A stretch of 64,000 bases of DNA from contig CAVVXN010000003.1 of assembly GCA_963752285.1 (NCBI GenBank), forward strand, positions 32,001 to 96,000. The letters are read 5' to 3'. The notes beneath the pieces are model-generated. The model ran no database searches and was not told the DNA's origin. It was given only the letters and a program-made list of their open reading frames with translations. The position numbers and the translations under genes are program-made. Each line of letters starts with the position of its first letter. Within the stretch, counting starts at the first letter, position 1. This stretch comes from an uncultured Planctomycetota bacterium. Lineage in GTDB: Bacteria; Planctomycetota; PLA2; JAEUHO01. Of this stretch, positions 1 through 64,000 are shown one piece after another.

Positions 1-889
1 TGTCGGCCTCCGATATGTCCACCGGCACCCACGTGCGGCCGGGCACCTGGAACCACGCCCAGCAGTGGTATCCGCCGACCGACGCCCCCTCGACCTCCTC
101 GTACGGCAGGAACAGGCCGATCTGGAAGTCGGCCGGGATGCCCTGCGAGCGGCACAGTGAGATGAAGAGCGCGTGGAAGTCGGTGCAGTTCCCCTTGCCG
201 GAGTCGCAGGCGTGCATGGTGTCGCCGCGGCCCCAGCCCGTGCCGGACTTGTCGTAGGTCATGTCGTGCATGACGCGGTCATAGAGGCCGCGCGCCTTCT
301 CGAGCGTGGTCTCCTTGTCGCCGGCGGCCTCGTTCGCGATCTGCTTCACGTGGTCGTTCACGACCACCAACCGCTCGGGCTGCAGACGGGCCTCGTCCTT
401 CTTCGCGTCGTCCTCACCCGCGGCAGCCAGCTTCTCGAGGTCGGTCTTGATCTCCTCGCGCCGGCAGTCGAAGCGCATGACGACCTGGACCTGGTCGCCC
501 GGGTTCGGGATCTCGAAGTACGCGACGCGGTTCCCGTGACCCTTCTCGACGCCGACCTTCTCCTTCACGGGGGCGTCGAACGCGAGGTTCGTGATGGTCT
601 GGGCGGTGGAGTCGGACGGTACGGGAACCCAGAGCGCGAGCTCTTTGGTGCCGGCGGGGATCTTCTCCACGTGCGCGGTGTACTCGATTTGGAACGACCG
701 CGCGCCGCCGTCGGCGAGGTACGCCTTCGCCATCGTGATCGGCGGGATCGCCTTCGGCGTGCCGCCCGCGTCGCCGGAGGCGCCGACGTTCGCCCCCCCT
801 CCGCCACCCGCCGCCTCGTTCGGACCCCCGCACCCGAGGACCCAGCACGCGAGGACCGCCAACACGAGCACCGACGAGAGCTTGTTCAT
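1..889 (-). CDS. Transglutaminase-like lipoprotein (3' end outside window)
   Basis: Manual translation from ATG at 889: MNKLSSVLVLAVLACWVLGC lipoprotein signal; GKGNCTDFHALF, GYHCWAW and WVPVD give the Cys-His-Asp triad. Absent from the ORF track because it runs off the edge. Confidence 0.85.
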   Translation of the reverse strand, partial: MNKLSSVLVLAVLACWVLGCGGPNEAAGGGGGANVGASGDAGGTPKAIPPITMAKAYLADGGARSFQIEYTAHVEKIPAGTKELALWVPVPSDSTAQTITNLAFDAPVKEKVGVEKGHGNRVAYFEIPNPGDQVQVVMRFDCRREEIKTDLEKLAAAGEDDAKKDEARLQPERLVVVNDHVKQIANEAAGDKETTLEKARGLYDRVMHDMTYDKSGTGWGRGDTMHACDSGKGNCTDFHALFISLCRSQGIPADFQIGLFLPYEEVEGASVGGYHCWAWFQVPGRTWVPVDISEAD

Positions 890-1138
890 GCTGCCTCCAC
901 CTCCGGTCGGACGACCGACGATGGACGGAGCATAGCTACCCTCCGAGCCCAGCCGCGCGGTGCGTGAGGCCTTCCGTGCGCGGCGCCTCGCGGGATCTGT
1001 CACGCCGATCGTCTGGGGAATTTCGATCGGCGTCCTCGATCCGAGGCGGGCGTCCCGGATGCGCGGTCTGCCGCCACGACGACCCCTTCGCTCTGGTTTC
1101 AATGCCCGCCCGCATATCGGCACCAAGGAGGAACGAGC

Positions 1139-1612
1139 ATGGCCACGAACCCGATTCCCGAGGGCTACCACACGGCGACGCCGTACCTGATCGTGAACGA
1201 CGGCGCGAAGGCGATCGACTTCTACCAGAAGGCGTTCGATGCGAAGGAGCGGTTCCGCATGGCGATGCCGGACGGCAAGCTCATGCACGCCGAGATCATG
1301 GTCGGCGACTCGCCCATCATGCTCTCCGACGAGCATCCCGCGATGGGCGCGAAGAGCCCGACGTCGTACGGCGGCACGCCCGTCAGCCTGATGCTCTACG
1401 TGCCCGACGTGGACCAGCGGTTCCAGACCGCGATCGCCGCCGGCGCCCGTCAGGTGCGGCCCGTGCAGGACCAGTTCTACGGCGACCGCTCCGGCACGCT
1501 GACCGATCCGTTCGGCCACATGTGGACGATCTCTACGCACGTCGAGGACGTCCCTTCCGACGAGCTCCGCCGGCGCAGCGAGGCGATGATGAAGGAGGCC
1601 TGCCGCGAGTAG
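1139..1612 (+). CDS. VOC/glyoxalase superfamily protein (PhnB-like)
   Basis: PEGYHTATPYL, AIDFYQKAF, HAEI, DQFYGDRSGTLTDPFGHMW; AAGGAGG RBS. Confidence 0.92.
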   Translation: MATNPIPEGYHTATPYLIVNDGAKAIDFYQKAFDAKERFRMAMPDGKLMHAEIMVGDSPIMLSDEHPAMGAKSPTSYGGTPVSLMLYVPDVDQRFQTAIAAGARQVRPVQDQFYGDRSGTLTDPFGHMWTISTHVEDVPSDELRRRSEAMMKEACRE

Positions 1613-1642
1613 ACGGCGCCGCGGGGGCCGCGGCGCCCGCGG

Positions 1643-4523
1643 TCAGTCGAGCGACCGCTCCGTCCACCAGTCCGGCTCGGCGAAGCGGACATCGGGGTCG
1701 GCGAGCGCGTCCCGCGCGACCTCGATCGGCGAGACCGTCGGGTCGGTCGGTCGGGCGAGGATCCAGCCCGCGCCGAGCGACGACGTCCGCTCCACCTCGA
1801 GCCCGCGACGCGCGGTCCACGCGCGCACGGCCTCGGGCGGGAGACGGGGGTCGAGGCGGAGGAGCACCCGGCCGGTGAGGGCCCGCGGTCGCCCGCGTCC
1901 TCGGGGTCCGTCCCGGAACACGCCGCCGGCCCGGGCCCCCGCGGCCCGGGCGGCGCGGACGAGCGCGCGCGCGTCGGCGCCCGCGCGGACCCGCCAGAGG
2001 CGGAACCCGGTCCCGCGGAGCGCGGCGCCGTCCACCTCGGGCCGCCCGGCCAGGCGCGAGGACGTGTCCGATCGGGTCCACTCGGCAACGAGCGCGTCGT
2101 CGCGGCGCGCGCGGTCCCAGCGGCAGCCGTTCCACCACGCGACCTCGTCGGGACCGGTCGTGGGCGCGGGTGGGCGCGCCGGCTCGGCGGCGCGCTTCGC
2201 GACGAGCGCCGCGGACGTCGCCGGCGCCTCGCCCTCGAGCGCCAGCGTCCAGCTCGACCACCACGAGCCGTACTCGCCCTCCCCGTCCCGGACGGTCAGG
2301 GTCCAGCCGCCGTCCGGTTCCTCGTCGAGGTCGCGCCACGTGACCAGCGGGATCCCGTCGAGCGAGCTGTCGTTCGTGTTCGTGAGACGAAGCGGCACGG
2401 CGAACACGCTCGTGGTTCCGGCGGGACTCGTGAGAGTGATCTCGAGGTCCGTCGCGGCCGGGTGGTCGATGAAGAGCGTGACGGTCGCGCGGTACACCTT
2501 CGTCAGGGAGGTGTCGCTCGCGACCGTGATCGTGCTGGAGGCGCCGTCCGGGTCCCCCGCCAGGACCGCGGCGTCCACGCTGGCGGTGCTCGACGTGGAC
2601 GCGAGGCCCGGCCGCGGCGTCCACGTCCGCGCGAGGTCCACGGCCGCCGCGGCGTCCACCACGCCGAACCCGTAGTGGGGGTTCACCCAGTGCCCGCCGG
2701 CGTTCAGCGTCCACTCGGAGTCGTTCGGGTCGTTCTTCCGTGCCGTCTCCGCGAGCACGAGCGGCACCTCCCACCAGCGCAGCGTCGGCCGGGCCTCGAG
2801 GACGAGCGCCACGACGCCCGTGACGAGCGGTGTGGCCGACGAGGTGCCCCCGAACGCGTTCGTGTAGCTGCTCGAGGAGTATCCCAGCGAGCCCGTGCGG
2901 TCGGTGGTCGTGATCCCGGGATGGCCCCCGGAGTCGTTGGACGGCGCGGCGACGAGGATGCACGGCCCTTCCTCTGAGTAGGACGTGTAGTGCCCGTCGG
3001 CGTTCACCGCGGCGATCACGTTCACGCCGCGGATGCCGTTCGTGCCGTCGAGGCCCGCGTAGGCCGGCGCCCAGTTGCCCGCCGCCTTCAGGTAGACGCT
3101 CCCGCGGCCTCCGCGGCCCGCGGACAGGCCCGTGGCGACGGCGGCGTGGAACGAGTACGGCGCCTCGGAGTAGCCGTAGAGGACGCCGCCGTAGATGGGG
3201 GGGGTGCCCCACGAGTTGTTGTACGCGTGCGTGTTCGCGGCGTTTCGGGCGAGGGCGTCCGCGATGTCGGCGTCCGTGGCGCCCGACGTGAGCACCGCGA
3301 AACCCTCGAGGTGGGCCTTCGGCGCGGCGCCGGTGATGCCGATGCCGTTCCCGCCCACGCCGGCGGCGACCCCGGCGACGGAGGTGCCGTGCTCGTTCCC
3401 GGTCGGGTCGTCGTCGTCGCCGCCGTAGTCCCAGCTCTCGCCCGAGGCCACGTTGTCCTGGAGGTCCTCGTGGGCGATCTCGAGCCCGTCGTCCACGATC
3501 CCGAGAAGCACACCGTCGCCCGTGTAGCCGAGGCCCCACGCTCCGACGACGTCCGCGTCCTCGCCGGCCGTGCTGCCCGAGACCTGCGCGGTGTTCTCGA
3601 GGTGCCACTGGCTCGAGAAGAGGGGGTCGTCGGGCGTGAACGTGGTGTACGTCCAGGCCGAGGCCATAGCCGGACGTACCGCCCCACGTGACGACGCCGA
3701 CGTCCACCGTACCCGGCGGGCCCTCCGCCGACAGACACGTGAGCGTCGCGTCGTCCTGGACCTCGACCGCCGTCGCCGCCGCGCTCCCGAAGTCCACCTC
3801 GACGACGCCCGCGTCGAACCCGCTGCCGGTCAGCGTGACGAGCGTGTAGCCGCCCGCCGGCCCGTGGTCGCGGTCGATACTCGCGAGCGTCGGCGCCGAC
3901 ACCGCGGCCCAGGCCGAGGCGAGCGACCCCGTGCCGTTCGCGTTCGTGACGACGAGGTCGTACGCGCCGAGTGCGGGCTGGGCGGGCACCCGGCAGACGA
4001 GACGCCGATCGTCCGCGACCGCCACGTCCGTCGTAGGGAGGCCGCCCACCGTGACGGTGGGCGGGCCCGCGTCGTTCGCGAGGAAGCCCGTCCCGAGCAG
4101 GGTGACGACCTGACCGCCTCCGAGCGGACCGCGCGCGGGGGTCACGACCGCCACGAGGGGCGCGGGGTGGTACGTGAACGCGCCCGCGAGCGTCGCGCTC
4201 CCGTGTCCCGTCGTGACGTCCAGGTCCGCCGGTCCGACCAGTCCCGGAGGCGTGACGCACGTGACCGTCGTTCCGTCCACCAGCACGACGTTCGTCGCCT
4301 CGGCGCCGTCGAAGAGGAGGCGGGGGAGCGTGCCGTCGGCGTTCCCGAGCCGGGTCCCCGTCACCGTCACCGAGGTGCCGCCGGCCGCCGCGCCCCCCGG
4401 CGGGTCCACCGCCGCGAGCGTCGGAGGCTCCGACGGGGTCGGCGCGGCGCTGCCGCCTCCGCCGCCGCAGCCCGCCGCGACGGTCAGCGCGAGGACGAGC
4501 GCGACGGAGCTGGATCGACGCAT
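1643..4523 (-). CDS. Lipoprotein with three IPT/TIG domains, kexin/furin-like S8 peptidase, P domain and C-terminal extra domain; interrupted by a 1-nt frameshift near 3670
   Basis: ATG 4523 with GAGGG RBS, signal MRRSSSVALVLALTVAAGC, three IPT repeats; in another frame (1643-3667) DPLFSSQWHL, IVDDG, HGTSVAG, AAGN, GTSSATP, YGFGVVDA. Total span 2881 nt = 3n+1. Confidence 0.8.
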
Positions 4524-4658
4524 GGGCGCACCCTCGACGAACGCGATGCCGATCATACGGTTCCCGACCCGCGCCGCGCGACCCGTCGCCGGAAGCGCCG
4601 GGGGCGCGGGGGCGCCTCCGCCTATACTGCGCGCGCCGCGGCGGCGGCGGGAGGGCGC

Positions 4659-5486
4659 ATGTCGGACGGGCTCAGGTCGGTTCCGACCCTGCTCGCGGCG
4701 GGGTACCCCACCGGCCTCATCACGATGGCGGTGCTCCTCGTCTTCTTCTTCGTGTCCCTGCTCCTCTACATCCGCTGGGCCCGGAAGGGCCGGGATCTCT
4801 ACGTCCGTCCGATCGGCGGCCTCGCCGCGATGAACGAGGCCATCGGCCGCGCGACCGAGATGGGGCGGCCGATCCTCTACGTCCCCGGCATCGCGGACGT
4901 GGACGACATCCAGACGATCGCCTCGATGGTGATCCTGAGCGAGGTCGCGAAGCTCGCGGCCCAGCACGACACCCGGACGATCGTGCCCACGAACAAGGCG
5001 CTCGTGTATCCGCTGGCGGAGGAGACGGTCCGGAACGCGTACCTCCACGCCGGACGTCCGGAGGCCTTCCAGCGCGACGACGTGCGGTTCCTCTCCGAGG
5101 ACCAGTTCGCCTTCACGGCCGGAACGACGGGCATCATGCTCCGTGAGCGGCCCGCCACGAACATCTACATGGGCGCGTTCTGGGCCGAGTCCCTCTTCCT
5201 CGCCGAGACGGGCTTCGCCGCCGGGGCGATCCAGATCGCGGGCACCGCGAACGTGTCGCAGCTCCCCTTCTTCGTGGCGGCGTGCGACTACACCCTGATC
5301 GGCGAGGAACTGTACGCGGCGAGCGCGTACCTCTCGCGCGAGCCGATGCTCCTGGGCTCGCTCAAGGCGTCCGACCTCTCGAAGCTCGTGTTCGGGGCCA
5401 TCATCCTCTTCGGGCTCCTCGCCGCGAACTTCCCGGACGAGTTCGGCTGGTTCACGAAGCTCTTCGACTTCACGTGGCCCCAGTGA
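4659..5486 (+). CDS. DUF6754-like membrane protein (TM, alpha/beta domain, TM)
   Basis: GGAGGG RBS then ATG 4659; EAIGRATEMGRP, QLPFFVAACDYTLIGEELYAASAYLSREP. Confidence 0.8.
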   Translation: MSDGLRSVPTLLAAGYPTGLITMAVLLVFFFVSLLLYIRWARKGRDLYVRPIGGLAAMNEAIGRATEMGRPILYVPGIADVDDIQTIASMVILSEVAKLAAQHDTRTIVPTNKALVYPLAEETVRNAYLHAGRPEAFQRDDVRFLSEDQFAFTAGTTGIMLRERPATNIYMGAFWAESLFLAETGFAAGAIQIAGTANVSQLPFFVAACDYTLIGEELYAASAYLSREPMLLGSLKASDLSKLVFGAIILFGLLAANFPDEFGWFTKLFDFTWPQ

Positions 5487-5507
5487 CGGGAGGCGGCACG
5501 GCGCTCC

Positions 5508-6161
5508 ATGTTCCGTAGGACCATCCCGCTCCTGCTCACGGCCATCGCCGGCGTGTTCATGATCATCTCGTTCTTCGTCCCCCCCGGCTGGGACGTGGCC
5601 GAGCTGGCCACCCGGATGAAGGACTGGGGCATCGTCATCGCCGCCTTCGCCGCGGTGCTCGGGGCCGGGAACATCCTCCGGGTCTCGTACCACAAGGCCC
5701 GTCGCGGTGAGGACCGGCCCTACAAGATCGTCCTGATCGTCTGCTTCGTGGTGACGACGGCCCTGGGACTGGTCGGCGGCATCCAGGACAAGACCGTGGA
5801 CACGTGGTTCGTGAACGCCGGCGCGAAGAACCCCTTCGACTGGGTCTACCAGAACATCCAGCTCCCCCTCGGGGCGACCATGTTCTCGCTCCTCGTGTTC
5901 TTCATCACCTCCGCCGCGTACCGCGCGTTCCGAATGCGCTCGCTCGAGGCGGGTCTCCTGCTGGTCGCGGCCGTGATCGTGATGCTCGGACAGCTCCCCT
6001 GGTCCAGCCAGATCGGCATGGACTGGCTGATGGGCTGGATCATGGGCGTCCCCAACGCCGCGGCGAAGCGGGCCATCCTCATGGGCGCGGCGATGGGCAT
6101 CGCGTCGATGTCGCTCCGCGTGATCCTCGGCATCGAGCGGTCCTACCTGGGGAGCGACTGA
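5508..6161 (+). CDS. Uncharacterised integral membrane protein (~6 TM)
   Basis: Hydrophobic 217-aa ORF; TMFSLLVFFITSAAYRAFR, LRVILGIERSYLG. Confidence 0.85.
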   Translation: MFRRTIPLLLTAIAGVFMIISFFVPPGWDVAELATRMKDWGIVIAAFAAVLGAGNILRVSYHKARRGEDRPYKIVLIVCFVVTTALGLVGGIQDKTVDTWFVNAGAKNPFDWVYQNIQLPLGATMFSLLVFFITSAAYRAFRMRSLEAGLLLVAAVIVMLGQLPWSSQIGMDWLMGWIMGVPNAAAKRAILMGAAMGIASMSLRVILGIERSYLGSD

Positions 6162-6164
6162 GCC

Positions 6165-6995
6165 ATGGCCGTCGGCAACATACTCTCGCGGATCGACCGC
6201 CGGCTCCTCTTCCTCTCGATGGCGATCGCGGTGATCGTCCCCTTCGTGCTGAAGGCGAAGCCCTCCGTCCAGCCGATGCAGTGGTCGCGCGACCTCTACG
6301 ACGCGGTCGAGGCCGTGAAGCCCGGTGGGGTCGTCCTCGTCTCCTGCGACTACGACCCCGGCTCCGAGGCCGAGCTGTACCCCATGACCGTCGCGATCTT
6401 CGAGCACCTGGCCCGGAAGGACGTGCGCGTCGTGATCACCGAGCTCTGGCCCGCGGCGGGGCCGCTGGTGAAGAGCGCGCTCGAGGAGACCTTCTACAAG
6501 CACGGGAAGAAGTACGGCATCGACTTCGTGGACCTCGGCTACAAGACCGGCGGGCAGATCCTCATCTCGAAGACCGTGGACTCGATCGCCCAGGCGTTCC
6601 CCGACGACGTGAACCAAACGCCCGTGTCGGAGATCCCCGCCATGCGCGGCGTGCGGAAGGCCGCGGACATCGACTTCTTCGTCAGCATCTCGGCGGGCAC
6701 ACCCGGCACGAAGGAGTGGGTGCAGCAGTGCCAGAGCCGGGTGGGGAAGCCCATGGGCTGCGGCGTCACCGCGGTCCAGGCGCCGGACCTCTTCCCCTAC
6801 ATCCTGAACCACCAGCTGATCGGGATCCTCGGAGGGCTCCGCGGCGCGGCCGACTACGAGGCGCTGGTCGGAAAGCCGGGGCGCGGCATCACGGGCATGG
6901 GGCCCCAGACGTACGGCCACCTCCTGATCGTCCTATTCATCGTCCTGGGGAACCTGGGCTTCCTGCTCTCCCGCGACGCGCCGAGGGCCTCGTGA
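6165..6995 (+). CDS. Uncharacterised membrane-anchored protein (TM, alpha/beta domain, TM)
   Basis: DYDPGSEAELYPM, GIDFVDLGY, GILGGLRGAADYE, GHLLIVLFIVLGN; 3 nt after previous stop. Confidence 0.85.
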   Translation: MAVGNILSRIDRRLLFLSMAIAVIVPFVLKAKPSVQPMQWSRDLYDAVEAVKPGGVVLVSCDYDPGSEAELYPMTVAIFEHLARKDVRVVITELWPAAGPLVKSALEETFYKHGKKYGIDFVDLGYKTGGQILISKTVDSIAQAFPDDVNQTPVSEIPAMRGVRKAADIDFFVSISAGTPGTKEWVQQCQSRVGKPMGCGVTAVQAPDLFPYILNHQLIGILGGLRGAADYEALVGKPGRGITGMGPQTYGHLLIVLFIVLGNLGFLLSRDAPRAS

Positions 6996-7759
6996 TGTCG
7001 CGCGGCAACCTCCTCCTCTTCGGCGGCACGCTCCTGGCGCTCCTCGGCACCGGGTTCCTGCTCGGCGACTTCGCCTCCTGGACGCTCTTCGGGACGCTGC
7101 TCGCCGCGTTCCTGACCCTGGCCGTGTTCTCGTTCCTCGTGCGAGACAACCCCCTCTACAAGCTGGCGGAGCACATCTTCATCGGGGTGGCGACGGGATA
7201 CGTGCTGGCGTACTCGTTCTGGAGCGTCTTCGTCCCCAACGTGTGGCGGCAGTTCCAGTCGCTCCGCCTGGGCACGGCGGCCCCCGAGGACCGGAAGTGG
7301 ATCTGGCTCCTCGTCATCCCCGTGCTCCTGGGCCTGCTCTTCTTCGCCCGGTTCGTACCCAAGTACGCCTGGCTCTCGCGCTGGTCGATCGCGTTCCTGA
7401 TCGGGGCGTACGCGGGCGTGAACTGCACCGGGTACTTCCAGACCGACCTGATCAACCAGGCCTCCTCCACCTTCCACGACTTCGGTCGCCTCCATCCGGG
7501 CCCGAACCACGGCTGGGTGGACATCCTGACCGTCAACGTCCCGATCCTCGTGGGGGTGCTCAGCACACTGACCTACTTCTTCTTCTCGAAGCCCCATCGC
7601 GGGGTGGTGGGCGTCTCGGCGCGGCTCGGCGTGTTCTTCCTGATGGTCGCCTTCGGCGCGTCGTTCGGCTACACGGTCATGGGACGCATCTCGCTCTTCA
7701 TCGGGCGCGTGCAGTTCCTGATCCAGGACTGGTTGGCGCCTCTGCACATCCTCGGCTGA
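6995..7759 (+). CDS. Uncharacterised integral membrane protein
   Basis: TGATG overlap with previous gene; FSFLVRDNPLYKLAEHIFIG, FLMVAFGASFGYTVMGRISL. Confidence 0.85.
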   Translation: MSRGNLLLFGGTLLALLGTGFLLGDFASWTLFGTLLAAFLTLAVFSFLVRDNPLYKLAEHIFIGVATGYVLAYSFWSVFVPNVWRQFQSLRLGTAAPEDRKWIWLLVIPVLLGLLFFARFVPKYAWLSRWSIAFLIGAYAGVNCTGYFQTDLINQASSTFHDFGRLHPGPNHGWVDILTVNVPILVGVLSTLTYFFFSKPHRGVVGVSARLGVFFLMVAFGASFGYTVMGRISLFIGRVQFLIQDWLAPLHILG

Positions 7760-7910
7760 CGCGCGCGGCGCGGTCCATGGTCGAGCCGGATCGCGCCGAT
7801 CGGAAAGAACGAAGATTCGCGTGCTCATCGTTTGCACGCTCAGTCGGAGTTCCCTGCAACTTCGTTGCGACACGATGCACGATGTCGCGAGGGATTGCTG
7901 GAGACCTCCG

Positions 7911-10472
7911 ATGACGCGCTTCACGAGGTTCACGCGGCTCCTCACCCTCGCGTCCGTAGCGTTGACCACCACGTCGACGCTCGTGCTGGCCGGTTGCGGC
8001 AACGGCTCGACGTCGGACGCGGTGACGCTTCCGCCCTCGACGATGGTGAAGGTGCATCAGTTCGCGTACGACCAGGCGACGAAGACCTATCTCGTGATGG
8101 GCGAGACCGTGACGCAGGACGCCGTCGATCGCGACCTCGTCGGCTCTCTCTGCGTTCACTGCCACTCGGACCAGGTCAGCCAGCTGCGCGACAGCGCGCA
8201 CTTCAAGCTCGCCGCGAAGACGAAGCGGGTGCTGTTCCCCGGCGGCGGCGCCCACGGCATGCTCGATCGCGCGTGCGGCCTCCCCGCCACGACCGGCCTC
8301 ACGAACTACAACTCGAACGTCGGTCTGAACGAATGCGCGAAGTGCCACGTGGACCGCTACATGCCCGCGATGGAGGGCTTCTTCGCGAGCATGTTCGGCC
8401 CGATGGGCGTGGCCGATCCGTCGGGCGAGGCGAGGCGCCTGGTGGACGCCGGACTCGACTGCATGGTCTGCCACGCCGCGAAGTACAAGTCGCACCCGAC
8501 CTCCGGCGTGCTGGCCGACGTCGCCGGCACCGCGACGGCGGACGCCACCTCCCCGACCCGCATCGGCGCGGCGCGTGACGCGCGCGACGACGGCGACTTC
8601 AACCACGACGGGAAGCCCGACCTGGTGATCGACGTGAACGGCGACGGGACGCCCGACGTGCCCCTCATGATGGACCGCGACGGCGACGGGACGCCCGAGA
8701 CGCCCTGGCCCACCGTGGCGCAGGACCGGAGCGCCGAGGCGATCCTCAGCATGGGGCCGACCTCCGAGGAGGCGTGCCTCAGGTGCCACGAGCACGCGCG
8801 CACGGGCTACAAGCGCGGCACCCTCTTCCTCGAGGGTCACGACGTCCACGCGAGCGCCACGAGCGGCCCGTTCCAGGGCGCCGACAACCGCTGCACGGTC
8901 TGCCACACCGCCGCCTGGCACAAGTTCGTCCGCGGCCACGAGGTGGGCGGCGACCTGGCCGCCGCGGACTACCCGCCGCCGGCTCCCGGGACGGCGCCGA
9001 ACCCCGCCGACCCCACCGAGCTCACCTGCCAGAAGTGTCACGATCCCGCGACCCTTCCGGAGTGGATCCACACCGAGCGGCACCTCGCCGTGATGGCCTG
9101 CGAGACGTGCCACATCCCGTACTCGAGCGGCATCACGTACTCGCTCTTCGGCCACGGGGGTCACGTCGCGTTCGCGCGCACCGACGCGGGGACGGACACG
9201 AAGCTGGTGGTGGCCGACATGTACGCCGCGGACGGCCGCGCCGACGTGGACGCCGACTGGGAGGCGTTCAAGAGCCGGCCGATCCTGACGTGGTTCGACG
9301 GCGGGACCTCGTTCCTCGCGCAGTCGCTCTCCGTGCGCGGGATGCCCAACGCGCGCATCACGCCCTTCAAGCCCATGGCCAACGGCATGGTCTTCGACGC
9401 GAGGTTCTTCCAGGGCGCGACCCTGAAGAACGACGCGGGCGCGGACTACAACGCGTACTCCATGTACCGGTTCTTCGCGAACGGCATGAACGCCGAGGCT
9501 TTCCAGGCGCTCGGCATGCTCGAGATGAGCCCCGCCGCGGTCCGGCAGGTGACGCTCAACAGCTTCTTCGACCCGGACCCCACGGTCCAGGCGATGGCGC
9601 TGATGCAGATCTTCCCGAACCTCGTGTACTTCGACAAGGCAGACTACGGCTACGAGCACTACCTCACGAAGACCGGATCGCCCTACGACCAGAACCACGA
9701 CGGGGTGATCGACGCCGGGCAGCCCTTCCTCTTCGACATGCTGCACGCGTCGAACGCCGGTCTCGCCCAGTTCCAGGCCTTCAACGGCCCGATGGGCTTC
9801 CCGAAGGCCTACTCGTGGTACCCGACCTTCTCGGGCGTCCAGGACGTGATCAGCATGAAGCTCCCCGACGGGAGCCTCATCAAGATGTTCCTCGAGATGC
9901 AGGCCACAAAGCTCCCGCCGGACCAGCAGGCCGCGTACCTCGCGGCGGTCGCGAGCTACCCCGCCTACTCGAACGTCACGCTCGGGGGGCACGGCGTGCT
10001 CCCGAAGGAGGCGGCGCTCGGGAACAACTGCATGGACTGCCACGGCGCGGGCGGCGTGCTGTCGCACCCGGTCCCGGTCACCCGGAAGGTCCGGACCGAC
10101 ATGGGGATGCTCGGCCAGCTCGACCTCCCGCTCTACCGGTGGCGGTACTACCAGGTGCGGGCCCTCACGGACCTCGGCCTCTCGACCAGCTCGGAGGAGG
10201 TGTTGGCCGGCGCGAAGAACGTGGATGTCGCCGGGAATACGACCTACCTCCGGGACAGCGCGACCGACTTCGTGCTGAACTGGCTCGTGCCGAACGCGCC
10301 GGGCGGCTACCGCGCGGCCGACGACCCGACGGCCCTCCAGGGCACGGGCCTCACGGCCGACGACCTGACCTGGCACGGTGGGGCCTGGATGCCGGTCCTC
10401 GAGCCCGTCGTGGACATGCGCCCCAACTACGAGGTCTTGGGGTACGACAGGTCGGAGATCCTCTGGAACTAG
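7911..10472 (+). CDS. Octaheme c-type cytochrome lipoprotein, OTR (octaheme tetrathionate reductase)-like
   Basis: Lipobox LAGC; eight CxxCH (CVHCH, CAKCH, CMVCH, CLRCH, CTVCH, CQKCH, CETCH, CMDCH); OTR-like context (DVH, ACETCHIP, ITPFK, HGVLPKEAAL before the isolated eighth heme). Confidence 0.85.
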   Translation: MTRFTRFTRLLTLASVALTTTSTLVLAGCGNGSTSDAVTLPPSTMVKVHQFAYDQATKTYLVMGETVTQDAVDRDLVGSLCVHCHSDQVSQLRDSAHFKLAAKTKRVLFPGGGAHGMLDRACGLPATTGLTNYNSNVGLNECAKCHVDRYMPAMEGFFASMFGPMGVADPSGEARRLVDAGLDCMVCHAAKYKSHPTSGVLADVAGTATADATSPTRIGAARDARDDGDFNHDGKPDLVIDVNGDGTPDVPLMMDRDGDGTPETPWPTVAQDRSAEAILSMGPTSEEACLRCHEHARTGYKRGTLFLEGHDVHASATSGPFQGADNRCTVCHTAAWHKFVRGHEVGGDLAAADYPPPAPGTAPNPADPTELTCQKCHDPATLPEWIHTERHLAVMACETCHIPYSSGITYSLFGHGGHVAFARTDAGTDTKLVVADMYAADGRADVDADWEAFKSRPILTWFDGGTSFLAQSLSVRGMPNARITPFKPMANGMVFDARFFQGATLKNDAGADYNAYSMYRFFANGMNAEAFQALGMLEMSPAAVRQVTLNSFFDPDPTVQAMALMQIFPNLVYFDKADYGYEHYLTKTGSPYDQNHDGVIDAGQPFLFDMLHASNAGLAQFQAFNGPMGFPKAYSWYPTFSGVQDVISMKLPDGSLIKMFLEMQATKLPPDQQAAYLAAVASYPAYSNVTLGGHGVLPKEAALGNNCMDCHGAGGVLSHPVPVTRKVRTDMGMLGQLDLPLYRWRYYQVRALTDLGLSTSSEEVLAGAKNVDVAGNTTYLRDSATDFVLNWLVPNAPGGYRAADDPTALQGTGLTADDLTWHGGAWMPVLEPVVDMRPNYEVLGYDRSEILWN

Positions 10473-10510
10473 GGGGGTATTCCAGCCTCCCCCCTTGGGG
10501 ACGGCCGGCA

Positions 10511-10600
10511 CGCTGAGAGGCCAGTTCGCACGCCTTCCTCCTCCTTGCGTCCGTTCGGACGCGGCGTCGTCGTCATGCGCACTCCTTTGGCCTCTCAGCG
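10511..10600. other. Long imperfect hairpin (REP-like or structured RNA element)
   Basis: Perfect 13-bp inverted repeat CGCTGAGAGGCCA / TGGCCTCTCAGCG enclosing the inner hairpin GCGTCCG-TT-CGGACGC. Confidence 0.6.
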
Positions 10601-10633
10601 CGCCGCTTGGTGGAGGCCGCGTTGGCGTGCGTT

Positions 10634-11167
10634 GCTCGCGGGGCCGCCTTTGGCGGCGCCGCGTCGCGGGCGGTGTGGGGCGGGCTCGCGGGGCCGCCTT
10701 TGGCGGCGCCGCGTCGCGGGCGGTGTGGGGCGGGCTCGCGGGGCCGCCTTTGGCGGCGCCGCGTCGCGGGGGTGTGGGGCGGGCTCGCGGGGCCGCCTTT
10801 GGCGGCGCCGCGTCGCGGGGGTGTGGGGCGGGCTCGCGGGGCCGCCTTCGGCGGCGCCGCGTCGCGGGGGTGTGGGGCGGGCTCGCGGGGCCGCCTTTGG
10901 CGGCGCCGCGTCGCGGGCGGTGTGGGGCGGGCTCGCGGGGCCGCCTTTGGCGGCGCCGCGTCGCGGGCGGTGTGGGGCGGGCTCGCGGGGCCGCCTTTGG
11001 CGGCGCCGCGTCGCGGGGGTGTGGGGCGGGCTTGTGGGGCCGCCTTTGGCGGCGCCGCGTCGCGGGCGGTGTGGGGCGGGCTTGTGGGGCCGCCTTTGGC
11101 GGCGCCGCGTCGCGGGGGTGTGGGGCGGGCTTGTGGGGCCGCCTTTGGCGGCGCCGCGTCGCGGGGG
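10634..11167. repeat. Tandem repeat, 11 units of 49-50 bp (last one partial)
   Basis: Unit GCTCGCGGGGCCGCCTTTGGCGGCGCCGCGTCGCGGG(C)GGTGTGGGGCGG starting at 10634, 10684, 10734, 10783, 10832, 10881, 10931, 10981, 11030, 11080, 11129. Confidence 0.95.
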
Positions 11168-11320
11168 AGGGGCGGACTCGCGGGGAGACCGTCTGGTTAC
11201 CGGGCGGGGGCGGGGGCGGGGGGTGGGGGGCCGCTCGGCGGGGGGCGCTGCCGGCGGATCCTCGACGGATGCGGGGGGGTTGGCCTATACATGACGGCCG
11301 ATCCCTGGAGGAGGGACCCC

Positions 11321-11806
11321 ATGCGACGCCCCTCGCGTTCGATCCCCGTGGGCCTCATCGCCATCGCGCTCGGGCTCGGGCTCGGTCTCGGGCTCGTCGG
11401 GTGCGGCAGCGGCGGAGACGGGACCGGCACCGCGGGCGCCCCCCAGGCGCAGGACCAGCTCGTGATCTCGGGAACCGGCGGTTCCGAGGACGTGCGGAAC
11501 CAGCCGGTCCAGACCGTGATCGTCCAGTCCTTCCAGAAGGACGTGTTCGTCTACCAGACCGTCGGCACGATGTACGTGGTGGACCCGCCCGCCGGCACCG
11601 GCGGAGAGAACAACGTCAGCTTCGTGAACGACGCCCAGGTCGGACTCGTCGAGGTGGACAACGACGGGAACTCCGTCTACGTCGGGGGCACCACCCACGT
11701 CGGCACGGTCCGCGTGAAGGGCAACGGGAACACCGTCTACGTCGTGGCGGGCAGTACGACGGTGGACAACCAGGGCATCGGCAACGCCATCGTGAACCTG
11801 CCCTGA
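11321..11806 (+). CDS. Small beta-rich lipoprotein (DUF3060-like solenoid repeats)
   Basis: GGAGGAGG RBS, lipobox LVGC, repeats VEVDNDGNSVYV / VRVKGNGNTVYV. Confidence 0.75.
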   Translation: MRRPSRSIPVGLIAIALGLGLGLGLVGCGSGGDGTGTAGAPQAQDQLVISGTGGSEDVRNQPVQTVIVQSFQKDVFVYQTVGTMYVVDPPAGTGGENNVSFVNDAQVGLVEVDNDGNSVYVGGTTHVGTVRVKGNGNTVYVVAGSTTVDNQGIGNAIVNLP

Positions 11807-12120
11807 TGTCCGAGGTGGTCCTCGCCCTGTATCGGCCCCACGAGGGCCAGGCGGACGCGCTCGCCCGCCTGGTCGAGCGTCACCTGCCGCTCCTTCGCGA
11901 GAAGGGGCTCGTGACGGACCGCCCGTCCCTGTTGCTCCGCGCCTCGGACGGGACGCTCCTCGAGATCTTCGAGTGGAGGGCGGGGGCACCCCAAAAGGCG
12001 CACGTGGACCCCGGCGTGGACGCCCTGTGGGACGAGATGGGGAAGATCGCCGACTTCCCCTCGCTGCGCGACCTCCCCGAGGCGGGGACGCGGTTCCCGC
12101 ACTTCGTCCCCGTGGCGTGA
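11806..12120 (+). CDS. Small hypothetical protein, possible ABM/dimeric alpha-beta barrel fold
   Basis: TGATG coupling; LALYRPHEG, DGTLLEIFEW, AHVDPGVDALW. Confidence 0.7.
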   Translation: MSEVVLALYRPHEGQADALARLVERHLPLLREKGLVTDRPSLLLRASDGTLLEIFEWRAGAPQKAHVDPGVDALWDEMGKIADFPSLRDLPEAGTRFPHFVPVA

Positions 12121-13943
12121 CGGGCCGCCGCGTGCGCGCACCGTCTCGCGTACGGCGCGGCGTCGCCTTGCTCCTTGCCCTCGCCCTCGCGTTCGCGGGC
12201 GGCCTTGCGTCGTGCGGGGGCTCGGGAGGAGGCTCGACCCCGACCCCGGAGCCGCCCACCGTGCTCCTCGCCATCGGCGACGCGACCGCCGACTCCGTCG
12301 TCCTCCTGGCGGCCCCGACCGCGCTCGGCCCGGTGCACTTCGAGGTGGACGACGACGCGGACCTCGCGAGCCCGCTCGTCTCCACCTCGGTGGACGCGGT
12401 CGGGACCGACCTGCCCGTGAAGCTCGACGTGTCGGGTCTGCTCGCCGGCACGCCGTACTTCGTGCGCGCGACGGACGCCGCGGGCCGCGCCCGGACGGGC
12501 CGGTTCCGCACGCCGGCCGCGCCGGGCGCCCGGCGCGGGCTCCGCTTCGGCGTGAGCGGCGACTGGCGCGGCGAACTCGCGCCATACCCCTCCGTCGCGA
12601 ACGTGCCGTCCCGGGACCTCGACTTCTTCGTCGAGCTCGGCGACACGATCTACGCCGACTTCCCTTCGCCGGCCGTTCCCGCGGCGCAGGCCTCGACCGT
12701 CGCCCAGTATCGCGCGAAGCACCACGAGGCCTACGCGCCGCACCTGGGTCTCGAGGCGTTGGGCGCCATTCGACGGAACACCGTCGTCTACGCGATGCTC
12801 GACGACCACGAGGTCACGAACGACTTCGCCGGGGGCGCGCCGGCCGGAAGCGACGCGAGGTTCTCGCTCTCCGGCGGGGAGACCTTCCTCTCCGACACGA
12901 CGCTCTTCGCCCACGGTCTCGACGCGTTCGTCGCGTGGAACCCGATCCGGGACGAGACATGGTCGGGAACGAACGACCCCGACGCCCCGGGCTCGCCCGA
13001 CCCGCGGATGGAGGGACGTCGGCGGCTCTACCGCGCGCGTCGCTTCGGCGACGACGCCGTGCTCCTCGTGGTGGACGCGCGGTCGTTTCGGAGCGAGCCG
13101 ATCGCGGACGTCCTGGACCCCAACGACACGGCGGGTCTCGACGCGTTCTTCCGTGCGACCTACGGCCTCGACACGACCCTCGACACGGGCGGGCGGACGC
13201 GGACCTTTCTCGGGGCGAGCCAGGTCCAGGCGCTCGAGGCCGACCTCCTGGCCGCCCAGTCGGACGGCGTCCAGTGGAAGTTCGTGCTCGTGCCCGAGCC
13301 GATCCAGAATCTCGCGCCGTTCGCGGCGTCGGACCGCTACGAGGGGTATGCCCGCGAGCGCGACGCGCTGCTCCGCTTCGTCGCGGAGCAGGCCGTCACG
13401 AACGTCGTCTTCGTCGCGGCCGACATCCACGGCACGCTCGTGAACGACCTCTCCTACCAGATCCCGCCCGACGTCGGCCCCGGGCAGCCCCGCTACGACG
13501 TGCCGGGCGCATTCGAGATCACGACGGGCCCCGTCGCGTTCGACGCGCCGTTCGGCCCTACCGTCGTGGACCAGGCCGTGGCCGCGGGCCTCATCACGCC
13601 CGCCGAGCGGACGGCGTACCGCGCCCTCTCGATGGACCAGAAGGACGCCCTCCTCCACCAGACGTACGACGACCTGATCGCGACCCCGCCCGCCCAGGGC
13701 GGCCTCGGGCTCGACCCGCTGGGCCTCGCGGCCGCGAAGGCGACGCTGCTGGAGGGCGACTGGGTCCGCGTGAACGCGTACGGGTGGACCGAGCTCTCGA
13801 TCGACGCGTCCACCGGCCGGCTCGAAGTCACGACGTACGGGATCGATCCCTACACCGCGAACGACCTTCTGCGCGACCCCGGCGCGGTCATCACCCGCGC
13901 GCCCCGCGTGATCCAGCGCTTCGTCCTCGATCCGACGCCCTGA
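12117..13943 (+). CDS. phoD: Alkaline phosphatase D family, exported lipoprotein
   Basis: GTGA overlap; FVELGDTIYAD, MLDDHEVTNDF, VVDARSFR, DRYEGY, VFVAADIHG; Arg-rich signal and LASC lipobox; start uncertain. Confidence 0.88.
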   Translation: MTGRRVRAPSRVRRGVALLLALALAFAGGLASCGGSGGGSTPTPEPPTVLLAIGDATADSVVLLAAPTALGPVHFEVDDDADLASPLVSTSVDAVGTDLPVKLDVSGLLAGTPYFVRATDAAGRARTGRFRTPAAPGARRGLRFGVSGDWRGELAPYPSVANVPSRDLDFFVELGDTIYADFPSPAVPAAQASTVAQYRAKHHEAYAPHLGLEALGAIRRNTVVYAMLDDHEVTNDFAGGAPAGSDARFSLSGGETFLSDTTLFAHGLDAFVAWNPIRDETWSGTNDPDAPGSPDPRMEGRRRLYRARRFGDDAVLLVVDARSFRSEPIADVLDPNDTAGLDAFFRATYGLDTTLDTGGRTRTFLGASQVQALEADLLAAQSDGVQWKFVLVPEPIQNLAPFAASDRYEGYARERDALLRFVAEQAVTNVVFVAADIHGTLVNDLSYQIPPDVGPGQPRYDVPGAFEITTGPVAFDAPFGPTVVDQAVAAGLITPAERTAYRALSMDQKDALLHQTYDDLIATPPAQGGLGLDPLGLAAAKATLLEGDWVRVNAYGWTELSIDASTGRLEVTTYGIDPYTANDLLRDPGAVITRAPRVIQRFVLDPTP

Positions 13944-13945
13944 GC

Positions 13946-14539
13946 TCAGCGCGACTTCGCGAGCCCGTGCGGGTGGTACCCCCGAACGTACCCGATCAGG
14001 TCCCGAAAGAAGTCGTGGTACCCGAAGGCGTGCATCTCCTCGACGGCGTCCTCGTTCGACCAGCGGTCCACCTCGATGCGGTAGAGGGCGGCCATCGTTC
14101 CCGTTCGATCCTGCCCGTGGGCGCAGTGGAAGTACACGGGGCGCCGCGCGGGGTCGAGCACCACGTCGAAGAACTCGCGCACCTGGGCCTCGGTCGGGGG
14201 CTCGGAGCCGAAGATGTCGGCCTGGAGCGGGATGTGTACGTACGAGAAGCCCCTCGACTCGACCGCCCGACGCTCGTCGTGATGCTGGCGGAGGCTTACG
14301 ATCGTCCGGACGCCGAGCCGGCGGAGCTCGTCGTAGCCTTGCGCGTCGGGCTGGCCCCCGCGGTAGAGACCGTCGTCGATCCGCGCGAGGTGGGGAATCG
14401 GCGAGGCGATCGGCGTCGCGATCGTCTGACCGCCGCTCGTCCGCGTGCGATCGGTCGCGCCGGGCGCGGGACCGGAGCACCGTCCCACGAGCAGCGGGAC
14501 CAGGAGGAGCAGGAGGAGCGAACAGCGGGGAGGTCGCAC
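13946..14539 (-). CDS. Cys-based protein tyrosine/dual-specificity phosphatase with signal peptide
   Basis: GLYRGGQP, PVYFHCAHGQDRTG (CX5R), AVEEMHAFG; GTG start at 14539 approximate. Confidence 0.85.
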   Translation of the reverse strand: MRPPRCSLLLLLLVPLLVGRCSGPAPGATDRTRTSGGQTIATPIASPIPHLARIDDGLYRGGQPDAQGYDELRRLGVRTIVSLRQHHDERRAVESRGFSYVHIPLQADIFGSEPPTEAQVREFFDVVLDPARRPVYFHCAHGQDRTGTMAALYRIEVDRWSNEDAVEEMHAFGYHDFFRDLIGYVRGYHPHGLAKSR

Positions 14540-14645
14540 GGTTCGCGGCCAGGATAGGCGAGGGCGTGAGCCCGGAGGGCCCGGGCACGAGAAGGCCGTC
14601 ACGAGGGAGGGCCTCGTGACGGCCGTTCGTCCGAAACCGGACCTG

Positions 14646-14795
14646 CTACGGCTTCTTCGGCGGCTGCGACACCGGCGGAGTGGAGGGCCGGCTGGGCGGC
14701 GTCGAGGGAGCGGGCCTCGCCTGCGGCTGGGCGGGCGACGCCTTCGACGGCGGGGTGCTGGTCTTGGGTCCGGTTTCCTTCTTCGGGGTGGCCAC
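14646..14795 (-). CDS. Small Pro/Ser/Thr/Lys-rich protein (~49 aa)
   Basis: GGAG then GTG (alternative ATG 14810); (M)[48 protein letters not shown]; mostly G/C third positions; sigma54 motif upstream. Confidence 0.5.
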   Translation of the reverse strand: MATPKKETGPKTSTPPSKASPAQPQARPAPSTPPSRPSTPPVSQPPKKP

Positions 14796-14878
14796 GATCG
14801 ACGTCTCCATGCGCCGGGCGGGCGCGCGCGGCAGCGACGCGGCCGGAGGGATCCGGCCGGGGTGCCGGCCGAGGGGGG

Positions 14879-14894
14879 AGCAACGCGCGTTCCC
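14879..14894 (-). promoter_or_regulatory. Putative sigma54 -24/-12 promoter
   Basis: Minus strand GGGAACGCGCGTTGCT = GG-N10-GC with TTGC; adjacent to an enhancer-binding protein gene. Confidence 0.6.
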
Positions 14895-15053
14895 GGGGCG
14901 TCCTCCGATCTCTGACATCGCAAGTCACTTTGGAGCAAGGACTTACGACGACCGTGGCGGGGGGCCCGGCGGCCGGGACTCGACGGGCGCTCGCCGCACC
15001 GGAAAATCGGGGGCGTGCCGCCGGGAATCCGGTCCCTCGCGGCGGGAGACCCC

Positions 15054-16109
15054 GTGGGACTCTCGATCGTCCTGGCCGCTCCCCCGACCCTGCTCGACGA
15101 CGTCTCGACGGCGAACCCGGCGATGCGACGTCTCGTCGAGACCGCGCGCCGCGTCGCGGCGAGCGACTCGTCGGTCCTCGTGCTCGGCGAGACGGGCGCG
15201 GGCAAGGAGTGGCTCGCCCGGGCCGTGCACCGCGCCGGACCGCGCGCGGGAGGGCCGTTCGTGGCGGTGAATTGCGGCGCCCTCCCCGAGACCCTCCTCG
15301 AGAGCGAGCTGTTCGGGCACGAGAAGGGCGCCTTCACCGGCGCGATTCGCGTGCACCGCGGGCACTTCGAGGTCGCGACGGGCGGCACGATCTTCTTGGA
15401 CGAGGTGGCGGAGCTCCCGCCTCATCTCCAGGTGCGGCTCCTGCGCGTGCTCCAGGAGCGGGCCGTGCAACGGGTCGGCGGCGAGCACCCCACCGCGGTG
15501 GACGTCCGCGTGATCGCGGCGACGAACCGCGACGTGTCCCAGGACCTCGCGCGGGGGCGCCTCCGGGAGGACCTCTATTACCGCCTCGCCGTCGTCACGC
15601 TCACGATGCCCCCGCTGAGAGATCGCGCCGAAGACATCCCCGCGCTCGCGCGCTCGTTCCTGGAGCGCCACGCGCGCGCGGGGTCCCCCGAGGGGCGGGA
15701 CCTTGCCCCGGAGGCGATGGAAGCGCTCCGCCGCTATCCCTGGCCCGGGAACGTGCGCGAGCTGGCCAACGTGATCGAGCGCGCCGTCCTCCTCTGCTCG
15801 GGGTCGCGGATCGAGGCCACCGATCTCCCCGCCGAGATCGCGCTCGGTACCGCCCTCGCGGCCGCGTCGCCATCGCCGGCGCGGGCGGCCGGTCACGAGG
15901 TGCCGTTCTCCGACGCGAGGCGCGACGCGCTCGACCGCTTCGAGCGGGCGTACGTGGACGACGTCCTGAGGAAGGCCGGCGGTCGCGTCGGCGAGGCCGC
16001 GGCGCGCGCGGGCCTGAGCCCGCGCACGCTCTACGACCTGATGCGCCGTCACGGCCTCAAGAAAGAGGACTACCGCTTCCGGGCGGAGGCCGCGTCGCCG
16101 CAGGTCTGA
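15054..16109 (+). CDS. Sigma54-dependent enhancer-binding protein with no N-terminal sensory domain
   Basis: [42 protein letters not shown], Fis-type HTH; start GTG 15054 (or 15015). Confidence 0.92.
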
Positions 16110-16137
16110 GAAGCGCGGCGGAGTCGGTGCCGCGGCG

Positions 16138-17733
16138 TCAGACCCCCGCGTCGGACCCGAGGTCGCCCTTCAGGTCGTCGAAGCCGCGGTCCAGCGCCTC
16201 GACCTGCCGCTTCAGGTCTTCCTGCGCGATTCGCACGCGCTCGAGGATCCGGTTCCCCCCCGAGCGGACCGTCTCGGCTGCGCGGCGGATCTCGTCGAGT
16301 GCGTCGGCCTGCTTCTCGATCCGTCGGATGGCGCGTTCGATGGCCTCGAGGTCGGCACCCCTTTCCTCGCGCGCCGTCGCCGCGCGGATCGAGATCGCGC
16401 GCGCCGCCGCGATGGCCGCTTCCACGACCACGTCGGTCGCGCGGTCCTCGGCGTCCCACACGACGACGAAGTCGTTCCCGTACCGTGCGAGCGGCCGGGT
16501 CCCGGCGGGCGCGGTCCGGCGCGAGTAGACGAAGATCCCGACGGAGGCCCCGCGGTTCTTCCGCGCGACGTCCATCTCGTTCCGCGCGCGCGAGAGGTCG
16601 TACGACGCGTCCTCCTTCGCCTCCACGACGATCCGCGCGCCCGCGGCGCGCGTGTCCGGGCCCATCTCGATCACGGCGTCGCCGACCTTCGAGTTCGCGA
16701 TGAGTCCCGTGCTCTGGCCCGTCGCGGTGGCGACGTCGCCGTTGGCCTGCGCGAGGTCCATCAGCAGGTCGAACAGCGCCGACTCGAAGTCCGCGCCGTG
16801 ACGCGTGGATCGGAGAGACTCCTCGCGTCGGGCCTGGAGCGCGGCGAGGGCCGACTTCACCTCCTCCTGGAACTTCGTGGCCGTCTCGCGGTGGTCCTCG
16901 AGGACCGCGAGGAGCTGACTTCGCATGCGCGCGAGCGCGGAGTCGTCGTCGTCGAGGGTGAACTCGCGGTGGATCTGCCGTTGCGCGGACTCGACGCGGC
17001 CTACGAGGCGGCTGAGCGCGCTGTTCTCGTCGTCGAGCGAGAACTCCCCGACGACCTTCTCGACGCTGCCCTTGAGCGCGTCGGTGAGCTTCCCGTGGCT
17101 CTCCGTGAGCTCGGCGAGCAGGCGGGAGAGCGCGCCGTCCTTCTCGTCGAGGGAGAACTGCCGCAGGATGCCCGCCTTCTGCTCGGCGAGCACGCGCTCC
17201 ACCGAGTCCTCGATCGAGTGCACCACGCCGTTCGCCTCGTCGGGCCCGAGGAGCTTGAGGAGCGGGCTCTGCGCGCCCACGCTCGCGGCGAGGGTCTTCG
17301 CGAGGGTCGAGTCCTCGGCGCCGATCTGCCGGCGGAGCACCTGCTCGAGCTCACCGTCGCGCTTGACGAGGCGCTCGACGCGCTCGGTGAACCGGCCGCT
17401 CTGGGGGTCGAAGTACTCGCGAAGCGCCGTGGCGACCTGGGTCTGGACGGCCTCCCGGTGCGCCTCGAGGCGCGAGCCGAGCGTCTCGACGAGCCGCTCG
17501 CCCTCGCGACGGATCGTGTCCGCGTCCACCCGACCCCGCGCGTGCTCCAGGGCGAGGACGCCGATCCGGAGCGCCGCGAGCGCGGCCTCCTCGCGGGCGC
17601 GGCCCTCGGGCTGGGCGAGGAGCGCGCGGATCACCTCCGCGTCGCGCACGGTGAGCGCGAGCGAGAGTCGGGAGGGGATCGCGTCGCCACCGACGTCCAT
17701 CTGCGAGAGGGCCCGGAGGGAGGGCTCGGCCAT
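16138..17733 (-). CDS. Coiled-coil protein with C-terminal PD-(D/E)XK-like domain (RmuC/DUF2130-like architecture)
   Basis: Internal repeats FSLDEKDGALSRL / FSLDDENSALSRL / FTLDDDDSALARM; HGADFE...KVGDAV...IVVEAK; GGAGG RBS. Confidence 0.7.
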   Translation of the reverse strand: MAEPSLRALSQMDVGGDAIPSRLSLALTVRDAEVIRALLAQPEGRAREEAALAALRIGVLALEHARGRVDADTIRREGERLVETLGSRLEAHREAVQTQVATALREYFDPQSGRFTERVERLVKRDGELEQVLRRQIGAEDSTLAKTLAASVGAQSPLLKLLGPDEANGVVHSIEDSVERVLAEQKAGILRQFSLDEKDGALSRLLAELTESHGKLTDALKGSVEKVVGEFSLDDENSALSRLVGRVESAQRQIHREFTLDDDDSALARMRSQLLAVLEDHRETATKFQEEVKSALAALQARREESLRSTRHGADFESALFDLLMDLAQANGDVATATGQSTGLIANSKVGDAVIEMGPDTRAAGARIVVEAKEDASYDLSRARNEMDVARKNRGASVGIFVYSRRTAPAGTRPLARYGNDFVVVWDAEDRATDVVVEAAIAAARAISIRAATAREERGADLEAIERAIRRIEKQADALDEIRRAAETVRSGGNRILERVRIAQEDLKRQVEALDRGFDDLKGDLGSDAGV

Positions 17734-17785
17734 GGGGCCTCCAATCGGGTCGATTGTAAGAACCCCCCCCGACTCCCCCAGGAGT

Positions 17786-17898
17786 CATACGGAGCCAGAG
17801 CAATTCGTCCGAGTTGGCCGGCGTCCGCGCCCCGGCTCCGGCCCGGGCCCAGGTCGCGTCGCGCGGCTGATTCGGACGTTTTGCTCGGGCTCCGTATG
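17786..17898. repeat. Intergenic ~35-bp imperfect inverted repeat (REP/MITE-like)
   Basis: CATACGGAGCCAGAGCAATTCGTCCGAGTTGGCCG (17786-17820) vs CGGCTGATTCGGACGTTTTGCTCGGGCTCCGTATG (17864-17898). Confidence 0.75.
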
Positions 17899-17904
17899 GG
17901 GGGG

Positions 17905-19257
17905 TCAGCGGGTGGCGGAGCCGGGCGGGTCTGCGGGAACTGGCTGCCCTTCGCTCGCCGGCTCCTCCGCGGGAGTCGCCGTGCCCAGGCGGGCCAGCAA
18001 CGCGGGGACGTCGAGCCTCTCCTCCTTCACGTTCCGGATGTTGCCGCCGATCCGCGCGAACCGGACGTAGAGCGTCTTCTCGCCCGTCAGCGCCACGACC
18101 TCGTGCAGCGTCGCGAGGCCGTTCTTCGTCACGGTCGAGTCCGCGTCGGGAAGGGCCGCTCGCGCGCCCAGGCCGAAGAGGTCGGCCACGTCCAGCGGAT
18201 GGTCTCCCGACGACTTCGCCCCCTCCATCAGCGTGTCGTACCGCCAGCCGGACCCGTGGGCGCGCTTGCGGTAGTGGTTCGTGCACGCGACGTAGGTGAG
18301 CTCCGCGCCGTCCACTCGGTCGGCGCAGCGTAGGTCGGCGCCCTGATCGACGTCTTCCCGCGTGTCGTACTCGAGGACACCCGCCGGCTGACCGTTCCCT
18401 GGTTCGGGCGTCGCGACCATGAGGTTGTTGCCGTACACCGTGTTCCACGACCGGCAGAGCTCGACCGCTTTCTCGACCGCGCCCGGGGCGTCCAGCTGCT
18501 CCATCAGACGGCGGACCGCCACGAGGCGCGGGACGTTGCCCTGCGCGAGGTCCTTGAAGGTGGGGAGGACGTTGACGTCGTGGATCGCCGTGAACACACC
18601 GGCGTCGTTCATCGCGGTCAGGGCCCCGATCGAAGCGGGGTGTGAGATCCCCACCCAGCCGTGCGCCCCGTCTCGCGGCGCCACGACGCGCACGTGCTGG
18701 CGGGTCACGATCATGTCGAGCGCGGGGAAGTCGAAGTTGCGCACGACGGCGGCCTTGCCGTCCTTCGTGTGGGGCCCCCACAGCGCGATCGAGGAGCAAC
18801 CGAGCGCGTAGAGGTCGCCAAAGGTGTTGAGGGCGTAGATGTCGCCGAGCCGCAGCGGGCGTCCGAGCCATCCGATGGTGCGGTCCGCTTCGGCCGGCAA
18901 CCGCGCCTCGACGCCCGCGAGGATCCCCTCCATCTCCTCCTTTTCCGCGTCGGAGAAGCGAAACGCCGCCTTCGCCGCGGGGAGGAGCTGCATCTCGTAC
19001 ACGTTCTTGTGGTCGCCGAGGAAGCCGTCCAGGCTCTTGTCCGTCCCCTCCACGATGTCGCGCGCCAGGAGCCAGCCCTGGGCGAACCCACGTTCGCGGG
19101 GTGCTCCCCAGAGCTCGAGTACCGGGACCTGCCCGAGCGACACGAGGCGCCCGGTGACGGCGGGGGCCTTCGCGCCGTCCTCGCCCCGGGCGGACGGGAC
19201 GGTGGCGAGGATCGTGAGGCCGACGAGGGCCGCGAGGCCGGTCCGGCGACGGGGCAT
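17905..19257 (-). CDS. Secreted Ntn-hydrolase, peptidase C45 family
   Basis: Signal peptide; LWGAPRERGFAQG; GCSSIALWG nucleophile site; RNFDF, AMNDAGV, TNHY; AAGGAG RBS. Confidence 0.85.
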   Translation of the reverse strand: MPRRRTGLAALVGLTILATVPSARGEDGAKAPAVTGRLVSLGQVPVLELWGAPRERGFAQGWLLARDIVEGTDKSLDGFLGDHKNVYEMQLLPAAKAAFRFSDAEKEEMEGILAGVEARLPAEADRTIGWLGRPLRLGDIYALNTFGDLYALGCSSIALWGPHTKDGKAAVVRNFDFPALDMIVTRQHVRVVAPRDGAHGWVGISHPASIGALTAMNDAGVFTAIHDVNVLPTFKDLAQGNVPRLVAVRRLMEQLDAPGAVEKAVELCRSWNTVYGNNLMVATPEPGNGQPAGVLEYDTREDVDQGADLRCADRVDGAELTYVACTNHYRKRAHGSGWRYDTLMEGAKSSGDHPLDVADLFGLGARAALPDADSTVTKNGLATLHEVVALTGEKTLYVRFARIGGNIRNVKEERLDVPALLARLGTATPAEEPASEGQPVPADPPGSATR

Positions 19258-19369
19258 GGGAGGCTCCTTCCTGGCCGCGGGGTGCGACCGTCGTGGGATT
19301 CCCCCGATCCTCCCCTTCGAGGAGGGTCGTGCGGGGGCTCCGTAGAATCCCATCCCTGGAGACCGGCTG

Positions 19370-20206
19370 GTGCCGCACCCGAACTCCGCCCTGATCCTCA
19401 CCGGACGCGCCATGTCGGCGCCCGAGACGTGCGTCCTGGCCGGGGGACGGGCAGCCGTCTTCTCGTGCGGCAAGCCGGGGGGCGAGGAGGCGAACGAGGA
19501 CGCGCTCGCGGTGCTCGAGCTGGGCGGCGCCCGCGGCGTGCTCGCGGTGGCGGACGGTGCCGGCGGTCATCCGAACGGCGCACGCGCCGCGGCCGTGACG
19601 CTCGAAGCCCTCGCCGACTCGATCGACGGCGACACGAACGACGACCTGAGGGGATCGCTTCTCGACGGCATCGAGTCGGCGAATCGTCGCGTACAGGATC
19701 TCGGCGGCGGCGCCGCCTCCACACTGGCCGTTCTCGAGATCGAGGGACGCACGGTTCGGCCCTACCACGTCGGCGACAGCGAGATCCTCGTCGTAGGGCA
19801 GCGCGGTCGCGTGCGACTCTCCATCGTCCCGCATTCGCCCACCGGCTATGCGGTCGAGTCGGGTCTGCTGGAGCCCGCCGAGGCCATCGCCCACGAAGAT
19901 CGCCACCTCGTCTCGAACCTCGTGGGTACGGCCGACATGCGCATCGAGATCGGCTCCGTGCTCGACCTCCAGCCGCGCGACACGGTGCTGATCGCCAGCG
20001 ACGGGCTGTTCGACAACCTGCGCGTGGACGAGATCGTGAACGCGATCCGTTCCGGACCTCTCGAACGCGCGGCACACGATCTGCTGCGGGACGCACGGCG
20101 GCGGATGCAGAGCGCGACGACGGGCGAGCCTTCGAAGCCCGACGACCTGACGTTCGTGCTCTATCGCATCGCGCCCGCGACGTCCGCGGAGGGAGCCACG
20201 CCGTGA
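19370..20206 (+). CDS. PP2C-family Ser/Thr phosphatase
   Basis: NEDA, AVADGAGG, HVGDS, LIASDGLFDN, DDLT. Confidence 0.92.
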   Translation: MPHPNSALILTGRAMSAPETCVLAGGRAAVFSCGKPGGEEANEDALAVLELGGARGVLAVADGAGGHPNGARAAAVTLEALADSIDGDTNDDLRGSLLDGIESANRRVQDLGGGAASTLAVLEIEGRTVRPYHVGDSEILVVGQRGRVRLSIVPHSPTGYAVESGLLEPAEAIAHEDRHLVSNLVGTADMRIEIGSVLDLQPRDTVLIASDGLFDNLRVDEIVNAIRSGPLERAAHDLLRDARRRMQSATTGEPSKPDDLTFVLYRIAPATSAEGATP

Positions 20207-21000
20207 GCGCGCGCCGCGCGGTCCATCCGCCCCGAATCGACGCCTTCGACCTCGAGCCGGGGCGGGTGTTGGCGGGCCGCTACGAGGTCCTCGGGAAGCT
20301 CGGCGGTGGCTGGGAGGGCGAGGTCTACGAGGTCATCGAGCGGCGGACGGGCATCGTGCGGGCGGCGAAGCTGTTCTTCCCGCACCGCAACGTTCGGGAC
20401 CGCGCGGTGCTCCAGTACGCCAAGAAGCTCGACGCGCTGAAGCACTGCGCGATCGTGACGCAGTACCACCACTCCGAGACGATTCGGTTCCACGGCCGCG
20501 ACGTGACGTGTCTGCTCAGCGAGTTCGTGGAGGGTGAGCTTCTCACGAGGTTCATCGAGCGCCGACCCGGACACGCGCTGCCGGTCTTCGAGGCGCTCCA
20601 CCTGACGCACGCGCTCGCCCAAGGCCTGGAGGAGATCCACCAGGCGCGCTACTACCACGGAGACCTCCACCCGGAGAACGTCCTCGTCCGCCGCGCGGGC
20701 ATTGGCTTCCACTTGAAGCTCGTGGACTTCTACCACTACGGCCCGACCACGGCCGCGTGCCTGCGGGACGACATCGTGGACATCGTTCGTCTCCTCTACG
20801 ACGCCGTGGGCGGGGCCGAGCGCTACGCCTCGCAGCCACCCGAGGTGAAGGCGATCTGCAAGGGCCTCCGCCGCGGGCTCGTGCTCCGCGCGTTCCCCAC
20901 GGTCCGGCACCTCCGCCGTCACCTCGAGTCGTTCCGGTGGTCGGACGATCCCGTCTCCGAACGAGGGCGGGGGCGCGGGGCCCGCCGCGGCCGTCGCTGA
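20203..21000 (+). CDS. Short Ser/Thr protein kinase-like protein
   Basis: GTGA overlap; LGGGWEGEVY, AAKLF, HGDLHPENVL, KLVDFY. Confidence 0.85.
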   Translation: MSARRAVHPPRIDAFDLEPGRVLAGRYEVLGKLGGGWEGEVYEVIERRTGIVRAAKLFFPHRNVRDRAVLQYAKKLDALKHCAIVTQYHHSETIRFHGRDVTCLLSEFVEGELLTRFIERRPGHALPVFEALHLTHALAQGLEEIHQARYYHGDLHPENVLVRRAGIGFHLKLVDFYHYGPTTAACLRDDIVDIVRLLYDAVGGAERYASQPPEVKAICKGLRRGLVLRAFPTVRHLRRHLESFRWSDDPVSERGRGRGARRGRR

Positions 21001-21088
21001 CGCACTCTGGACCCTCCACACCCGGTGGCGTAGCCTCAGCGAGGTCCCGACCCTCTCTGGAAGTGCCGTGGACGTGGAGGAGGACACG

Positions 21089-21832
21089 ATGCGATTCAGT
21101 GCCGGTGCCGTGCTGTCCCGCGGCTTCGCGGTCCTGGGCCGGAACCTGGGCCCGTTCCTGGTCCTGAGCCTGCTCACGAACCTTCCCGTGTTCGCCGTGC
21201 AGCTCGCGGTCGGACAGGTGCCGGTGGAGCCGTTCCGACCGGACCAGGCCCAGGTGGCCCAGATGCCGCGGTTCGACCCACTCCAGCTCCTTCCCTCGCT
21301 CCTGAGCATCGTGATGAGCGCGATCCTCGCTGGCGCACTCACGTACGGGGTCGTCCAGGACCTCCGCGGGCGCCGGGCGGGGCTCGGCCAGACCCTCTCC
21401 GTTGGTCTCTCCCGCGCCCTCCCGGTCGTCGGGATCTCCATCCTGGTCGGTTTCCTCATCGGGCTGGGGTTCATCGCCCTCGTGGTCCCGGGGCTGATCC
21501 TCCTGTGCGCCCTCTTCGCCGCGGTCCCGGCCGCCGTGATCGAGCGCCTCGGTGTGGGCGCGCTCGGACGCTCCTTCGACCTGACGAAGGGGCACCGGAT
21601 GTCGATCTTCGGGATCGTCCTCGCGATCGGCATCGTCGGCGTGGTCTTCGGGCTCGTCCTGCGGATGGCGATCGGTGCCGGCGCCAGCCTCGTCGCGACC
21701 TCGATCGTGTTCTACGTCGTCTCGATCTTCCTGAGCCTCTACAACGGGACCTGCCAGGCGGTCGCCTACCACGACCTCCGTGTGGAGAAGGAGGGCGCGA
21801 GCACCGCGGACATTGCGAGCGTGTTCGACTGA
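21089..21832 (+). CDS. Integral membrane protein (GDPD-membrane-domain-like family)
   Basis: GGAGGAGG RBS; PAAVIERLGVGALGRSFDLTKGHR, AVAYHDLRVEKEG, IASVFD. Confidence 0.8.
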   Translation: MRFSAGAVLSRGFAVLGRNLGPFLVLSLLTNLPVFAVQLAVGQVPVEPFRPDQAQVAQMPRFDPLQLLPSLLSIVMSAILAGALTYGVVQDLRGRRAGLGQTLSVGLSRALPVVGISILVGFLIGLGFIALVVPGLILLCALFAAVPAAVIERLGVGALGRSFDLTKGHRMSIFGIVLAIGIVGVVFGLVLRMAIGAGASLVATSIVFYVVSIFLSLYNGTCQAVAYHDLRVEKEGASTADIASVFD

Positions 21833-21835
21833 TCG

Positions 21836-22663
21836 ATGGATGAGGTCGGGGCCCCCGCGCCGCGGCGCCGGCGCGTCGCGAGGGAGGGCCGCCCCTCCTT
21901 CCCCACGGGCGGCGTGATCGCGAGCGCGTGGGACATCCTGCGCCGTCACGCGTGGCCCTACCTGTCCCTCGCGGCGCTGCTCCAGGTCCCCCTGACCGCG
22001 CTGAGCTTCCACGAGGGGCCGTGGTCTCGGATTCCGCAGGCCTTCACCTTCACGTCGGGTGAGGTCGTGGGCGCGCTGGTGCTCCAGTCGGTCGTGGCCC
22101 ACGGGACGTACCGGGAGCTGTCCGGGCAGCCAGTCGGGGTCGTCGGGGCCCTCGCGGGCTTGCGGCGACTGCCCTCCGTGGTCGGAGTCGCCGTCACGAA
22201 CCTCCTGGCGACCTGGGGCATCTTGATCGTCGCGGGCGTGCTGGGCCTCAGCACCGGGTCGTGGGGCCTGGTCGCCTACCTCGTCTTGGGTCTGGCCCTC
22301 GTCGTGTCGCTCCAGTGCGCGTGGTTCGTCGCGGTGCAGGTGGCGGTCGTCGAGCCCGTTCGGCCCGATCAGGCCTTGGCGCGGAGCGCCTGGCTCACGG
22401 CGGGTTCGCGGTGGCGGATCCTGGGGATCGTCCTGGGCGTGACGGTGATTCCGTACGCCTTCTCCTTCCTCGCGTACAGCGCGGGTCGGAGCGAGATCGC
22501 GACCTCCCTGTTCGGGCACCTGGTGCTCGGCGTGTACGTGCTCGACGCGATTCGCGCGGGCATCACGGCATTCGGAGCGGTCGTGGCCACGGTCGCGTAC
22601 TACGCGCTGAGACGCCAGCGGGAGGGAATCGGTCGGGGCCAGATCCTCCGCGTCTTCGACTGA
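21836..22663 (+). CDS. Integral membrane protein, paralogue of the preceding gene
   Basis: VAVVEPVRPDQALARSAWLTAGSRWRI, VAYYALRRQREG, ILRVFD. Confidence 0.75.
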   Translation: MDEVGAPAPRRRRVAREGRPSFPTGGVIASAWDILRRHAWPYLSLAALLQVPLTALSFHEGPWSRIPQAFTFTSGEVVGALVLQSVVAHGTYRELSGQPVGVVGALAGLRRLPSVVGVAVTNLLATWGILIVAGVLGLSTGSWGLVAYLVLGLALVVSLQCAWFVAVQVAVVEPVRPDQALARSAWLTAGSRWRILGIVLGVTVIPYAFSFLAYSAGRSEIATSLFGHLVLGVYVLDAIRAGITAFGAVVATVAYYALRRQREGIGRGQILRVFD

Positions 22664-22784
22664 TCCCGGATACGGCGCGTGCGGGGCCCAAGCAGGCCGT
22701 CGGTGTCAGGCCGGCACGACCGGCCGGACCCGCCGGACCGGCCGGTAGGGACGCGGTGGCCGCGATGGGGTGGGCCGGTGGCGT

Positions 22785-22816
22785 CTGATTCGGACGAATT
22801 GCTCTGGCTCCGTATG
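22785..22816. repeat. Third copy of the 17786 repeat arm
   Basis: CTGATTCGGACGAATTGCTCTGGCTCCGTATG; reverse complement matches 17786-17812 exactly. Confidence 0.75.
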
Positions 22817-22837
22817 GTGTTACGGGGGGGATACTCG

Positions 22838-23788
22838 TTAGGCGGTTTCGTCGTACTTGTCCTCTTTTCGCCGGCCGAAGAGCATCCTTCGCTCGAGCCG
22901 CGCGCGCAGCGCGGCGTAGTACGCCGCGAGGAACGCGTGCGCCTCCTCGCGCGGGACGCGCTCGGGCCAGTCGATCTTCTTCGCGATGCGGTCCGCCACC
23001 GCCTGCATCGTCTTGGCGTGGTCCTTGGGGCCCGACGACCGGCTTCGGAGCAGCCCCTCCAGGACCTGGAGCTCGTAGATGCCGTACGCGTCGAGCATCG
23101 CCTCGGTGAACTCGAAGCGGGCCGCCTCGCGACGTCGGACCGTCTTCGCCGCGTGCGTCACCACGTCCTCGAGGAGCATCGGCCTCGGCGCCACGACGAC
23201 CTGCGTGCCCGCCACGAGGTCCCCCGGGCGGAGCCGCCACCGGTTGAACAGCGGGAGGCCCGCGAGGAGTAGCATCCACAGCGTCGCCAGGACCTGGGCC
23301 CAGCCGGGAGAGCCGGGCCAGAACGCCTGTGGATTCCCCAGCGCGGCCAGGGGCAGGTAGACCTCGAGGTTCCGCATCAGGTTTCGCACCACGACCGCGT
23401 CGGTCGTGAGGGGGCCTCCCTTCGCGTCCATGACCCGGATCCCGAGCTTGCGCTTGCCGGGCGTCTGACCGCTCGTGCGGGTCTCGAACCAGATGAAGTA
23501 CAGGTTCTGGACCACGAACACGGTGAGGAAGAAGAACGGCAGCACCCACGAGCCCGAACCGCCCGACGAGACGACCGCGACCACGATCCAAACGAGCGCG
23601 GCGATGACGATCCCCATCAGGAGGGCGTCCAGCGCGAAGGCGGAGAGTCGGTCTCCCGCCGAGGCCACGCGGAACCGGAGCTCGATCCCCTCCGGCGTGG
23701 GAATCGGTCGCGGCGTCCCTCGCGTCTCGATCTCGACGGGCCGGACGACGCGCCGTGCGGGCGCGCGGGCGGTCGAGGGGGCGCTCAC
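22838..23788 (-). CDS. RDD family membrane protein
   Basis: TPEGIEL, ASAGDRLSAFALD, GQTPGKRKLGIRV, RPGDLVAGTQVV; GTGA overlap. Confidence 0.88.
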   Translation of the reverse strand: MSAPSTARAPARRVVRPVEIETRGTPRPIPTPEGIELRFRVASAGDRLSAFALDALLMGIVIAALVWIVVAVVSSGGSGSWVLPFFFLTVFVVQNLYFIWFETRTSGQTPGKRKLGIRVMDAKGGPLTTDAVVVRNLMRNLEVYLPLAALGNPQAFWPGSPGWAQVLATLWMLLLAGLPLFNRWRLRPGDLVAGTQVVVAPRPMLLEDVVTHAAKTVRRREAARFEFTEAMLDAYGIYELQVLEGLLRSRSSGPKDHAKTMQAVADRIAKKIDWPERVPREEAHAFLAAYYAALRARLERRMLFGRRKEDKYDETA

Positions 23789-24813
23789 GGCAGGACCGCT
23801 CCGTCGCCCTCGTCCCCGACGCGGCGGCGGCGCCCGGCGAGCGCGAAGTACGCGACCCAGACGACGAGCGTCGAGGCCGCGACGGCGTAGCGCGTCGCGG
23901 TGTCCGTCACGCGCTGGCGGAACACCCCCTCCAGGAGGCCGGCGACGAAGAACATGCATACGGCGCCCACCACGAGGATGCCCGCCTGTCGTCCCTGTCG
24001 CGCGAGGCTCTCGAGCCGGCCGAGCGTCCCGGGGAACACGAGGCTCCGCGCGATCGCGAGCCCACCGGCCGCGCACAGCACCACGGCCGTGAGCTCGGTG
24101 ACGCCGTGGGGCAGCACCCATCCCCACCAGTCGAGCGCCAGGCCCCGGCTCTCGTAGAGGAACGAGAACGCGCCGAGCACGAGTCCGTTCGTGAACAGGA
24201 GGAAGAACACGGGTATGCCCGCCGCGAAGCCCAGCGCGAAGCACAGCATGCCCACCTGCGCGTTGTGCGTGAAGAGGAACGCCGCGAAGGTCGACAGGAC
24301 CGCGCCCGCGTCTTCCTCGTGGTAGAGCATGTCGCGCAGGTCCTTCGTGGACGCTCCGGGGTCGCGGCCCTGCGCCATCTCGGGCGACACGAGCGCGTAG
24401 AACTCGTCCGCGTCGGCGCGGGTGAGGAAGTAGCCCACCAGACCGCCCGCGACCAGAATGGCGTACGCGAGGGCCACCCACCCGACGAACGATCGGAAGG
24501 TCGCGGGGAGCCGGCGGCCGAAGAACTCGGCGATCGCCGCGCCGGGGTGTCGCTCGGGCCCGTACACGACGAAGTACGCGCGCTGGCCGAGGGCCTCGAG
24601 GTACTCGAGGAGCGCGTGGTCGAGCGAGATCGCGCGCGCGACGCTGAGACTCGACAGCGCCGCGCGGTAGAGGCCCGGGAGGCGCATCCGCTGCGCCTCG
24701 CTCAGGGAGCCGACGCCGAAGCGCTCCGCGCGATGGACCAGCACTTCCAGCTCGAGCCAGCCCGCCTCGCGCTCGCGGCGGAACTCGACCGACTTCAGCT
24801 CGATCGCCTTCAC
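23785..24813 (-). CDS. SpoIIM/DUF95 family membrane protein
   Basis: FRREREAGWLELE, LFTHNAQVG, NGLVLGAF, LPHGVTEL, AGLLEG. Confidence 0.88.
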   Translation of the reverse strand: MKAIELKSVEFRREREAGWLELEVLVHRAERFGVGSLSEAQRMRLPGLYRAALSSLSVARAISLDHALLEYLEALGQRAYFVVYGPERHPGAAIAEFFGRRLPATFRSFVGWVALAYAILVAGGLVGYFLTRADADEFYALVSPEMAQGRDPGASTKDLRDMLYHEEDAGAVLSTFAAFLFTHNAQVGMLCFALGFAAGIPVFFLLFTNGLVLGAFSFLYESRGLALDWWGWVLPHGVTELTAVVLCAAGGLAIARSLVFPGTLGRLESLARQGRQAGILVVGAVCMFFVAGLLEGVFRQRVTDTATRYAVAASTLVVWVAYFALAGRRRRVGDEGDGAVLP

Positions 24814-26122
24814 GCGACGAGCTCCCGTCGCTTCGCGTCGAGGTACCGGTTGAGGAGACGCTCCGTGACGGCCTGCGGCGCGGCGTCGATACAGTGGATC
24901 CCGAGGCGGCCGAGACGCCGAAGCACGAGCTCGCGGTCCTTCAGGACGTCGTCCGCCACGACCGACTTCAAGACGTCCCGCTCGGTACCGGGCGCCGTGC
25001 CCACCACGCGGTCCAGGTGGGGGTCGCGCAGCGCGACGAACGTGACGAGGTGGCGCCGCGCGAGGCGACCCAGGTTCTCCACCATGAGCTCCGCCGTCAC
25101 CGTGTCCACGAAGTCCGTCAGCAGCACCACGAAGGACCGCCGGTGGAGGCGCGCCGACAGGTCGGCGAGGCCGAGCGTGAAGTTCGTCTCCGTCGTCCGG
25201 TACGCGAGGTCGGCGGCGAGGCGCTGCACCCTCGCGAACGTGCGGACGCCGCCCCGTGGCTCCATCCACGCGCGGACCGTCTCGTCGAAGGCAAACGCGC
25301 CGACGCGGTCGCCGTACCTGAGGCTCGTGTAGGCGAGCACGAGTCCCGCGCTGACGGCGTGGTCGAGCTTCGGAACGCCGTCCACCGGTTCGCGCATGAG
25401 GCGGCCCGTGTCGAAGCCGAGCACGATCTGGTGGTTCCGCTCGGCGCGGAACTCCGCCGAGATCAGCATGCGGTGCCGCGCCGAGGCCTTCCAGTCGAGT
25501 CCGCGCGGGTCGAGGCCGGGGGTGTACTCGCGGAGGGCCTCGAACTCCGAGCCCTCGCCCTCGTGTCGCACGACCTTCCAGCCGACCCACGCGTCGCGGT
25601 GGTGGAGGAGCCGAAGCGCGTGGGCGCGCGCGGCCGAGACGTTCGGCCCGACGCGCACGCTCGCGTCCGTCCGCACGCGGCGCACCTTCGCGGCGAGGCC
25701 GAGCGGCCCGTTCCACCTGAGCCACAGGGTGGCGAGCCCGACCGTGCCGCGCCGCGTCGGCGTGAGGGGGATCCGCACCGTCGCGCGCCCCCCCGGTCCG
25801 AGGCGGGCCGTGGTCTCGGGCGGCGCCGCGAGGTCGCCCGTGACGTCGGCGTGGACGCGGAGGGCGGTCCTGCGGAGGCTCCCCGCCGCCGCGAGGGCCA
25901 CGGTCGCGTCCGCGGTGGACCCGATCTCGATCTCCTCGGGGACGGAGGTCTTCACGTTGAGGGCGCCCCGGCCGAGCGCGAGCGCCGCGTCGACGCCGAC
26001 GAGGAGGGCCCACGCGCCCACGTACGCGAGCCAGACCGTCCACAGCCATCCGCCCACGACGACCGGCAGGATGGCCGCGACGAACCCCACGAGGAGGAGC
26101 AGGAGCGCGCGGAGCGTCGGCC

Positions 26123-26126
<4 letters not shown>
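24810..26126 (-). CDS. DUF58 (vWA-like) MoxR partner protein
   Basis: [36 protein letters not shown]. Confidence 0.9.
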
Positions 26127-27079
<953 letters not shown>

Positions 27080-28288
27080 GCAGGATCTCCTCGTGCCACC
27101 GGTGGATCCGCGCGGCGGCCGCGAGCGCCCGGTGGGGGTGCGCGCGGCCGTGGGGGATCTCGGCCCGGAGGTCCCCGACGCCCGCCTCGATCATCCGCGA
27201 GGACGCGACGTGGTCGAGCCAGCGCTCGAGGTCCGGCCCCACGAGGCCCGGCGGCGCGCCGAGCGCCCGCGCGGTCCGCCGCAGAACCCCGTCCAGGTAG
27301 CGCTCCACCGCGGCCCCCGACAGGCGCTCCTGTCCGAGGAGCGCGGCCGCGCGGTCCACCAGGAACGCCGTCCCCGGGGCGAGACCGGGCTCGACCCGCC
27401 GGGGCGACCCGAAGCGCCCTGTCGCCGCCCAGAGGAGCACGCCGAGGACCAGCACGAGGTGCAGGAGGACGAGGACCATCGGGAATCGGCCGAGCTCGTG
27501 CCAGAGCGAGGGCGACTCCACGTAGCCGTGGAGGGTCTCGTCCACCACCACCGTGTCGAAGCCGTCGCGCGCGCTCTCGAGTGCGGCCAGCACGAACCGC
27601 AGGTTGTCGCCCCGGTAGAGACCGGCGTTCGACAGGAGGTCCGGGTCGGACAGGACGAGGAGCCCCGGCCGCTCGTTCGAGCGCGCGAGCACGCTGCCGT
27701 CGGCGGTCCAGACGAGGGGTTCGAGATCGTGGCCCTCGACGGTCTGGACGATCGCGCCGGGTGCGAAGGTGGGAACGACGTCCAGGTGTCCCTCGGCGCC
27801 GCCCGTTCGACCCGGCGGCGCCCGGCGTACCTGCGCCTGGATGCCCACCGACGCGAGCACGGCCTCGACCTCGCTCGTGGACTTCGTCTCGACGCGGGAG
27901 ACCCACCCGCGGTGCCGCGGGTCCTCCCGGACGTCCCACTTCGGGAGCACGAGCAAGGCGAACCCCGCGCGGTCCACCTCGTCCTCGAGGCGGACCTCCC
28001 GGCTCTCCGCTCCGGTCGTGTCACGGGGCGCCAGCAGGAGGAGGACCCCCGCGCGCGCGGCCTTCCGGGCGGAGGCGTTCCGACTCACGAGGACCGGGAC
28101 GTCGAGCGCTTCGAGCGCCTTGACGAGCCCGTCGAACCCGACGGCCGAGCGCGAGTAGCTGTCGGCGCCCGCCGAGCGCGGCGTGGCGATCGCGGGCCCG
28201 AAGACCGCGAGGACGACGCCCACGGTGAACGAGCCGACGGCGAGCCCGACCACCCACGCGAGCGTGCGACCGTGGAAGGCTCCGTCGT

Positions 28289-28933
28289 TCACGCGGGCCC
28301 TCCCGCCGTCGCGGCGCGAAGACGACGCCACGACTCGACGCACGCGGCGAAGCCCGCGGCGTCGGCGGGTCGTCCTCCGAACAACGAGGCCTCCGTCGCG
28401 TCCACGAGTCGTTCGAGGGCCGCGCGCGCCTCGGGATCGAGCTCCACCGTCGCCGCGATCTCGCGGCTCGTCCACGCGGTCGGGATGCGGCGGTCCCGCG
28501 GGAGGGCGGCCAGCGTGCGAAGGAGCAGCGCGTGGATCGCCTCGGCGAAACGGCCGTCGGCCGCGAGGGCCTCGGCGTCGTCCTTCGCGACCCGGACGGC
28601 GTCCGGGGTCGACACGGGCGTCGGCGCCGGGCCGACGGCCCTCTCCGGCCGGCCCACGCGGTAGCGCTCGGTCGCCCACACCAGCAACACGATCGCGCCG
28701 ACCGCGATGGCGACCCATACGAGCGCGCGGATGACGTCCTCGACGGCGTCGCCCCGCGCCGGCTCGGGGGGAGGGACCGGCGCCTCGTTCGCCGGGACCT
28801 CGTCCGGACCCCCGCCCGGCCATTCGCGCTGGAGGTCGCCCCCGTCGTACGCGTGCGCGAGCGCGCCGCGCGCGGTGTCGGGGCTCGGCAGCGCCAGCGC
28901 GAGTCCCACGAGGAGGAGGACGGCCTTCGACAC
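28289..28933 (-). CDS. DUF4129-like protein
   Basis: Signal and TM, AEALAADGRFAEAIHAL, WTSREI, LFGGR. Confidence 0.78.
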   Translation of the reverse strand: MSKAVLLLVGLALALPSPDTARGALAHAYDGGDLQREWPGGGPDEVPANEAPVPPPEPARGDAVEDVIRALVWVAIAVGAIVLLVWATERYRVGRPERAVGPAPTPVSTPDAVRVAKDDAEALAADGRFAEAIHALLLRTLAALPRDRRIPTAWTSREIAATVELDPEARAALERLVDATEASLFGGRPADAAGFAACVESWRRLRAATAGGPA

Positions 28934-28998
28934 GCGGGGATTCTACGCCGCGCGTCCGGTACGATCCCGGGGCGCGTCGCGGTCGGCTGGAGGTCCCG

Positions 28999-29901
28999 AT
29001 GGGTGAGATCCGCGCGGAGAGGACGATCCTCTTCGCCGACGTCGTGGACAGCACCGGGCTGTACGAGGACCTCGGAACCGAGGAAACGCGGCGCGTGCTC
29101 CTCGAGTGCCTCGGTCTGATGGAGGAGACGGTCGGGGCCTTCGGCGGTCGCGTGCTCGACCGCATCGGGGACGAGATCTTTTGCTCGTTCGACGACCCGG
29201 ATGTCGCCGCGGTCGCCGCGAGCCACCTCCAGGAGCGGATGGTCGCGGGCCTCGCGGAGGGTCGGTTCCCCCGTGCGATACGGATCCGGGTCGGCCTGTG
29301 CCACGGTCCCGTGCTCGAGACGCCGGAGGGCCATTTCGGCGGCACGATCCACACGGCCGCGCGCCTGGTCGCGCTCGCCAAGGCGGGGCAGACGCTCACG
29401 ACGAAGGAGACGCTCGACCGCTTGAGCCCCGCGCACCGGAAGATGCAGCGGTTCTTCGACCGCGTGGTGTTGAAGGGACAGAGCGGCGAGCAGGACGTCC
29501 ACGAGCTCCTGTGGAACTCGTCCGACACCGTCGTCCCCGAGCGGGGGAGGAAGTCGGGCGCGGCGCGTCCGGGTGTGCGCGCGGTCGTGCTCGTGTACGG
29601 CGACCGCGAGGTGCGCGTGGACCTCTCCTACCCTCGACTCGACATCGGTCGCGACGCCGCGTGCGGACTCGAGGTGGAGGGTGCGGCCGTGTCGCGACTC
29701 CACGCCCGCGTCTCGTGGAACCGGGGACGCGTCCGCGTGGACGACGTGAGCTCGAACGGCACGGCCGTGGAGCCCGAGGGGGAGACGCCCGTGACGCTCC
29801 ACCGCGAGGGGACCGCGCTCCACGGCCACGGCTGGCTCCGCCTCGGCTGCCAGGGTCCGGCAGAGGACGCGGCCCGCGTGGAGTACCGGGTGGAGGCGTG
29901 A
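28999..29901 (+). CDS. Class III nucleotidyl cyclase with C-terminal FHA domain
   Basis: ILFADVVDST, IGDEIF, IRVGLCHG, TAARL; FHA motifs IGR, VSRLHA, SSNGT. Confidence 0.88.
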   Translation: MGEIRAERTILFADVVDSTGLYEDLGTEETRRVLLECLGLMEETVGAFGGRVLDRIGDEIFCSFDDPDVAAVAASHLQERMVAGLAEGRFPRAIRIRVGLCHGPVLETPEGHFGGTIHTAARLVALAKAGQTLTTKETLDRLSPAHRKMQRFFDRVVLKGQSGEQDVHELLWNSSDTVVPERGRKSGAARPGVRAVVLVYGDREVRVDLSYPRLDIGRDAACGLEVEGAAVSRLHARVSWNRGRVRVDDVSSNGTAVEPEGETPVTLHREGTALHGHGWLRLGCQGPAEDAARVEYRVEA

Positions 29902-30036
29902 GCGTCCGGTCGCTCGGGCGGGGGCGCGTGGCGGTCGCTCGCGCTTCTCGCGCGGTCCCCGGCGCGGCCCTCCCTCGTTCCTCGATCGCGTGCCCGGTCT
30001 CGTGCTCTGAGGCGGCGCGCTCGTGGCGGGAATGGT

Positions 30037-30066
30037 GACGGCCCGGGGTTTTTCCCCCGGGCCGTC
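30037..30066. terminator. Hairpin downstream of tRNA, probable terminator
   Basis: 12-bp stem GACGGCCCGGGG / CCCCGGGCCGTC. Confidence 0.6.
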
Positions 30067-30067
30067 G

Positions 30068-30143
<76 letters not shown>

Positions 30144-30156
30144 GTGCGGGGGCCCG

Positions 30157-30184
30157 ATCCTACGGAGGCGCCCGGGCGGGTCAA
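30157..30184 (-). promoter_or_regulatory. Putative sigma70 promoter of tRNA-Gly
   Basis: Minus strand TTGACC-N16-TAGGAT. Confidence 0.6.
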
Positions 30185-30255
30185 GGGGAGGAGCCCGGGG
30201 CCCGGCCCCGCGCCGGTCCGTCGCGGTCGCCGGACCGTCGCCGGGCTGGCGAGGG

Positions 30256-32409
30256 TCACGAGCCGAGGCGGGCCTCGAGCCGGCTCTTCATCTCCGCCCG
30301 GAGCATCTCACCGTCGGGGTACCCGCCGGCGATTCCGAGGTCCAGGTCCGCGTCCCAGAAGGCGCTCCCGAGCTTCTCGGCGAAGGCGTACTCCATCAGC
30401 CGGAACCAGCTCTCGGCGCCCGCGTCGTGGAACGCCCGGGTGGCGAGGTCGGCCACGGACTCGCTGCCCAGGTCGGCCCACGCGTAGTCCTTCGAGAGTG
30501 CGCCGTCCTCCACCTTCACCCCCTGCTCGGTCGCCTTCGAGATGGGCACGTACTTGCCTTCGATCTCGACGGTGCGCTCGTTCGCGGGGATCGCGTTCAG
30601 CTTGGCCGACAGGTCGATCTGGAACTTCACGAGGTGGTCCGCGATCGTGCGCCAGAACGCCAGCTCGGGGGAGAGCGTCCCGCCGCGCCGTTCCTGGAGG
30701 GGAGGCGGGACGAGCTGGGCGGCCTTCAGGAAGAGCTGCTGCTTCAGGGCCTCCTCGAACTTCGGGCGGGCGTCGTCCCAGGCCGCGCGCGCCGCGGCGA
30801 CCTCCTCTTCGGTCGCGAAGTGTTGGTCGGGGTGGGCCGGCATCTGACCGCTGGAGATCTGCACGACCCGGTGGTTCGCCTCCTCGCCCGCCTTCGTGCC
30901 GGAGAACTGGCTGGCGACGGCCCGGTACCGCCCGACCACCGCCGCGTCGTCGTCGGGACCCTTCCAGTGTTCGCGCGCCCAGCTCTCCGCCTTGGCCAGC
31001 GCGACCGAGGCGTCGGCCTCGCGCTTCACCGCGGGGTCCTCGGCCGGCGCCGCCGGAGGCGTCGGATGCTCCGTCGGCGCGGTCGGCGGGGTGACCATGG
31101 GCGTCGGGTTCGCGGACGTGGAGGGGGAGACGGGCGGCACGACGGGCGTGGGGAGGACGAGCGGCACGCCCTCCCCGGGCCCGGTGCCGCGCGACGCCAG
31201 GCCGCCATCCGTCCCGCTCGTCTCGGGTGCGGTCTTCTTCGTCGAGAGGAACACCAGCAGGGCCACCGCCACCAGGACCGCCAGCGCGGCGAGCGGACCC
31301 ACCGCGGACCGGTTCCGGCCCGCGGCGATGTGCGCCCGCATGCGCGAGCGGCGGCGCCGGAGCGTCGTCTTCTCGCGGAGGCTCTCGCCGCCGAACTTGT
31401 CGAGCGCGTCGAGAACCTCGACGGCCGACGGTCGCTCGTCCGGCACGCGGCGCGTCATCTGGCGCAGCAAGTCGCCGATCTCGCGCGGGATGCCCGGTCG
31501 GTGGCGCTCGGGTCGCAGCGGCTCTCCGCGGACGTGCGACCGCATGATCGACGGCACGTCCTGTCCCAGGTACGGCGGCTTCCCGACGAGCATGTGGTAG
31601 AGCGTCACGCCGAGGCTGTACACGTCGCTCTTCAGGACCGCGGCGCCCGACTCGCACGTCTCGGGCGCCATGAAGTGGGGCGTGCCCACGCGACGGAGGT
31701 CGCCGCCGGCCTCGCCGGCGAGACCGAAGTCCACGAGCTTGACGGTGCCGTCCTCGAGGAGGACGAGGTTCTGGGGCTTCACGTCGCGGTGGAGGATCTC
31801 GTTCGCATGGGCCGCGGCGAGGCCGTTCGCGGCCTGTCGCGTCACGCGGAGCGCGTCCATGACGTCGAGGCGGCCCTCGCGCTGGATCAGGTCGAGGACG
31901 GGGTCGCCGTCGAGGAGCTCCATGACGATGAAGTGGAGGTCGCCCTCGCGTCCGACGTCGTAGATCTTGAGGACGTTCTCGTTGTCGATGCGGGCGATCG
32001 CGCGCGCCTCGGTCTCGAAGCTCTTGACGATCTCCTCCTTCTGCGCGGCCCAGGGGAGGAGGATCTTCACCGCCACGGTCGCGTCGAGGGCTTCGTGGTG
32101 CGCCCGGTACACGGTGGCCGTGCGCCCTTGTCCGATGCGCTCCTGGAGGCGGCACCGTCCGAGCACACGACCGACCAGCGGGTCGTCCTGGGGCGGGGGC
32201 GGCGCCGCCGGGCGATTCGCCGGGGCGGGGCCCGCCTGCGGGGCGACGGGCTTCGCGGGGATCGCGGGCGCTCTCCCCGCGGTCGGCCGCGCGGGCGCCG
32301 GGACCGTCTTCGGCGGGGTCGGCGCGGCCGGCGCCGGCCGCGCGGGCTTCGGGGGCGCGGGGGGGACGATCTTCTTGTGGGAGCGGTGGCCGGGGCGTCG
32401 GGAGCGCAT
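30256..32409 (-). CDS. Membrane-anchored Hanks-type Ser/Thr protein kinase
   Basis: IGQGRTATVY, VAVKIL, HRDVKPQN, KLVDFG, GTPHFMAPE, SDVYSLG; TM helix, Pro-rich linker, extracytoplasmic domain. Confidence 0.92.
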   Translation of the reverse strand: MRSRRPGHRSHKKIVPPAPPKPARPAPAAPTPPKTVPAPARPTAGRAPAIPAKPVAPQAGPAPANRPAAPPPPQDDPLVGRVLGRCRLQERIGQGRTATVYRAHHEALDATVAVKILLPWAAQKEEIVKSFETEARAIARIDNENVLKIYDVGREGDLHFIVMELLDGDPVLDLIQREGRLDVMDALRVTRQAANGLAAAHANEILHRDVKPQNLVLLEDGTVKLVDFGLAGEAGGDLRRVGTPHFMAPETCESGAAVLKSDVYSLGVTLYHMLVGKPPYLGQDVPSIMRSHVRGEPLRPERHRPGIPREIGDLLRQMTRRVPDERPSAVEVLDALDKFGGESLREKTTLRRRRSRMRAHIAAGRNRSAVGPLAALAVLVAVALLVFLSTKKTAPETSGTDGGLASRGTGPGEGVPLVLPTPVVPPVSPSTSANPTPMVTPPTAPTEHPTPPAAPAEDPAVKREADASVALAKAESWAREHWKGPDDDAAVVGRYRAVASQFSGTKAGEEANHRVVQISSGQMPAHPDQHFATEEEVAAARAAWDDARPKFEEALKQQLFLKAAQLVPPPLQERRGGTLSPELAFWRTIADHLVKFQIDLSAKLNAIPANERTVEIEGKYVPISKATEQGVKVEDGALSKDYAWADLGSESVADLATRAFHDAGAESWFRLMEYAFAEKLGSAFWDADLDLGIAGGYPDGEMLRAEMKSRLEARLGS

Positions 32410-32474
32410 GCGGGGATTGTAGAGGACCGCGGGCCATCGCCCCGGCGGCCCCCCGCCCCCGCGCAGCCGCCGGT

Positions 32475-34493
32475 TCACCCCAGCTCGAGCTGCCTCCGTG
32501 CGTCCACGACGTCGCGGTCGAGGCGGCGCCGGGCCTCTTCCAGGCGGGGGACGGCCGGATGGGCCGGGTCCAGGGCGTGCGCGGTCTGGCGGAGGACCTG
32601 GATGGTCATGCGCAGGATGCGCACGAGGTCGCCCGGCGCCAGCGAAGTCAGCGCGAGGACGCGTTCGAAGTCCGCCCCCTCGGCCCACGCCTGCACGGGG
32701 CCGGCGATGTCGAAGTCCGGCGGGCGGACGGGCGGATCGATGCCGCGCAGGACCTCGTCGGCCTGGAAGGCCTCCATGTGCAGGCGGAACGGCGCGGCGA
32801 CGCCCTTGAGCGACCGGGTCGCCGGCGCCGACGCGTCCTGGGGGCGCGGATCGTAGATGATCGCCGCGAAGAGCATGGCCATCTCGACCGGGCCGCACCG
32901 CTCGATCCACCCGCCCTCGGCGGCCTCCGTCACGCTCACCTCGTACCCGTTCACGCGGGCGCAGAGGCGACCCTTCGCCGTGAGCCTCCCCTCGGCCACG
33001 TACCCCCGCGCCTCGAGCAGGTCGAGGCGCGCGCGGATCGAGGCCTCCCCGCGGCGTCGCGCGGCGCTCGACCGGCGGCGCTGCCAGTGCGCGAACGAGC
33101 GCTCCCACGCCTCGGCGACGCCCTCGCCGATACGCCGATACAGGTTGAGGATCCCGCTGTAGCCGAGGTTGAATCGGCTCGTCACAGGCTCCACGCGGCC
33201 GGACTGGTACCGCTCCAGCTCGGGCGGTCCGATCCGGGTCTCGTCGAGGATCGCGTACACGAACCCGCGCTCGTCGAGCCCCTGGCGGCCCGCGCGCCCG
33301 GCCATCTGCCAGTATTCCCGCGCCAGGATCGGGCCGAACGAGACGCCGTCGAACTTCGACAGGTCGTGGAACACGACGGTCCGCGCGGGCATGTTCACGC
33401 CGAGCGAGAAGGTCTCGGTGGCGAAGAGGAGCTTCACGAGCCCCGTCGTGAAGAGACGCTCGACGATCTCCTTGTCGATCGGGAGCATGCCCGCGTGGTG
33501 GTGCAGCACGCCGCGCGACGCGAGGCTGCGGATCGCGATCGTGTCGTACGCGTCGCGCACCTCGTAGCGGTCGGCCAGCTCGTCGAAGAGCGCGAGCATG
33601 CGGCGGCGCTCCTCCGGCGAGAGGAGGTCGCGCGCCGCGCTCCTCCGCGCGAGCCGCTCGCACTCGAGGCGGCTGAAGCAGAAGTAGATGGCCGGGAGGA
33701 GCGCGCGGCGCTCCAGGTGGTCGATCAGCTTCTCGCTCGCGGCCTCGGCCACCTCCGCCCGGGCGCGTCGGCCGCGGGGGCGCCCCCGGCGCCGGCCGCG
33801 GTCCTCCTCGCGCGCGAAGCGGCCCCGTTCGACGAAGTGGCGCCGGACCTCGGCGAGCGAGCGCGGTCCGAGGCCCGGGATCCACGTCTTGTGCGCCAGC
33901 GGGACCGGGCGCTCGTCCTCTTCGATGACGTCCACCGGGACGCCGCGCACGTCGGCGACCCACGCGGCGAAGTCGCGCACGTTCGGCACCGTCGCGGAGA
34001 GCGCGACGACCCGGATGTGCCGCGGCGCGTAGATCAGCGACTCCTCCCACACCGTGCCGCGTTCGCGGTCGTCGAGGTAGTGGACCTCGTCGAACACGAC
34101 GAAGTCGAAGCCGGACAGCCTCTCGGGCGCCTCGAAGATCGTGTTCCGGAAGATCTCGGTCGTCATGACGAGGAGCGGCGCCTCCGGCTGGAGCGTCACG
34201 TCGCCCGTCATGATCCCCACGCGCTCGTCGCCGTAGGAGGCGCGGAAGTCGCGGAACTTCTGGTTCGACAGCGCCTTGATCGGGCTCGTGTAGACGACGC
34301 GTCGGTTCGCGGCGAGGGCGCGCTCGACGGCGTAGTCGGCCACGAGCGTCTTGCCGGCGCCCGTCGGCGCGGCCACGACGACGCTCCGTCCGGAGAAGAT
34401 GGCGGCGATCGCCTCTCGTTGGAACGGGAAGAGGGTGAGGCCCCGGAACGTGCTCGGCCCGACGTCCGGCCCTTCCGACGAGGGATCCGACAT
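32475..34493 (-). CDS. Ski2/HelY-like DExH-box RNA helicase
   Basis: APTGAGKT, PIKALSNQK, DEVHY, LSAT, HHAGMLP, ATETFSLGVNMPA, QMAGRAGR. Confidence 0.93.
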   Translation of the reverse strand: MSDPSSEGPDVGPSTFRGLTLFPFQREAIAAIFSGRSVVVAAPTGAGKTLVADYAVERALAANRRVVYTSPIKALSNQKFRDFRASYGDERVGIMTGDVTLQPEAPLLVMTTEIFRNTIFEAPERLSGFDFVVFDEVHYLDDRERGTVWEESLIYAPRHIRVVALSATVPNVRDFAAWVADVRGVPVDVIEEDERPVPLAHKTWIPGLGPRSLAEVRRHFVERGRFAREEDRGRRRGRPRGRRARAEVAEAASEKLIDHLERRALLPAIYFCFSRLECERLARRSAARDLLSPEERRRMLALFDELADRYEVRDAYDTIAIRSLASRGVLHHHAGMLPIDKEIVERLFTTGLVKLLFATETFSLGVNMPARTVVFHDLSKFDGVSFGPILAREYWQMAGRAGRQGLDERGFVYAILDETRIGPPELERYQSGRVEPVTSRFNLGYSGILNLYRRIGEGVAEAWERSFAHWQRRRSSAARRRGEASIRARLDLLEARGYVAEGRLTAKGRLCARVNGYEVSVTEAAEGGWIERCGPVEMAMLFAAIIYDPRPQDASAPATRSLKGVAAPFRLHMEAFQADEVLRGIDPPVRPPDFDIAGPVQAWAEGADFERVLALTSLAPGDLVRILRMTIQVLRQTAHALDPAHPAVPRLEEARRRLDRDVVDARRQLELG

Positions 34494-34549
34494 GGGGTGA
34501 GCATACGGGACGCCGACCGCGAGGGGGGCCGGGGTAGGATGCGCCCGCG

Positions 34550-34873
34550 ATGACGCGCCCCTCCCTCTCGTTCGCCGTGCTGCCGGCGCTGCTCCTGTCG
34601 GCGTGCGCCGCGAACCCGGTCGCGCGCCGTCTGACGTACGCCGAGGTCCAGGCGATCAACCCCGGCGTCCGGGCCCAATGGCTCGAGGACGAGTACCCCT
34701 TCGGCCGCGTGCTCGCGCGGTGGCCGGACGGGACCCCGCGCCAGACGTCCTACCTCGTGACCGACCCCGCGGGGCACGGTCAGACGCTGACCCTCGACTT
34801 CGACCCGTCCGGGACCCTGGTCGCGCGCCGGTACTCCGGACCCGTGCTCCGGCCTCCGCCGGACCAGAAGTAG
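34550..34873 (+). CDS. Small lipoprotein
   Basis: Lipobox LSAC. Confidence 0.7.
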   Translation: MTRPSLSFAVLPALLLSACAANPVARRLTYAEVQAINPGVRAQWLEDEYPFGRVLARWPDGTPRQTSYLVTDPAGHGQTLTLDFDPSGTLVARRYSGPVLRPPPDQK

Positions 34874-34880
34874 GTCTCCC

Positions 34881-35480
34881 GTGGCGGGGCGCGGCGGGGG
34901 GCGTCACGGCGGGGCCGAGGGCGGCGGGCGCGCGGGCCCCTTCGCGAGCGGTCTCGCCCTCCTCCTCCTGAGGCTCTTCGCGGGCGCCCTCTTCTTCTAC
35001 AGCGCGTGGTGGAAGCTGGTCCAGCCGGGCTTCTCGCTCGGGGAGATCGTGGACACGTTCCGGAGCGAGTACGTGCAGACCGTCCAGGCGGCCATCGCGA
35101 ACCCCCCGGCGCTGCTCGGACTCCGGCTCGACCTGTTCGCGTCGTTCCTCCGCGACGTCATGCTGCCCGCGGCGCCCGTCGCGGCGCCGGCCCTGCTCTT
35201 CTTCGAGGCGTTCCTCGGCGTGAGCCTGCTCCTCGGCTTCGGCGTCCGGCTCTTCGCCGCCCTCGGCGTCGTGATGATGCTCGGCTACTCGCTCGCGAAG
35301 CCGTACGCGATGCCGGACGGCGGCGTCACACCCGGCGTTCCGCTCCTCTCCGTCAAGAGCGCGAACTGGCCGCTCACGTTCCTCCTCCTGGCCCTCGCGC
35401 TCCTCGCCGCGGGGCGCGTCGTGGGTCTGGACGCTCGCTGGCGGCGCGACGCCCCGCCCTGGCTCCGGTGGATCGGGTAG
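34881..35480 (+). CDS. DoxX-like membrane protein
   Basis: LLRLFAGALFFYSAWWKL, EAFLGVSLLLGFGVR, AGRVVGLD. Confidence 0.75.
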   Translation: MAGRGGGRHGGAEGGGRAGPFASGLALLLLRLFAGALFFYSAWWKLVQPGFSLGEIVDTFRSEYVQTVQAAIANPPALLGLRLDLFASFLRDVMLPAAPVAAPALLFFEAFLGVSLLLGFGVRLFAALGVVMMLGYSLAKPYAMPDGGVTPGVPLLSVKSANWPLTFLLLALALLAAGRVVGLDARWRRDAPPWLRWIG

Positions 35481-35489
35481 CCTTCCCGC

Positions 35490-36296
35490 ATGTCCCGCCT
35501 CGAGATCGAAGACGTCTCCTTCGCGTACGGGAAGCGCGTGGTGCTCGACCAGGTACGCCTCCGGGTGGACGCCGGCGAGGTCGTCGCCCTCGTGGGGCCG
35601 AACGGCGCGGGGAAGACGACGCTCCTGCGCGTGGCGTCGGGCTGGCTCCGCCCCGGACACGGGCGCGTCCTCGTGGACGGCGCGTCGGTCCACGGCCTCG
35701 GGCGCGCCGAGGCGGCCCGGAAGGTCGCGGGGCTCGCCGTGGACGACGACGCGGGGTTCCCGTTCACCGTCCGGGACACGGTCGCCCTCGGCCGCCACCC
35801 GTGGCGGGGGGCGTTCGGCCGACTCGCGCCGGCCGAGGCGCGTCGCGTCGAGGACGCGCTCGAGGCCACCGGCCTCGTGGCGCTCGCCGACCGGCCGCTG
35901 CCCCGACTCTCGAGCGGCGAGCGCCGCCGCGCGGCCCTCGCGCGGTGCCTCGCGCAGGACGGACGCGTCGTCCTCCTCGACGAGCCCACCTCGCACCTCG
36001 ACCTCGGGTTCCGGCAGCGTCTCCTGGGCGTGCTCCGGGCCCGCGCGCGCGCCGGGGGACAGGCGGTGCTCGCCGCGCTGCACGACCTGAACGTGGCCGC
36101 CCTCTTCGCCGATCGGATCGTGCTGCTCGTCGGGGGGCGGGTGCGGGCCGACGGCGCGCCGCGGGACGTCCTCCGCGCGGACGTGCTCGAGGCCGCGTTC
36201 GACGCGCGGGTCCGTGTGCTCGAACATCCGACGACCGGCGTTCCCGTGGTCGTCGCGGAACCGGCGGGCCCGGCCCCGCCGCGAGGAGGCGCGTGA
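35490..36296 (+). CDS. ABC transporter ATP-binding protein (FecE/BtuD/HmuV type)
   Basis: GPNGAGKT, LSSGERRR, LLDEPTSHLD, LHDLN. Confidence 0.92.
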   Translation: MSRLEIEDVSFAYGKRVVLDQVRLRVDAGEVVALVGPNGAGKTTLLRVASGWLRPGHGRVLVDGASVHGLGRAEAARKVAGLAVDDDAGFPFTVRDTVALGRHPWRGAFGRLAPAEARRVEDALEATGLVALADRPLPRLSSGERRRAALARCLAQDGRVVLLDEPTSHLDLGFRQRLLGVLRARARAGGQAVLAALHDLNVAALFADRIVLLVGGRVRADGAPRDVLRADVLEAAFDARVRVLEHPTTGVPVVVAEPAGPAPPRGGA

Positions 36297-37294
36297 TGCG
36301 ACGACCCACTCGGCTCGTGGCGATCGCACTCGCCGCGACGCTCGTCTCGACCGCCGGCTGCGGAGACGACGCGCCCGCTCCGCCGTCCTGCGTCGGTCGG
36401 CTCGAGCCGCGGACCACGCCCGAGGACGGCGCGTGGGTCCGCGCGGTCCTGAGGGAGGGGAAGCAGACGAAGGTCGTCGAAGCGGGCCGCAAGGGCAAGA
36501 CCTGGGTCGTCCCGGCCGACCCGCGGCGCGTGGTGAGCACGCTGCCTGGGATCACCGAGATCGTCGGCTACCTGGAGGCCTTGGACCGCCTCGTCGCGGT
36601 CTCGCCCTGGTGCGACACGCCTCCGTCCGTGGACCTGCTCCCTCGCGTCTCCGTGCAGCCCATCGCGTGGGAGCAGCTGACCGAGCTCCAGCCGGACCTC
36701 GTGCTGGTGGACCCCACGCTCCTCGCGGCCGACATGGAAGAGCTCCAGCGCCGCGTGCCCGCCGTGCTGCCGGTCGAGAGCACCTCGCTCGAGCACCTCC
36801 GGACGAGCATCCGCATGCTCGGCGACGTGTTCGGGACGCCCCGCGCGCGCGAGCAGGCGCTCCGGTTCTCGCGGCGCCTCGACGACGCGTTGAACCAGGC
36901 GCAACGGCCCGAGGGCGTCCCGCCGCCGCGCGTGCTCGTGCTCGCGCAGACCGACCCGCCCTTCGCGCTCGGGCCCGGGTCGCTCCTCGACGACATGCTC
37001 CGCGCGACGGGGGCCCTCGACCTCGCGTGCGACATGGGGCGCGCCTCCGGGCCGTTTGCCCCGGAGCTGGTGCGGACCCGGCGCCCGGACTGGATCCTCA
37101 CCACCCACGAGCGTCTCGGCGACGCGTGGACGAACCGCTGGGCCGACGTCCCGGCGGTCCAAAACGAGCACGCCGTGCTCGCGGACGCGAACGACCTCGT
37201 GCGCGCGGGCCCGCGCACCCCCGACGCGCTCGTCCGGCTCGCGGACGTGCTGTACGGGCGCGCCTCGCCGGACGTCCTCTCGGAGGGCCCTTGA
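36296..37294 (+). CDS. Helical-backbone substrate-binding lipoprotein (BtuF-like)
   Basis: Lipobox TAGC; PRRVVSTLPGITEI, LVAVSPWCDTP, LQPDLV, RAGPR. Confidence 0.85.
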   Translation: MRRPTRLVAIALAATLVSTAGCGDDAPAPPSCVGRLEPRTTPEDGAWVRAVLREGKQTKVVEAGRKGKTWVVPADPRRVVSTLPGITEIVGYLEALDRLVAVSPWCDTPPSVDLLPRVSVQPIAWEQLTELQPDLVLVDPTLLAADMEELQRRVPAVLPVESTSLEHLRTSIRMLGDVFGTPRAREQALRFSRRLDDALNQAQRPEGVPPPRVLVLAQTDPPFALGPGSLLDDMLRATGALDLACDMGRASGPFAPELVRTRRPDWILTTHERLGDAWTNRWADVPAVQNEHAVLADANDLVRAGPRTPDALVRLADVLYGRASPDVLSEGP

Positions 37295-38271
37295 GGGCGG
37301 CGCGTCCGGCCGTCCTCGCCGGGGCGTTCGCGGTCCTCTCGGCCGGGGTCGCGCTGGGGCTGGGCCCCAGCCACGTCGGCTTCGGCGACCTGGGCGCGCT
37401 CCTCGCGGGGCACGTCTCGCCGATCGCGCGGGAGGTGCTCCTCCACGACCGGCTCCCGGCCGTCCTCCTCGGCCTGCTCGTCGGCGCGTCCCTCGCCGTC
37501 GCGGGCGTGATCCTCCAGGCGCTCCTGAGGAACGACCTCGCGGAGCCGTACCTGGTGGGCGTCGGACCGGGCGCGTACCTCGGCGTCACGGCCGTGGCCC
37601 TCCTCGCGGCGGGCACCCGCGCCTTCCCGTCGGCCCTCGCGCGCGGCGCGGGCGCGCTCGTCGGGGCCGTGCTCGTGAGCGCGGTCGTCTTCACGTTCGC
37701 GCGGCGCGCCCGCGGCCTGGGCCCGACGCTCCTCCTCGCGGGCGTCGCGCTCGGCGCGTTCGTGTCGGCGGTCGCCACGGCGGCCCTCTACACGGCCGTG
37801 CCCGACTGGCAACGTGTCGTGACCTGGCTGCTCGGCCACCTCGACCCGCGCGGGACCGGCGACCTCGCCCTCGTCGGCGTGTGCCTCGCCGTCGCCGGCG
37901 GCGCGGCGGTGGTCCGCGCGCGCGACCTCGACGCCGTCGCACTGGGCGAGGAGGGCGCGTGGCTCGTCGGCGTGCACGTCTCGCGCCTCACGGTCGGCAT
38001 GGGCCTCCTCGCCGCCCTCCTCGCGGCGGCCGCGGTGGCGACTTCGGGGCTCATCGGCTTCGTGGGACTGCTCGTCCCGCACCTGGCCCGACGCCTCTCT
38101 GGACCGAAGCACCGCCTGCTGGTCCCGACCGCGGCGGCGCTGGGGGCGGGGCTCCTCGTCCTGGCCGATGCGCTCGCGCGGACCGTCCACCCGCCGCTCG
38201 TGCTCCCCGTGGGCGTCGTCACGGCCGCGCTGGGGGCGCCGGGGCTGCTGGTGTTGCTGCTGAAGCGCTGA
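37291..38271 (+). CDS. FecCD/BtuC family permease
   Basis: RLPAV, QALLRNDLAEPYLVGV, GLIGFVGLLVPHLAR, LPVGVVTAALGAP. Confidence 0.9.
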   Translation: MRAARPAVLAGAFAVLSAGVALGLGPSHVGFGDLGALLAGHVSPIAREVLLHDRLPAVLLGLLVGASLAVAGVILQALLRNDLAEPYLVGVGPGAYLGVTAVALLAAGTRAFPSALARGAGALVGAVLVSAVVFTFARRARGLGPTLLLAGVALGAFVSAVATAALYTAVPDWQRVVTWLLGHLDPRGTGDLALVGVCLAVAGGAAVVRARDLDAVALGEEGAWLVGVHVSRLTVGMGLLAALLAAAAVATSGLIGFVGLLVPHLARRLSGPKHRLLVPTAAALGAGLLVLADALARTVHPPLVLPVGVVTAALGAPGLLVLLLKR

Positions 38272-38481
38272 GCGGCGCGAGGCGGGCGATCGGCCGGCCG
38301 GAGCCGCGCTTGGCCGAGATCGACGGGCGGGGGCGAGGGGGGCGCCGGGTCGGGGGGCGCCTGCCGTCGTACCTCGGGACCGCGCTCGGGTCGGGGGAAG
38401 GGGGCTCCCGGACCGGCCGCGACGCGCCCCGGGACGCGGGCGAGCATACGCGGGACCCGCCTCGTCCCCCGGAGGGCCTCG

Positions 38482-41268
38482 ATGGCGTCTTCCTCGCCCC
38501 GCTCGGTCCGCGTCTGGCTGCTCGTCGGTCTCCTCGGGATCGGGCTGCTCGCGGCGTTCCTCTTCGTCGCGGACCCGTTCGGCCTCGGCCACGCGATCGA
38601 CCGCCCGACCGCGAACGGCGCGGCCACGTCCCTCGGAGAGGAGGGCGCGGCCCCGGAGAAGGCCCCGGTCGTGGCGACCGCCGGCGCGCTCTCGGGCCGC
38701 TTCGGCGAGGCGGACCTCGGTCGCGTGCGGCTCCGACTTCTCGACGTGGTCGGCCGGCGCCCGATCGCGAGCGAGCGCCTGCTCCTCTACGACCGCACGG
38801 GCGGCCGCGTCGAGGCGGTCTCCGGCGAGGACGGCGTGACGCTCTTCGAGCGCCTCGTGCCGCGGCGGGGCTACCGGCTGGAGATCCAGGTCCCGGAGCA
38901 CGCCGCCGTCCACGTCCAGGGCGTCGAGGTGAAGCCCGGCGCGACGACCGACCTCGGCGACATCCTCGTCGGCGCGAACCTCGTGCTCCGAGGGCGCGTC
39001 GTCGACGGCAGCGGCCGCGCCGTGGCGGGCGCGTCGGTCGCGGTCTACACCGAGGCGCGGTCCATGCTCGCCGAGGGCATCGTCTTCGCGATGGCCGCGC
39101 AGCTCACCACGTTCCCGAGCGCGCTCGACGAGGCGACGTCCGACGACCAGGGCTGGTTCACGCTGAAGGAGCTCGGGGCCGGGACGTATCGCCTCGAGGC
39201 CCGCCGCGCCGGCTACGCGACGCGATACGAGCCGGGCGTGGTCGTCGCGGAGGACCGACCCGCTCGCGACATGACGATCGTCCTCGGCGAGGGCGCCGCG
39301 ATGATCGGCGTCGTGAAGGACGAGTCCGGCAAGCCCGTCGAGGGCGCCCGCGTGGTCGCGGTGAAGGACGACGGACGGCGCTTCCTCGCGAGCTCGACGT
39401 TCGAGCGGGACGTGGCCACCACGGACGCCGCGGGTCGCTACGCGATCGAGACGCTCATGCAGGGCATGTCGTACCGCTTCGGCGTGTTGGCCGACGGCTT
39501 CGCCACCCTGTACGAGACGAACCCCGTCGAGCTGCTCACCAAGAAGATGGAGAAGGACTTCCAGCTCCTGCGCGGCGGGTCGGTCACCGGCCGTGTCGTG
39601 AGGAAGGAGGACGGGAAGCCCGTCTCCGGGGCCGAGGTCGCGATGGCGGTGGGGCGCCTCGGGTTCGGCCGGGGCCGGGGCGGCGACGCGAGCGACCGCG
39701 CCGCGCCGCTCGTCACCCGGACCGGGGACGACGGGGCGTTCCGCTTCGACAACGTGCTCCCGGGTCCGGTCCTCACGGCGCAGGTGCGGGCGCCGGGCTA
39801 CGTCTCGTACGTCGCGTCGCCGTTCGCGGGGAGCCCCTGGGGCGAGATCGCGGCGGGCGAGGAGTTCGAGGCGCCGCTCGTCGAGCTCGAGCGGGGGGGC
39901 TCCATCACGGGCCAGGTCACGGACGCCTCCACCGGTGCGCCGATCGCCGACGCGCAGGTGACCGCGCTTCCCCAGCGCATGGGCTTCATGGCGATGGCCA
40001 CGGGCACGAACGAGGCCCGGACGGACGCCACGGGCGCGTTCGCGCTCGACGGGCTCGCGCCGGCCTCCTATCGCGTCCTCGCGATCGCGGACGGGTTCGC
40101 GCCGTCGAACGCCGCGGACCCGACCCACGAGGTGGCGGTGCCCGAGGTCGGCGGGAGCGTCGTCGCCAACGTCGCGCTCTCGAAGGCCGCCGTGGTCGAG
40201 GGGGTCGTGACCGACTCGAAGGGCGAGCCGGTCGCCGGCGCGCGCGTGCGTGCCCGCGTGGCCCCGCCTCCGCGGGGCGAGGGGCGGGGACGCGGATTCG
40301 GCAACCGCCTGGCCGCGTTCCTCCCGGGCGGGAGCGCCGCCGACCTGACCGACCAGCAGGGACACTACGTCCTCGAGGGCCTGTCGGGCGACCAGCGCTG
40401 GCTCCTCACCGCCGAGGCGGACGAGTTCGTCCCGACCGAGAGCGACCCGATCGAGGTCCGCGTCGGTGAGGCGAAGAAGGTGGACCTCGTGCTCCTCGGC
40501 GGGGGCGCGATCTCGGGTCGCGTCGTGGACGACCGGGGCGGGTTCGTCGAAGGCGCGCGCGTCCGCGTCGGGCACCTGCCCGACGACCGCGCGGGCCAGG
40601 GAAGCCTCAGCGCGTGGGAGGTGGACCGCTACCTCGAGCCCTCCGTCTACGTCACGACGGAGGACGGCAAGTTCCTGGTGCCGAACATCCCGCCCGGCAT
40701 CGCGGTCGTGAAGGTCGAGCACGACGGGTTCGTGACCTTCTACAAGCGCGACGCCGTCGTTCGGGCCGACGAGACCCTCGAGAACTACACGGTCTCGCTC
40801 TCGCGCGGCGACGTGATGGAGGGTCTCGTGAAGTCGAGCGACGGTCGGCCGATCTCGGGCGCGGTCGTCGCCGTCACCAAGGCCGCCAACCCCGGCCAGG
40901 ACACGCCGGCGGGGGAGACGCCGCCGAACTCCGAGGTGGAGCCCCGCCTGAACGACCGCACCGACGCGAACGGCCACTTCCACGTCGAGAACGTTCCGCC
41001 CGGAACGTGGAACGTGATCGTCTACTTCGCGCCGGGGTACGTCGGATACGCGGGGGGACAGGACGAGAGCGCGATCCGGCGCGACGTCCCCTCGTCGTCG
41101 AAGACCGTCGAGTTCCGCCTCAAGACCGCCGAGACCGGCGGGTTCCCGGGACCCGGCGGTCCGCGGCCGCCGCGCGCCGCGCCGGCCGGGAACGGCTCGG
41201 GCACGACGCCGGCCGGGACGGGTCGGGGAGGCGGCGGCCGCGGCGGTCGCGTCCCGCCCGGCCGCTGA
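38482..41268 (+). CDS. Membrane-anchored protein with multiple carboxypeptidase-regulatory-like beta-sandwich repeats
   Basis: Repeated GRVVD..G.PV.GA.V ... TD..G.F ... PG.Y units after an N-terminal TM. Confidence 0.85.
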   Translation: MASSSPRSVRVWLLVGLLGIGLLAAFLFVADPFGLGHAIDRPTANGAATSLGEEGAAPEKAPVVATAGALSGRFGEADLGRVRLRLLDVVGRRPIASERLLLYDRTGGRVEAVSGEDGVTLFERLVPRRGYRLEIQVPEHAAVHVQGVEVKPGATTDLGDILVGANLVLRGRVVDGSGRAVAGASVAVYTEARSMLAEGIVFAMAAQLTTFPSALDEATSDDQGWFTLKELGAGTYRLEARRAGYATRYEPGVVVAEDRPARDMTIVLGEGAAMIGVVKDESGKPVEGARVVAVKDDGRRFLASSTFERDVATTDAAGRYAIETLMQGMSYRFGVLADGFATLYETNPVELLTKKMEKDFQLLRGGSVTGRVVRKEDGKPVSGAEVAMAVGRLGFGRGRGGDASDRAAPLVTRTGDDGAFRFDNVLPGPVLTAQVRAPGYVSYVASPFAGSPWGEIAAGEEFEAPLVELERGGSITGQVTDASTGAPIADAQVTALPQRMGFMAMATGTNEARTDATGAFALDGLAPASYRVLAIADGFAPSNAADPTHEVAVPEVGGSVVANVALSKAAVVEGVVTDSKGEPVAGARVRARVAPPPRGEGRGRGFGNRLAAFLPGGSAADLTDQQGHYVLEGLSGDQRWLLTAEADEFVPTESDPIEVRVGEAKKVDLVLLGGGAISGRVVDDRGGFVEGARVRVGHLPDDRAGQGSLSAWEVDRYLEPSVYVTTEDGKFLVPNIPPGIAVVKVEHDGFVTFYKRDAVVRADETLENYTVSLSRGDVMEGLVKSSDGRPISGAVVAVTKAANPGQDTPAGETPPNSEVEPRLNDRTDANGHFHVENVPPGTWNVIVYFAPGYVGYAGGQDESAIRRDVPSSSKTVEFRLKTAETGGFPGPGGPRPPRAAPAGNGSGTTPAGTGRGGGGRGGRVPPGR

Positions 41269-41333
41269 CGGGCGGGCCGGGCGGCGAGGTGGCGCGAGCC
41301 TCCGCGCCCGGCCACGGGTACCTTCGGGCCGTC

Positions 41334-43859
41334 GTGCGCGTGCGGCCCGTCCCCGTGCTGCTCCTCCTCTCGGGCGTCCTCGTCGGGTGGCTCCTCGTCA
41401 CCGAGGCGCTCGACGTGTTCCCGGGCGGCGCGGTCGCCCGACCCGTCGCGGAGCGCGCGGGCCACGCGCCGTACGACGACGCGCTCGCCGCGGACCTGGA
41501 GCGGCGTGCGCGTCTGCGGGGGCTCCCCGGCATCGAGCGCGTCGAGCGCGGGACCGGGCGACTCGTCGGCACCGTCGTGCGCATCGTGAACGGAGAGGGG
41601 GAACGTCCGGTCGCGGGCGCGGCCGTCGAGGTCCTCGGCAGCGCGGCGGGCGACCCGATCGCCCTCTCGCTCCGCACCGACGACGAGGGGCGCTTCGCCG
41701 CCGACCACATCCTGGCGGCCCCGGGCTACGCCGTGGTCGTTCGGCATTCCCCGTGGCGGGAGGTCGTGCTCCGCGGGCTGGGCGTCTCGCGCGACCGCAC
41801 GACCGACGTGGGCCGGATCCGGCTCGGCGCCGCCGTGCGCCTCCGCGGCGAGGTCGTGGACGCCGCGGGCCGGCCGGTCTCGCGCGCGAAGGTCCAGGTC
41901 CTCCCGGACCGGTCCCGTTCGGACCGCATCGACCTGCTCCGCGGGCTTCGCGAGCTCGACCAGATGGCGGAGCCGCTCGGCGAGGCCGCGACGGCGCGCG
42001 ACGGGAGCTTCGTCGTCGCCGACGTGCTGCCGGGCCGCTACGTCGTGCGCGTCTCCGCGCCGGGCTTCGCCACGGCCTTCCGACCCGGCGTCTGGATCAC
42101 GCCCGACGAGGTCGCCCCGTGCCTTTGCGTCGTGCTCGATCCCGGCGCCGGATGGACGGGGCGTGTGACGGACGCCGACGACCGGCCCGTCGCGGGCGCG
42201 CGGGTCGTCGCCGTGGCCGTCGCGGGCAAGCGCGCGGGCGGCATGGAACGCCTCGAGACCCGGTCGGACGAGGACGGGACGTACCGCCTCGACTCGTTGA
42301 TCCCCGGGGTCACGTACTTCGTCGAGGCGTGGTCGGCGGGCTTCGCGCCCTCCGGACGGCTGGCGCCCGCGAGCGGCGACCCGCACCTGGACTTCGTGCT
42401 CGGCGCGAGCGGGCGCGTCGAGGGCATGGTGACCGACGCGACGACGAACGCGCCCATCTGCGACGCGGAGGTGGCGCTGCTCGCCGGCGCGGGCGACGCG
42501 ATCTCGCCCCTCACGTCCGTGACGGACACGGCGGGCCGGTACGTCTTCGCGTCCGTCGAGCCGGGGATCGTCCTCTGGTTCGCCGTGAAGGCGCCGGGAC
42601 GTCCCGCATGGTCGTTTCGGGCGGGAACGGAGCACGCGTACCGCGTCGCCGCGGGCCAGACGACGCTGATCGACGCCCCGCTCGACGGGGGCGTCGTCGC
42701 GGAGGGCCGTGTGGTCGATCGTCGGGGCCGACCTGTTCCCTGGGCGACGGTGGCCCTCGCGGACCCGAAGCGCCGGGGCGAGGGCGAGGCGACGTCCCTC
42801 TCGGACGGGGACGGCGCGTGGCGCGTGGGAGGCCTGCGCGAGACGACGTACGAGGTCCACGTGGAGGCCGAGGGATTCGCGCCGCTCGTGTCGGACGCGG
42901 ACTCGGTGCTCGAGGTGAAGGGCCCGGGACCGGTGCGTCGCGATCTCGTGCTCGACGCCGGCGGCGTCCTCGAGGGCACGGTCACCGACCCGGACGGCGC
43001 GGTCGTGGCCGGCGCGCGGATCGAGGCCGTAGGCGTCGGGACGGCCGCCCGGCGCGTGCGCGACCTCGTGGGGGTCTCGGGCGTCGCCGGGGCGTGGCGG
43101 ATTGCGGGCGTTCCACCGAACGTCGAGATCCGTCTGGAGGCTCGTCACGACCTCTGGGCGCCCGCGCGGTCCGCGCCGATCCGGCTCACCCCCGGGGCCT
43201 CGCTCCGCGTGGACCTCGCCCTCGGCGAGGGCGCGCGGATCGAGGGGCGCGTGGTGGAGGCGGGGGGACACGCCGTCGCCGGCGCGCGCGTCCGGTGGGG
43301 GCGCGTCGATCCGTCCGAGTCGTCGCGGCTCCGCGACGCGTTCCGCGCCGACTCGCTCCTGACGGCGCGAACGGTCGAGACCGACCGCGAGGGGCGATTC
43401 ACGGTCCCGAGGCTCGAGCCGGGGACGTTCCTCCTGAAGGTCGAGAAGGACGGGTTCGCTCCGGACTACCGCCCCGACCTCGAGGTCGGGGGTGAGGGGG
43501 AGACGAAGGTCGAGATCGCGCTCGTGCGGTCGAGCACGGTGTCGGGGCGCGTGCGCGAGCGGGGCACGGGCCTTCCGGTCCGCGGCGCGTGGGTCTACGC
43601 CCGGGAGGCCGACGCGCCGGCCGGCGCGGAGGAGCCCGAGGGCGCGCACGTGCGCGCCCTCTCGTCGGTCGCGACGCGGGAGGACGGCACGTACGTGCTC
43701 ACGGGCCTGCCTCCCGGGCGGTACGAGGTGGTGCTGTGGTTCGCCGCGGGCTACGTGGCCGCGCTCGAGGCGCCGGACGACGAGAGCCTCCGTCGCCGCG
43801 ACGTGGAGCCGGGGCAGACCGGCATCGACTTCGCGCCGGTGCCCGCGTCGATGCGCTGA
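41334..43859 (+). CDS. Second carboxypeptidase-regulatory-like repeat protein (tandem paralogue)
   Basis: Same repeat units and similar C-terminus; GTG start approximate. Confidence 0.82.
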   Translation: MRVRPVPVLLLLSGVLVGWLLVTEALDVFPGGAVARPVAERAGHAPYDDALAADLERRARLRGLPGIERVERGTGRLVGTVVRIVNGEGERPVAGAAVEVLGSAAGDPIALSLRTDDEGRFAADHILAAPGYAVVVRHSPWREVVLRGLGVSRDRTTDVGRIRLGAAVRLRGEVVDAAGRPVSRAKVQVLPDRSRSDRIDLLRGLRELDQMAEPLGEAATARDGSFVVADVLPGRYVVRVSAPGFATAFRPGVWITPDEVAPCLCVVLDPGAGWTGRVTDADDRPVAGARVVAVAVAGKRAGGMERLETRSDEDGTYRLDSLIPGVTYFVEAWSAGFAPSGRLAPASGDPHLDFVLGASGRVEGMVTDATTNAPICDAEVALLAGAGDAISPLTSVTDTAGRYVFASVEPGIVLWFAVKAPGRPAWSFRAGTEHAYRVAAGQTTLIDAPLDGGVVAEGRVVDRRGRPVPWATVALADPKRRGEGEATSLSDGDGAWRVGGLRETTYEVHVEAEGFAPLVSDADSVLEVKGPGPVRRDLVLDAGGVLEGTVTDPDGAVVAGARIEAVGVGTAARRVRDLVGVSGVAGAWRIAGVPPNVEIRLEARHDLWAPARSAPIRLTPGASLRVDLALGEGARIEGRVVEAGGHAVAGARVRWGRVDPSESSRLRDAFRADSLLTARTVETDREGRFTVPRLEPGTFLLKVEKDGFAPDYRPDLEVGGEGETKVEIALVRSSTVSGRVRERGTGLPVRGAWVYAREADAPAGAEEPEGAHVRALSSVATREDGTYVLTGLPPGRYEVVLWFAAGYVAALEAPDDESLRRRDVEPGQTGIDFAPVPASMR

Positions 43860-43881
43860 CGGGCTCCCCTCGCAGGCGGCG

Positions 43882-45345
43882 TCACTGCGCGAGCGAGCGG
43901 CGGGCGTAGGCGGGGTCCGACGTGACGTCGCGGGCCCCCGCGTCCCGCAACACCGCCGGGAGCTCGGGCGCGCCGTGCGCGGGGCGCCCGACATCCGCGA
44001 GCCAGAGGTCGCGATCGAGTCGCTCGTCGATCCGCCACGTGGCGCCCTCGAGCTCGACGTGGCGACGGCGGTAGCGGAGCCGCCGTCCCTCGGTGAAGGG
44101 CCAGAGCGCCTCGAAGAGCGCCTCCGGCATCTCGTCTTCCGCCTCGGCGGTCCCCTCGGGCGACTCGCGCACCCGCGCCGAGCGCGTGACGCCGTCGGAG
44201 CGCACGCGCCGGACGAGCTCCGGCGCCGTGTCGCCCGGCAGGTATCCCTCCTCGACCTCCTCCGCCCGCGCGGGCGGCAGCCGACCGGGCGCGGACGCGA
44301 GGACGTAGCGACGACGGCTCGCGACGCGGGCCGCCTCGAGGAGCGCCCGCTCGGCGTCGGCGACGACCGCGCCGAGCCGCTCCGTGCCCGCGTCGCCCGC
44401 CGGGTCCCCGAGGCGCGCGAAGAGCGACTCGAGGCGCGCGCGGTTCCGGCGCGCGAGGGCGAGGATGCCGGCTCTCTCGGAGCGGCGCATCTCGCGACGC
44501 GCGGCGTCCTCCTCGCCGCGCACGAGCAGGTCGTGCGCACGGCGCGTGCGACCGACGACCGCCTCCTCGAGGGCGGCCCCGAGTCGCTGGGCGAGCACGT
44601 GGGCGTCGTTCAGCTCGCCCAAGAGGTCCTGGAGCGCCTTCATGTGCGCTACGAGTCGTCCGACCGCGGGCAGCCGGCCGTCGAGCGGCTCGACGAGGTA
44701 GCGCAGCCGCTTCGCGCGGATGCGCGCGGTGTGCGCGGCCGCGCGGTCCTCGACGTCGCGCACCGCGCCGAGGGCCGCCCGGAGCTCCTCCAGGTGGTCG
44801 TGCACCGCGCGGGCCATCGCCTCGCCCCAGGGCGTCTCGGCGTCCGACGCCGTCCCCAAGAGGCGGACCGGCCTCGAGACCGAGGCGAGGCGCGGGGCGA
44901 GGTCGTCACGGACGCGCGCGTACGCCTCCGCCAGGCCCTCCGAGATCGAGCGCATCGCGCTCTCGCGTTCTTCGTCGAGCCGGGAGGCGACCCAGTCGAG
45001 GGCGCGGCGGTGGGCCGGGGCGACCTCGGGTCGCTGGCCCTTCACCCAGGCGGCGGCCACCTCCGCGTCTCGTCCCTGGCCCGTGCGCGTCTGGACGTCG
45101 CGGAGCGCTCGGCGGTCCCGCTTCCGGACCGCGCGGCCGAGGGCGTCGCGCCACGCGCGCGCCGTGCTCCTGAGTCGCCGGATCGCGACGCGGAAGTCGT
45201 GGAGCGCCTCGGCGTCGTGCGGGTCGGAAAGGCGGAGGAGCGCCGCGTCGGCCGCGTCGAGGTGCGCGAGCGCGACGAGTCGGGCGGCCTCGGACGCGGG
45301 TCGCCGCGCGACGTCGTCGGGTAGCAGGCTGCTCGCTCGCGCCAT
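43882..45345 (-). CDS. CHAD domain protein with degenerate C-terminal CYTH-like domain
   Basis: EALHDFRVAIRRLRS, RDAEV, HTARIRAKRLRY, LQDLLGELNDAHV; C-terminal FEALWPFTEGRRL..R, WRID, DVTSDPAY. Confidence 0.85.
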   Translation of the reverse strand: MARASSLLPDDVARRPASEAARLVALAHLDAADAALLRLSDPHDAEALHDFRVAIRRLRSTARAWRDALGRAVRKRDRRALRDVQTRTGQGRDAEVAAAWVKGQRPEVAPAHRRALDWVASRLDEERESAMRSISEGLAEAYARVRDDLAPRLASVSRPVRLLGTASDAETPWGEAMARAVHDHLEELRAALGAVRDVEDRAAAHTARIRAKRLRYLVEPLDGRLPAVGRLVAHMKALQDLLGELNDAHVLAQRLGAALEEAVVGRTRRAHDLLVRGEEDAARREMRRSERAGILALARRNRARLESLFARLGDPAGDAGTERLGAVVADAERALLEAARVASRRRYVLASAPGRLPPARAEEVEEGYLPGDTAPELVRRVRSDGVTRSARVRESPEGTAEAEDEMPEALFEALWPFTEGRRLRYRRRHVELEGATWRIDERLDRDLWLADVGRPAHGAPELPAVLRDAGARDVTSDPAYARRSLAQ

Positions 45346-45439
45346 CTCCAGAGAGGGTAGCCCGCTCGCGCCGCCGGGCGGAGGCGGGAACGCCGTCTCT
45401 TTACGCAGGCGCCTCCACCACCCCGCGCGCGTCGCCGCG

Positions 45440-46672
45440 TCAGCGCGAAGGCCGCGGGGCCTCGGCCTGCCCCGCGATCTCGGGCGGACCGAACAGGACC
45501 GCGATCACGTGGTCGGGCAGCACGTCCGGCAGGAGGACGACGCCCCGACCGGTCTCCTGGTCGAGGGCGACCGACGCGCGGCAGGCCACCACCTGCCACT
45601 CCGGCCGGTCGAGCTCCACGGGCTCCACGTCCGGCGCGGGACGCACCTTCACCGTGGACATCGGGTCCGACACGTCCGTGCGCGTCGCGCCGACCGTGAT
45701 CGTGGCGCGACCGTCCGGGCCGCGCGCCATGCTCGCCTCGACCGCGAGGCCGCGGGGGAGCGTCCCCTGCTCGACGGCCCAGGCGCCGCCGGCGGTCCGG
45801 ACGACCTCGCGTCGCCAGGGCACGCGTTCCGGCTCCACGACGGCCGTCGGCGTCGTGGAGAGCGTCACGGCCGTATCGGCGATGGGTCGCGTGTCGGGGA
45901 GCCCCTGGAGCGCGCCGGCGAGCCCGACGTCCACCCGCGTCGAGGGCGCGTCGCGACCTGGGGGGCCGGGCGAGAGTCGGAGCGCGATCCTCGTCTCGTC
46001 GTCCGCCCCGCTCGCGAGGAACCGGTCGAGCTCCGCGCGCGAGAGGGACAGCACCGTGACGCGGGCGCGCAGGGTGGGGGCCGCCTCCGCGGACGTGCGG
46101 GCGTCGGACGCGGCCTCGGACTTCGGCGACGCGCCCGCGACCGTGTCCGGCCGCGGCGCGCCGGGGGCGGCGGGCACGGGTCCCGGGGCGGGCGGTCCCT
46201 TCGGCTCGGACGGCGACCCCGACGCGGGGGGCTTCTCCTCTGCCCGACGCGCCGCCCACTCCTCGGGCGCGATCTCCTCCAGCAGCCGCTCGGCGCGCTC
46301 GCTCACGGCCGGGTCCGAGCTGGCCCGATCCTGGATGAGCAGCTGGACCAGGCGGCGACGGAGCTCGTCGGCGCGGCCCGACGATTCCCCGGCGGCCGCG
46401 CGCGCCTCGGACAGGACGAGCGCCTCCGACTCCGTCACGCGGCGAAGCAGCTCGGCGACGTCGCCGCCGGCGGCGATCCCGTCGAGGAGCAGCGCGCGAC
46501 CCTCGGCGCGGACGCGTTCGTCCGGGTCCGTGAGCAGGCGCGCGACGCGCTCGGGATCGGAGGGCGCTGCCTCTCCCGCCGCGGCCCGCCGGAGGGGGCA
46601 CGCGAGCAGGAGCGCGAGCAGGACCCAGCGCAGGGCTGCGCGAGAGCGGCGCGTGCCGAGGTCCGACGTCAC
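45440..46672 (-). CDS. Exported hypothetical protein (HEAT-like N-terminus, Pro-rich linker, beta-rich C-terminus)
   Basis: GTGA overlap with upstream gene; hydrophobic signal; LTDPDERVRAE. Confidence 0.65.
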   Translation of the reverse strand: MTSDLGTRRSRAALRWVLLALLLACPLRRAAAGEAAPSDPERVARLLTDPDERVRAEGRALLLDGIAAGGDVAELLRRVTESEALVLSEARAAAGESSGRADELRRRLVQLLIQDRASSDPAVSERAERLLEEIAPEEWAARRAEEKPPASGSPSEPKGPPAPGPVPAAPGAPRPDTVAGASPKSEAASDARTSAEAAPTLRARVTVLSLSRAELDRFLASGADDETRIALRLSPGPPGRDAPSTRVDVGLAGALQGLPDTRPIADTAVTLSTTPTAVVEPERVPWRREVVRTAGGAWAVEQGTLPRGLAVEASMARGPDGRATITVGATRTDVSDPMSTVKVRPAPDVEPVELDRPEWQVVACRASVALDQETGRGVVLLPDVLPDHVIAVLFGPPEIAGQAEAPRPSR

Positions 46673-48531
46673 TTGATCTCGTGGAGGACGGCCTTCGCCC
46701 ACGCCGCCTCGAGCTCGTCGAAGTCCACGCCCTCGAACGCGGCCTTGACGGCACGATCGAGCGCGTCGGCGCCGGTCCGCCCGTACACCGGGGGCGGGAT
46801 CCAGCCTTCGGGCTCGCCGCCGTCGGGGCCGCCCGAGTCGCCGCCGTCGTCGTCGCCGCCGGGCTTCTTCGGGGACCCGCCCTCGTCGCCCGGCTTCTCT
46901 CCCGAGGACCCGCCCTCGTCGCCGCCGCCCGGCTTCGCGCCCGGCGCGTCGCCGCCGCCGTCCCAGGGCTCCTCCCCCGGGCCCTTCGGCTTCTCGCCGC
47001 CCGGCGGGGTGGGGGCCGCGGGCCCGGCGTCGGACGGCGTCGTCTCACGCCGGGTCGCCGCCACGCTGGCCTTCAGCGTGTCGAAGTACGTGTCGAGGAT
47101 CTTGCCCCACTTCTCCCGGTACTCGCGGTTCTTCGGCACGATCTCGCGGAGGAAGTAGATGAGGCTCCAGCCCTCGGCGTACGAGACGTCGGGGTAGGCG
47201 TAGTACTGGCCCTGCGTGAACCGGACGAAGTCCCTGAGCGGCGTGTAGCCCCCGTCGTTGGCCCACTGCTCGTGCGACTTCCCGTCGTCGCCCTGCACCG
47301 TGGCCTTCGCGCGCGGACCGTGCTGGACCGCGGCGCGGATGATGCCCATGCGCCAGCGGAAGGGCTCGAGCTTGAACTTCTTCCCCTTCAGCTGGGCGCC
47401 CGCGTAGTAGTCGCCGTGCCCCTCGTTGAACCACGAGTGCGGCGCGACGTCGCCGACGCTGTAGTAGATGTACTGGTGGAACGCCTCGTGGTAGAGGACC
47501 GCGACCGTGTCGTCGTCGATCGCCTTCGACGGGCTCGCGTCGTAGAAGACGAGCTCCTCCGCCTGGCTGTTCCAGTACCCGGCGGATCCGCCCGGACCGC
47601 CGTACGCGAAGTACTCCTTCCGGTCGCCGCACACGCGGACGATCGAGACCGCGGTGATCGGGTGGGCCGGCGGGAACTGCTTCTCGTAGATCTGCTCCCG
47701 GATCAGCTCGATGCGGCGGGCGATCTCCTCGGCGAGCTGGTTGTTCCGCTCGTGCTTCGTGTTGTAGATCACCACGTACTGCTTCTTCGGGCTGACGATG
47801 ACCTTCCACCCCTGGATCAGGCTTCGCTCGATCTCGCGGCGGCGCTCCGGGGTGATGGCCACGCCGTCCAGCACGTCGAGCGTCTCGACGTCCTTCGCCT
47901 TCTCGTCGTGGAACTCGAACGAGCGGCCGAGGACCACGAGCCCGCGCTCGAACGACTTCCTCCGCGTGGCCGGGCACCGGAAGAAGATGCCGTACTCGAG
48001 GTCGTCCTTCACGAAGTCGATCAGGGAGACGTAGATCTTGTAGTCGCCGTAGTCGCCGCCGTAATCGACCTCGAGCGACCACATCTTCCCCTTCACGTCG
48101 TCCTTCGACTCGATCTCGTCGAACTTCGAGCGGTCGGGTTTGAACCCGTCGGGCAGCCTCATCTGGCCGATCGTCGCGTCCCACGCGCACTTCGGCGCTT
48201 CCAACGCCGCGAGGCGCGCCTTGATCTCGGGAGGCAGCCCCTCGGGCAGGCCCGGCGTGACGACCGGCCCGTCCCCGCCCTCCTTGAGGTTCAAGCGCAC
48301 CACGGTGAGCGTCGGGGCCAGGTCGCCGCGGTCCGTTCCCTCGACGAACTTCGCGACGTCGATCTTCTCCCCGTTCTCGATCGGGACCTGGCTCCACTTG
48401 TCGAACATCTTGAACGAGAACTTGTAGACCCGGTCCCGGTAGCGCTGTCGGGGCACGTCCGAGGCCGCGGCGGGGAGCACGGACGCGAGGAGCCAGAGCA
48501 GCGGGAGGAGCAGGGACAGGCGGCGACGCAT
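46669..48531 (-). CDS. Secreted HExxH zinc-metallopeptidase-like protein (DUF1570-like)
   Basis: Signal peptide; VLYHEAFHQY, WFNEGHGDYY, YAEGWSLIYFL; acidic G/P/D/E-rich insert. Confidence 0.8.
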   Translation of the reverse strand: MRRRLSLLLPLLWLLASVLPAAASDVPRQRYRDRVYKFSFKMFDKWSQVPIENGEKIDVAKFVEGTDRGDLAPTLTVVRLNLKEGGDGPVVTPGLPEGLPPEIKARLAALEAPKCAWDATIGQMRLPDGFKPDRSKFDEIESKDDVKGKMWSLEVDYGGDYGDYKIYVSLIDFVKDDLEYGIFFRCPATRRKSFERGLVVLGRSFEFHDEKAKDVETLDVLDGVAITPERRREIERSLIQGWKVIVSPKKQYVVIYNTKHERNNQLAEEIARRIELIREQIYEKQFPPAHPITAVSIVRVCGDRKEYFAYGGPGGSAGYWNSQAEELVFYDASPSKAIDDDTVAVLYHEAFHQYIYYSVGDVAPHSWFNEGHGDYYAGAQLKGKKFKLEPFRWRMGIIRAAVQHGPRAKATVQGDDGKSHEQWANDGGYTPLRDFVRFTQGQYYAYPDVSYAEGWSLIYFLREIVPKNREYREKWGKILDTYFDTLKASVAATRRETTPSDAGPAAPTPPGGEKPKGPGEEPWDGGGDAPGAKPGGGDEGGSSGEKPGDEGGSPKKPGGDDDGGDSGGPDGGEPEGWIPPPVYGRTGADALDRAVKAAFEGVDFDELEAAWAKAVLHEIK

Positions 48532-48650
48532 GGGTCTCCCTCGACGGTTGGGAGCAGGCTTCGGGCGCGGGGCCCGCCTCGTCTCCCTTTCGACGCGAAC
48601 GTACCCGGCGCCGTTCCGATCTTCGTCCCCGCCCGGGGTTTCGCCAGTTC

Positions 48651-52357
<3,707 letters not shown>

Positions 52358-52583
52358 CCTCGGAGAGGCCGTTTCCTCCGCCCGGGGGGGGATCGGAAGC
52401 CCGGGTTCCGCGACCTTCGTTCAGGAACCATTCAGACGTGTCCCCCCCCGGTGGTCGCCGCGAGGGGGACACGCAAGAATCCCGCCGGAGGGTCAATGTC
52501 GATCGGTGCCGGGCCGATGCAGGAGATCGTCCCGGCGGAGTAGACGAGCCCGACGGAGGGATCCCGAGGGCAGGGCAGGTCGT

Positions 52584-53864
52584 ATGGCTCACATCTTGAT
52601 CGTCGATGACGAACCGGACATCCGCGGGATCCTCGCGCGGATGCTCGAGCGGCTCGGTCACGAGATCGACGTGGCCGTGAACGGCGAGGACGCGCTCTGG
52701 CGGATCGAGCAACGCGAGTACGACCTGATCGTGACGGACATCCGGATGCCCCGGATGGACGGCATGGGGCTGCTCCGGTCGATCCAGCCCCGCGTCGCCT
52801 CGCGCACGCCGTGCATGATCGTCACCGCCTTCGAGGACCCCCAGTACGCGATCGAAGCCACGCGGCTCGGCGTCTGCAACTTCCTGGTGAAGCCCTTCGA
52901 CCTGGAGCAGATCAGCCAGGCCGTCGCCCGCGCGCTCGAGATCCGCGAGGCTTGGACGTACCGGCGCCGGTACGAGGCGCAGCTCGAGTCCGAGCTTCGG
53001 GAGATCCTGAACCGGTTCCTCGCGCAGTTCGTGGACCGGCTCGAGAGCGCCACGGAGGCGCGCGACCACTGCCATCGCGTCTCGGAGTGGGCGGTGCTCG
53101 TGGCCCGGCAGATGGACTCGTTCGACGAGCGCGGGCTCCCGGACCTCGAGATGGGCGCGCTCCTCCACGACATCGGGAAGATCAAGATCCCCGCGGCGAT
53201 CCTCCTGAAGCAGGGCCCCCTCTCCCCCGACGAGTGGGTCGTGATGAGGCGGCATCCGGAGTACGGCGCCGAGATGGTGCAGAACATCCCGCGGATCGCG
53301 AATGCGGCCGTGGTGATCCAGAACCACCACGAGCGGTTCGACGGCACCGGATACCCGAACCGGCTCCAGGGGGCCGACATCCCGCTCCCCGCGCGCATCT
53401 TCTCGGTCGTGGACGCCTTCGACTGCATGCTCGAGAAGCGCTGCTACAAGGAACCGCGCCTCCCCGCGGACGCGCTCGAGGAGCTGCGCCGTTGCTCGGG
53501 CCTCCAGTTCGACCCCGACGTCGTCGCGGCCTTCGAGTCGGTGTATCCCGAGATCGAGGAGCGGCTTCGGAGCAACGGCGGCCAGGTCCCCACGAACGGC
53601 GACGTGTGGCGGAACCTCAAGGTCTTCGCGGACCAGGTGACCGAGCGCATCTCGGCGGAGGTCGCGCTCGAGACGCGGCGCGCCGTCGCCGGCGACGGGC
53701 ACCGGTCCCCGGCGTCCGCCTGCCGCCGCGAGCCGGCGACGACGAAGGCCGCCGAGGCGGTCGTCGCGTTGGTCCCGCGCACCTCGCGTCCTGCCGGGCG
53801 CCCGCACCTGGCCTTCGAGCTGCGGCGGCCCGTCGAGCCCCGCCCCGCCTCCACGGAGCGCTGA
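52584..53864 (+). CDS. Response regulator with HD-GYP phosphodiesterase domain (RpfG-like)
   Basis: ILIVDDE, TDIRMP, KPF; LLHDIGK, HHERFDGTGYP, GLQFDP. Confidence 0.92.
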   Translation: MAHILIVDDEPDIRGILARMLERLGHEIDVAVNGEDALWRIEQREYDLIVTDIRMPRMDGMGLLRSIQPRVASRTPCMIVTAFEDPQYAIEATRLGVCNFLVKPFDLEQISQAVARALEIREAWTYRRRYEAQLESELREILNRFLAQFVDRLESATEARDHCHRVSEWAVLVARQMDSFDERGLPDLEMGALLHDIGKIKIPAAILLKQGPLSPDEWVVMRRHPEYGAEMVQNIPRIANAAVVIQNHHERFDGTGYPNRLQGADIPLPARIFSVVDAFDCMLEKRCYKEPRLPADALEELRRCSGLQFDPDVVAAFESVYPEIEERLRSNGGQVPTNGDVWRNLKVFADQVTERISAEVALETRRAVAGDGHRSPASACRREPATTKAAEAVVALVPRTSRPAGRPHLAFELRRPVEPRPASTER

Positions 53865-53923
53865 CCGGGACGCCCGGCGCGCCGCGCGCGGTCCGGCCGC
53901 CACGGCGACGCCCTCCGGCACCG

Positions 53924-54682
53924 CTACCGCGCCATCTCCTCGATGCGCCGGGCCTGGGGCCCGGGGTCCACGGCGAGACGGAGGTGGAGCCGGAGCGGTC
54001 CGTCCCCCTCGGCGGGCCCGATCGCCGCGAGCCGGACGGGGCCCTCCCAGAGGCGGCGCCGACCCTTCATCACGACCGCCTGGAGGGTCTTCCCCGCGAG
54101 GTCCTGCGCCAGGCGCCGCGGGGCGTGGGTCGGTCCCGGCTCGCTCAGGACGAGGGACCGGCCCTTCAGCGCGATCACGTGGGCGGCGAGACGAGGGCCG
54201 ATCAGGTCCTTCGACCCGTCGTACACGAGCGCGAAGAGCCGTCGGGCGGACGGGCGGTCTCCCGACGCCCCGGCGAGGTCGGCCTCGCGGCTCACCCCCA
54301 CGCCGAGCAGGACGGCCTCCACGTCGGAGAGCGGGACCCGGAAGCGGCACCCCATTCCGAGCAGGCCGTTCTCGTGCGGTACGATCCGGACGATGTCGGC
54401 CGCGACGTGCACGTCCTCGGGCGAGAAGTGGAGGACGAGCCCGTCGGGGAACGCCCGCTCGACGAGGGCCAGGCTCGCCTCGCCCTCGCGACCGGAGAGG
54501 TAGAAGGCCTCGTCCAGGACCTCGACGTGCGCGCCGCCGGCCGAGAGGTCGTGGAGCTGCGCCACGACGCGGCCCGTCGCGCCGCAAAGCTCCACGGGTC
54601 GCGGGCACGGCACACGGTCGTGCCGCCGCTTCCCCGAGAAGTGGGCGGCGAGGGGATCCTGCTCGGGCAGAGGCGCGGCCAT
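53924..54682 (-). CDS. PilZ domain protein
   Basis: KRRHDR (RxxxR) and DLSAGG (DxSxxG). Confidence 0.78.
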   Translation of the reverse strand: MAAPLPEQDPLAAHFSGKRRHDRVPCPRPVELCGATGRVVAQLHDLSAGGAHVEVLDEAFYLSGREGEASLALVERAFPDGLVLHFSPEDVHVAADIVRIVPHENGLLGMGCRFRVPLSDVEAVLLGVGVSREADLAGASGDRPSARRLFALVYDGSKDLIGPRLAAHVIALKGRSLVLSEPGPTHAPRRLAQDLAGKTLQAVVMKGRRRLWEGPVRLAAIGPAEGDGPLRLHLRLAVDPGPQARRIEEMAR

Positions 54683-55130
54683 CTCGTCTCTTTATCGACC
54701 ATGAATCCCGGCGGATGGACACCCTACGGTCCGCGCTCCGTGGGGGCGACGGGCGTTCCGGTTCGGGCTTTCGTAGCGACCGCGACCCCGGATCGGGTGG
54801 GACGCGGTCGCGCCCGGCCGCCGCGCGGAGCCCGCGAGGCCGATCCGGCCGCGCTTCCCGATCGCGAAACGGATCCGTTCCCGGAAGGACTCGGGTTACG
54901 GGCCGAGCCCGAAGCGCGTCGCCCGGGCCGCGCGACCGAGGACGCCGCGAGAACCCGCCGCACGCGATCGGCGAGGAGCGCGAGAGGGTGCTCGACGAAC
55001 ATCGAGGGGAACGCGAGCACGACGGCGGCTTCCGGGGCGGCCGTGCCGCCGGGATCGCCCGCCCAACGTGCGTGCGCACGTCGCGCACGGGGACGCGCGC
55101 CACGGCCATCCCTCCGCCGGGGCGGAGCGA

Positions 55131-57776
55131 TCACTCCCCGAGGAGCGGCGAGAAGCGGTAGTACGTCTCGAGCGTCAGCACGGACATCGAGGTGCTGAAG
55201 AGGCGTCCACCGTTCAAGACCGCGGTGTCGGGGTCCCACGAGCCGGCGAGGTCGGGCGGCGAGACACGCTGGTGTTCCGGGTACATGCGCTTGATCTTGT
55301 CGTTCCACGCGCGCCAGTACCGACCGCCCATCTGGTACATCGCGAGCGTGCCGTAGTACCAGAAGTAGTGGTACCAGGCGAGCGTCTGGCCGCGTTCCAG
55401 CCCCTTCATCCACGTGGGCAGGTAGTCCATCAGGTAGTTCGCGGAGCCGATCATGTACGGATGGCTGCGGTGCCATCCCATGAAGAAGCGACACGCCATG
55501 CCCGCGGCCGTCATCGAGGTCTGCTGCAGCGCCGACTTCTCCTGGCCGCTCAGCTCGAAGTAGCCCGTGAACGCCTTGAAATACCGGCGGGCACCCACCT
55601 CGTAGTCGTAGTCGCTGGACATGTCGTCGGGAGTCTCGTACTCGCCCGTGATGTCGTACGCGCAGCGTTCCAGCCACGAGTCGATCCCGTCGATGGCGCG
55701 TTGCGGCACGTAGAGCCCCGCGAGCATGCCCGACTTCATCGTCATCAACACCCACGAGGTACACGAGGTGTCGCACTCCGAGTAGCGCGGCCCGTACCGC
55801 CAGCCCCCACCCGGCGTCTGAACGCGCGCGAGGTAGTCGATGCCCCATTGCGCGGGGGCCTTCATCTCCTCGAACCCGCCGATGGAGTAGGTCTCCGTCA
55901 CGCCCCACACGCCCATGGAGATCACGTAGGCGAAGATCCAGGACTTGTCGCCGCCGCCCGTGACGGGGTACCCGCCGTCGTAGTACTGCGTCGCCGCGAG
56001 GAACTCCGCCGCGCGCCGGATCGTCTCGCTGTACTTGCCGGACTGGGCGTGATAGCCGGCGCCGAGGAAGGCCAGGAGCGCGAGACCCGTGTAGGCGGGC
56101 TCGCAGCCCACGACGCCGCCGAACCCCTTCTCGTTCCCGTCCCAGTCTCCGATCGGGTGCTGCTGGAGCTCCAGCCAGCGGAGGCCGCTCTCGACCGATC
56201 GCTCGGTCTCGTGCGCGAGGCCATAGAGGCCCTTCTCGATCGCCTGTCGCCGGTTCGCCGAGCGGTCCACCCGCTCGAGCATCGTGTGGAGGGGGTCCTT
56301 CTCGGCGGCGAACCACTTGCGCCAGAGATCGGGCTTTGGCCCGAACCGGTGTCCCGTCAGGCGCTCGAGGGCGAACTGGACCTCGCGCATGACCACGTCG
56401 TTGTCGGAGTGGCTCTCGATCAGGCCCAGCAGCGTCTCGAACGCGGCGGGGACCCGTATGTAGCCGAGCGCCCGCACCGCGTTCATCTCGTAGTCGCGCG
56501 GCTTCTTCCCCGCGTTGCTCGCGGCCGCGCCGAGCTCCTTCACCGCCTGCGTGGGGTCCGCCCCCTCGAGGGCGCGGGCGGCGAACATCCGCACGGTGCG
56601 CGACTTGTCGAACACCGCCGCCTTCGAGAGGGCCTTGGACGCCTCCGAGACGCCGAACATCCCGGAGAGCTCCATCCCCGTCAGCTCCGCGTCCTCCGCG
56701 CTGGACTCCACGATCTTCGGGAGCCGCGTGCGCAGGATCTCCTGGGCGGGCCTGCCGATGCGGATGAGGGCCTGCCGGGCGGCGTCCCTCGCCTCCCAGG
56801 AGCTCTCGCCCTCGACCATCGAGACGAGCCGCTCGATCACCTCCGGCGGCACGGAGGAGGCCTTCGCGCCGGCGTCCGGCGTCGTGGAGGCGGCGAAGCC
56901 GCCGCGCCAGGCCAGGTGCGAGATGGCCAGGGCCGCCGCGTCCCGGAAGTCCTGCTGGCTGTGCTTCGTCAGGGCGAGCAGGTCGGGGAGGTCGGCGAGG
57001 GACGCGAGGTCCGTCACGGCCTTCAGGTTGGCCTGCGCCGTCTCCCGCTTGGGGGAGCCTGCCGTGAGGACGTGGAGGAACGGGCCGATCCCGTCCGCAT
57101 AGCCGAGGCGTCGGAGCGCCCACACGGCGAAGAGGCCGGGGTACGCACCCTTCTCCTTCCGCACCAGGCCGGCGAGCGACTCGAAGAAGCTCGCGTCGCC
57201 GACGTGGGCCGCGGCGGCGCACGCCGCCACCTTCACCTCGTCCACGCGGCCCTTGACGCCCTTCAGCACCGCATCCTTGACGTGCTTGAACGGCGCGTCC
57301 TTCGTGGGCCGGATGCGACCGCACATCATGAGCGCCTCGGTCTGGAGCTCGGGTGTGCGCCGACCGGAGGCGAGCGTCGCGAGCTCCTCGTCCACGATCG
57401 GGTCGCCCCACGCGCCGAGCACGCGGGCGAGGCGCATGAGGGCGGCGTCGTCCTTCGCCTTCGAGGCCTTGTCGAGCCAGTGCTCGGCCGCCCGCCTCTG
57501 CTCCTTGTCGTCGCCGGGCCACGCCATCGTGTGGAGCGCCTCGCCGCAGGCGATGGAGAGGTGCGGATACGTGGTCTCGTATCCGGCGTCGAGGAGCGGG
57601 ATCGCGGCGGACGGGTCCTTCGCCTCGGCGGCCTGCTGGATCGACTGGAAGACCTCGTCGGGATCCGTCGCGGAGAACCGCTTCTTCCAGCCTTCCTCGG
57701 TGGCGCCCGCGCGGGGGAGGGCGGCCAGGAGGAAGAGCAACAGGAGGAGCGGACACGACGTGAGAATCCGGCGCAC
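55131..57776 (-). CDS. Exported protein with HEAT repeats and C-terminal prenyltransferase/squalene-oxidase repeat barrel
   Basis: Signal peptide, HEAT repeats, GLRWLELQQHPIGDW, TGLALLAFLGAG, GGWRY, YYGTLAMYQMGG, GSWDP, LETYYR; GGAGG RBS. Confidence 0.88.
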   Translation of the reverse strand: MRRILTSCPLLLLLFLLAALPRAGATEEGWKKRFSATDPDEVFQSIQQAAEAKDPSAAIPLLDAGYETTYPHLSIACGEALHTMAWPGDDKEQRRAAEHWLDKASKAKDDAALMRLARVLGAWGDPIVDEELATLASGRRTPELQTEALMMCGRIRPTKDAPFKHVKDAVLKGVKGRVDEVKVAACAAAAHVGDASFFESLAGLVRKEKGAYPGLFAVWALRRLGYADGIGPFLHVLTAGSPKRETAQANLKAVTDLASLADLPDLLALTKHSQQDFRDAAALAISHLAWRGGFAASTTPDAGAKASSVPPEVIERLVSMVEGESSWEARDAARQALIRIGRPAQEILRTRLPKIVESSAEDAELTGMELSGMFGVSEASKALSKAAVFDKSRTVRMFAARALEGADPTQAVKELGAAASNAGKKPRDYEMNAVRALGYIRVPAAFETLLGLIESHSDNDVVMREVQFALERLTGHRFGPKPDLWRKWFAAEKDPLHTMLERVDRSANRRQAIEKGLYGLAHETERSVESGLRWLELQQHPIGDWDGNEKGFGGVVGCEPAYTGLALLAFLGAGYHAQSGKYSETIRRAAEFLAATQYYDGGYPVTGGGDKSWIFAYVISMGVWGVTETYSIGGFEEMKAPAQWGIDYLARVQTPGGGWRYGPRYSECDTSCTSWVLMTMKSGMLAGLYVPQRAIDGIDSWLERCAYDITGEYETPDDMSSDYDYEVGARRYFKAFTGYFELSGQEKSALQQTSMTAAGMACRFFMGWHRSHPYMIGSANYLMDYLPTWMKGLERGQTLAWYHYFWYYGTLAMYQMGGRYWRAWNDKIKRMYPEHQRVSPPDLAGSWDPDTAVLNGGRLFSTSMSVLTLETYYRFSPLLGE

Positions 57777-57919
57777 GAGGTCCTCCGCGAAGGACGCCCA
57801 TTCTAGGGACGAACGTCGGGCGCCCGGCCGCCGCGGCGGGAAACCGCGGGAATTCGACGAACGCGGGCGCGAACCCGGGGGTTCGCGCCCGCGCGACGAG
57901 GGGACCGGGGGTGGCCGGT

Positions 57920-58963
57920 CTACTTGTCGGAACGCTCCTCCTCGACGAGGCGGGCGAGCCGCTTGTCGATCCGGCGAAGCAGGTCCTCGATCCGGGCGAA
58001 GTGGTCGGCGGGGGTCCCCTTCGGACCCCGGGCGGCGCGGCGACCGGGGCCGCGGCCGCGGCCCTCGCCCCGCCGGTCCGAGGGTGCACGGACGCGCATG
58101 TGGAGTCCGGGCGCGTCGTCGTCGCCCCGGGCCCGTCCCGGTCCGCGTTCGCCGTCGCCGAAGAGCGCTCGGAGCAGCCGTGTGCGCATCATCGCTCGCC
58201 GCGCCCCGGCCATCCGCTCCCTGCGGGGCATGGGGCCGGCCTCGTCGCGGTCTTCGTCGCCGCGCATGCCGCGGCCCATGCCGGGACCCATGCCGGGACC
58301 CATGCCGCGCCCCATGCCGGGACCCATGCCGTGGTCCATGTCACGACCCATGCCGCGCCCCATGTCGCGGTCCATGCCACCGGGACCGCGGTCGCCGTCC
58401 CGGGGCCCGCGCATGCGCATCGCGCCGCCCATCGGGCCGGGCATCGCGCGGTCCGTCCCGCCGCGCATGTCGCCCGCCATCGGGCCGCGCGGTCCACCGG
58501 CGCGCTGCTGGAGCGCCCGGACGAGGTTCTGTACGTGCTTCTCGAGCGCGGCGACGCGCTGCTCGAGACGGTGGTTCGCCTCGGCGAGGCGACGGACGTA
58601 GGGCGGCACGTCGGACCGCGCGTCCTTCGGAGCGTCCTTGCCGCGCTCGGCGTGGGCGCGGGGCGGCCGCGCCGGGGCAGGACGATCCGCGCCGTCCCGC
58701 GCGGGGGCGAGGTCTACGAGTCGCGCGACCAGGCGACGCCGGAGCTCCTGTGCGCGCGCCGTGACGTTCGCGGGCCGGATCTCGCCGACGCCGGTCGCGT
58801 GCGGCGCCGCATCCGCGTCGAGCAGGCGCTCGAGCTCTTTCGTGAGTCGCTGGATCTCGGCGCGTGCGCGGGCGACCGAGGCGTCGGGCGCGTCGTCGTC
58901 GGCGCGCGCGAGGGGCGCGAGCACGACGAGGGCGAAGGTGAGGGAAGCGACGATTTTCAACAT
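57920..58963 (-). CDS. Exported coiled-coil protein with Met/Gly/Pro/Arg low-complexity region
   Basis: Signal MLKIVASLTFALVVLAPLARA; LEQRVAALEKHVQNL; GMGP/GMGR repeats. Confidence 0.75.
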   Translation of the reverse strand: MLKIVASLTFALVVLAPLARADDDAPDASVARARAEIQRLTKELERLLDADAAPHATGVGEIRPANVTARAQELRRRLVARLVDLAPARDGADRPAPARPPRAHAERGKDAPKDARSDVPPYVRRLAEANHRLEQRVAALEKHVQNLVRALQQRAGGPRGPMAGDMRGGTDRAMPGPMGGAMRMRGPRDGDRGPGGMDRDMGRGMGRDMDHGMGPGMGRGMGPGMGPGMGRGMRGDEDRDEAGPMPRRERMAGARRAMMRTRLLRALFGDGERGPGRARGDDDAPGLHMRVRAPSDRRGEGRGRGPGRRAARGPKGTPADHFARIEDLLRRIDKRLARLVEEERSDK

Positions 58964-59078
58964 GATGGTTCCCGTGGGACTGAGGGGTGTCCGGACCGGG
59001 CGCCCGCTCGGGACGCCCGGCGCCATCCCTTGAAACCCGCCCCGGGGGGAAGGGTGACGGGGCCTCCGGCGGTAGCCT

Positions 59079-59465
59079 GTGCCCGTGGGACCCGTGCCGC
59101 TCAGAAACCTCGTCCTCCCCGGCGCCGGGTTCTCCCTCCTCCTGCTGGCGGCGGCCGGGGTGCTCTTCTCCTCGGGTCGCGACCCGCGCGCCGCCCTCTA
59201 CCGGGAGGCGACCCGCACCCTCTCGCTCGCCGAGGGGGGCGACGGCTCGGCGGCGCCCGACCTGGCGCACTGGGCCCTCGATCGCCGGGGCTGGCTCGGG
59301 CAGATCGCCGGGCTCGAGGTCTTGCCCGACGGCTCCGAGGGGCGGGTGGAGGTCGTCTGGTCCGATCCGGAGGGGCGCGCGCGCGCGCTCGAGGTCCTCG
59401 GGTTCGGCCGGGCGCCCGACGGGGGGTGGCGGTTCACCGGGAGCCGTCCCGAGGCCCTCCGGTAG
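59079..59465 (+). CDS. Hypothetical membrane-anchored protein
   Basis: N-terminal hydrophobic helix; fills the gap in operon-like orientation. Confidence 0.5.
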   Translation: MPVGPVPLRNLVLPGAGFSLLLLAAAGVLFSSGRDPRAALYREATRTLSLAEGGDGSAAPDLAHWALDRRGWLGQIAGLEVLPDGSEGRVEVVWSDPEGRARALEVLGFGRAPDGGWRFTGSRPEALR

Positions 59466-59553
59466 GCGGCGGCGCGGCGGGACGCCCGGGAGGGCGTGCC
59501 CGGCCCCGTCCGGCGGCGTTTGGATAGGGGCCCCCACCTCCCCGGAGCGACCC

Positions 59554-60495
59554 ATGCCCCGTGCCCGCCTCCTCCTTCCCGCCGTCCTCCTCCTCGTCCT
59601 CGCCTCGGCGCCGCGCGCGCGGGCCGACGTCCTCGAGCTCCGGGACGGCCGCCTGGTCGAGGGCGTCGTCTCGCGGACCGGCGACACGTACGTCGTGTAC
59701 AGCCGGTTCGGCGCGACCGAGGTCCCCGTCGCCGACGTGGTCTCCCGGAGCGAGTCGAAGCCCGTGGACCTGCAGGTCGCCGAGCACCTCGCCAAGCTCG
59801 ACCCCGACGACATGGCGAGCCGGGCCCGGCTCGCGAAGTGGCTGCTCGACATCGGGCGGGAGGAGGAGGCCCGGGAGATGGCGGGTGAGGTGCTCGAGAC
59901 CGACCCCGAGTGCGCCCTGGCCCACGAGGTCCTCGGTCACGTGCGCCATGGCGGCGTCTGGATGACCCCGGACGAGGCGAAGCGAGCCGACGGCCTGGAG
60001 CGCCACGGCGACGCCTGGTACACGCCCGAGGAGTGGGCCCGCACGACGGGCGCCGCGCGCGAGAAGGCGCTCGAGGCCGAACGCGACGCCGCCAAGCGCC
60101 AGATCGCGGAGGACGTGAACCGGGCGGTCCGACTGATGCTGAGCCCCGACCCCAAGGTCCGGGCCCGCGGCCGCGAGCACCTGGTCGCGCTCGCGAAGGA
60201 GTACGAGAACCCCTCGCTCGCGAAGCTCGCCCACGACGTGGACGCGTACGTCGAGAAGCTCGACGAGATGCGCAAGGCCGAGGCGGCGGCGCTCGCCGGC
60301 GGGGGGGGCGGGGACCGCGGCGTCGTCCTGGGAGAGATCCGGGCGACCTTCGCGAAGCTCAAGCGGCCGATCAAGGTGTTCGAGACCTCGCTCGCCAGCA
60401 ACATCGGCGGCGCGCCCGTCCGGATCCAGCTCCCGGAGCTCGAGGTGATCCGGGTCCGGACCGTGGCGGCGATCCCCGCCGTGATCGACGACTGA
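59554..60495 (+). CDS. Exported hypothetical protein
   Basis: Signal ending ARA-D; DVLELRDGRLVEG, LAKWLLDIG, LGHVRHGGVW, HEAT-like segment. Confidence 0.78.
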   Translation: MPRARLLLPAVLLLVLASAPRARADVLELRDGRLVEGVVSRTGDTYVVYSRFGATEVPVADVVSRSESKPVDLQVAEHLAKLDPDDMASRARLAKWLLDIGREEEAREMAGEVLETDPECALAHEVLGHVRHGGVWMTPDEAKRADGLERHGDAWYTPEEWARTTGAAREKALEAERDAAKRQIAEDVNRAVRLMLSPDPKVRARGREHLVALAKEYENPSLAKLAHDVDAYVEKLDEMRKAEAAALAGGGGGDRGVVLGEIRATFAKLKRPIKVFETSLASNIGGAPVRIQLPELEVIRVRTVAAIPAVIDD

Positions 60496-60646
60496 CAAGC
60501 AGGCAGCCCCCGCCTCCCGGCTCCACGTCGCGGCTGACAAGGTGACAGGCGCCCCGCGGGCGAGGCCGACCCGGAGGGGCCCGGGCGTCGGCCGAAGCCC
60601 TTGGCGTCCAAGGGGTTCGGGGCCGCGTCCGTCGCGAGGCGCCCAC

Positions 60647-60662
60647 TGGCACCGGGCTTGCC
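60647..60662 (+). promoter_or_regulatory. Putative sigma54 -24/-12 promoter
   Basis: TGGCACCGGGCTTGCC, near-perfect TGGCAC-N5-TTGC. Confidence 0.7.
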
Positions 60663-60677
60663 TAGGTGACGTCGACC

Positions 60678-61088
60678 ATGACGCCGGCCCCGTCGGTCCT
60701 GATCGGTCTCGCACCGACGCAGACGGACCTTCGAAGTCGGCTCGTGGGGTGGGTGCGCGAGATGGGGTACGAGCCGTCGGTCGCCGCCGACGGACCTCAG
60801 GCCGTCGCGTGGGCCCACCAGCGGGTCTTCGCCGCGTCCCTGCTGGCGTGTGGGGTCGAGGCGGCGGCCGGCGTCGAGGTATGGCGGTCGGTCCACCCGG
60901 TCCTGGGGAGGCGTCTGGTCCTGATGGTCCGTGACCCCCGCCGGGATCTGTGGTTCGAAGCGCTCGAGGAGGGCGTCGGCGCGGTGTTGCCGATTCCCCC
61001 CGAACAGCCCATGGTCCGGGAGGCGCTCCGCGTCGCGACGGCTCCGAGGCCGAGGTTCGTGGATCGCCCGATCCGACGTCCCATCTGA
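60678..61088 (+). CDS. Degenerate stand-alone receiver-like protein
   Basis: REMGYEPSVAADGPQAV, EALEEGVGAVLPIP fit receiver topology without the acidic pocket or Lys. Confidence 0.55.
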   Translation: MTPAPSVLIGLAPTQTDLRSRLVGWVREMGYEPSVAADGPQAVAWAHQRVFAASLLACGVEAAAGVEVWRSVHPVLGRRLVLMVRDPRRDLWFEALEEGVGAVLPIPPEQPMVREALRVATAPRPRFVDRPIRRPI

Positions 61089-61134
61089 GTTCGCGGGCCT
61101 TCGCGAGAGGCCCGGATAAGGGAGTGCTGGCCCG

Positions 61135-61479
61135 ATGGCGAAGCCGAAGTTGAAGCCGCTGTACGACAAGGTCCTCGTGGAGCGCCTGAAGGCGGAGGAC
61201 AAGACCGCGGGCGGGATCCATCTCCCCGACACCGCGAAGGAGAAGCCGACCGAGGGCCGCGTCATCGCGACCGGCGACGGCCGGCTCACCGACGCGGGCG
61301 AGCGCGTGGCCCCCAGCGTTTCGGCCGGGGACGACGTGCTCTTCGGTTCCTACGCGGGGACCGAGGTGAAGTCCGAGGGCAAGCCGTACCTCATCCTCGA
61401 CGAGAGCGAGATCCTCGCCATCGTCGACGACAAGCCGTGGCACAAGGCGTCCGCCGCGAAGGGCGGGAAGAAGAAGTAA
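61135..61479 (+). CDS. groES: Co-chaperonin GroES
   Basis: [42 protein letters not shown]. Confidence 0.96.
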
Positions 61480-61511
61480 GGCCGTCGGGCCGAGCAACTG
61501 GAGAGCCTCGA

Positions 61512-63188
61512 ATGAGCGCCAAGCAGATCGTCTACAACCAGGACGCCCGCGAGCGGATCCGTTCCGGCGTGCGTCAGCTCGCGCGAGCGGTCAAGGTCAC
61601 CCTCGGCCCGCGCGGCCGCAACGTCGTGATCCAGAAGTCCTTCGGCAGCCCGACCGTCACCAAGGACGGCGTCACGGTGGCGAAGGAGGTCGAGATCAAG
61701 GACCCCTACGAGAACATCGGGGCCCAGATGGTGAAGGAGGTCGCGTCCAAGACCTCGGACGTGGCCGGCGACGGCACCACGACCGCCACCGTCCTCGCGG
61801 AGGCGATCTTCGAGGAGGGCCTCAAGAACGTGGCCGCGGGCGCCAGCCCCATCGGGATCAAGAACGGCATCCACGCCGCCGTCGAGGCCGTCACGGCTCA
61901 GCTGAAGAAGATGAGCACGCCGGTCAAGGGCAGCAAGGAGATCGCGCAGATCGGTGCGATCGCCGCCAACAACGACATGAAGATCGGCGAGCAGATCGCG
62001 CAGGCGATGGACCGCGTCGGCAAGGACGGCGTGATCACCGTCGAAGAGGGCAAGGGCCTCGAGGACGAGGTCGAGTGGGTCGAGGGGATGCAGTTCGACA
62101 AGGGCTACCTCTCGCCGCACTTCATCACGAAGCCCGAGGACATGACGTGCGAGCTGTCGGACGCGTACGTGCTCGTCCACGAGAAGAAGCTGTCGTCGGT
62201 GAAGGACCTCCTGCCCCTGCTCGAGAAGGTCGCGAAGAGCGGGAAGGCCCTGCTCGTGGTGGCCGAGGACGTCGAGGGCGAGGCCCTCGCGACGCTCGTC
62301 GTGAACCGGCTGCGCGGCACGTTCCAGTGCTGCGCGGTGAAGGCGCCCGGCTTCGGCGACCGCCGCAAGGCCATGCTCCAGGACATCGCGGCGCTCACGG
62401 GCGCCACGCCGGTCATGGAGGACCTGGGCATCGACGTGCAGAACCTCGACCTGAAGGACCTCGGCTCCGCGAAGCGGATCGCGGTGGACAAGGAGACCAC
62501 GACCCTGATCGAGGGTGGTGGCAAGCGCGAAGACATCCGCGCCCGCATCGAGCAGATCAAGTCCGAGCTCGACAAGACGACGTCGGACTACGATCGTGAG
62601 AAGCTCGAGGAGCGCCTCGCGAAGCTCGCCGGCGGCGTGGCCCAGATCAACGTGGGGGCGGCGACCGAGGCCGAGATGAAGGAGCGCAAGGCGCGCGTCG
62701 AGGACGCGCTCCACGCGACCCGCGCAGCCGTCGAAGAGGGCGTCCTCCCCGGCGGCGGCGTCGCCCTGCTGCGCTGCCAGGCGGTCCTCGACGGGCTCAC
62801 CAAGAAGGCCGACGGCGACGAGCAGATCGGCATCCAGATCGTGCGCCGCGCGCTGGAGGCGCCGCTGCGCCAGATCGCCGCGAACGCCGGCGTGGACGGC
62901 TCGATCGTCGTGCAGAAGGTGCGCGAGGCCAAGGCCAACGAGTACGGCTACAACGCCGCGACCGACACGTACGAGGACCTGACCGCCGCCGGCGTGATCG
63001 ACCCGACGAAGGTCGTGCGCACCGCGTTGCAGAACGCGGCATCCATCTCGACCCTCCTCCTCACGACGGAGGCCGTGATCTCGGAGCTCCCGGAGGAGAA
63101 GAAGAAGGCCCCGGCCGGCGCCGGCGGCATGGGCGGGATGGGGGGCATGGGCGGTATGGGTGGCATGGGGGGCATGGGCGGCTTCTGA
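61512..63188 (+). CDS. groEL: Chaperonin GroEL
   Basis: [28 protein letters not shown], (GGM)n tail. Confidence 0.98.
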
Positions 63189-63336
63189 GCCCCACGCCCA
63201 CGGACCTTGGCCGCGCGGGCCGTACGACTCCGGGTCGTGCGGCCCGCTCCGTTTCCGGGACGATCGGCGGGAGAGATCGGAACCCGCTTTGCTGACCTGC
63301 CGCGAGGGATCGCGACCAAGGAACGGAGCGAATCCG

Positions 63337-63738
63337 ATGCGCATCGGCACCACCGCACTGTGGCTGGCCCTCTCGGCCCTCCCGTTCGCCGGGCTCACCG
63401 CCTGTGGGGACGAGAGCCCTTCCCTCCGGCGCCTCCAGGAGGACCTCGACAAGGCCTGGCAGGACGCCAAGGCGTGGGGCGTCGAGAAGCGGAAGGAGGC
63501 GGAAGCCCTCTACGACGAGAAGGAGAAGGAGCTCGAGGCGGAGTGGGAGGCGGCGAAGGACCGTGTCCAGCGCTCGGGCAAGGAGAGCTCGGCGAAGGTC
63601 GAGGCGAAGTGGGACCGCGTCCAGCAGAGGCTGGCGGACATGAAGAACGCGTCGAAGGACGCCTGGGCGGAGGCCCGGGACGCGTTCGTGAAGGCCTACG
63701 AGGACTTCCGCGAGACCGTCCGCGAGCACGCCGACTGA
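63337..63738 (+). CDS. Helical coiled-coil lipoprotein
   Basis: Lipobox LTAC; amphipathic helical repeats with Trp. Confidence 0.75.
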   Translation: MRIGTTALWLALSALPFAGLTACGDESPSLRRLQEDLDKAWQDAKAWGVEKRKEAEALYDEKEKELEAEWEAAKDRVQRSGKESSAKVEAKWDRVQQRLADMKNASKDAWAEARDAFVKAYEDFRETVREHAD

Positions 63739-63754
63739 TCCGGGGCGCTCGCCT

Positions 63755-64000
63755 TCAGGAGGCGTTTGCGCGGATCGCGTCGCGGATCTCGGTCAGGAGG
63801 ACCTCCTCGTGCGTCGGCGGCGGCGCGGCCGGCGACTCGGGGGGCGGCGGGGCGAGGAGACGGTTCATCTGCCGGACCAGCACGAAAACGGCGAACGCCA
63901 CGATCAGGAAGTTCAGGACGGCGTTCAGGAACACGCCGTAGTTGATCGTGACGGCGCCGGCGGCCTTCGCGGCCTCCAGCGTGTCGAAGCTCCCGCCCTT
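63755..64000 (-). CDS. mscL: Large-conductance mechanosensitive channel (5' end outside window)
   Basis: [33 protein letters not shown]...[10 protein letters not shown]. Confidence 0.93.

Follow-up and report, generated by a model that had tools for sequence, protein, structure and literature searches.

ASKHA proteins dock on bitopic membrane proteins, as in PilM-PilN and GspL, and in the PilM-PilN-PilO and GspL-GspM systems an actin-fold cytoplasmic protein is combined with bitopic membrane proteins whose soluble domains lie on the opposite face of the membrane. The actin fold is also found in the GlmL/MutL accessory proteins of the B12-dependent glutamate and ornithine mutases (Pfam PF13941), and GlmL-type reactivases are paired with a Rossmann-like client domain. 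We know of no transporter or envelope machine that is driven by an ASKHA ATPase. Among secondary carriers, those built of inverted repeats have membrane helices as their repeats, and in SMR/EmrE-type pairs, as in NqrD/NqrE and RnfA/RnfE, adjacent genes encode products of the same architecture but opposite orientation. The DUF6754 family (PF20539) is catalogued in Pfam without an assigned function, and a literature search by the names DUF6754, PF20539 and PF13941 found no paper in the collection covered.

The DNA analysed here (the window, 64,000 nucleotides from an uncultured Planctomycetota bacterium) contains a DUF6754 gene as the first of four genes, G1-G4, whose products appear to be the subunits of a conserved inner-membrane 'DUF6754 cassette', arranged as follows:

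4524-4658, + strand: intergenic region between a divergent lipoprotein gene (- strand; ATG at complement 4521-4523) and G1
4659-5486, + strand: G1, DUF6754 protein of 275 aa; predicted short outside N-terminus, TM1, cytoplasmic six-stranded Rossmann-like domain and C-terminal TM helix
5508-6161, + strand: G2, polytopic membrane protein of 217 aa; about six TM helices, both termini predicted to be cytoplasmic
6165-6995, + strand: G3, 276 aa; predicted cytoplasmic N-terminus, TM helix, extracytoplasmic six-stranded Rossmann-like domain, C-terminal TM helix and basic cytoplasmic tail
6995-7759, + strand: G4, polytopic membrane protein of 254 aa; start codon shares 1 nt with the stop codon of G3

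The four co-directional reading frames at 4659-7759 are tightly coupled, with the gaps of 21, 3 and -1 nt given in the original prediction, and the strings that it quoted are all found in the sequences. The hexamer GGAGGG at 4650-4655 can be read 4 nt upstream of the ATG of G1; a consensus scan of the region upstream of G1 gave no sigma-70-like site, and Rfam gave 0 matches in 4100-4800 at E<=1. Downstream, a gene for an 883-aa multihaem cytochrome starts on the same strand 61 nt after G4, and no ATPase gene is found beside the cassette.

The suggestion that G1 is DUF6754-like was correct, as it matches PF20539 with E 3.5e-108 and 361 bits (gathering cut-off 27) over profile positions 11-248 of 257 and is a full-length member. 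The Pfam family covers G1 alone; G2, G3 and G4 fall in no Pfam or NCBIfam family, and scanning each member of the G2 alignment against Pfam returned only scattered weak hydrophobic matches. Walker A, CxxCH and CxxC motifs are absent from all four proteins, as had been stated for ATPase, haem and Fe-S motifs, and G1-G4 match no ABC family, which sets them apart from the P-loop (ABC/ECF) primary transporters, nor any Nqr or Rnf family of Pfam or NCBIfam. When the products of the genes found upstream of G1 in related loci (see below) were included, PADLOC-DB 2.0 gave 0 families for G1-G4, c5, the ATPase, c7 and c8 at E<=0.01, no match with E below 0.02 came from profile searches of the PDB with G1-G4 and c5, and searches of the ESM Atlas with G3 and c5 led to unnamed clusters or to weak Biotin_lipoyl or RnfC_N labels on 11-19% of the members. 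Thus, by Pfam, NCBIfam, PADLOC and PDB sequences, no transporter or machine is homologous to G2-G4, c5, c7 or c8.

The co-occurrence of the four genes in other genomes, which had been predicted, was found by tblastn in 76 of 79 related loci, the other three being cut by contig ends, and the clustering is far above chance. The genes mostly overlap or abut in these loci, with G2 conserved adjoining G1 and G4 conserved after G3; neighbours outside the wider operon described below are heterogeneous. The loci, and with them the system taken here to be ATPase-driven, span more than 10 bacterial phyla, among them Eisenbacteria, Zixibacteria, Fermentibacteria, Cloacimonadota, WOR-3, Planctomycetota, Acidobacteriota and Ignavibacteria. 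At least 545 genome loci contain G1, and the G3 family has 3626 representatives at the 50% identity level (E<=0.001). Such a large and strongly conserved family is common in uncultured groups, the physiology of which is inferred from annotation alone, and an assigned function would alter the metabolic reconstructions of Zixibacteria, Fermentibacteria, Planctomycetota, Acidobacteriota and others. The relatives of G2 include one from a cultured Planctomycetaceae strain.

The outer faces of the assembly are decorated, in longer relatives, with binding-type domains: PQQ-like propellers and fn3 domains in G1 (35 and 5 of 120 longer forms, respectively), FG-GAP repeats in G2 (11 of 24) and CARDB in one form of G3. 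Natural fusions of G3 with G4 (P0070 and P0104) are also found and, together with the synteny, they suggest that the four proteins form one inner-membrane complex. An apparent fusion of c5 with G1 (P0304) has one member only, a spurious N-terminus and a signal peptide in its interior; as it is likely to be a read-through gene call, it was discarded.

What the original prediction did not include is that, in many phyla, the cassette is part of a wider operon, with the order c8-c7-ATPase-c5-G1-G2-G3-G4, in which c8 and c7 are small membrane genes and c5 encodes a 377-aa protein. Of the 79 loci, a good many being truncated upstream, the ATPase cluster is found in 33, c5 in 28, c7 in 23 and c8 in 17. 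The ATPase matches PF13941 from end to end (E 1.3e-126) and shares with GlmL/MutL, besides the family, the phosphate and adenosine motifs of the ASKHA fold. It differs from these accessory proteins in being about 150 aa longer, often fused to c5, and encoded next to membrane genes and not to a mutase; one such protein (locus L004) scores below the NCBIfam cut-offs of the three models NF040745, NF040744 and TIGR01319 (230.5 against 475, 216.5 against 600 and 170.7 against 204), and the fused form P0275 scores similarly. Since 104 of 105 longer c5 relatives carry PF13941, the ATPase and c5 most likely act as one unit. As to c5 itself, its scores lie below the cut-offs of the Na+-NQR/Rnf families (RnfC_N, 21.3 against 25.6; NqrA_N, 17.3 against 25). 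A role as a lipoylated or biotinylated carrier was considered and rejected, the Biotin_lipoyl match reaching 26.7 bits over 24 residues only, with a hairpin region that lacks an invariant Lys.

The association also holds at the level of whole genomes. In 201 genomes sampled from the phylum, DUF6754 and the ATPase are found together in 51, DUF6754 only in 2, the ATPase over cut-off only in 6 and neither in 142; in other words, the ATPase is present in 51 of the 53 genomes with DUF6754 and in 6 of the 148 without it, and the co-occurrence extends to genomes in which the two lie hundreds of kb apart (e.g. G032, G132 and G043). The two DUF6754 genomes without the ATPase are 90-95% complete and in 410 and 660 contigs, while four of the genomes with the ATPase but not DUF6754 belong to one family and are 72-79% complete. 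Tandem arrays of two or three cassettes next to a single ATPase gene are found, and most of the multi-cassette genomes sampled have fewer ATPase genes than cassettes.

The genome of the window itself is a case in point. A full eight-gene operon lies on another contig, C5, where PF13941 and c5 (1934.2-1937.2 kb) precede a second cassette, whose G1-G4 are 50, 37, 35 and 44% identical to those of the window and whose DUF6754 copy scores 349.7 bits. It is because of this operon, complete with its ATPase, that the window copy is best taken as a satellite cassette. By the same token, a seemingly 'ATPase-free' cassette should not be read alone, as its likely partner is encoded on another contig, and the argument that no ATPase means a secondary transporter is not supported: a GlmL-like actin-fold ATPase is present elsewhere in the genome, and is linked to the cassette by operon structure and co-occurrence.

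The AlphaFold2 models of G1 and G3 (pLDDT 90.6 and 94.3, respectively) bear out the common layout proposed for these proteins, with a TM helix, six beta-alpha units and a second TM helix in the same order, the soluble domains accounting for about two thirds of each. The structural matches of G1 are generic Rossmann-like proteins (best Z 10.5, falling flatly to 8.9 over the top 50), as are those of G3, headed in another flat list by 1kjn_B (Z 10.4); 14 of the top 50 are common to both, including 1kjn, sirtuins, transhydrogenase dIII and RCK domains. Foldseek on the PDB gave nothing at E<=0.001 for G1, and for G3 only generic SDR or Rossmann matches with TM 0.25-0.40. Strand 1 is followed by the consensus 'PGIxDxDDIQT' in G1 and 'SFDYDPxSxPE' in G3, and at this position the glycine-rich loop of NAD(P)/FAD-type domains (GxGxxG) is absent from both; the two GxGxxG-like strings of G3 sit elsewhere and are not conserved. 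A B12-binding domain, suggested for G1 by a likeness of motifs, is speculative: Pfam gave no such match, and B12 domains are absent from the 50 best structural matches.

That the two soluble domains face opposite sides of the membrane, as originally deduced from the basic clusters around TM1, is very probably correct, with the domain of G1 in the cytoplasm and that of G3 outside. In G1, the mean number of Lys and Arg residues is 1.40 before TM1 and 4.54 after it; in G3, it is 3.29 and 3.32 at the two termini, compared with 1.60 at both positions facing the domain. The domains fused in relatives point to the same orientation, relatives of G1 having at the N-terminus signal peptides and propeller or Fn3 domains that are exported, and relatives of G3 either a zinc ribbon at the N-terminus or an insertion of CARDB. 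The alignment of 33 G1 sequences has 43 invariant columns, and column identity across phyla averages 50%; in G3, an RR pair in the cytoplasmic N-terminus and a His and an Asn in the C-terminal TM helix are invariant. The proposed inversion of G2 with respect to G4 was not confirmed, since both N-termini appear to be cytoplasmic, judging from the Lys and Arg bias and from the G3-G4 fusions, which have one extra TM in the linker. The loops of G2 alternate clearly in Lys and Arg (1.87/0.44/3.14/0.75/2.78/0.57/1.15), while the number of helices in G4 is uncertain, the window protein having an extra N-terminal TM helix before the family core. The alignments of G2-G4 also show invariant Arg, His and Asn residues in or close to the membrane helices of these conserved subunits.

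Taken together, these data are best accounted for if G1-G4 are the membrane part of an ATPase-linked machine for transport or force transmission, of which the window cassette would be a satellite, a reading for which we consider the chances to be even. The cytoplasmic part would consist of the GlmL-like actin-fold (ASKHA) ATPase and of c5, with its barrel-sandwich/KOW-like fold, together with the two small membrane proteins. The ATPase-c5 unit would dock on the cytoplasmic Rossmann-like domain of G1, in analogy with the reactivases and their client domain, and the high conservation of G1 fits what is expected of a shared docking surface. Nucleotide-driven movements might then be relayed by the membrane helices of G1, G2 and G4 and so reach the outward Rossmann-like domain of G3, resulting in the import of a substrate or in mechanical work on something bound outside. 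The window cassette, as a second and diverged unit, would most likely use the ATPase encoded with the cassette of contig C5, one energiser serving several cassettes in the fashion of ECF transporters. With ECF-type and modular importers the system has in common several diverged cassettes per genome, fewer ATPase genes, and, in the window, a cassette encoded away from the ATPase; it differs from them in having neither a P-loop ATPase nor homology to EcfT or S components, as the energiser would be an actin-fold ATPase. From PilM-PilN-PilO and GspL-GspM it differs in that no sequence or family match is found, G1 and G3 are anchored at both ends, and two extra polytopic subunits are present. More doubtfully, the system might represent a new class of primary-active membrane machine, with an actin-fold ATPase as the driver and interchangeable four-subunit cassettes with variable ectodomains sharing one energiser; the DUF6754 cassette with its ATPase would then possibly be an ASKHA-driven transporter or envelope machine.

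The same components could instead build a receptor or scaffold, in which the outward domains bind surface or extracellular ligands and the actin-fold protein acts as a cytoplasmic switch or as a filament linking to polarity or motility regulators. The binding-type ectodomains fused to G1, G2 and G3 in relatives and the precedent for ASKHA docking speak for such a function, and in WOR-3-type loci (L025, L046 and L072) the cassette precedes a conserved string of genes, the first of which encodes a product with a DUF4388/PATAN domain. However, the PATAN link is limited to 3 of the 79 loci, G1-G3 of the window lack ectodomains, the core being conserved in their absence too, and a pair of conserved polytopic subunits with invariant Arg, His and Asn residues within or close to the membrane helices fits a conduit better, so that this alternative seems rather unlikely.

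If the ATPase-linked machine is a transporter, its closest named ATPase relatives, the amino-acid mutase accessory proteins GlmL and ornithine-degradation Or-4, could indicate an importer of amino acids or peptides, and the operon is indeed bordered by genes for GcvP (glycine cleavage) and for an LplA-type ligase in Eisenbacteria, in Fermentibacteria and at one locus of the Planctomycetota. Nevertheless, these flanking genes are lineage-specific, the ATPase is under all three NCBIfam cut-offs, and a lysine riboswitch is absent, at the gathering threshold, from the window and 83 loci, making this specific form of the transport reading less likely still. Indeed, no riboswitch of any kind lies directly before a cassette in the same set at that threshold, the sole match being a c-di-GMP-I element of one locus, which lies 3.4 kb upstream.

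The interpretation put forward in the original prediction, an ATPase-independent secondary transporter in the form of an antiparallel pseudo-symmetric heterotetramer of two inverted-topology paralogue pairs (G1/G3 and G2/G4), survives in part. The co-occurrence of the genes, the common layout of G1 and G3 and their opposite orientation hold; the paralogy, the G2/G4 inversion and the ATPase-free carrier are not supported. The likeness of G1 to G3 in length, order of elements and fold class, their shared structural matches and the lack of an ATPase gene next to the window cassette would agree with such a carrier, and as adjacent genes of the same architecture in opposite orientation they recall SMR/EmrE, NqrD/NqrE and RnfA/RnfE. 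Yet paralogy fails in every sequence test: within the G1/G3 and G2/G4 pairs BLASTP gives E 1.4 and 1.2, and three rounds of hhalign are negative, the five pair tests with alignments of 33-35 and 77-200 rows and with domain-only profiles giving probabilities of 1.3%, 1.9%, 5.3% (over a single TM helix), 0.3% and 0.9%. The resemblance of the C-terminal motifs of G1 and G3 is at chance level (comparison of motif-only profiles, P 0.057), 6 of 15 non-equivalent G3 windows scoring above the motif region, and neither BLASTP nor hhalign aligns the final helices of G2 and G4, which had been thought alike. What likeness there is lies in the soluble Rossmann-like domains of G1 and G3 and not in membrane repeats, as it would in inverted-repeat carriers, G2 and G4 both seem to start in the cytoplasm, and the operon and genome linkage to an ATPase is strong; a carrier of this kind is accordingly improbable. 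Least probable of all is a membrane enzyme or redox module in which the Rossmann-like domains bind a nucleotide cofactor and work with the multihaem cytochrome encoded downstream on the same strand, as sirtuins, transhydrogenase dIII and short-chain dehydrogenases among the best fold matches might suggest, because G1 and G3 have no glycine-rich dinucleotide motif after strand 1, haem and Fe-S motifs are absent, G1 has a single Cys, the cytochrome neighbour recurs in 0 of 79 loci and it would be unusual for an NAD(P) domain to face the periplasm.

Returning to the ATPase-linked machine and its two cassettes in this genome, in a quick IQ-TREE analysis of G1, with SH-aLRT supports only and the careful search unfinished, the window and C5 copies fall in separate regions of the tree, each on a long branch (1.03 and 1.39); the supports of 87 and 85 do not suffice to call separate acquisition of the two. 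The ATPase gene of the C5 operon is spread over three reading frames in this assembly, which, should the frame breaks be genuine, may mean that the system is in decay in this genome; a single short-read contig of low depth disagrees with one of the breaks.

The four membrane-protein genes of the cassette, G1 to G4, are co-directional and, as originally predicted, tightly coupled, with spacings of 21, 3 and -1 nt, and every sequence string quoted in the original prediction is found in their translations:

4659-5486, + strand: G1, full-length DUF6754 (Pfam, E 3.5e-108)
5508-6161, + strand: G2, unmatched in Pfam and NCBIfam
6165-6995, + strand: G3, unmatched in Pfam and NCBIfam
6995-7759, + strand: G4, unmatched in Pfam and NCBIfam

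G1 is already known as the catalogued Pfam family DUF6754 (PF20539). Walker A, CxxCH and CxxC motifs are absent from all four proteins, in agreement with the earlier view that they lack ATPase, haem and Fe-S motifs. The window has a GC content of 0.67-0.77, and GGAGGG lies directly 5' of the G1 ATG. A divergent lipoprotein gene (about 3700-4523, - strand), with repeated IPT/TIG-like segments read by eye in its translation, starts 135 nt from G1 and lies upstream of a gene for an S8 subtilase with a proprotein-convertase P domain (1643-3667, - strand), the pair being divergent from the cassette. On the other side, an 883-aa protein with eight CxxCH motifs (counted by eye) and weak Pfam matches to MtrC/MtrF-like and cytochrome c7/c3 families is encoded at 7821-10472 (+ strand), starting 61 nt past G4, and is followed at 10634-11185 by a GC-rich tandem repeat (period 49 nt, 11.2 copies, 97% matches).

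A one-genome-per-species scan returned at least 545 stretches with G1 relatives, from which 79 loci were kept. In tblastn searches with the window proteins as queries, G1, G2, G3 and G4 were found together in 76 of them, as expected of genes that co-occur in other genomes, while the remaining three are cut through by contig ends; across loci, the genes mostly abut or overlap. Represented among the loci are Eisenbacteria, Zixibacteria, Fermentibacteria, Cloacimonadota, WOR-3/Stahlbacteria, Calditrichota, Planctomycetota, Acidobacteriota, Ignavibacteria, Sumerlaeota, Armatimonadota, Vulcanimicrobiota and others, and the G3 family comprises 3626 cluster representatives at E<=0.001. The alignments contain 43 (G1), 13 (G2), 12 (G3) and 9 (G4) invariant columns, every one of which is retained in the window. 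Zixibacteria, Ignavibacteria and phylum-mates of the window's genome also carry whole cassettes in tandem, in two or three copies (L051-L053, L060, L062, L049, L022, L034, L066, L070, L074, L091-L093).

The proposal that G1/G3 and G2/G4 are paralogue pairs found no support at the sequence level. BLASTP detected no similarity within either pair, and profile-profile comparison of 33-35-row alignments gave probabilities of 1.3% (G1/G3) and 1.9% (G2/G4); deeper profiles (77-200 rows) gave 5.3% for G1/G3, pairing just one G1 transmembrane (TM) helix with the final G3 helix, and 0.9% for G2/G4, and the G1 and G3 soluble domains alone gave 0.3%. The supposedly similar C-terminal motifs of G1 and G3 are alike at chance level (P 0.057), since six of 15 non-equivalent G3 windows scored better against the same G1 segment. 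The common layout of the two proteins, as opposed to their sequence likeness, is real in the AlphaFold2 models (pLDDT 90.6 for G1, 94.3 for G3), which agree on the order TM, helix, six beta-alpha units, TM, and in which the quoted motifs map to equivalent elements (helix 5, strand 6, helix 6). As modelled, both domains have generic Rossmann-like folds: Foldseek gave no specific match for either, and the VIA lists are flat, with 14 of 50 entries common to both and top matches to sirtuin 4 for G1 (Z 10.5, rmsd 3.6, 143 aligned) and 1kjn_B for G3 (Z 10.4, rmsd 3.3, 139 aligned). A distant common ancestry of G1 and G3 is neither shown nor excluded.

The predicted placement of the G1 and G3 soluble domains on opposite sides of the membrane is, instead, borne out by charge bias and domain fusions, which concur in indicating a cytoplasmic G1 domain and an extracytoplasmic G3 domain. 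Mean K+R in G1 (85 sequences) rises from 1.40 in the 15 residues ahead of TM1 to 4.54 past it; in G3 (200 sequences) it is 3.29 ahead of TM1 and 3.32 in the last eight residues, compared with 1.60 at both domain-side positions. G1 relatives at five loci have an N-terminal signal peptide and exported region, and the best 120 longer G1 forms include 35 with PQQ-like propellers and five with fn3, N-terminal without exception; in one G3 form a double zinc ribbon stands at the N-terminus and no helix precedes TM1, and in another CARDB is inserted into the soluble domain. The clean alternation of K+R along the seven loops of G2 is consistent with six helices and with an inside location of both termini. 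In natural G3-G4 fusions (P0070, P0104), one additional helix connects the inward-facing tail of G3 to the core of G4; it corresponds to the additional helix at the N-terminus of the window's G4 and would put that N-terminus inside as well. Thus, the claimed inversion of G2 relative to G4 is not shown. G3 relatives also share a hot spot for insertions around residue 110, where segments of some 55 to 560 aa are accommodated (P0036, P0044, P0065, P0071, P0077, P0084, P0086, P0092, P0094, P0119, P0130, P0153), among them CARDB in P0084 and HEAT repeats in P0092; in P0037 G3 is duplicated.

Clustering of every ORF of the 79 loci revealed four more conserved genes preceding the cassette:

c8, upstream of the cassette: about 150 aa, two helices
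c7, upstream of the cassette: membrane hairpin protein of about 135 aa
ATPase, upstream of the cassette: about 610 aa, Pfam MutL/GlmL (PF13941) end to end, E 1.3e-126
c5, upstream of the cassette: soluble, 377 aa, weak barrel-sandwich-hybrid and KOW-like signals

The ATPase is labelled 'glutamate mutase L' by NCBI and 'TIGR01319 family' by JGI; among its relatives are GlmL and the ornithine-degradation Or-4 protein, yet it falls under all three NCBIfam cut-offs, which marks it, by sequence, as a separate branch of the actin-fold GlmL family. As 104 of 105 longer c5 relatives contain PF13941, within proteins of about 990-1005 aa, ATPase and c5 act as one functional unit. Glycine-cleavage GcvP or LplA-type genes neighbour the system at L001-L009, L011, L015, L016, L020 and L073: a GcvP subunit gene lies immediately upstream of c8, downstream of G4, Eisenbacteria and Fermentibacteria have genes for an LplA-type ligase and a CarboxypepD_reg TonB-dependent receptor, and an LplA-type gene lies upstream at one Planctomycetota locus. 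A conserved run of six small genes, headed by one that encodes DUF4388 (PATAN), comes after the cassette at L025, L046 and L072.

The window contains no c8, c7, ATPase or c5 gene; the same genome carries, on contig C5, a complete eight-gene operon with a second cassette, whose G1 to G4 share only 50, 37, 35 and 44% identity with those of the window, the window cassette being one more, satellite copy of the system. Among 201 genomes of the phylum, whose relatedness makes the counts non-independent, DUF6754 occurs in 53, PF13941 over the cut-off in 57 and both in 51, also when the loci are hundreds of kb apart. DUF6754 without the ATPase is limited to two genomes, both fragmented assemblies, and the ATPase without DUF6754 to six, five of them 72-89% complete and four of one family. 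The system is absent from all eight genomes sampled from the family and order to which the window belongs, and its distribution is, thus, patchy. The ATPase gene on C5 (L085, 8374-10225, - strand) lies in three frames in the assembly, with breaks near 9339 and 9812-9836. A 151-nt contig from public soil run X1 (depth 2.8, three other differences) has one extra base behind L085 9337, which suggests that the first break is an assembly error; the second lies outside this contig. In a G1 tree from a quick, unfinished search both own copies have long branches, and the tree does not tell whether each cassette was acquired on its own.

The system lies far from every characterised kind. Pfam, NCBIfam, PDB profile and PADLOC searches of its proteins gave no resemblance to characterised proteins apart from the ATPase, so that function is argued from anatomy, and a literature search found no publications on DUF6754, PF20539 or PF13941. 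Invariant Arg, His and Asn residues of G2 and G4 lie within or close to helices, binding-type domains recur at the outer face (PQQ-like propellers and Fn3 on G1, FG-GAP on G2, in 11 of 24 longer forms, and CARDB on G3), and several cassettes occur per ATPase module. In the most economical model, whose chances we regard as evenly balanced, G1-G4 would assemble into one membrane machine, the ATPase-c5 unit would dock on the strongly conserved cytoplasmic G1 domain to power either import or mechanical work on the outer side, and the cassettes would serve as exchangeable specificity modules. Its narrower version, a primary-active transporter, is put forward only tentatively. A receptor or scaffold role, with which the binding-type ectodomains and the PATAN-domain gene string behind the cassette in three loci are consistent, seems unlikely. 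The pure secondary transporter originally proposed, working free of any ATPase, is now very improbable, being at odds with the ATPase linkage and deprived of the paralogy. Least probable is a redox or enzyme role, for which generic fold matches only and the multihaem cytochrome gene next to G4 can be adduced, this neighbour being found at none of the 79 related loci.

As for RNA elements, no lysine riboswitch was found in the window or in 83 loci scanned, and an amino-acid importer is thereby neither confirmed nor excluded. A PYLIS_3 match (Rfam, 45 bits, gathering score 38) at 2356-2453 (- strand) of L040, a Zixibacteria-like locus, is unrelated to the cassette and probably represents mttB-like coding sequence. 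The sole riboswitch among the 83 loci is of the c-di-GMP-I class (63.6 bits, gathering score 59), at 4173-4283 (+ strand) of L086, 3.4 kb upstream of the DUF6754 gene of a phylum-mate, with an unknown ORF and a radical-SAM gene in between.
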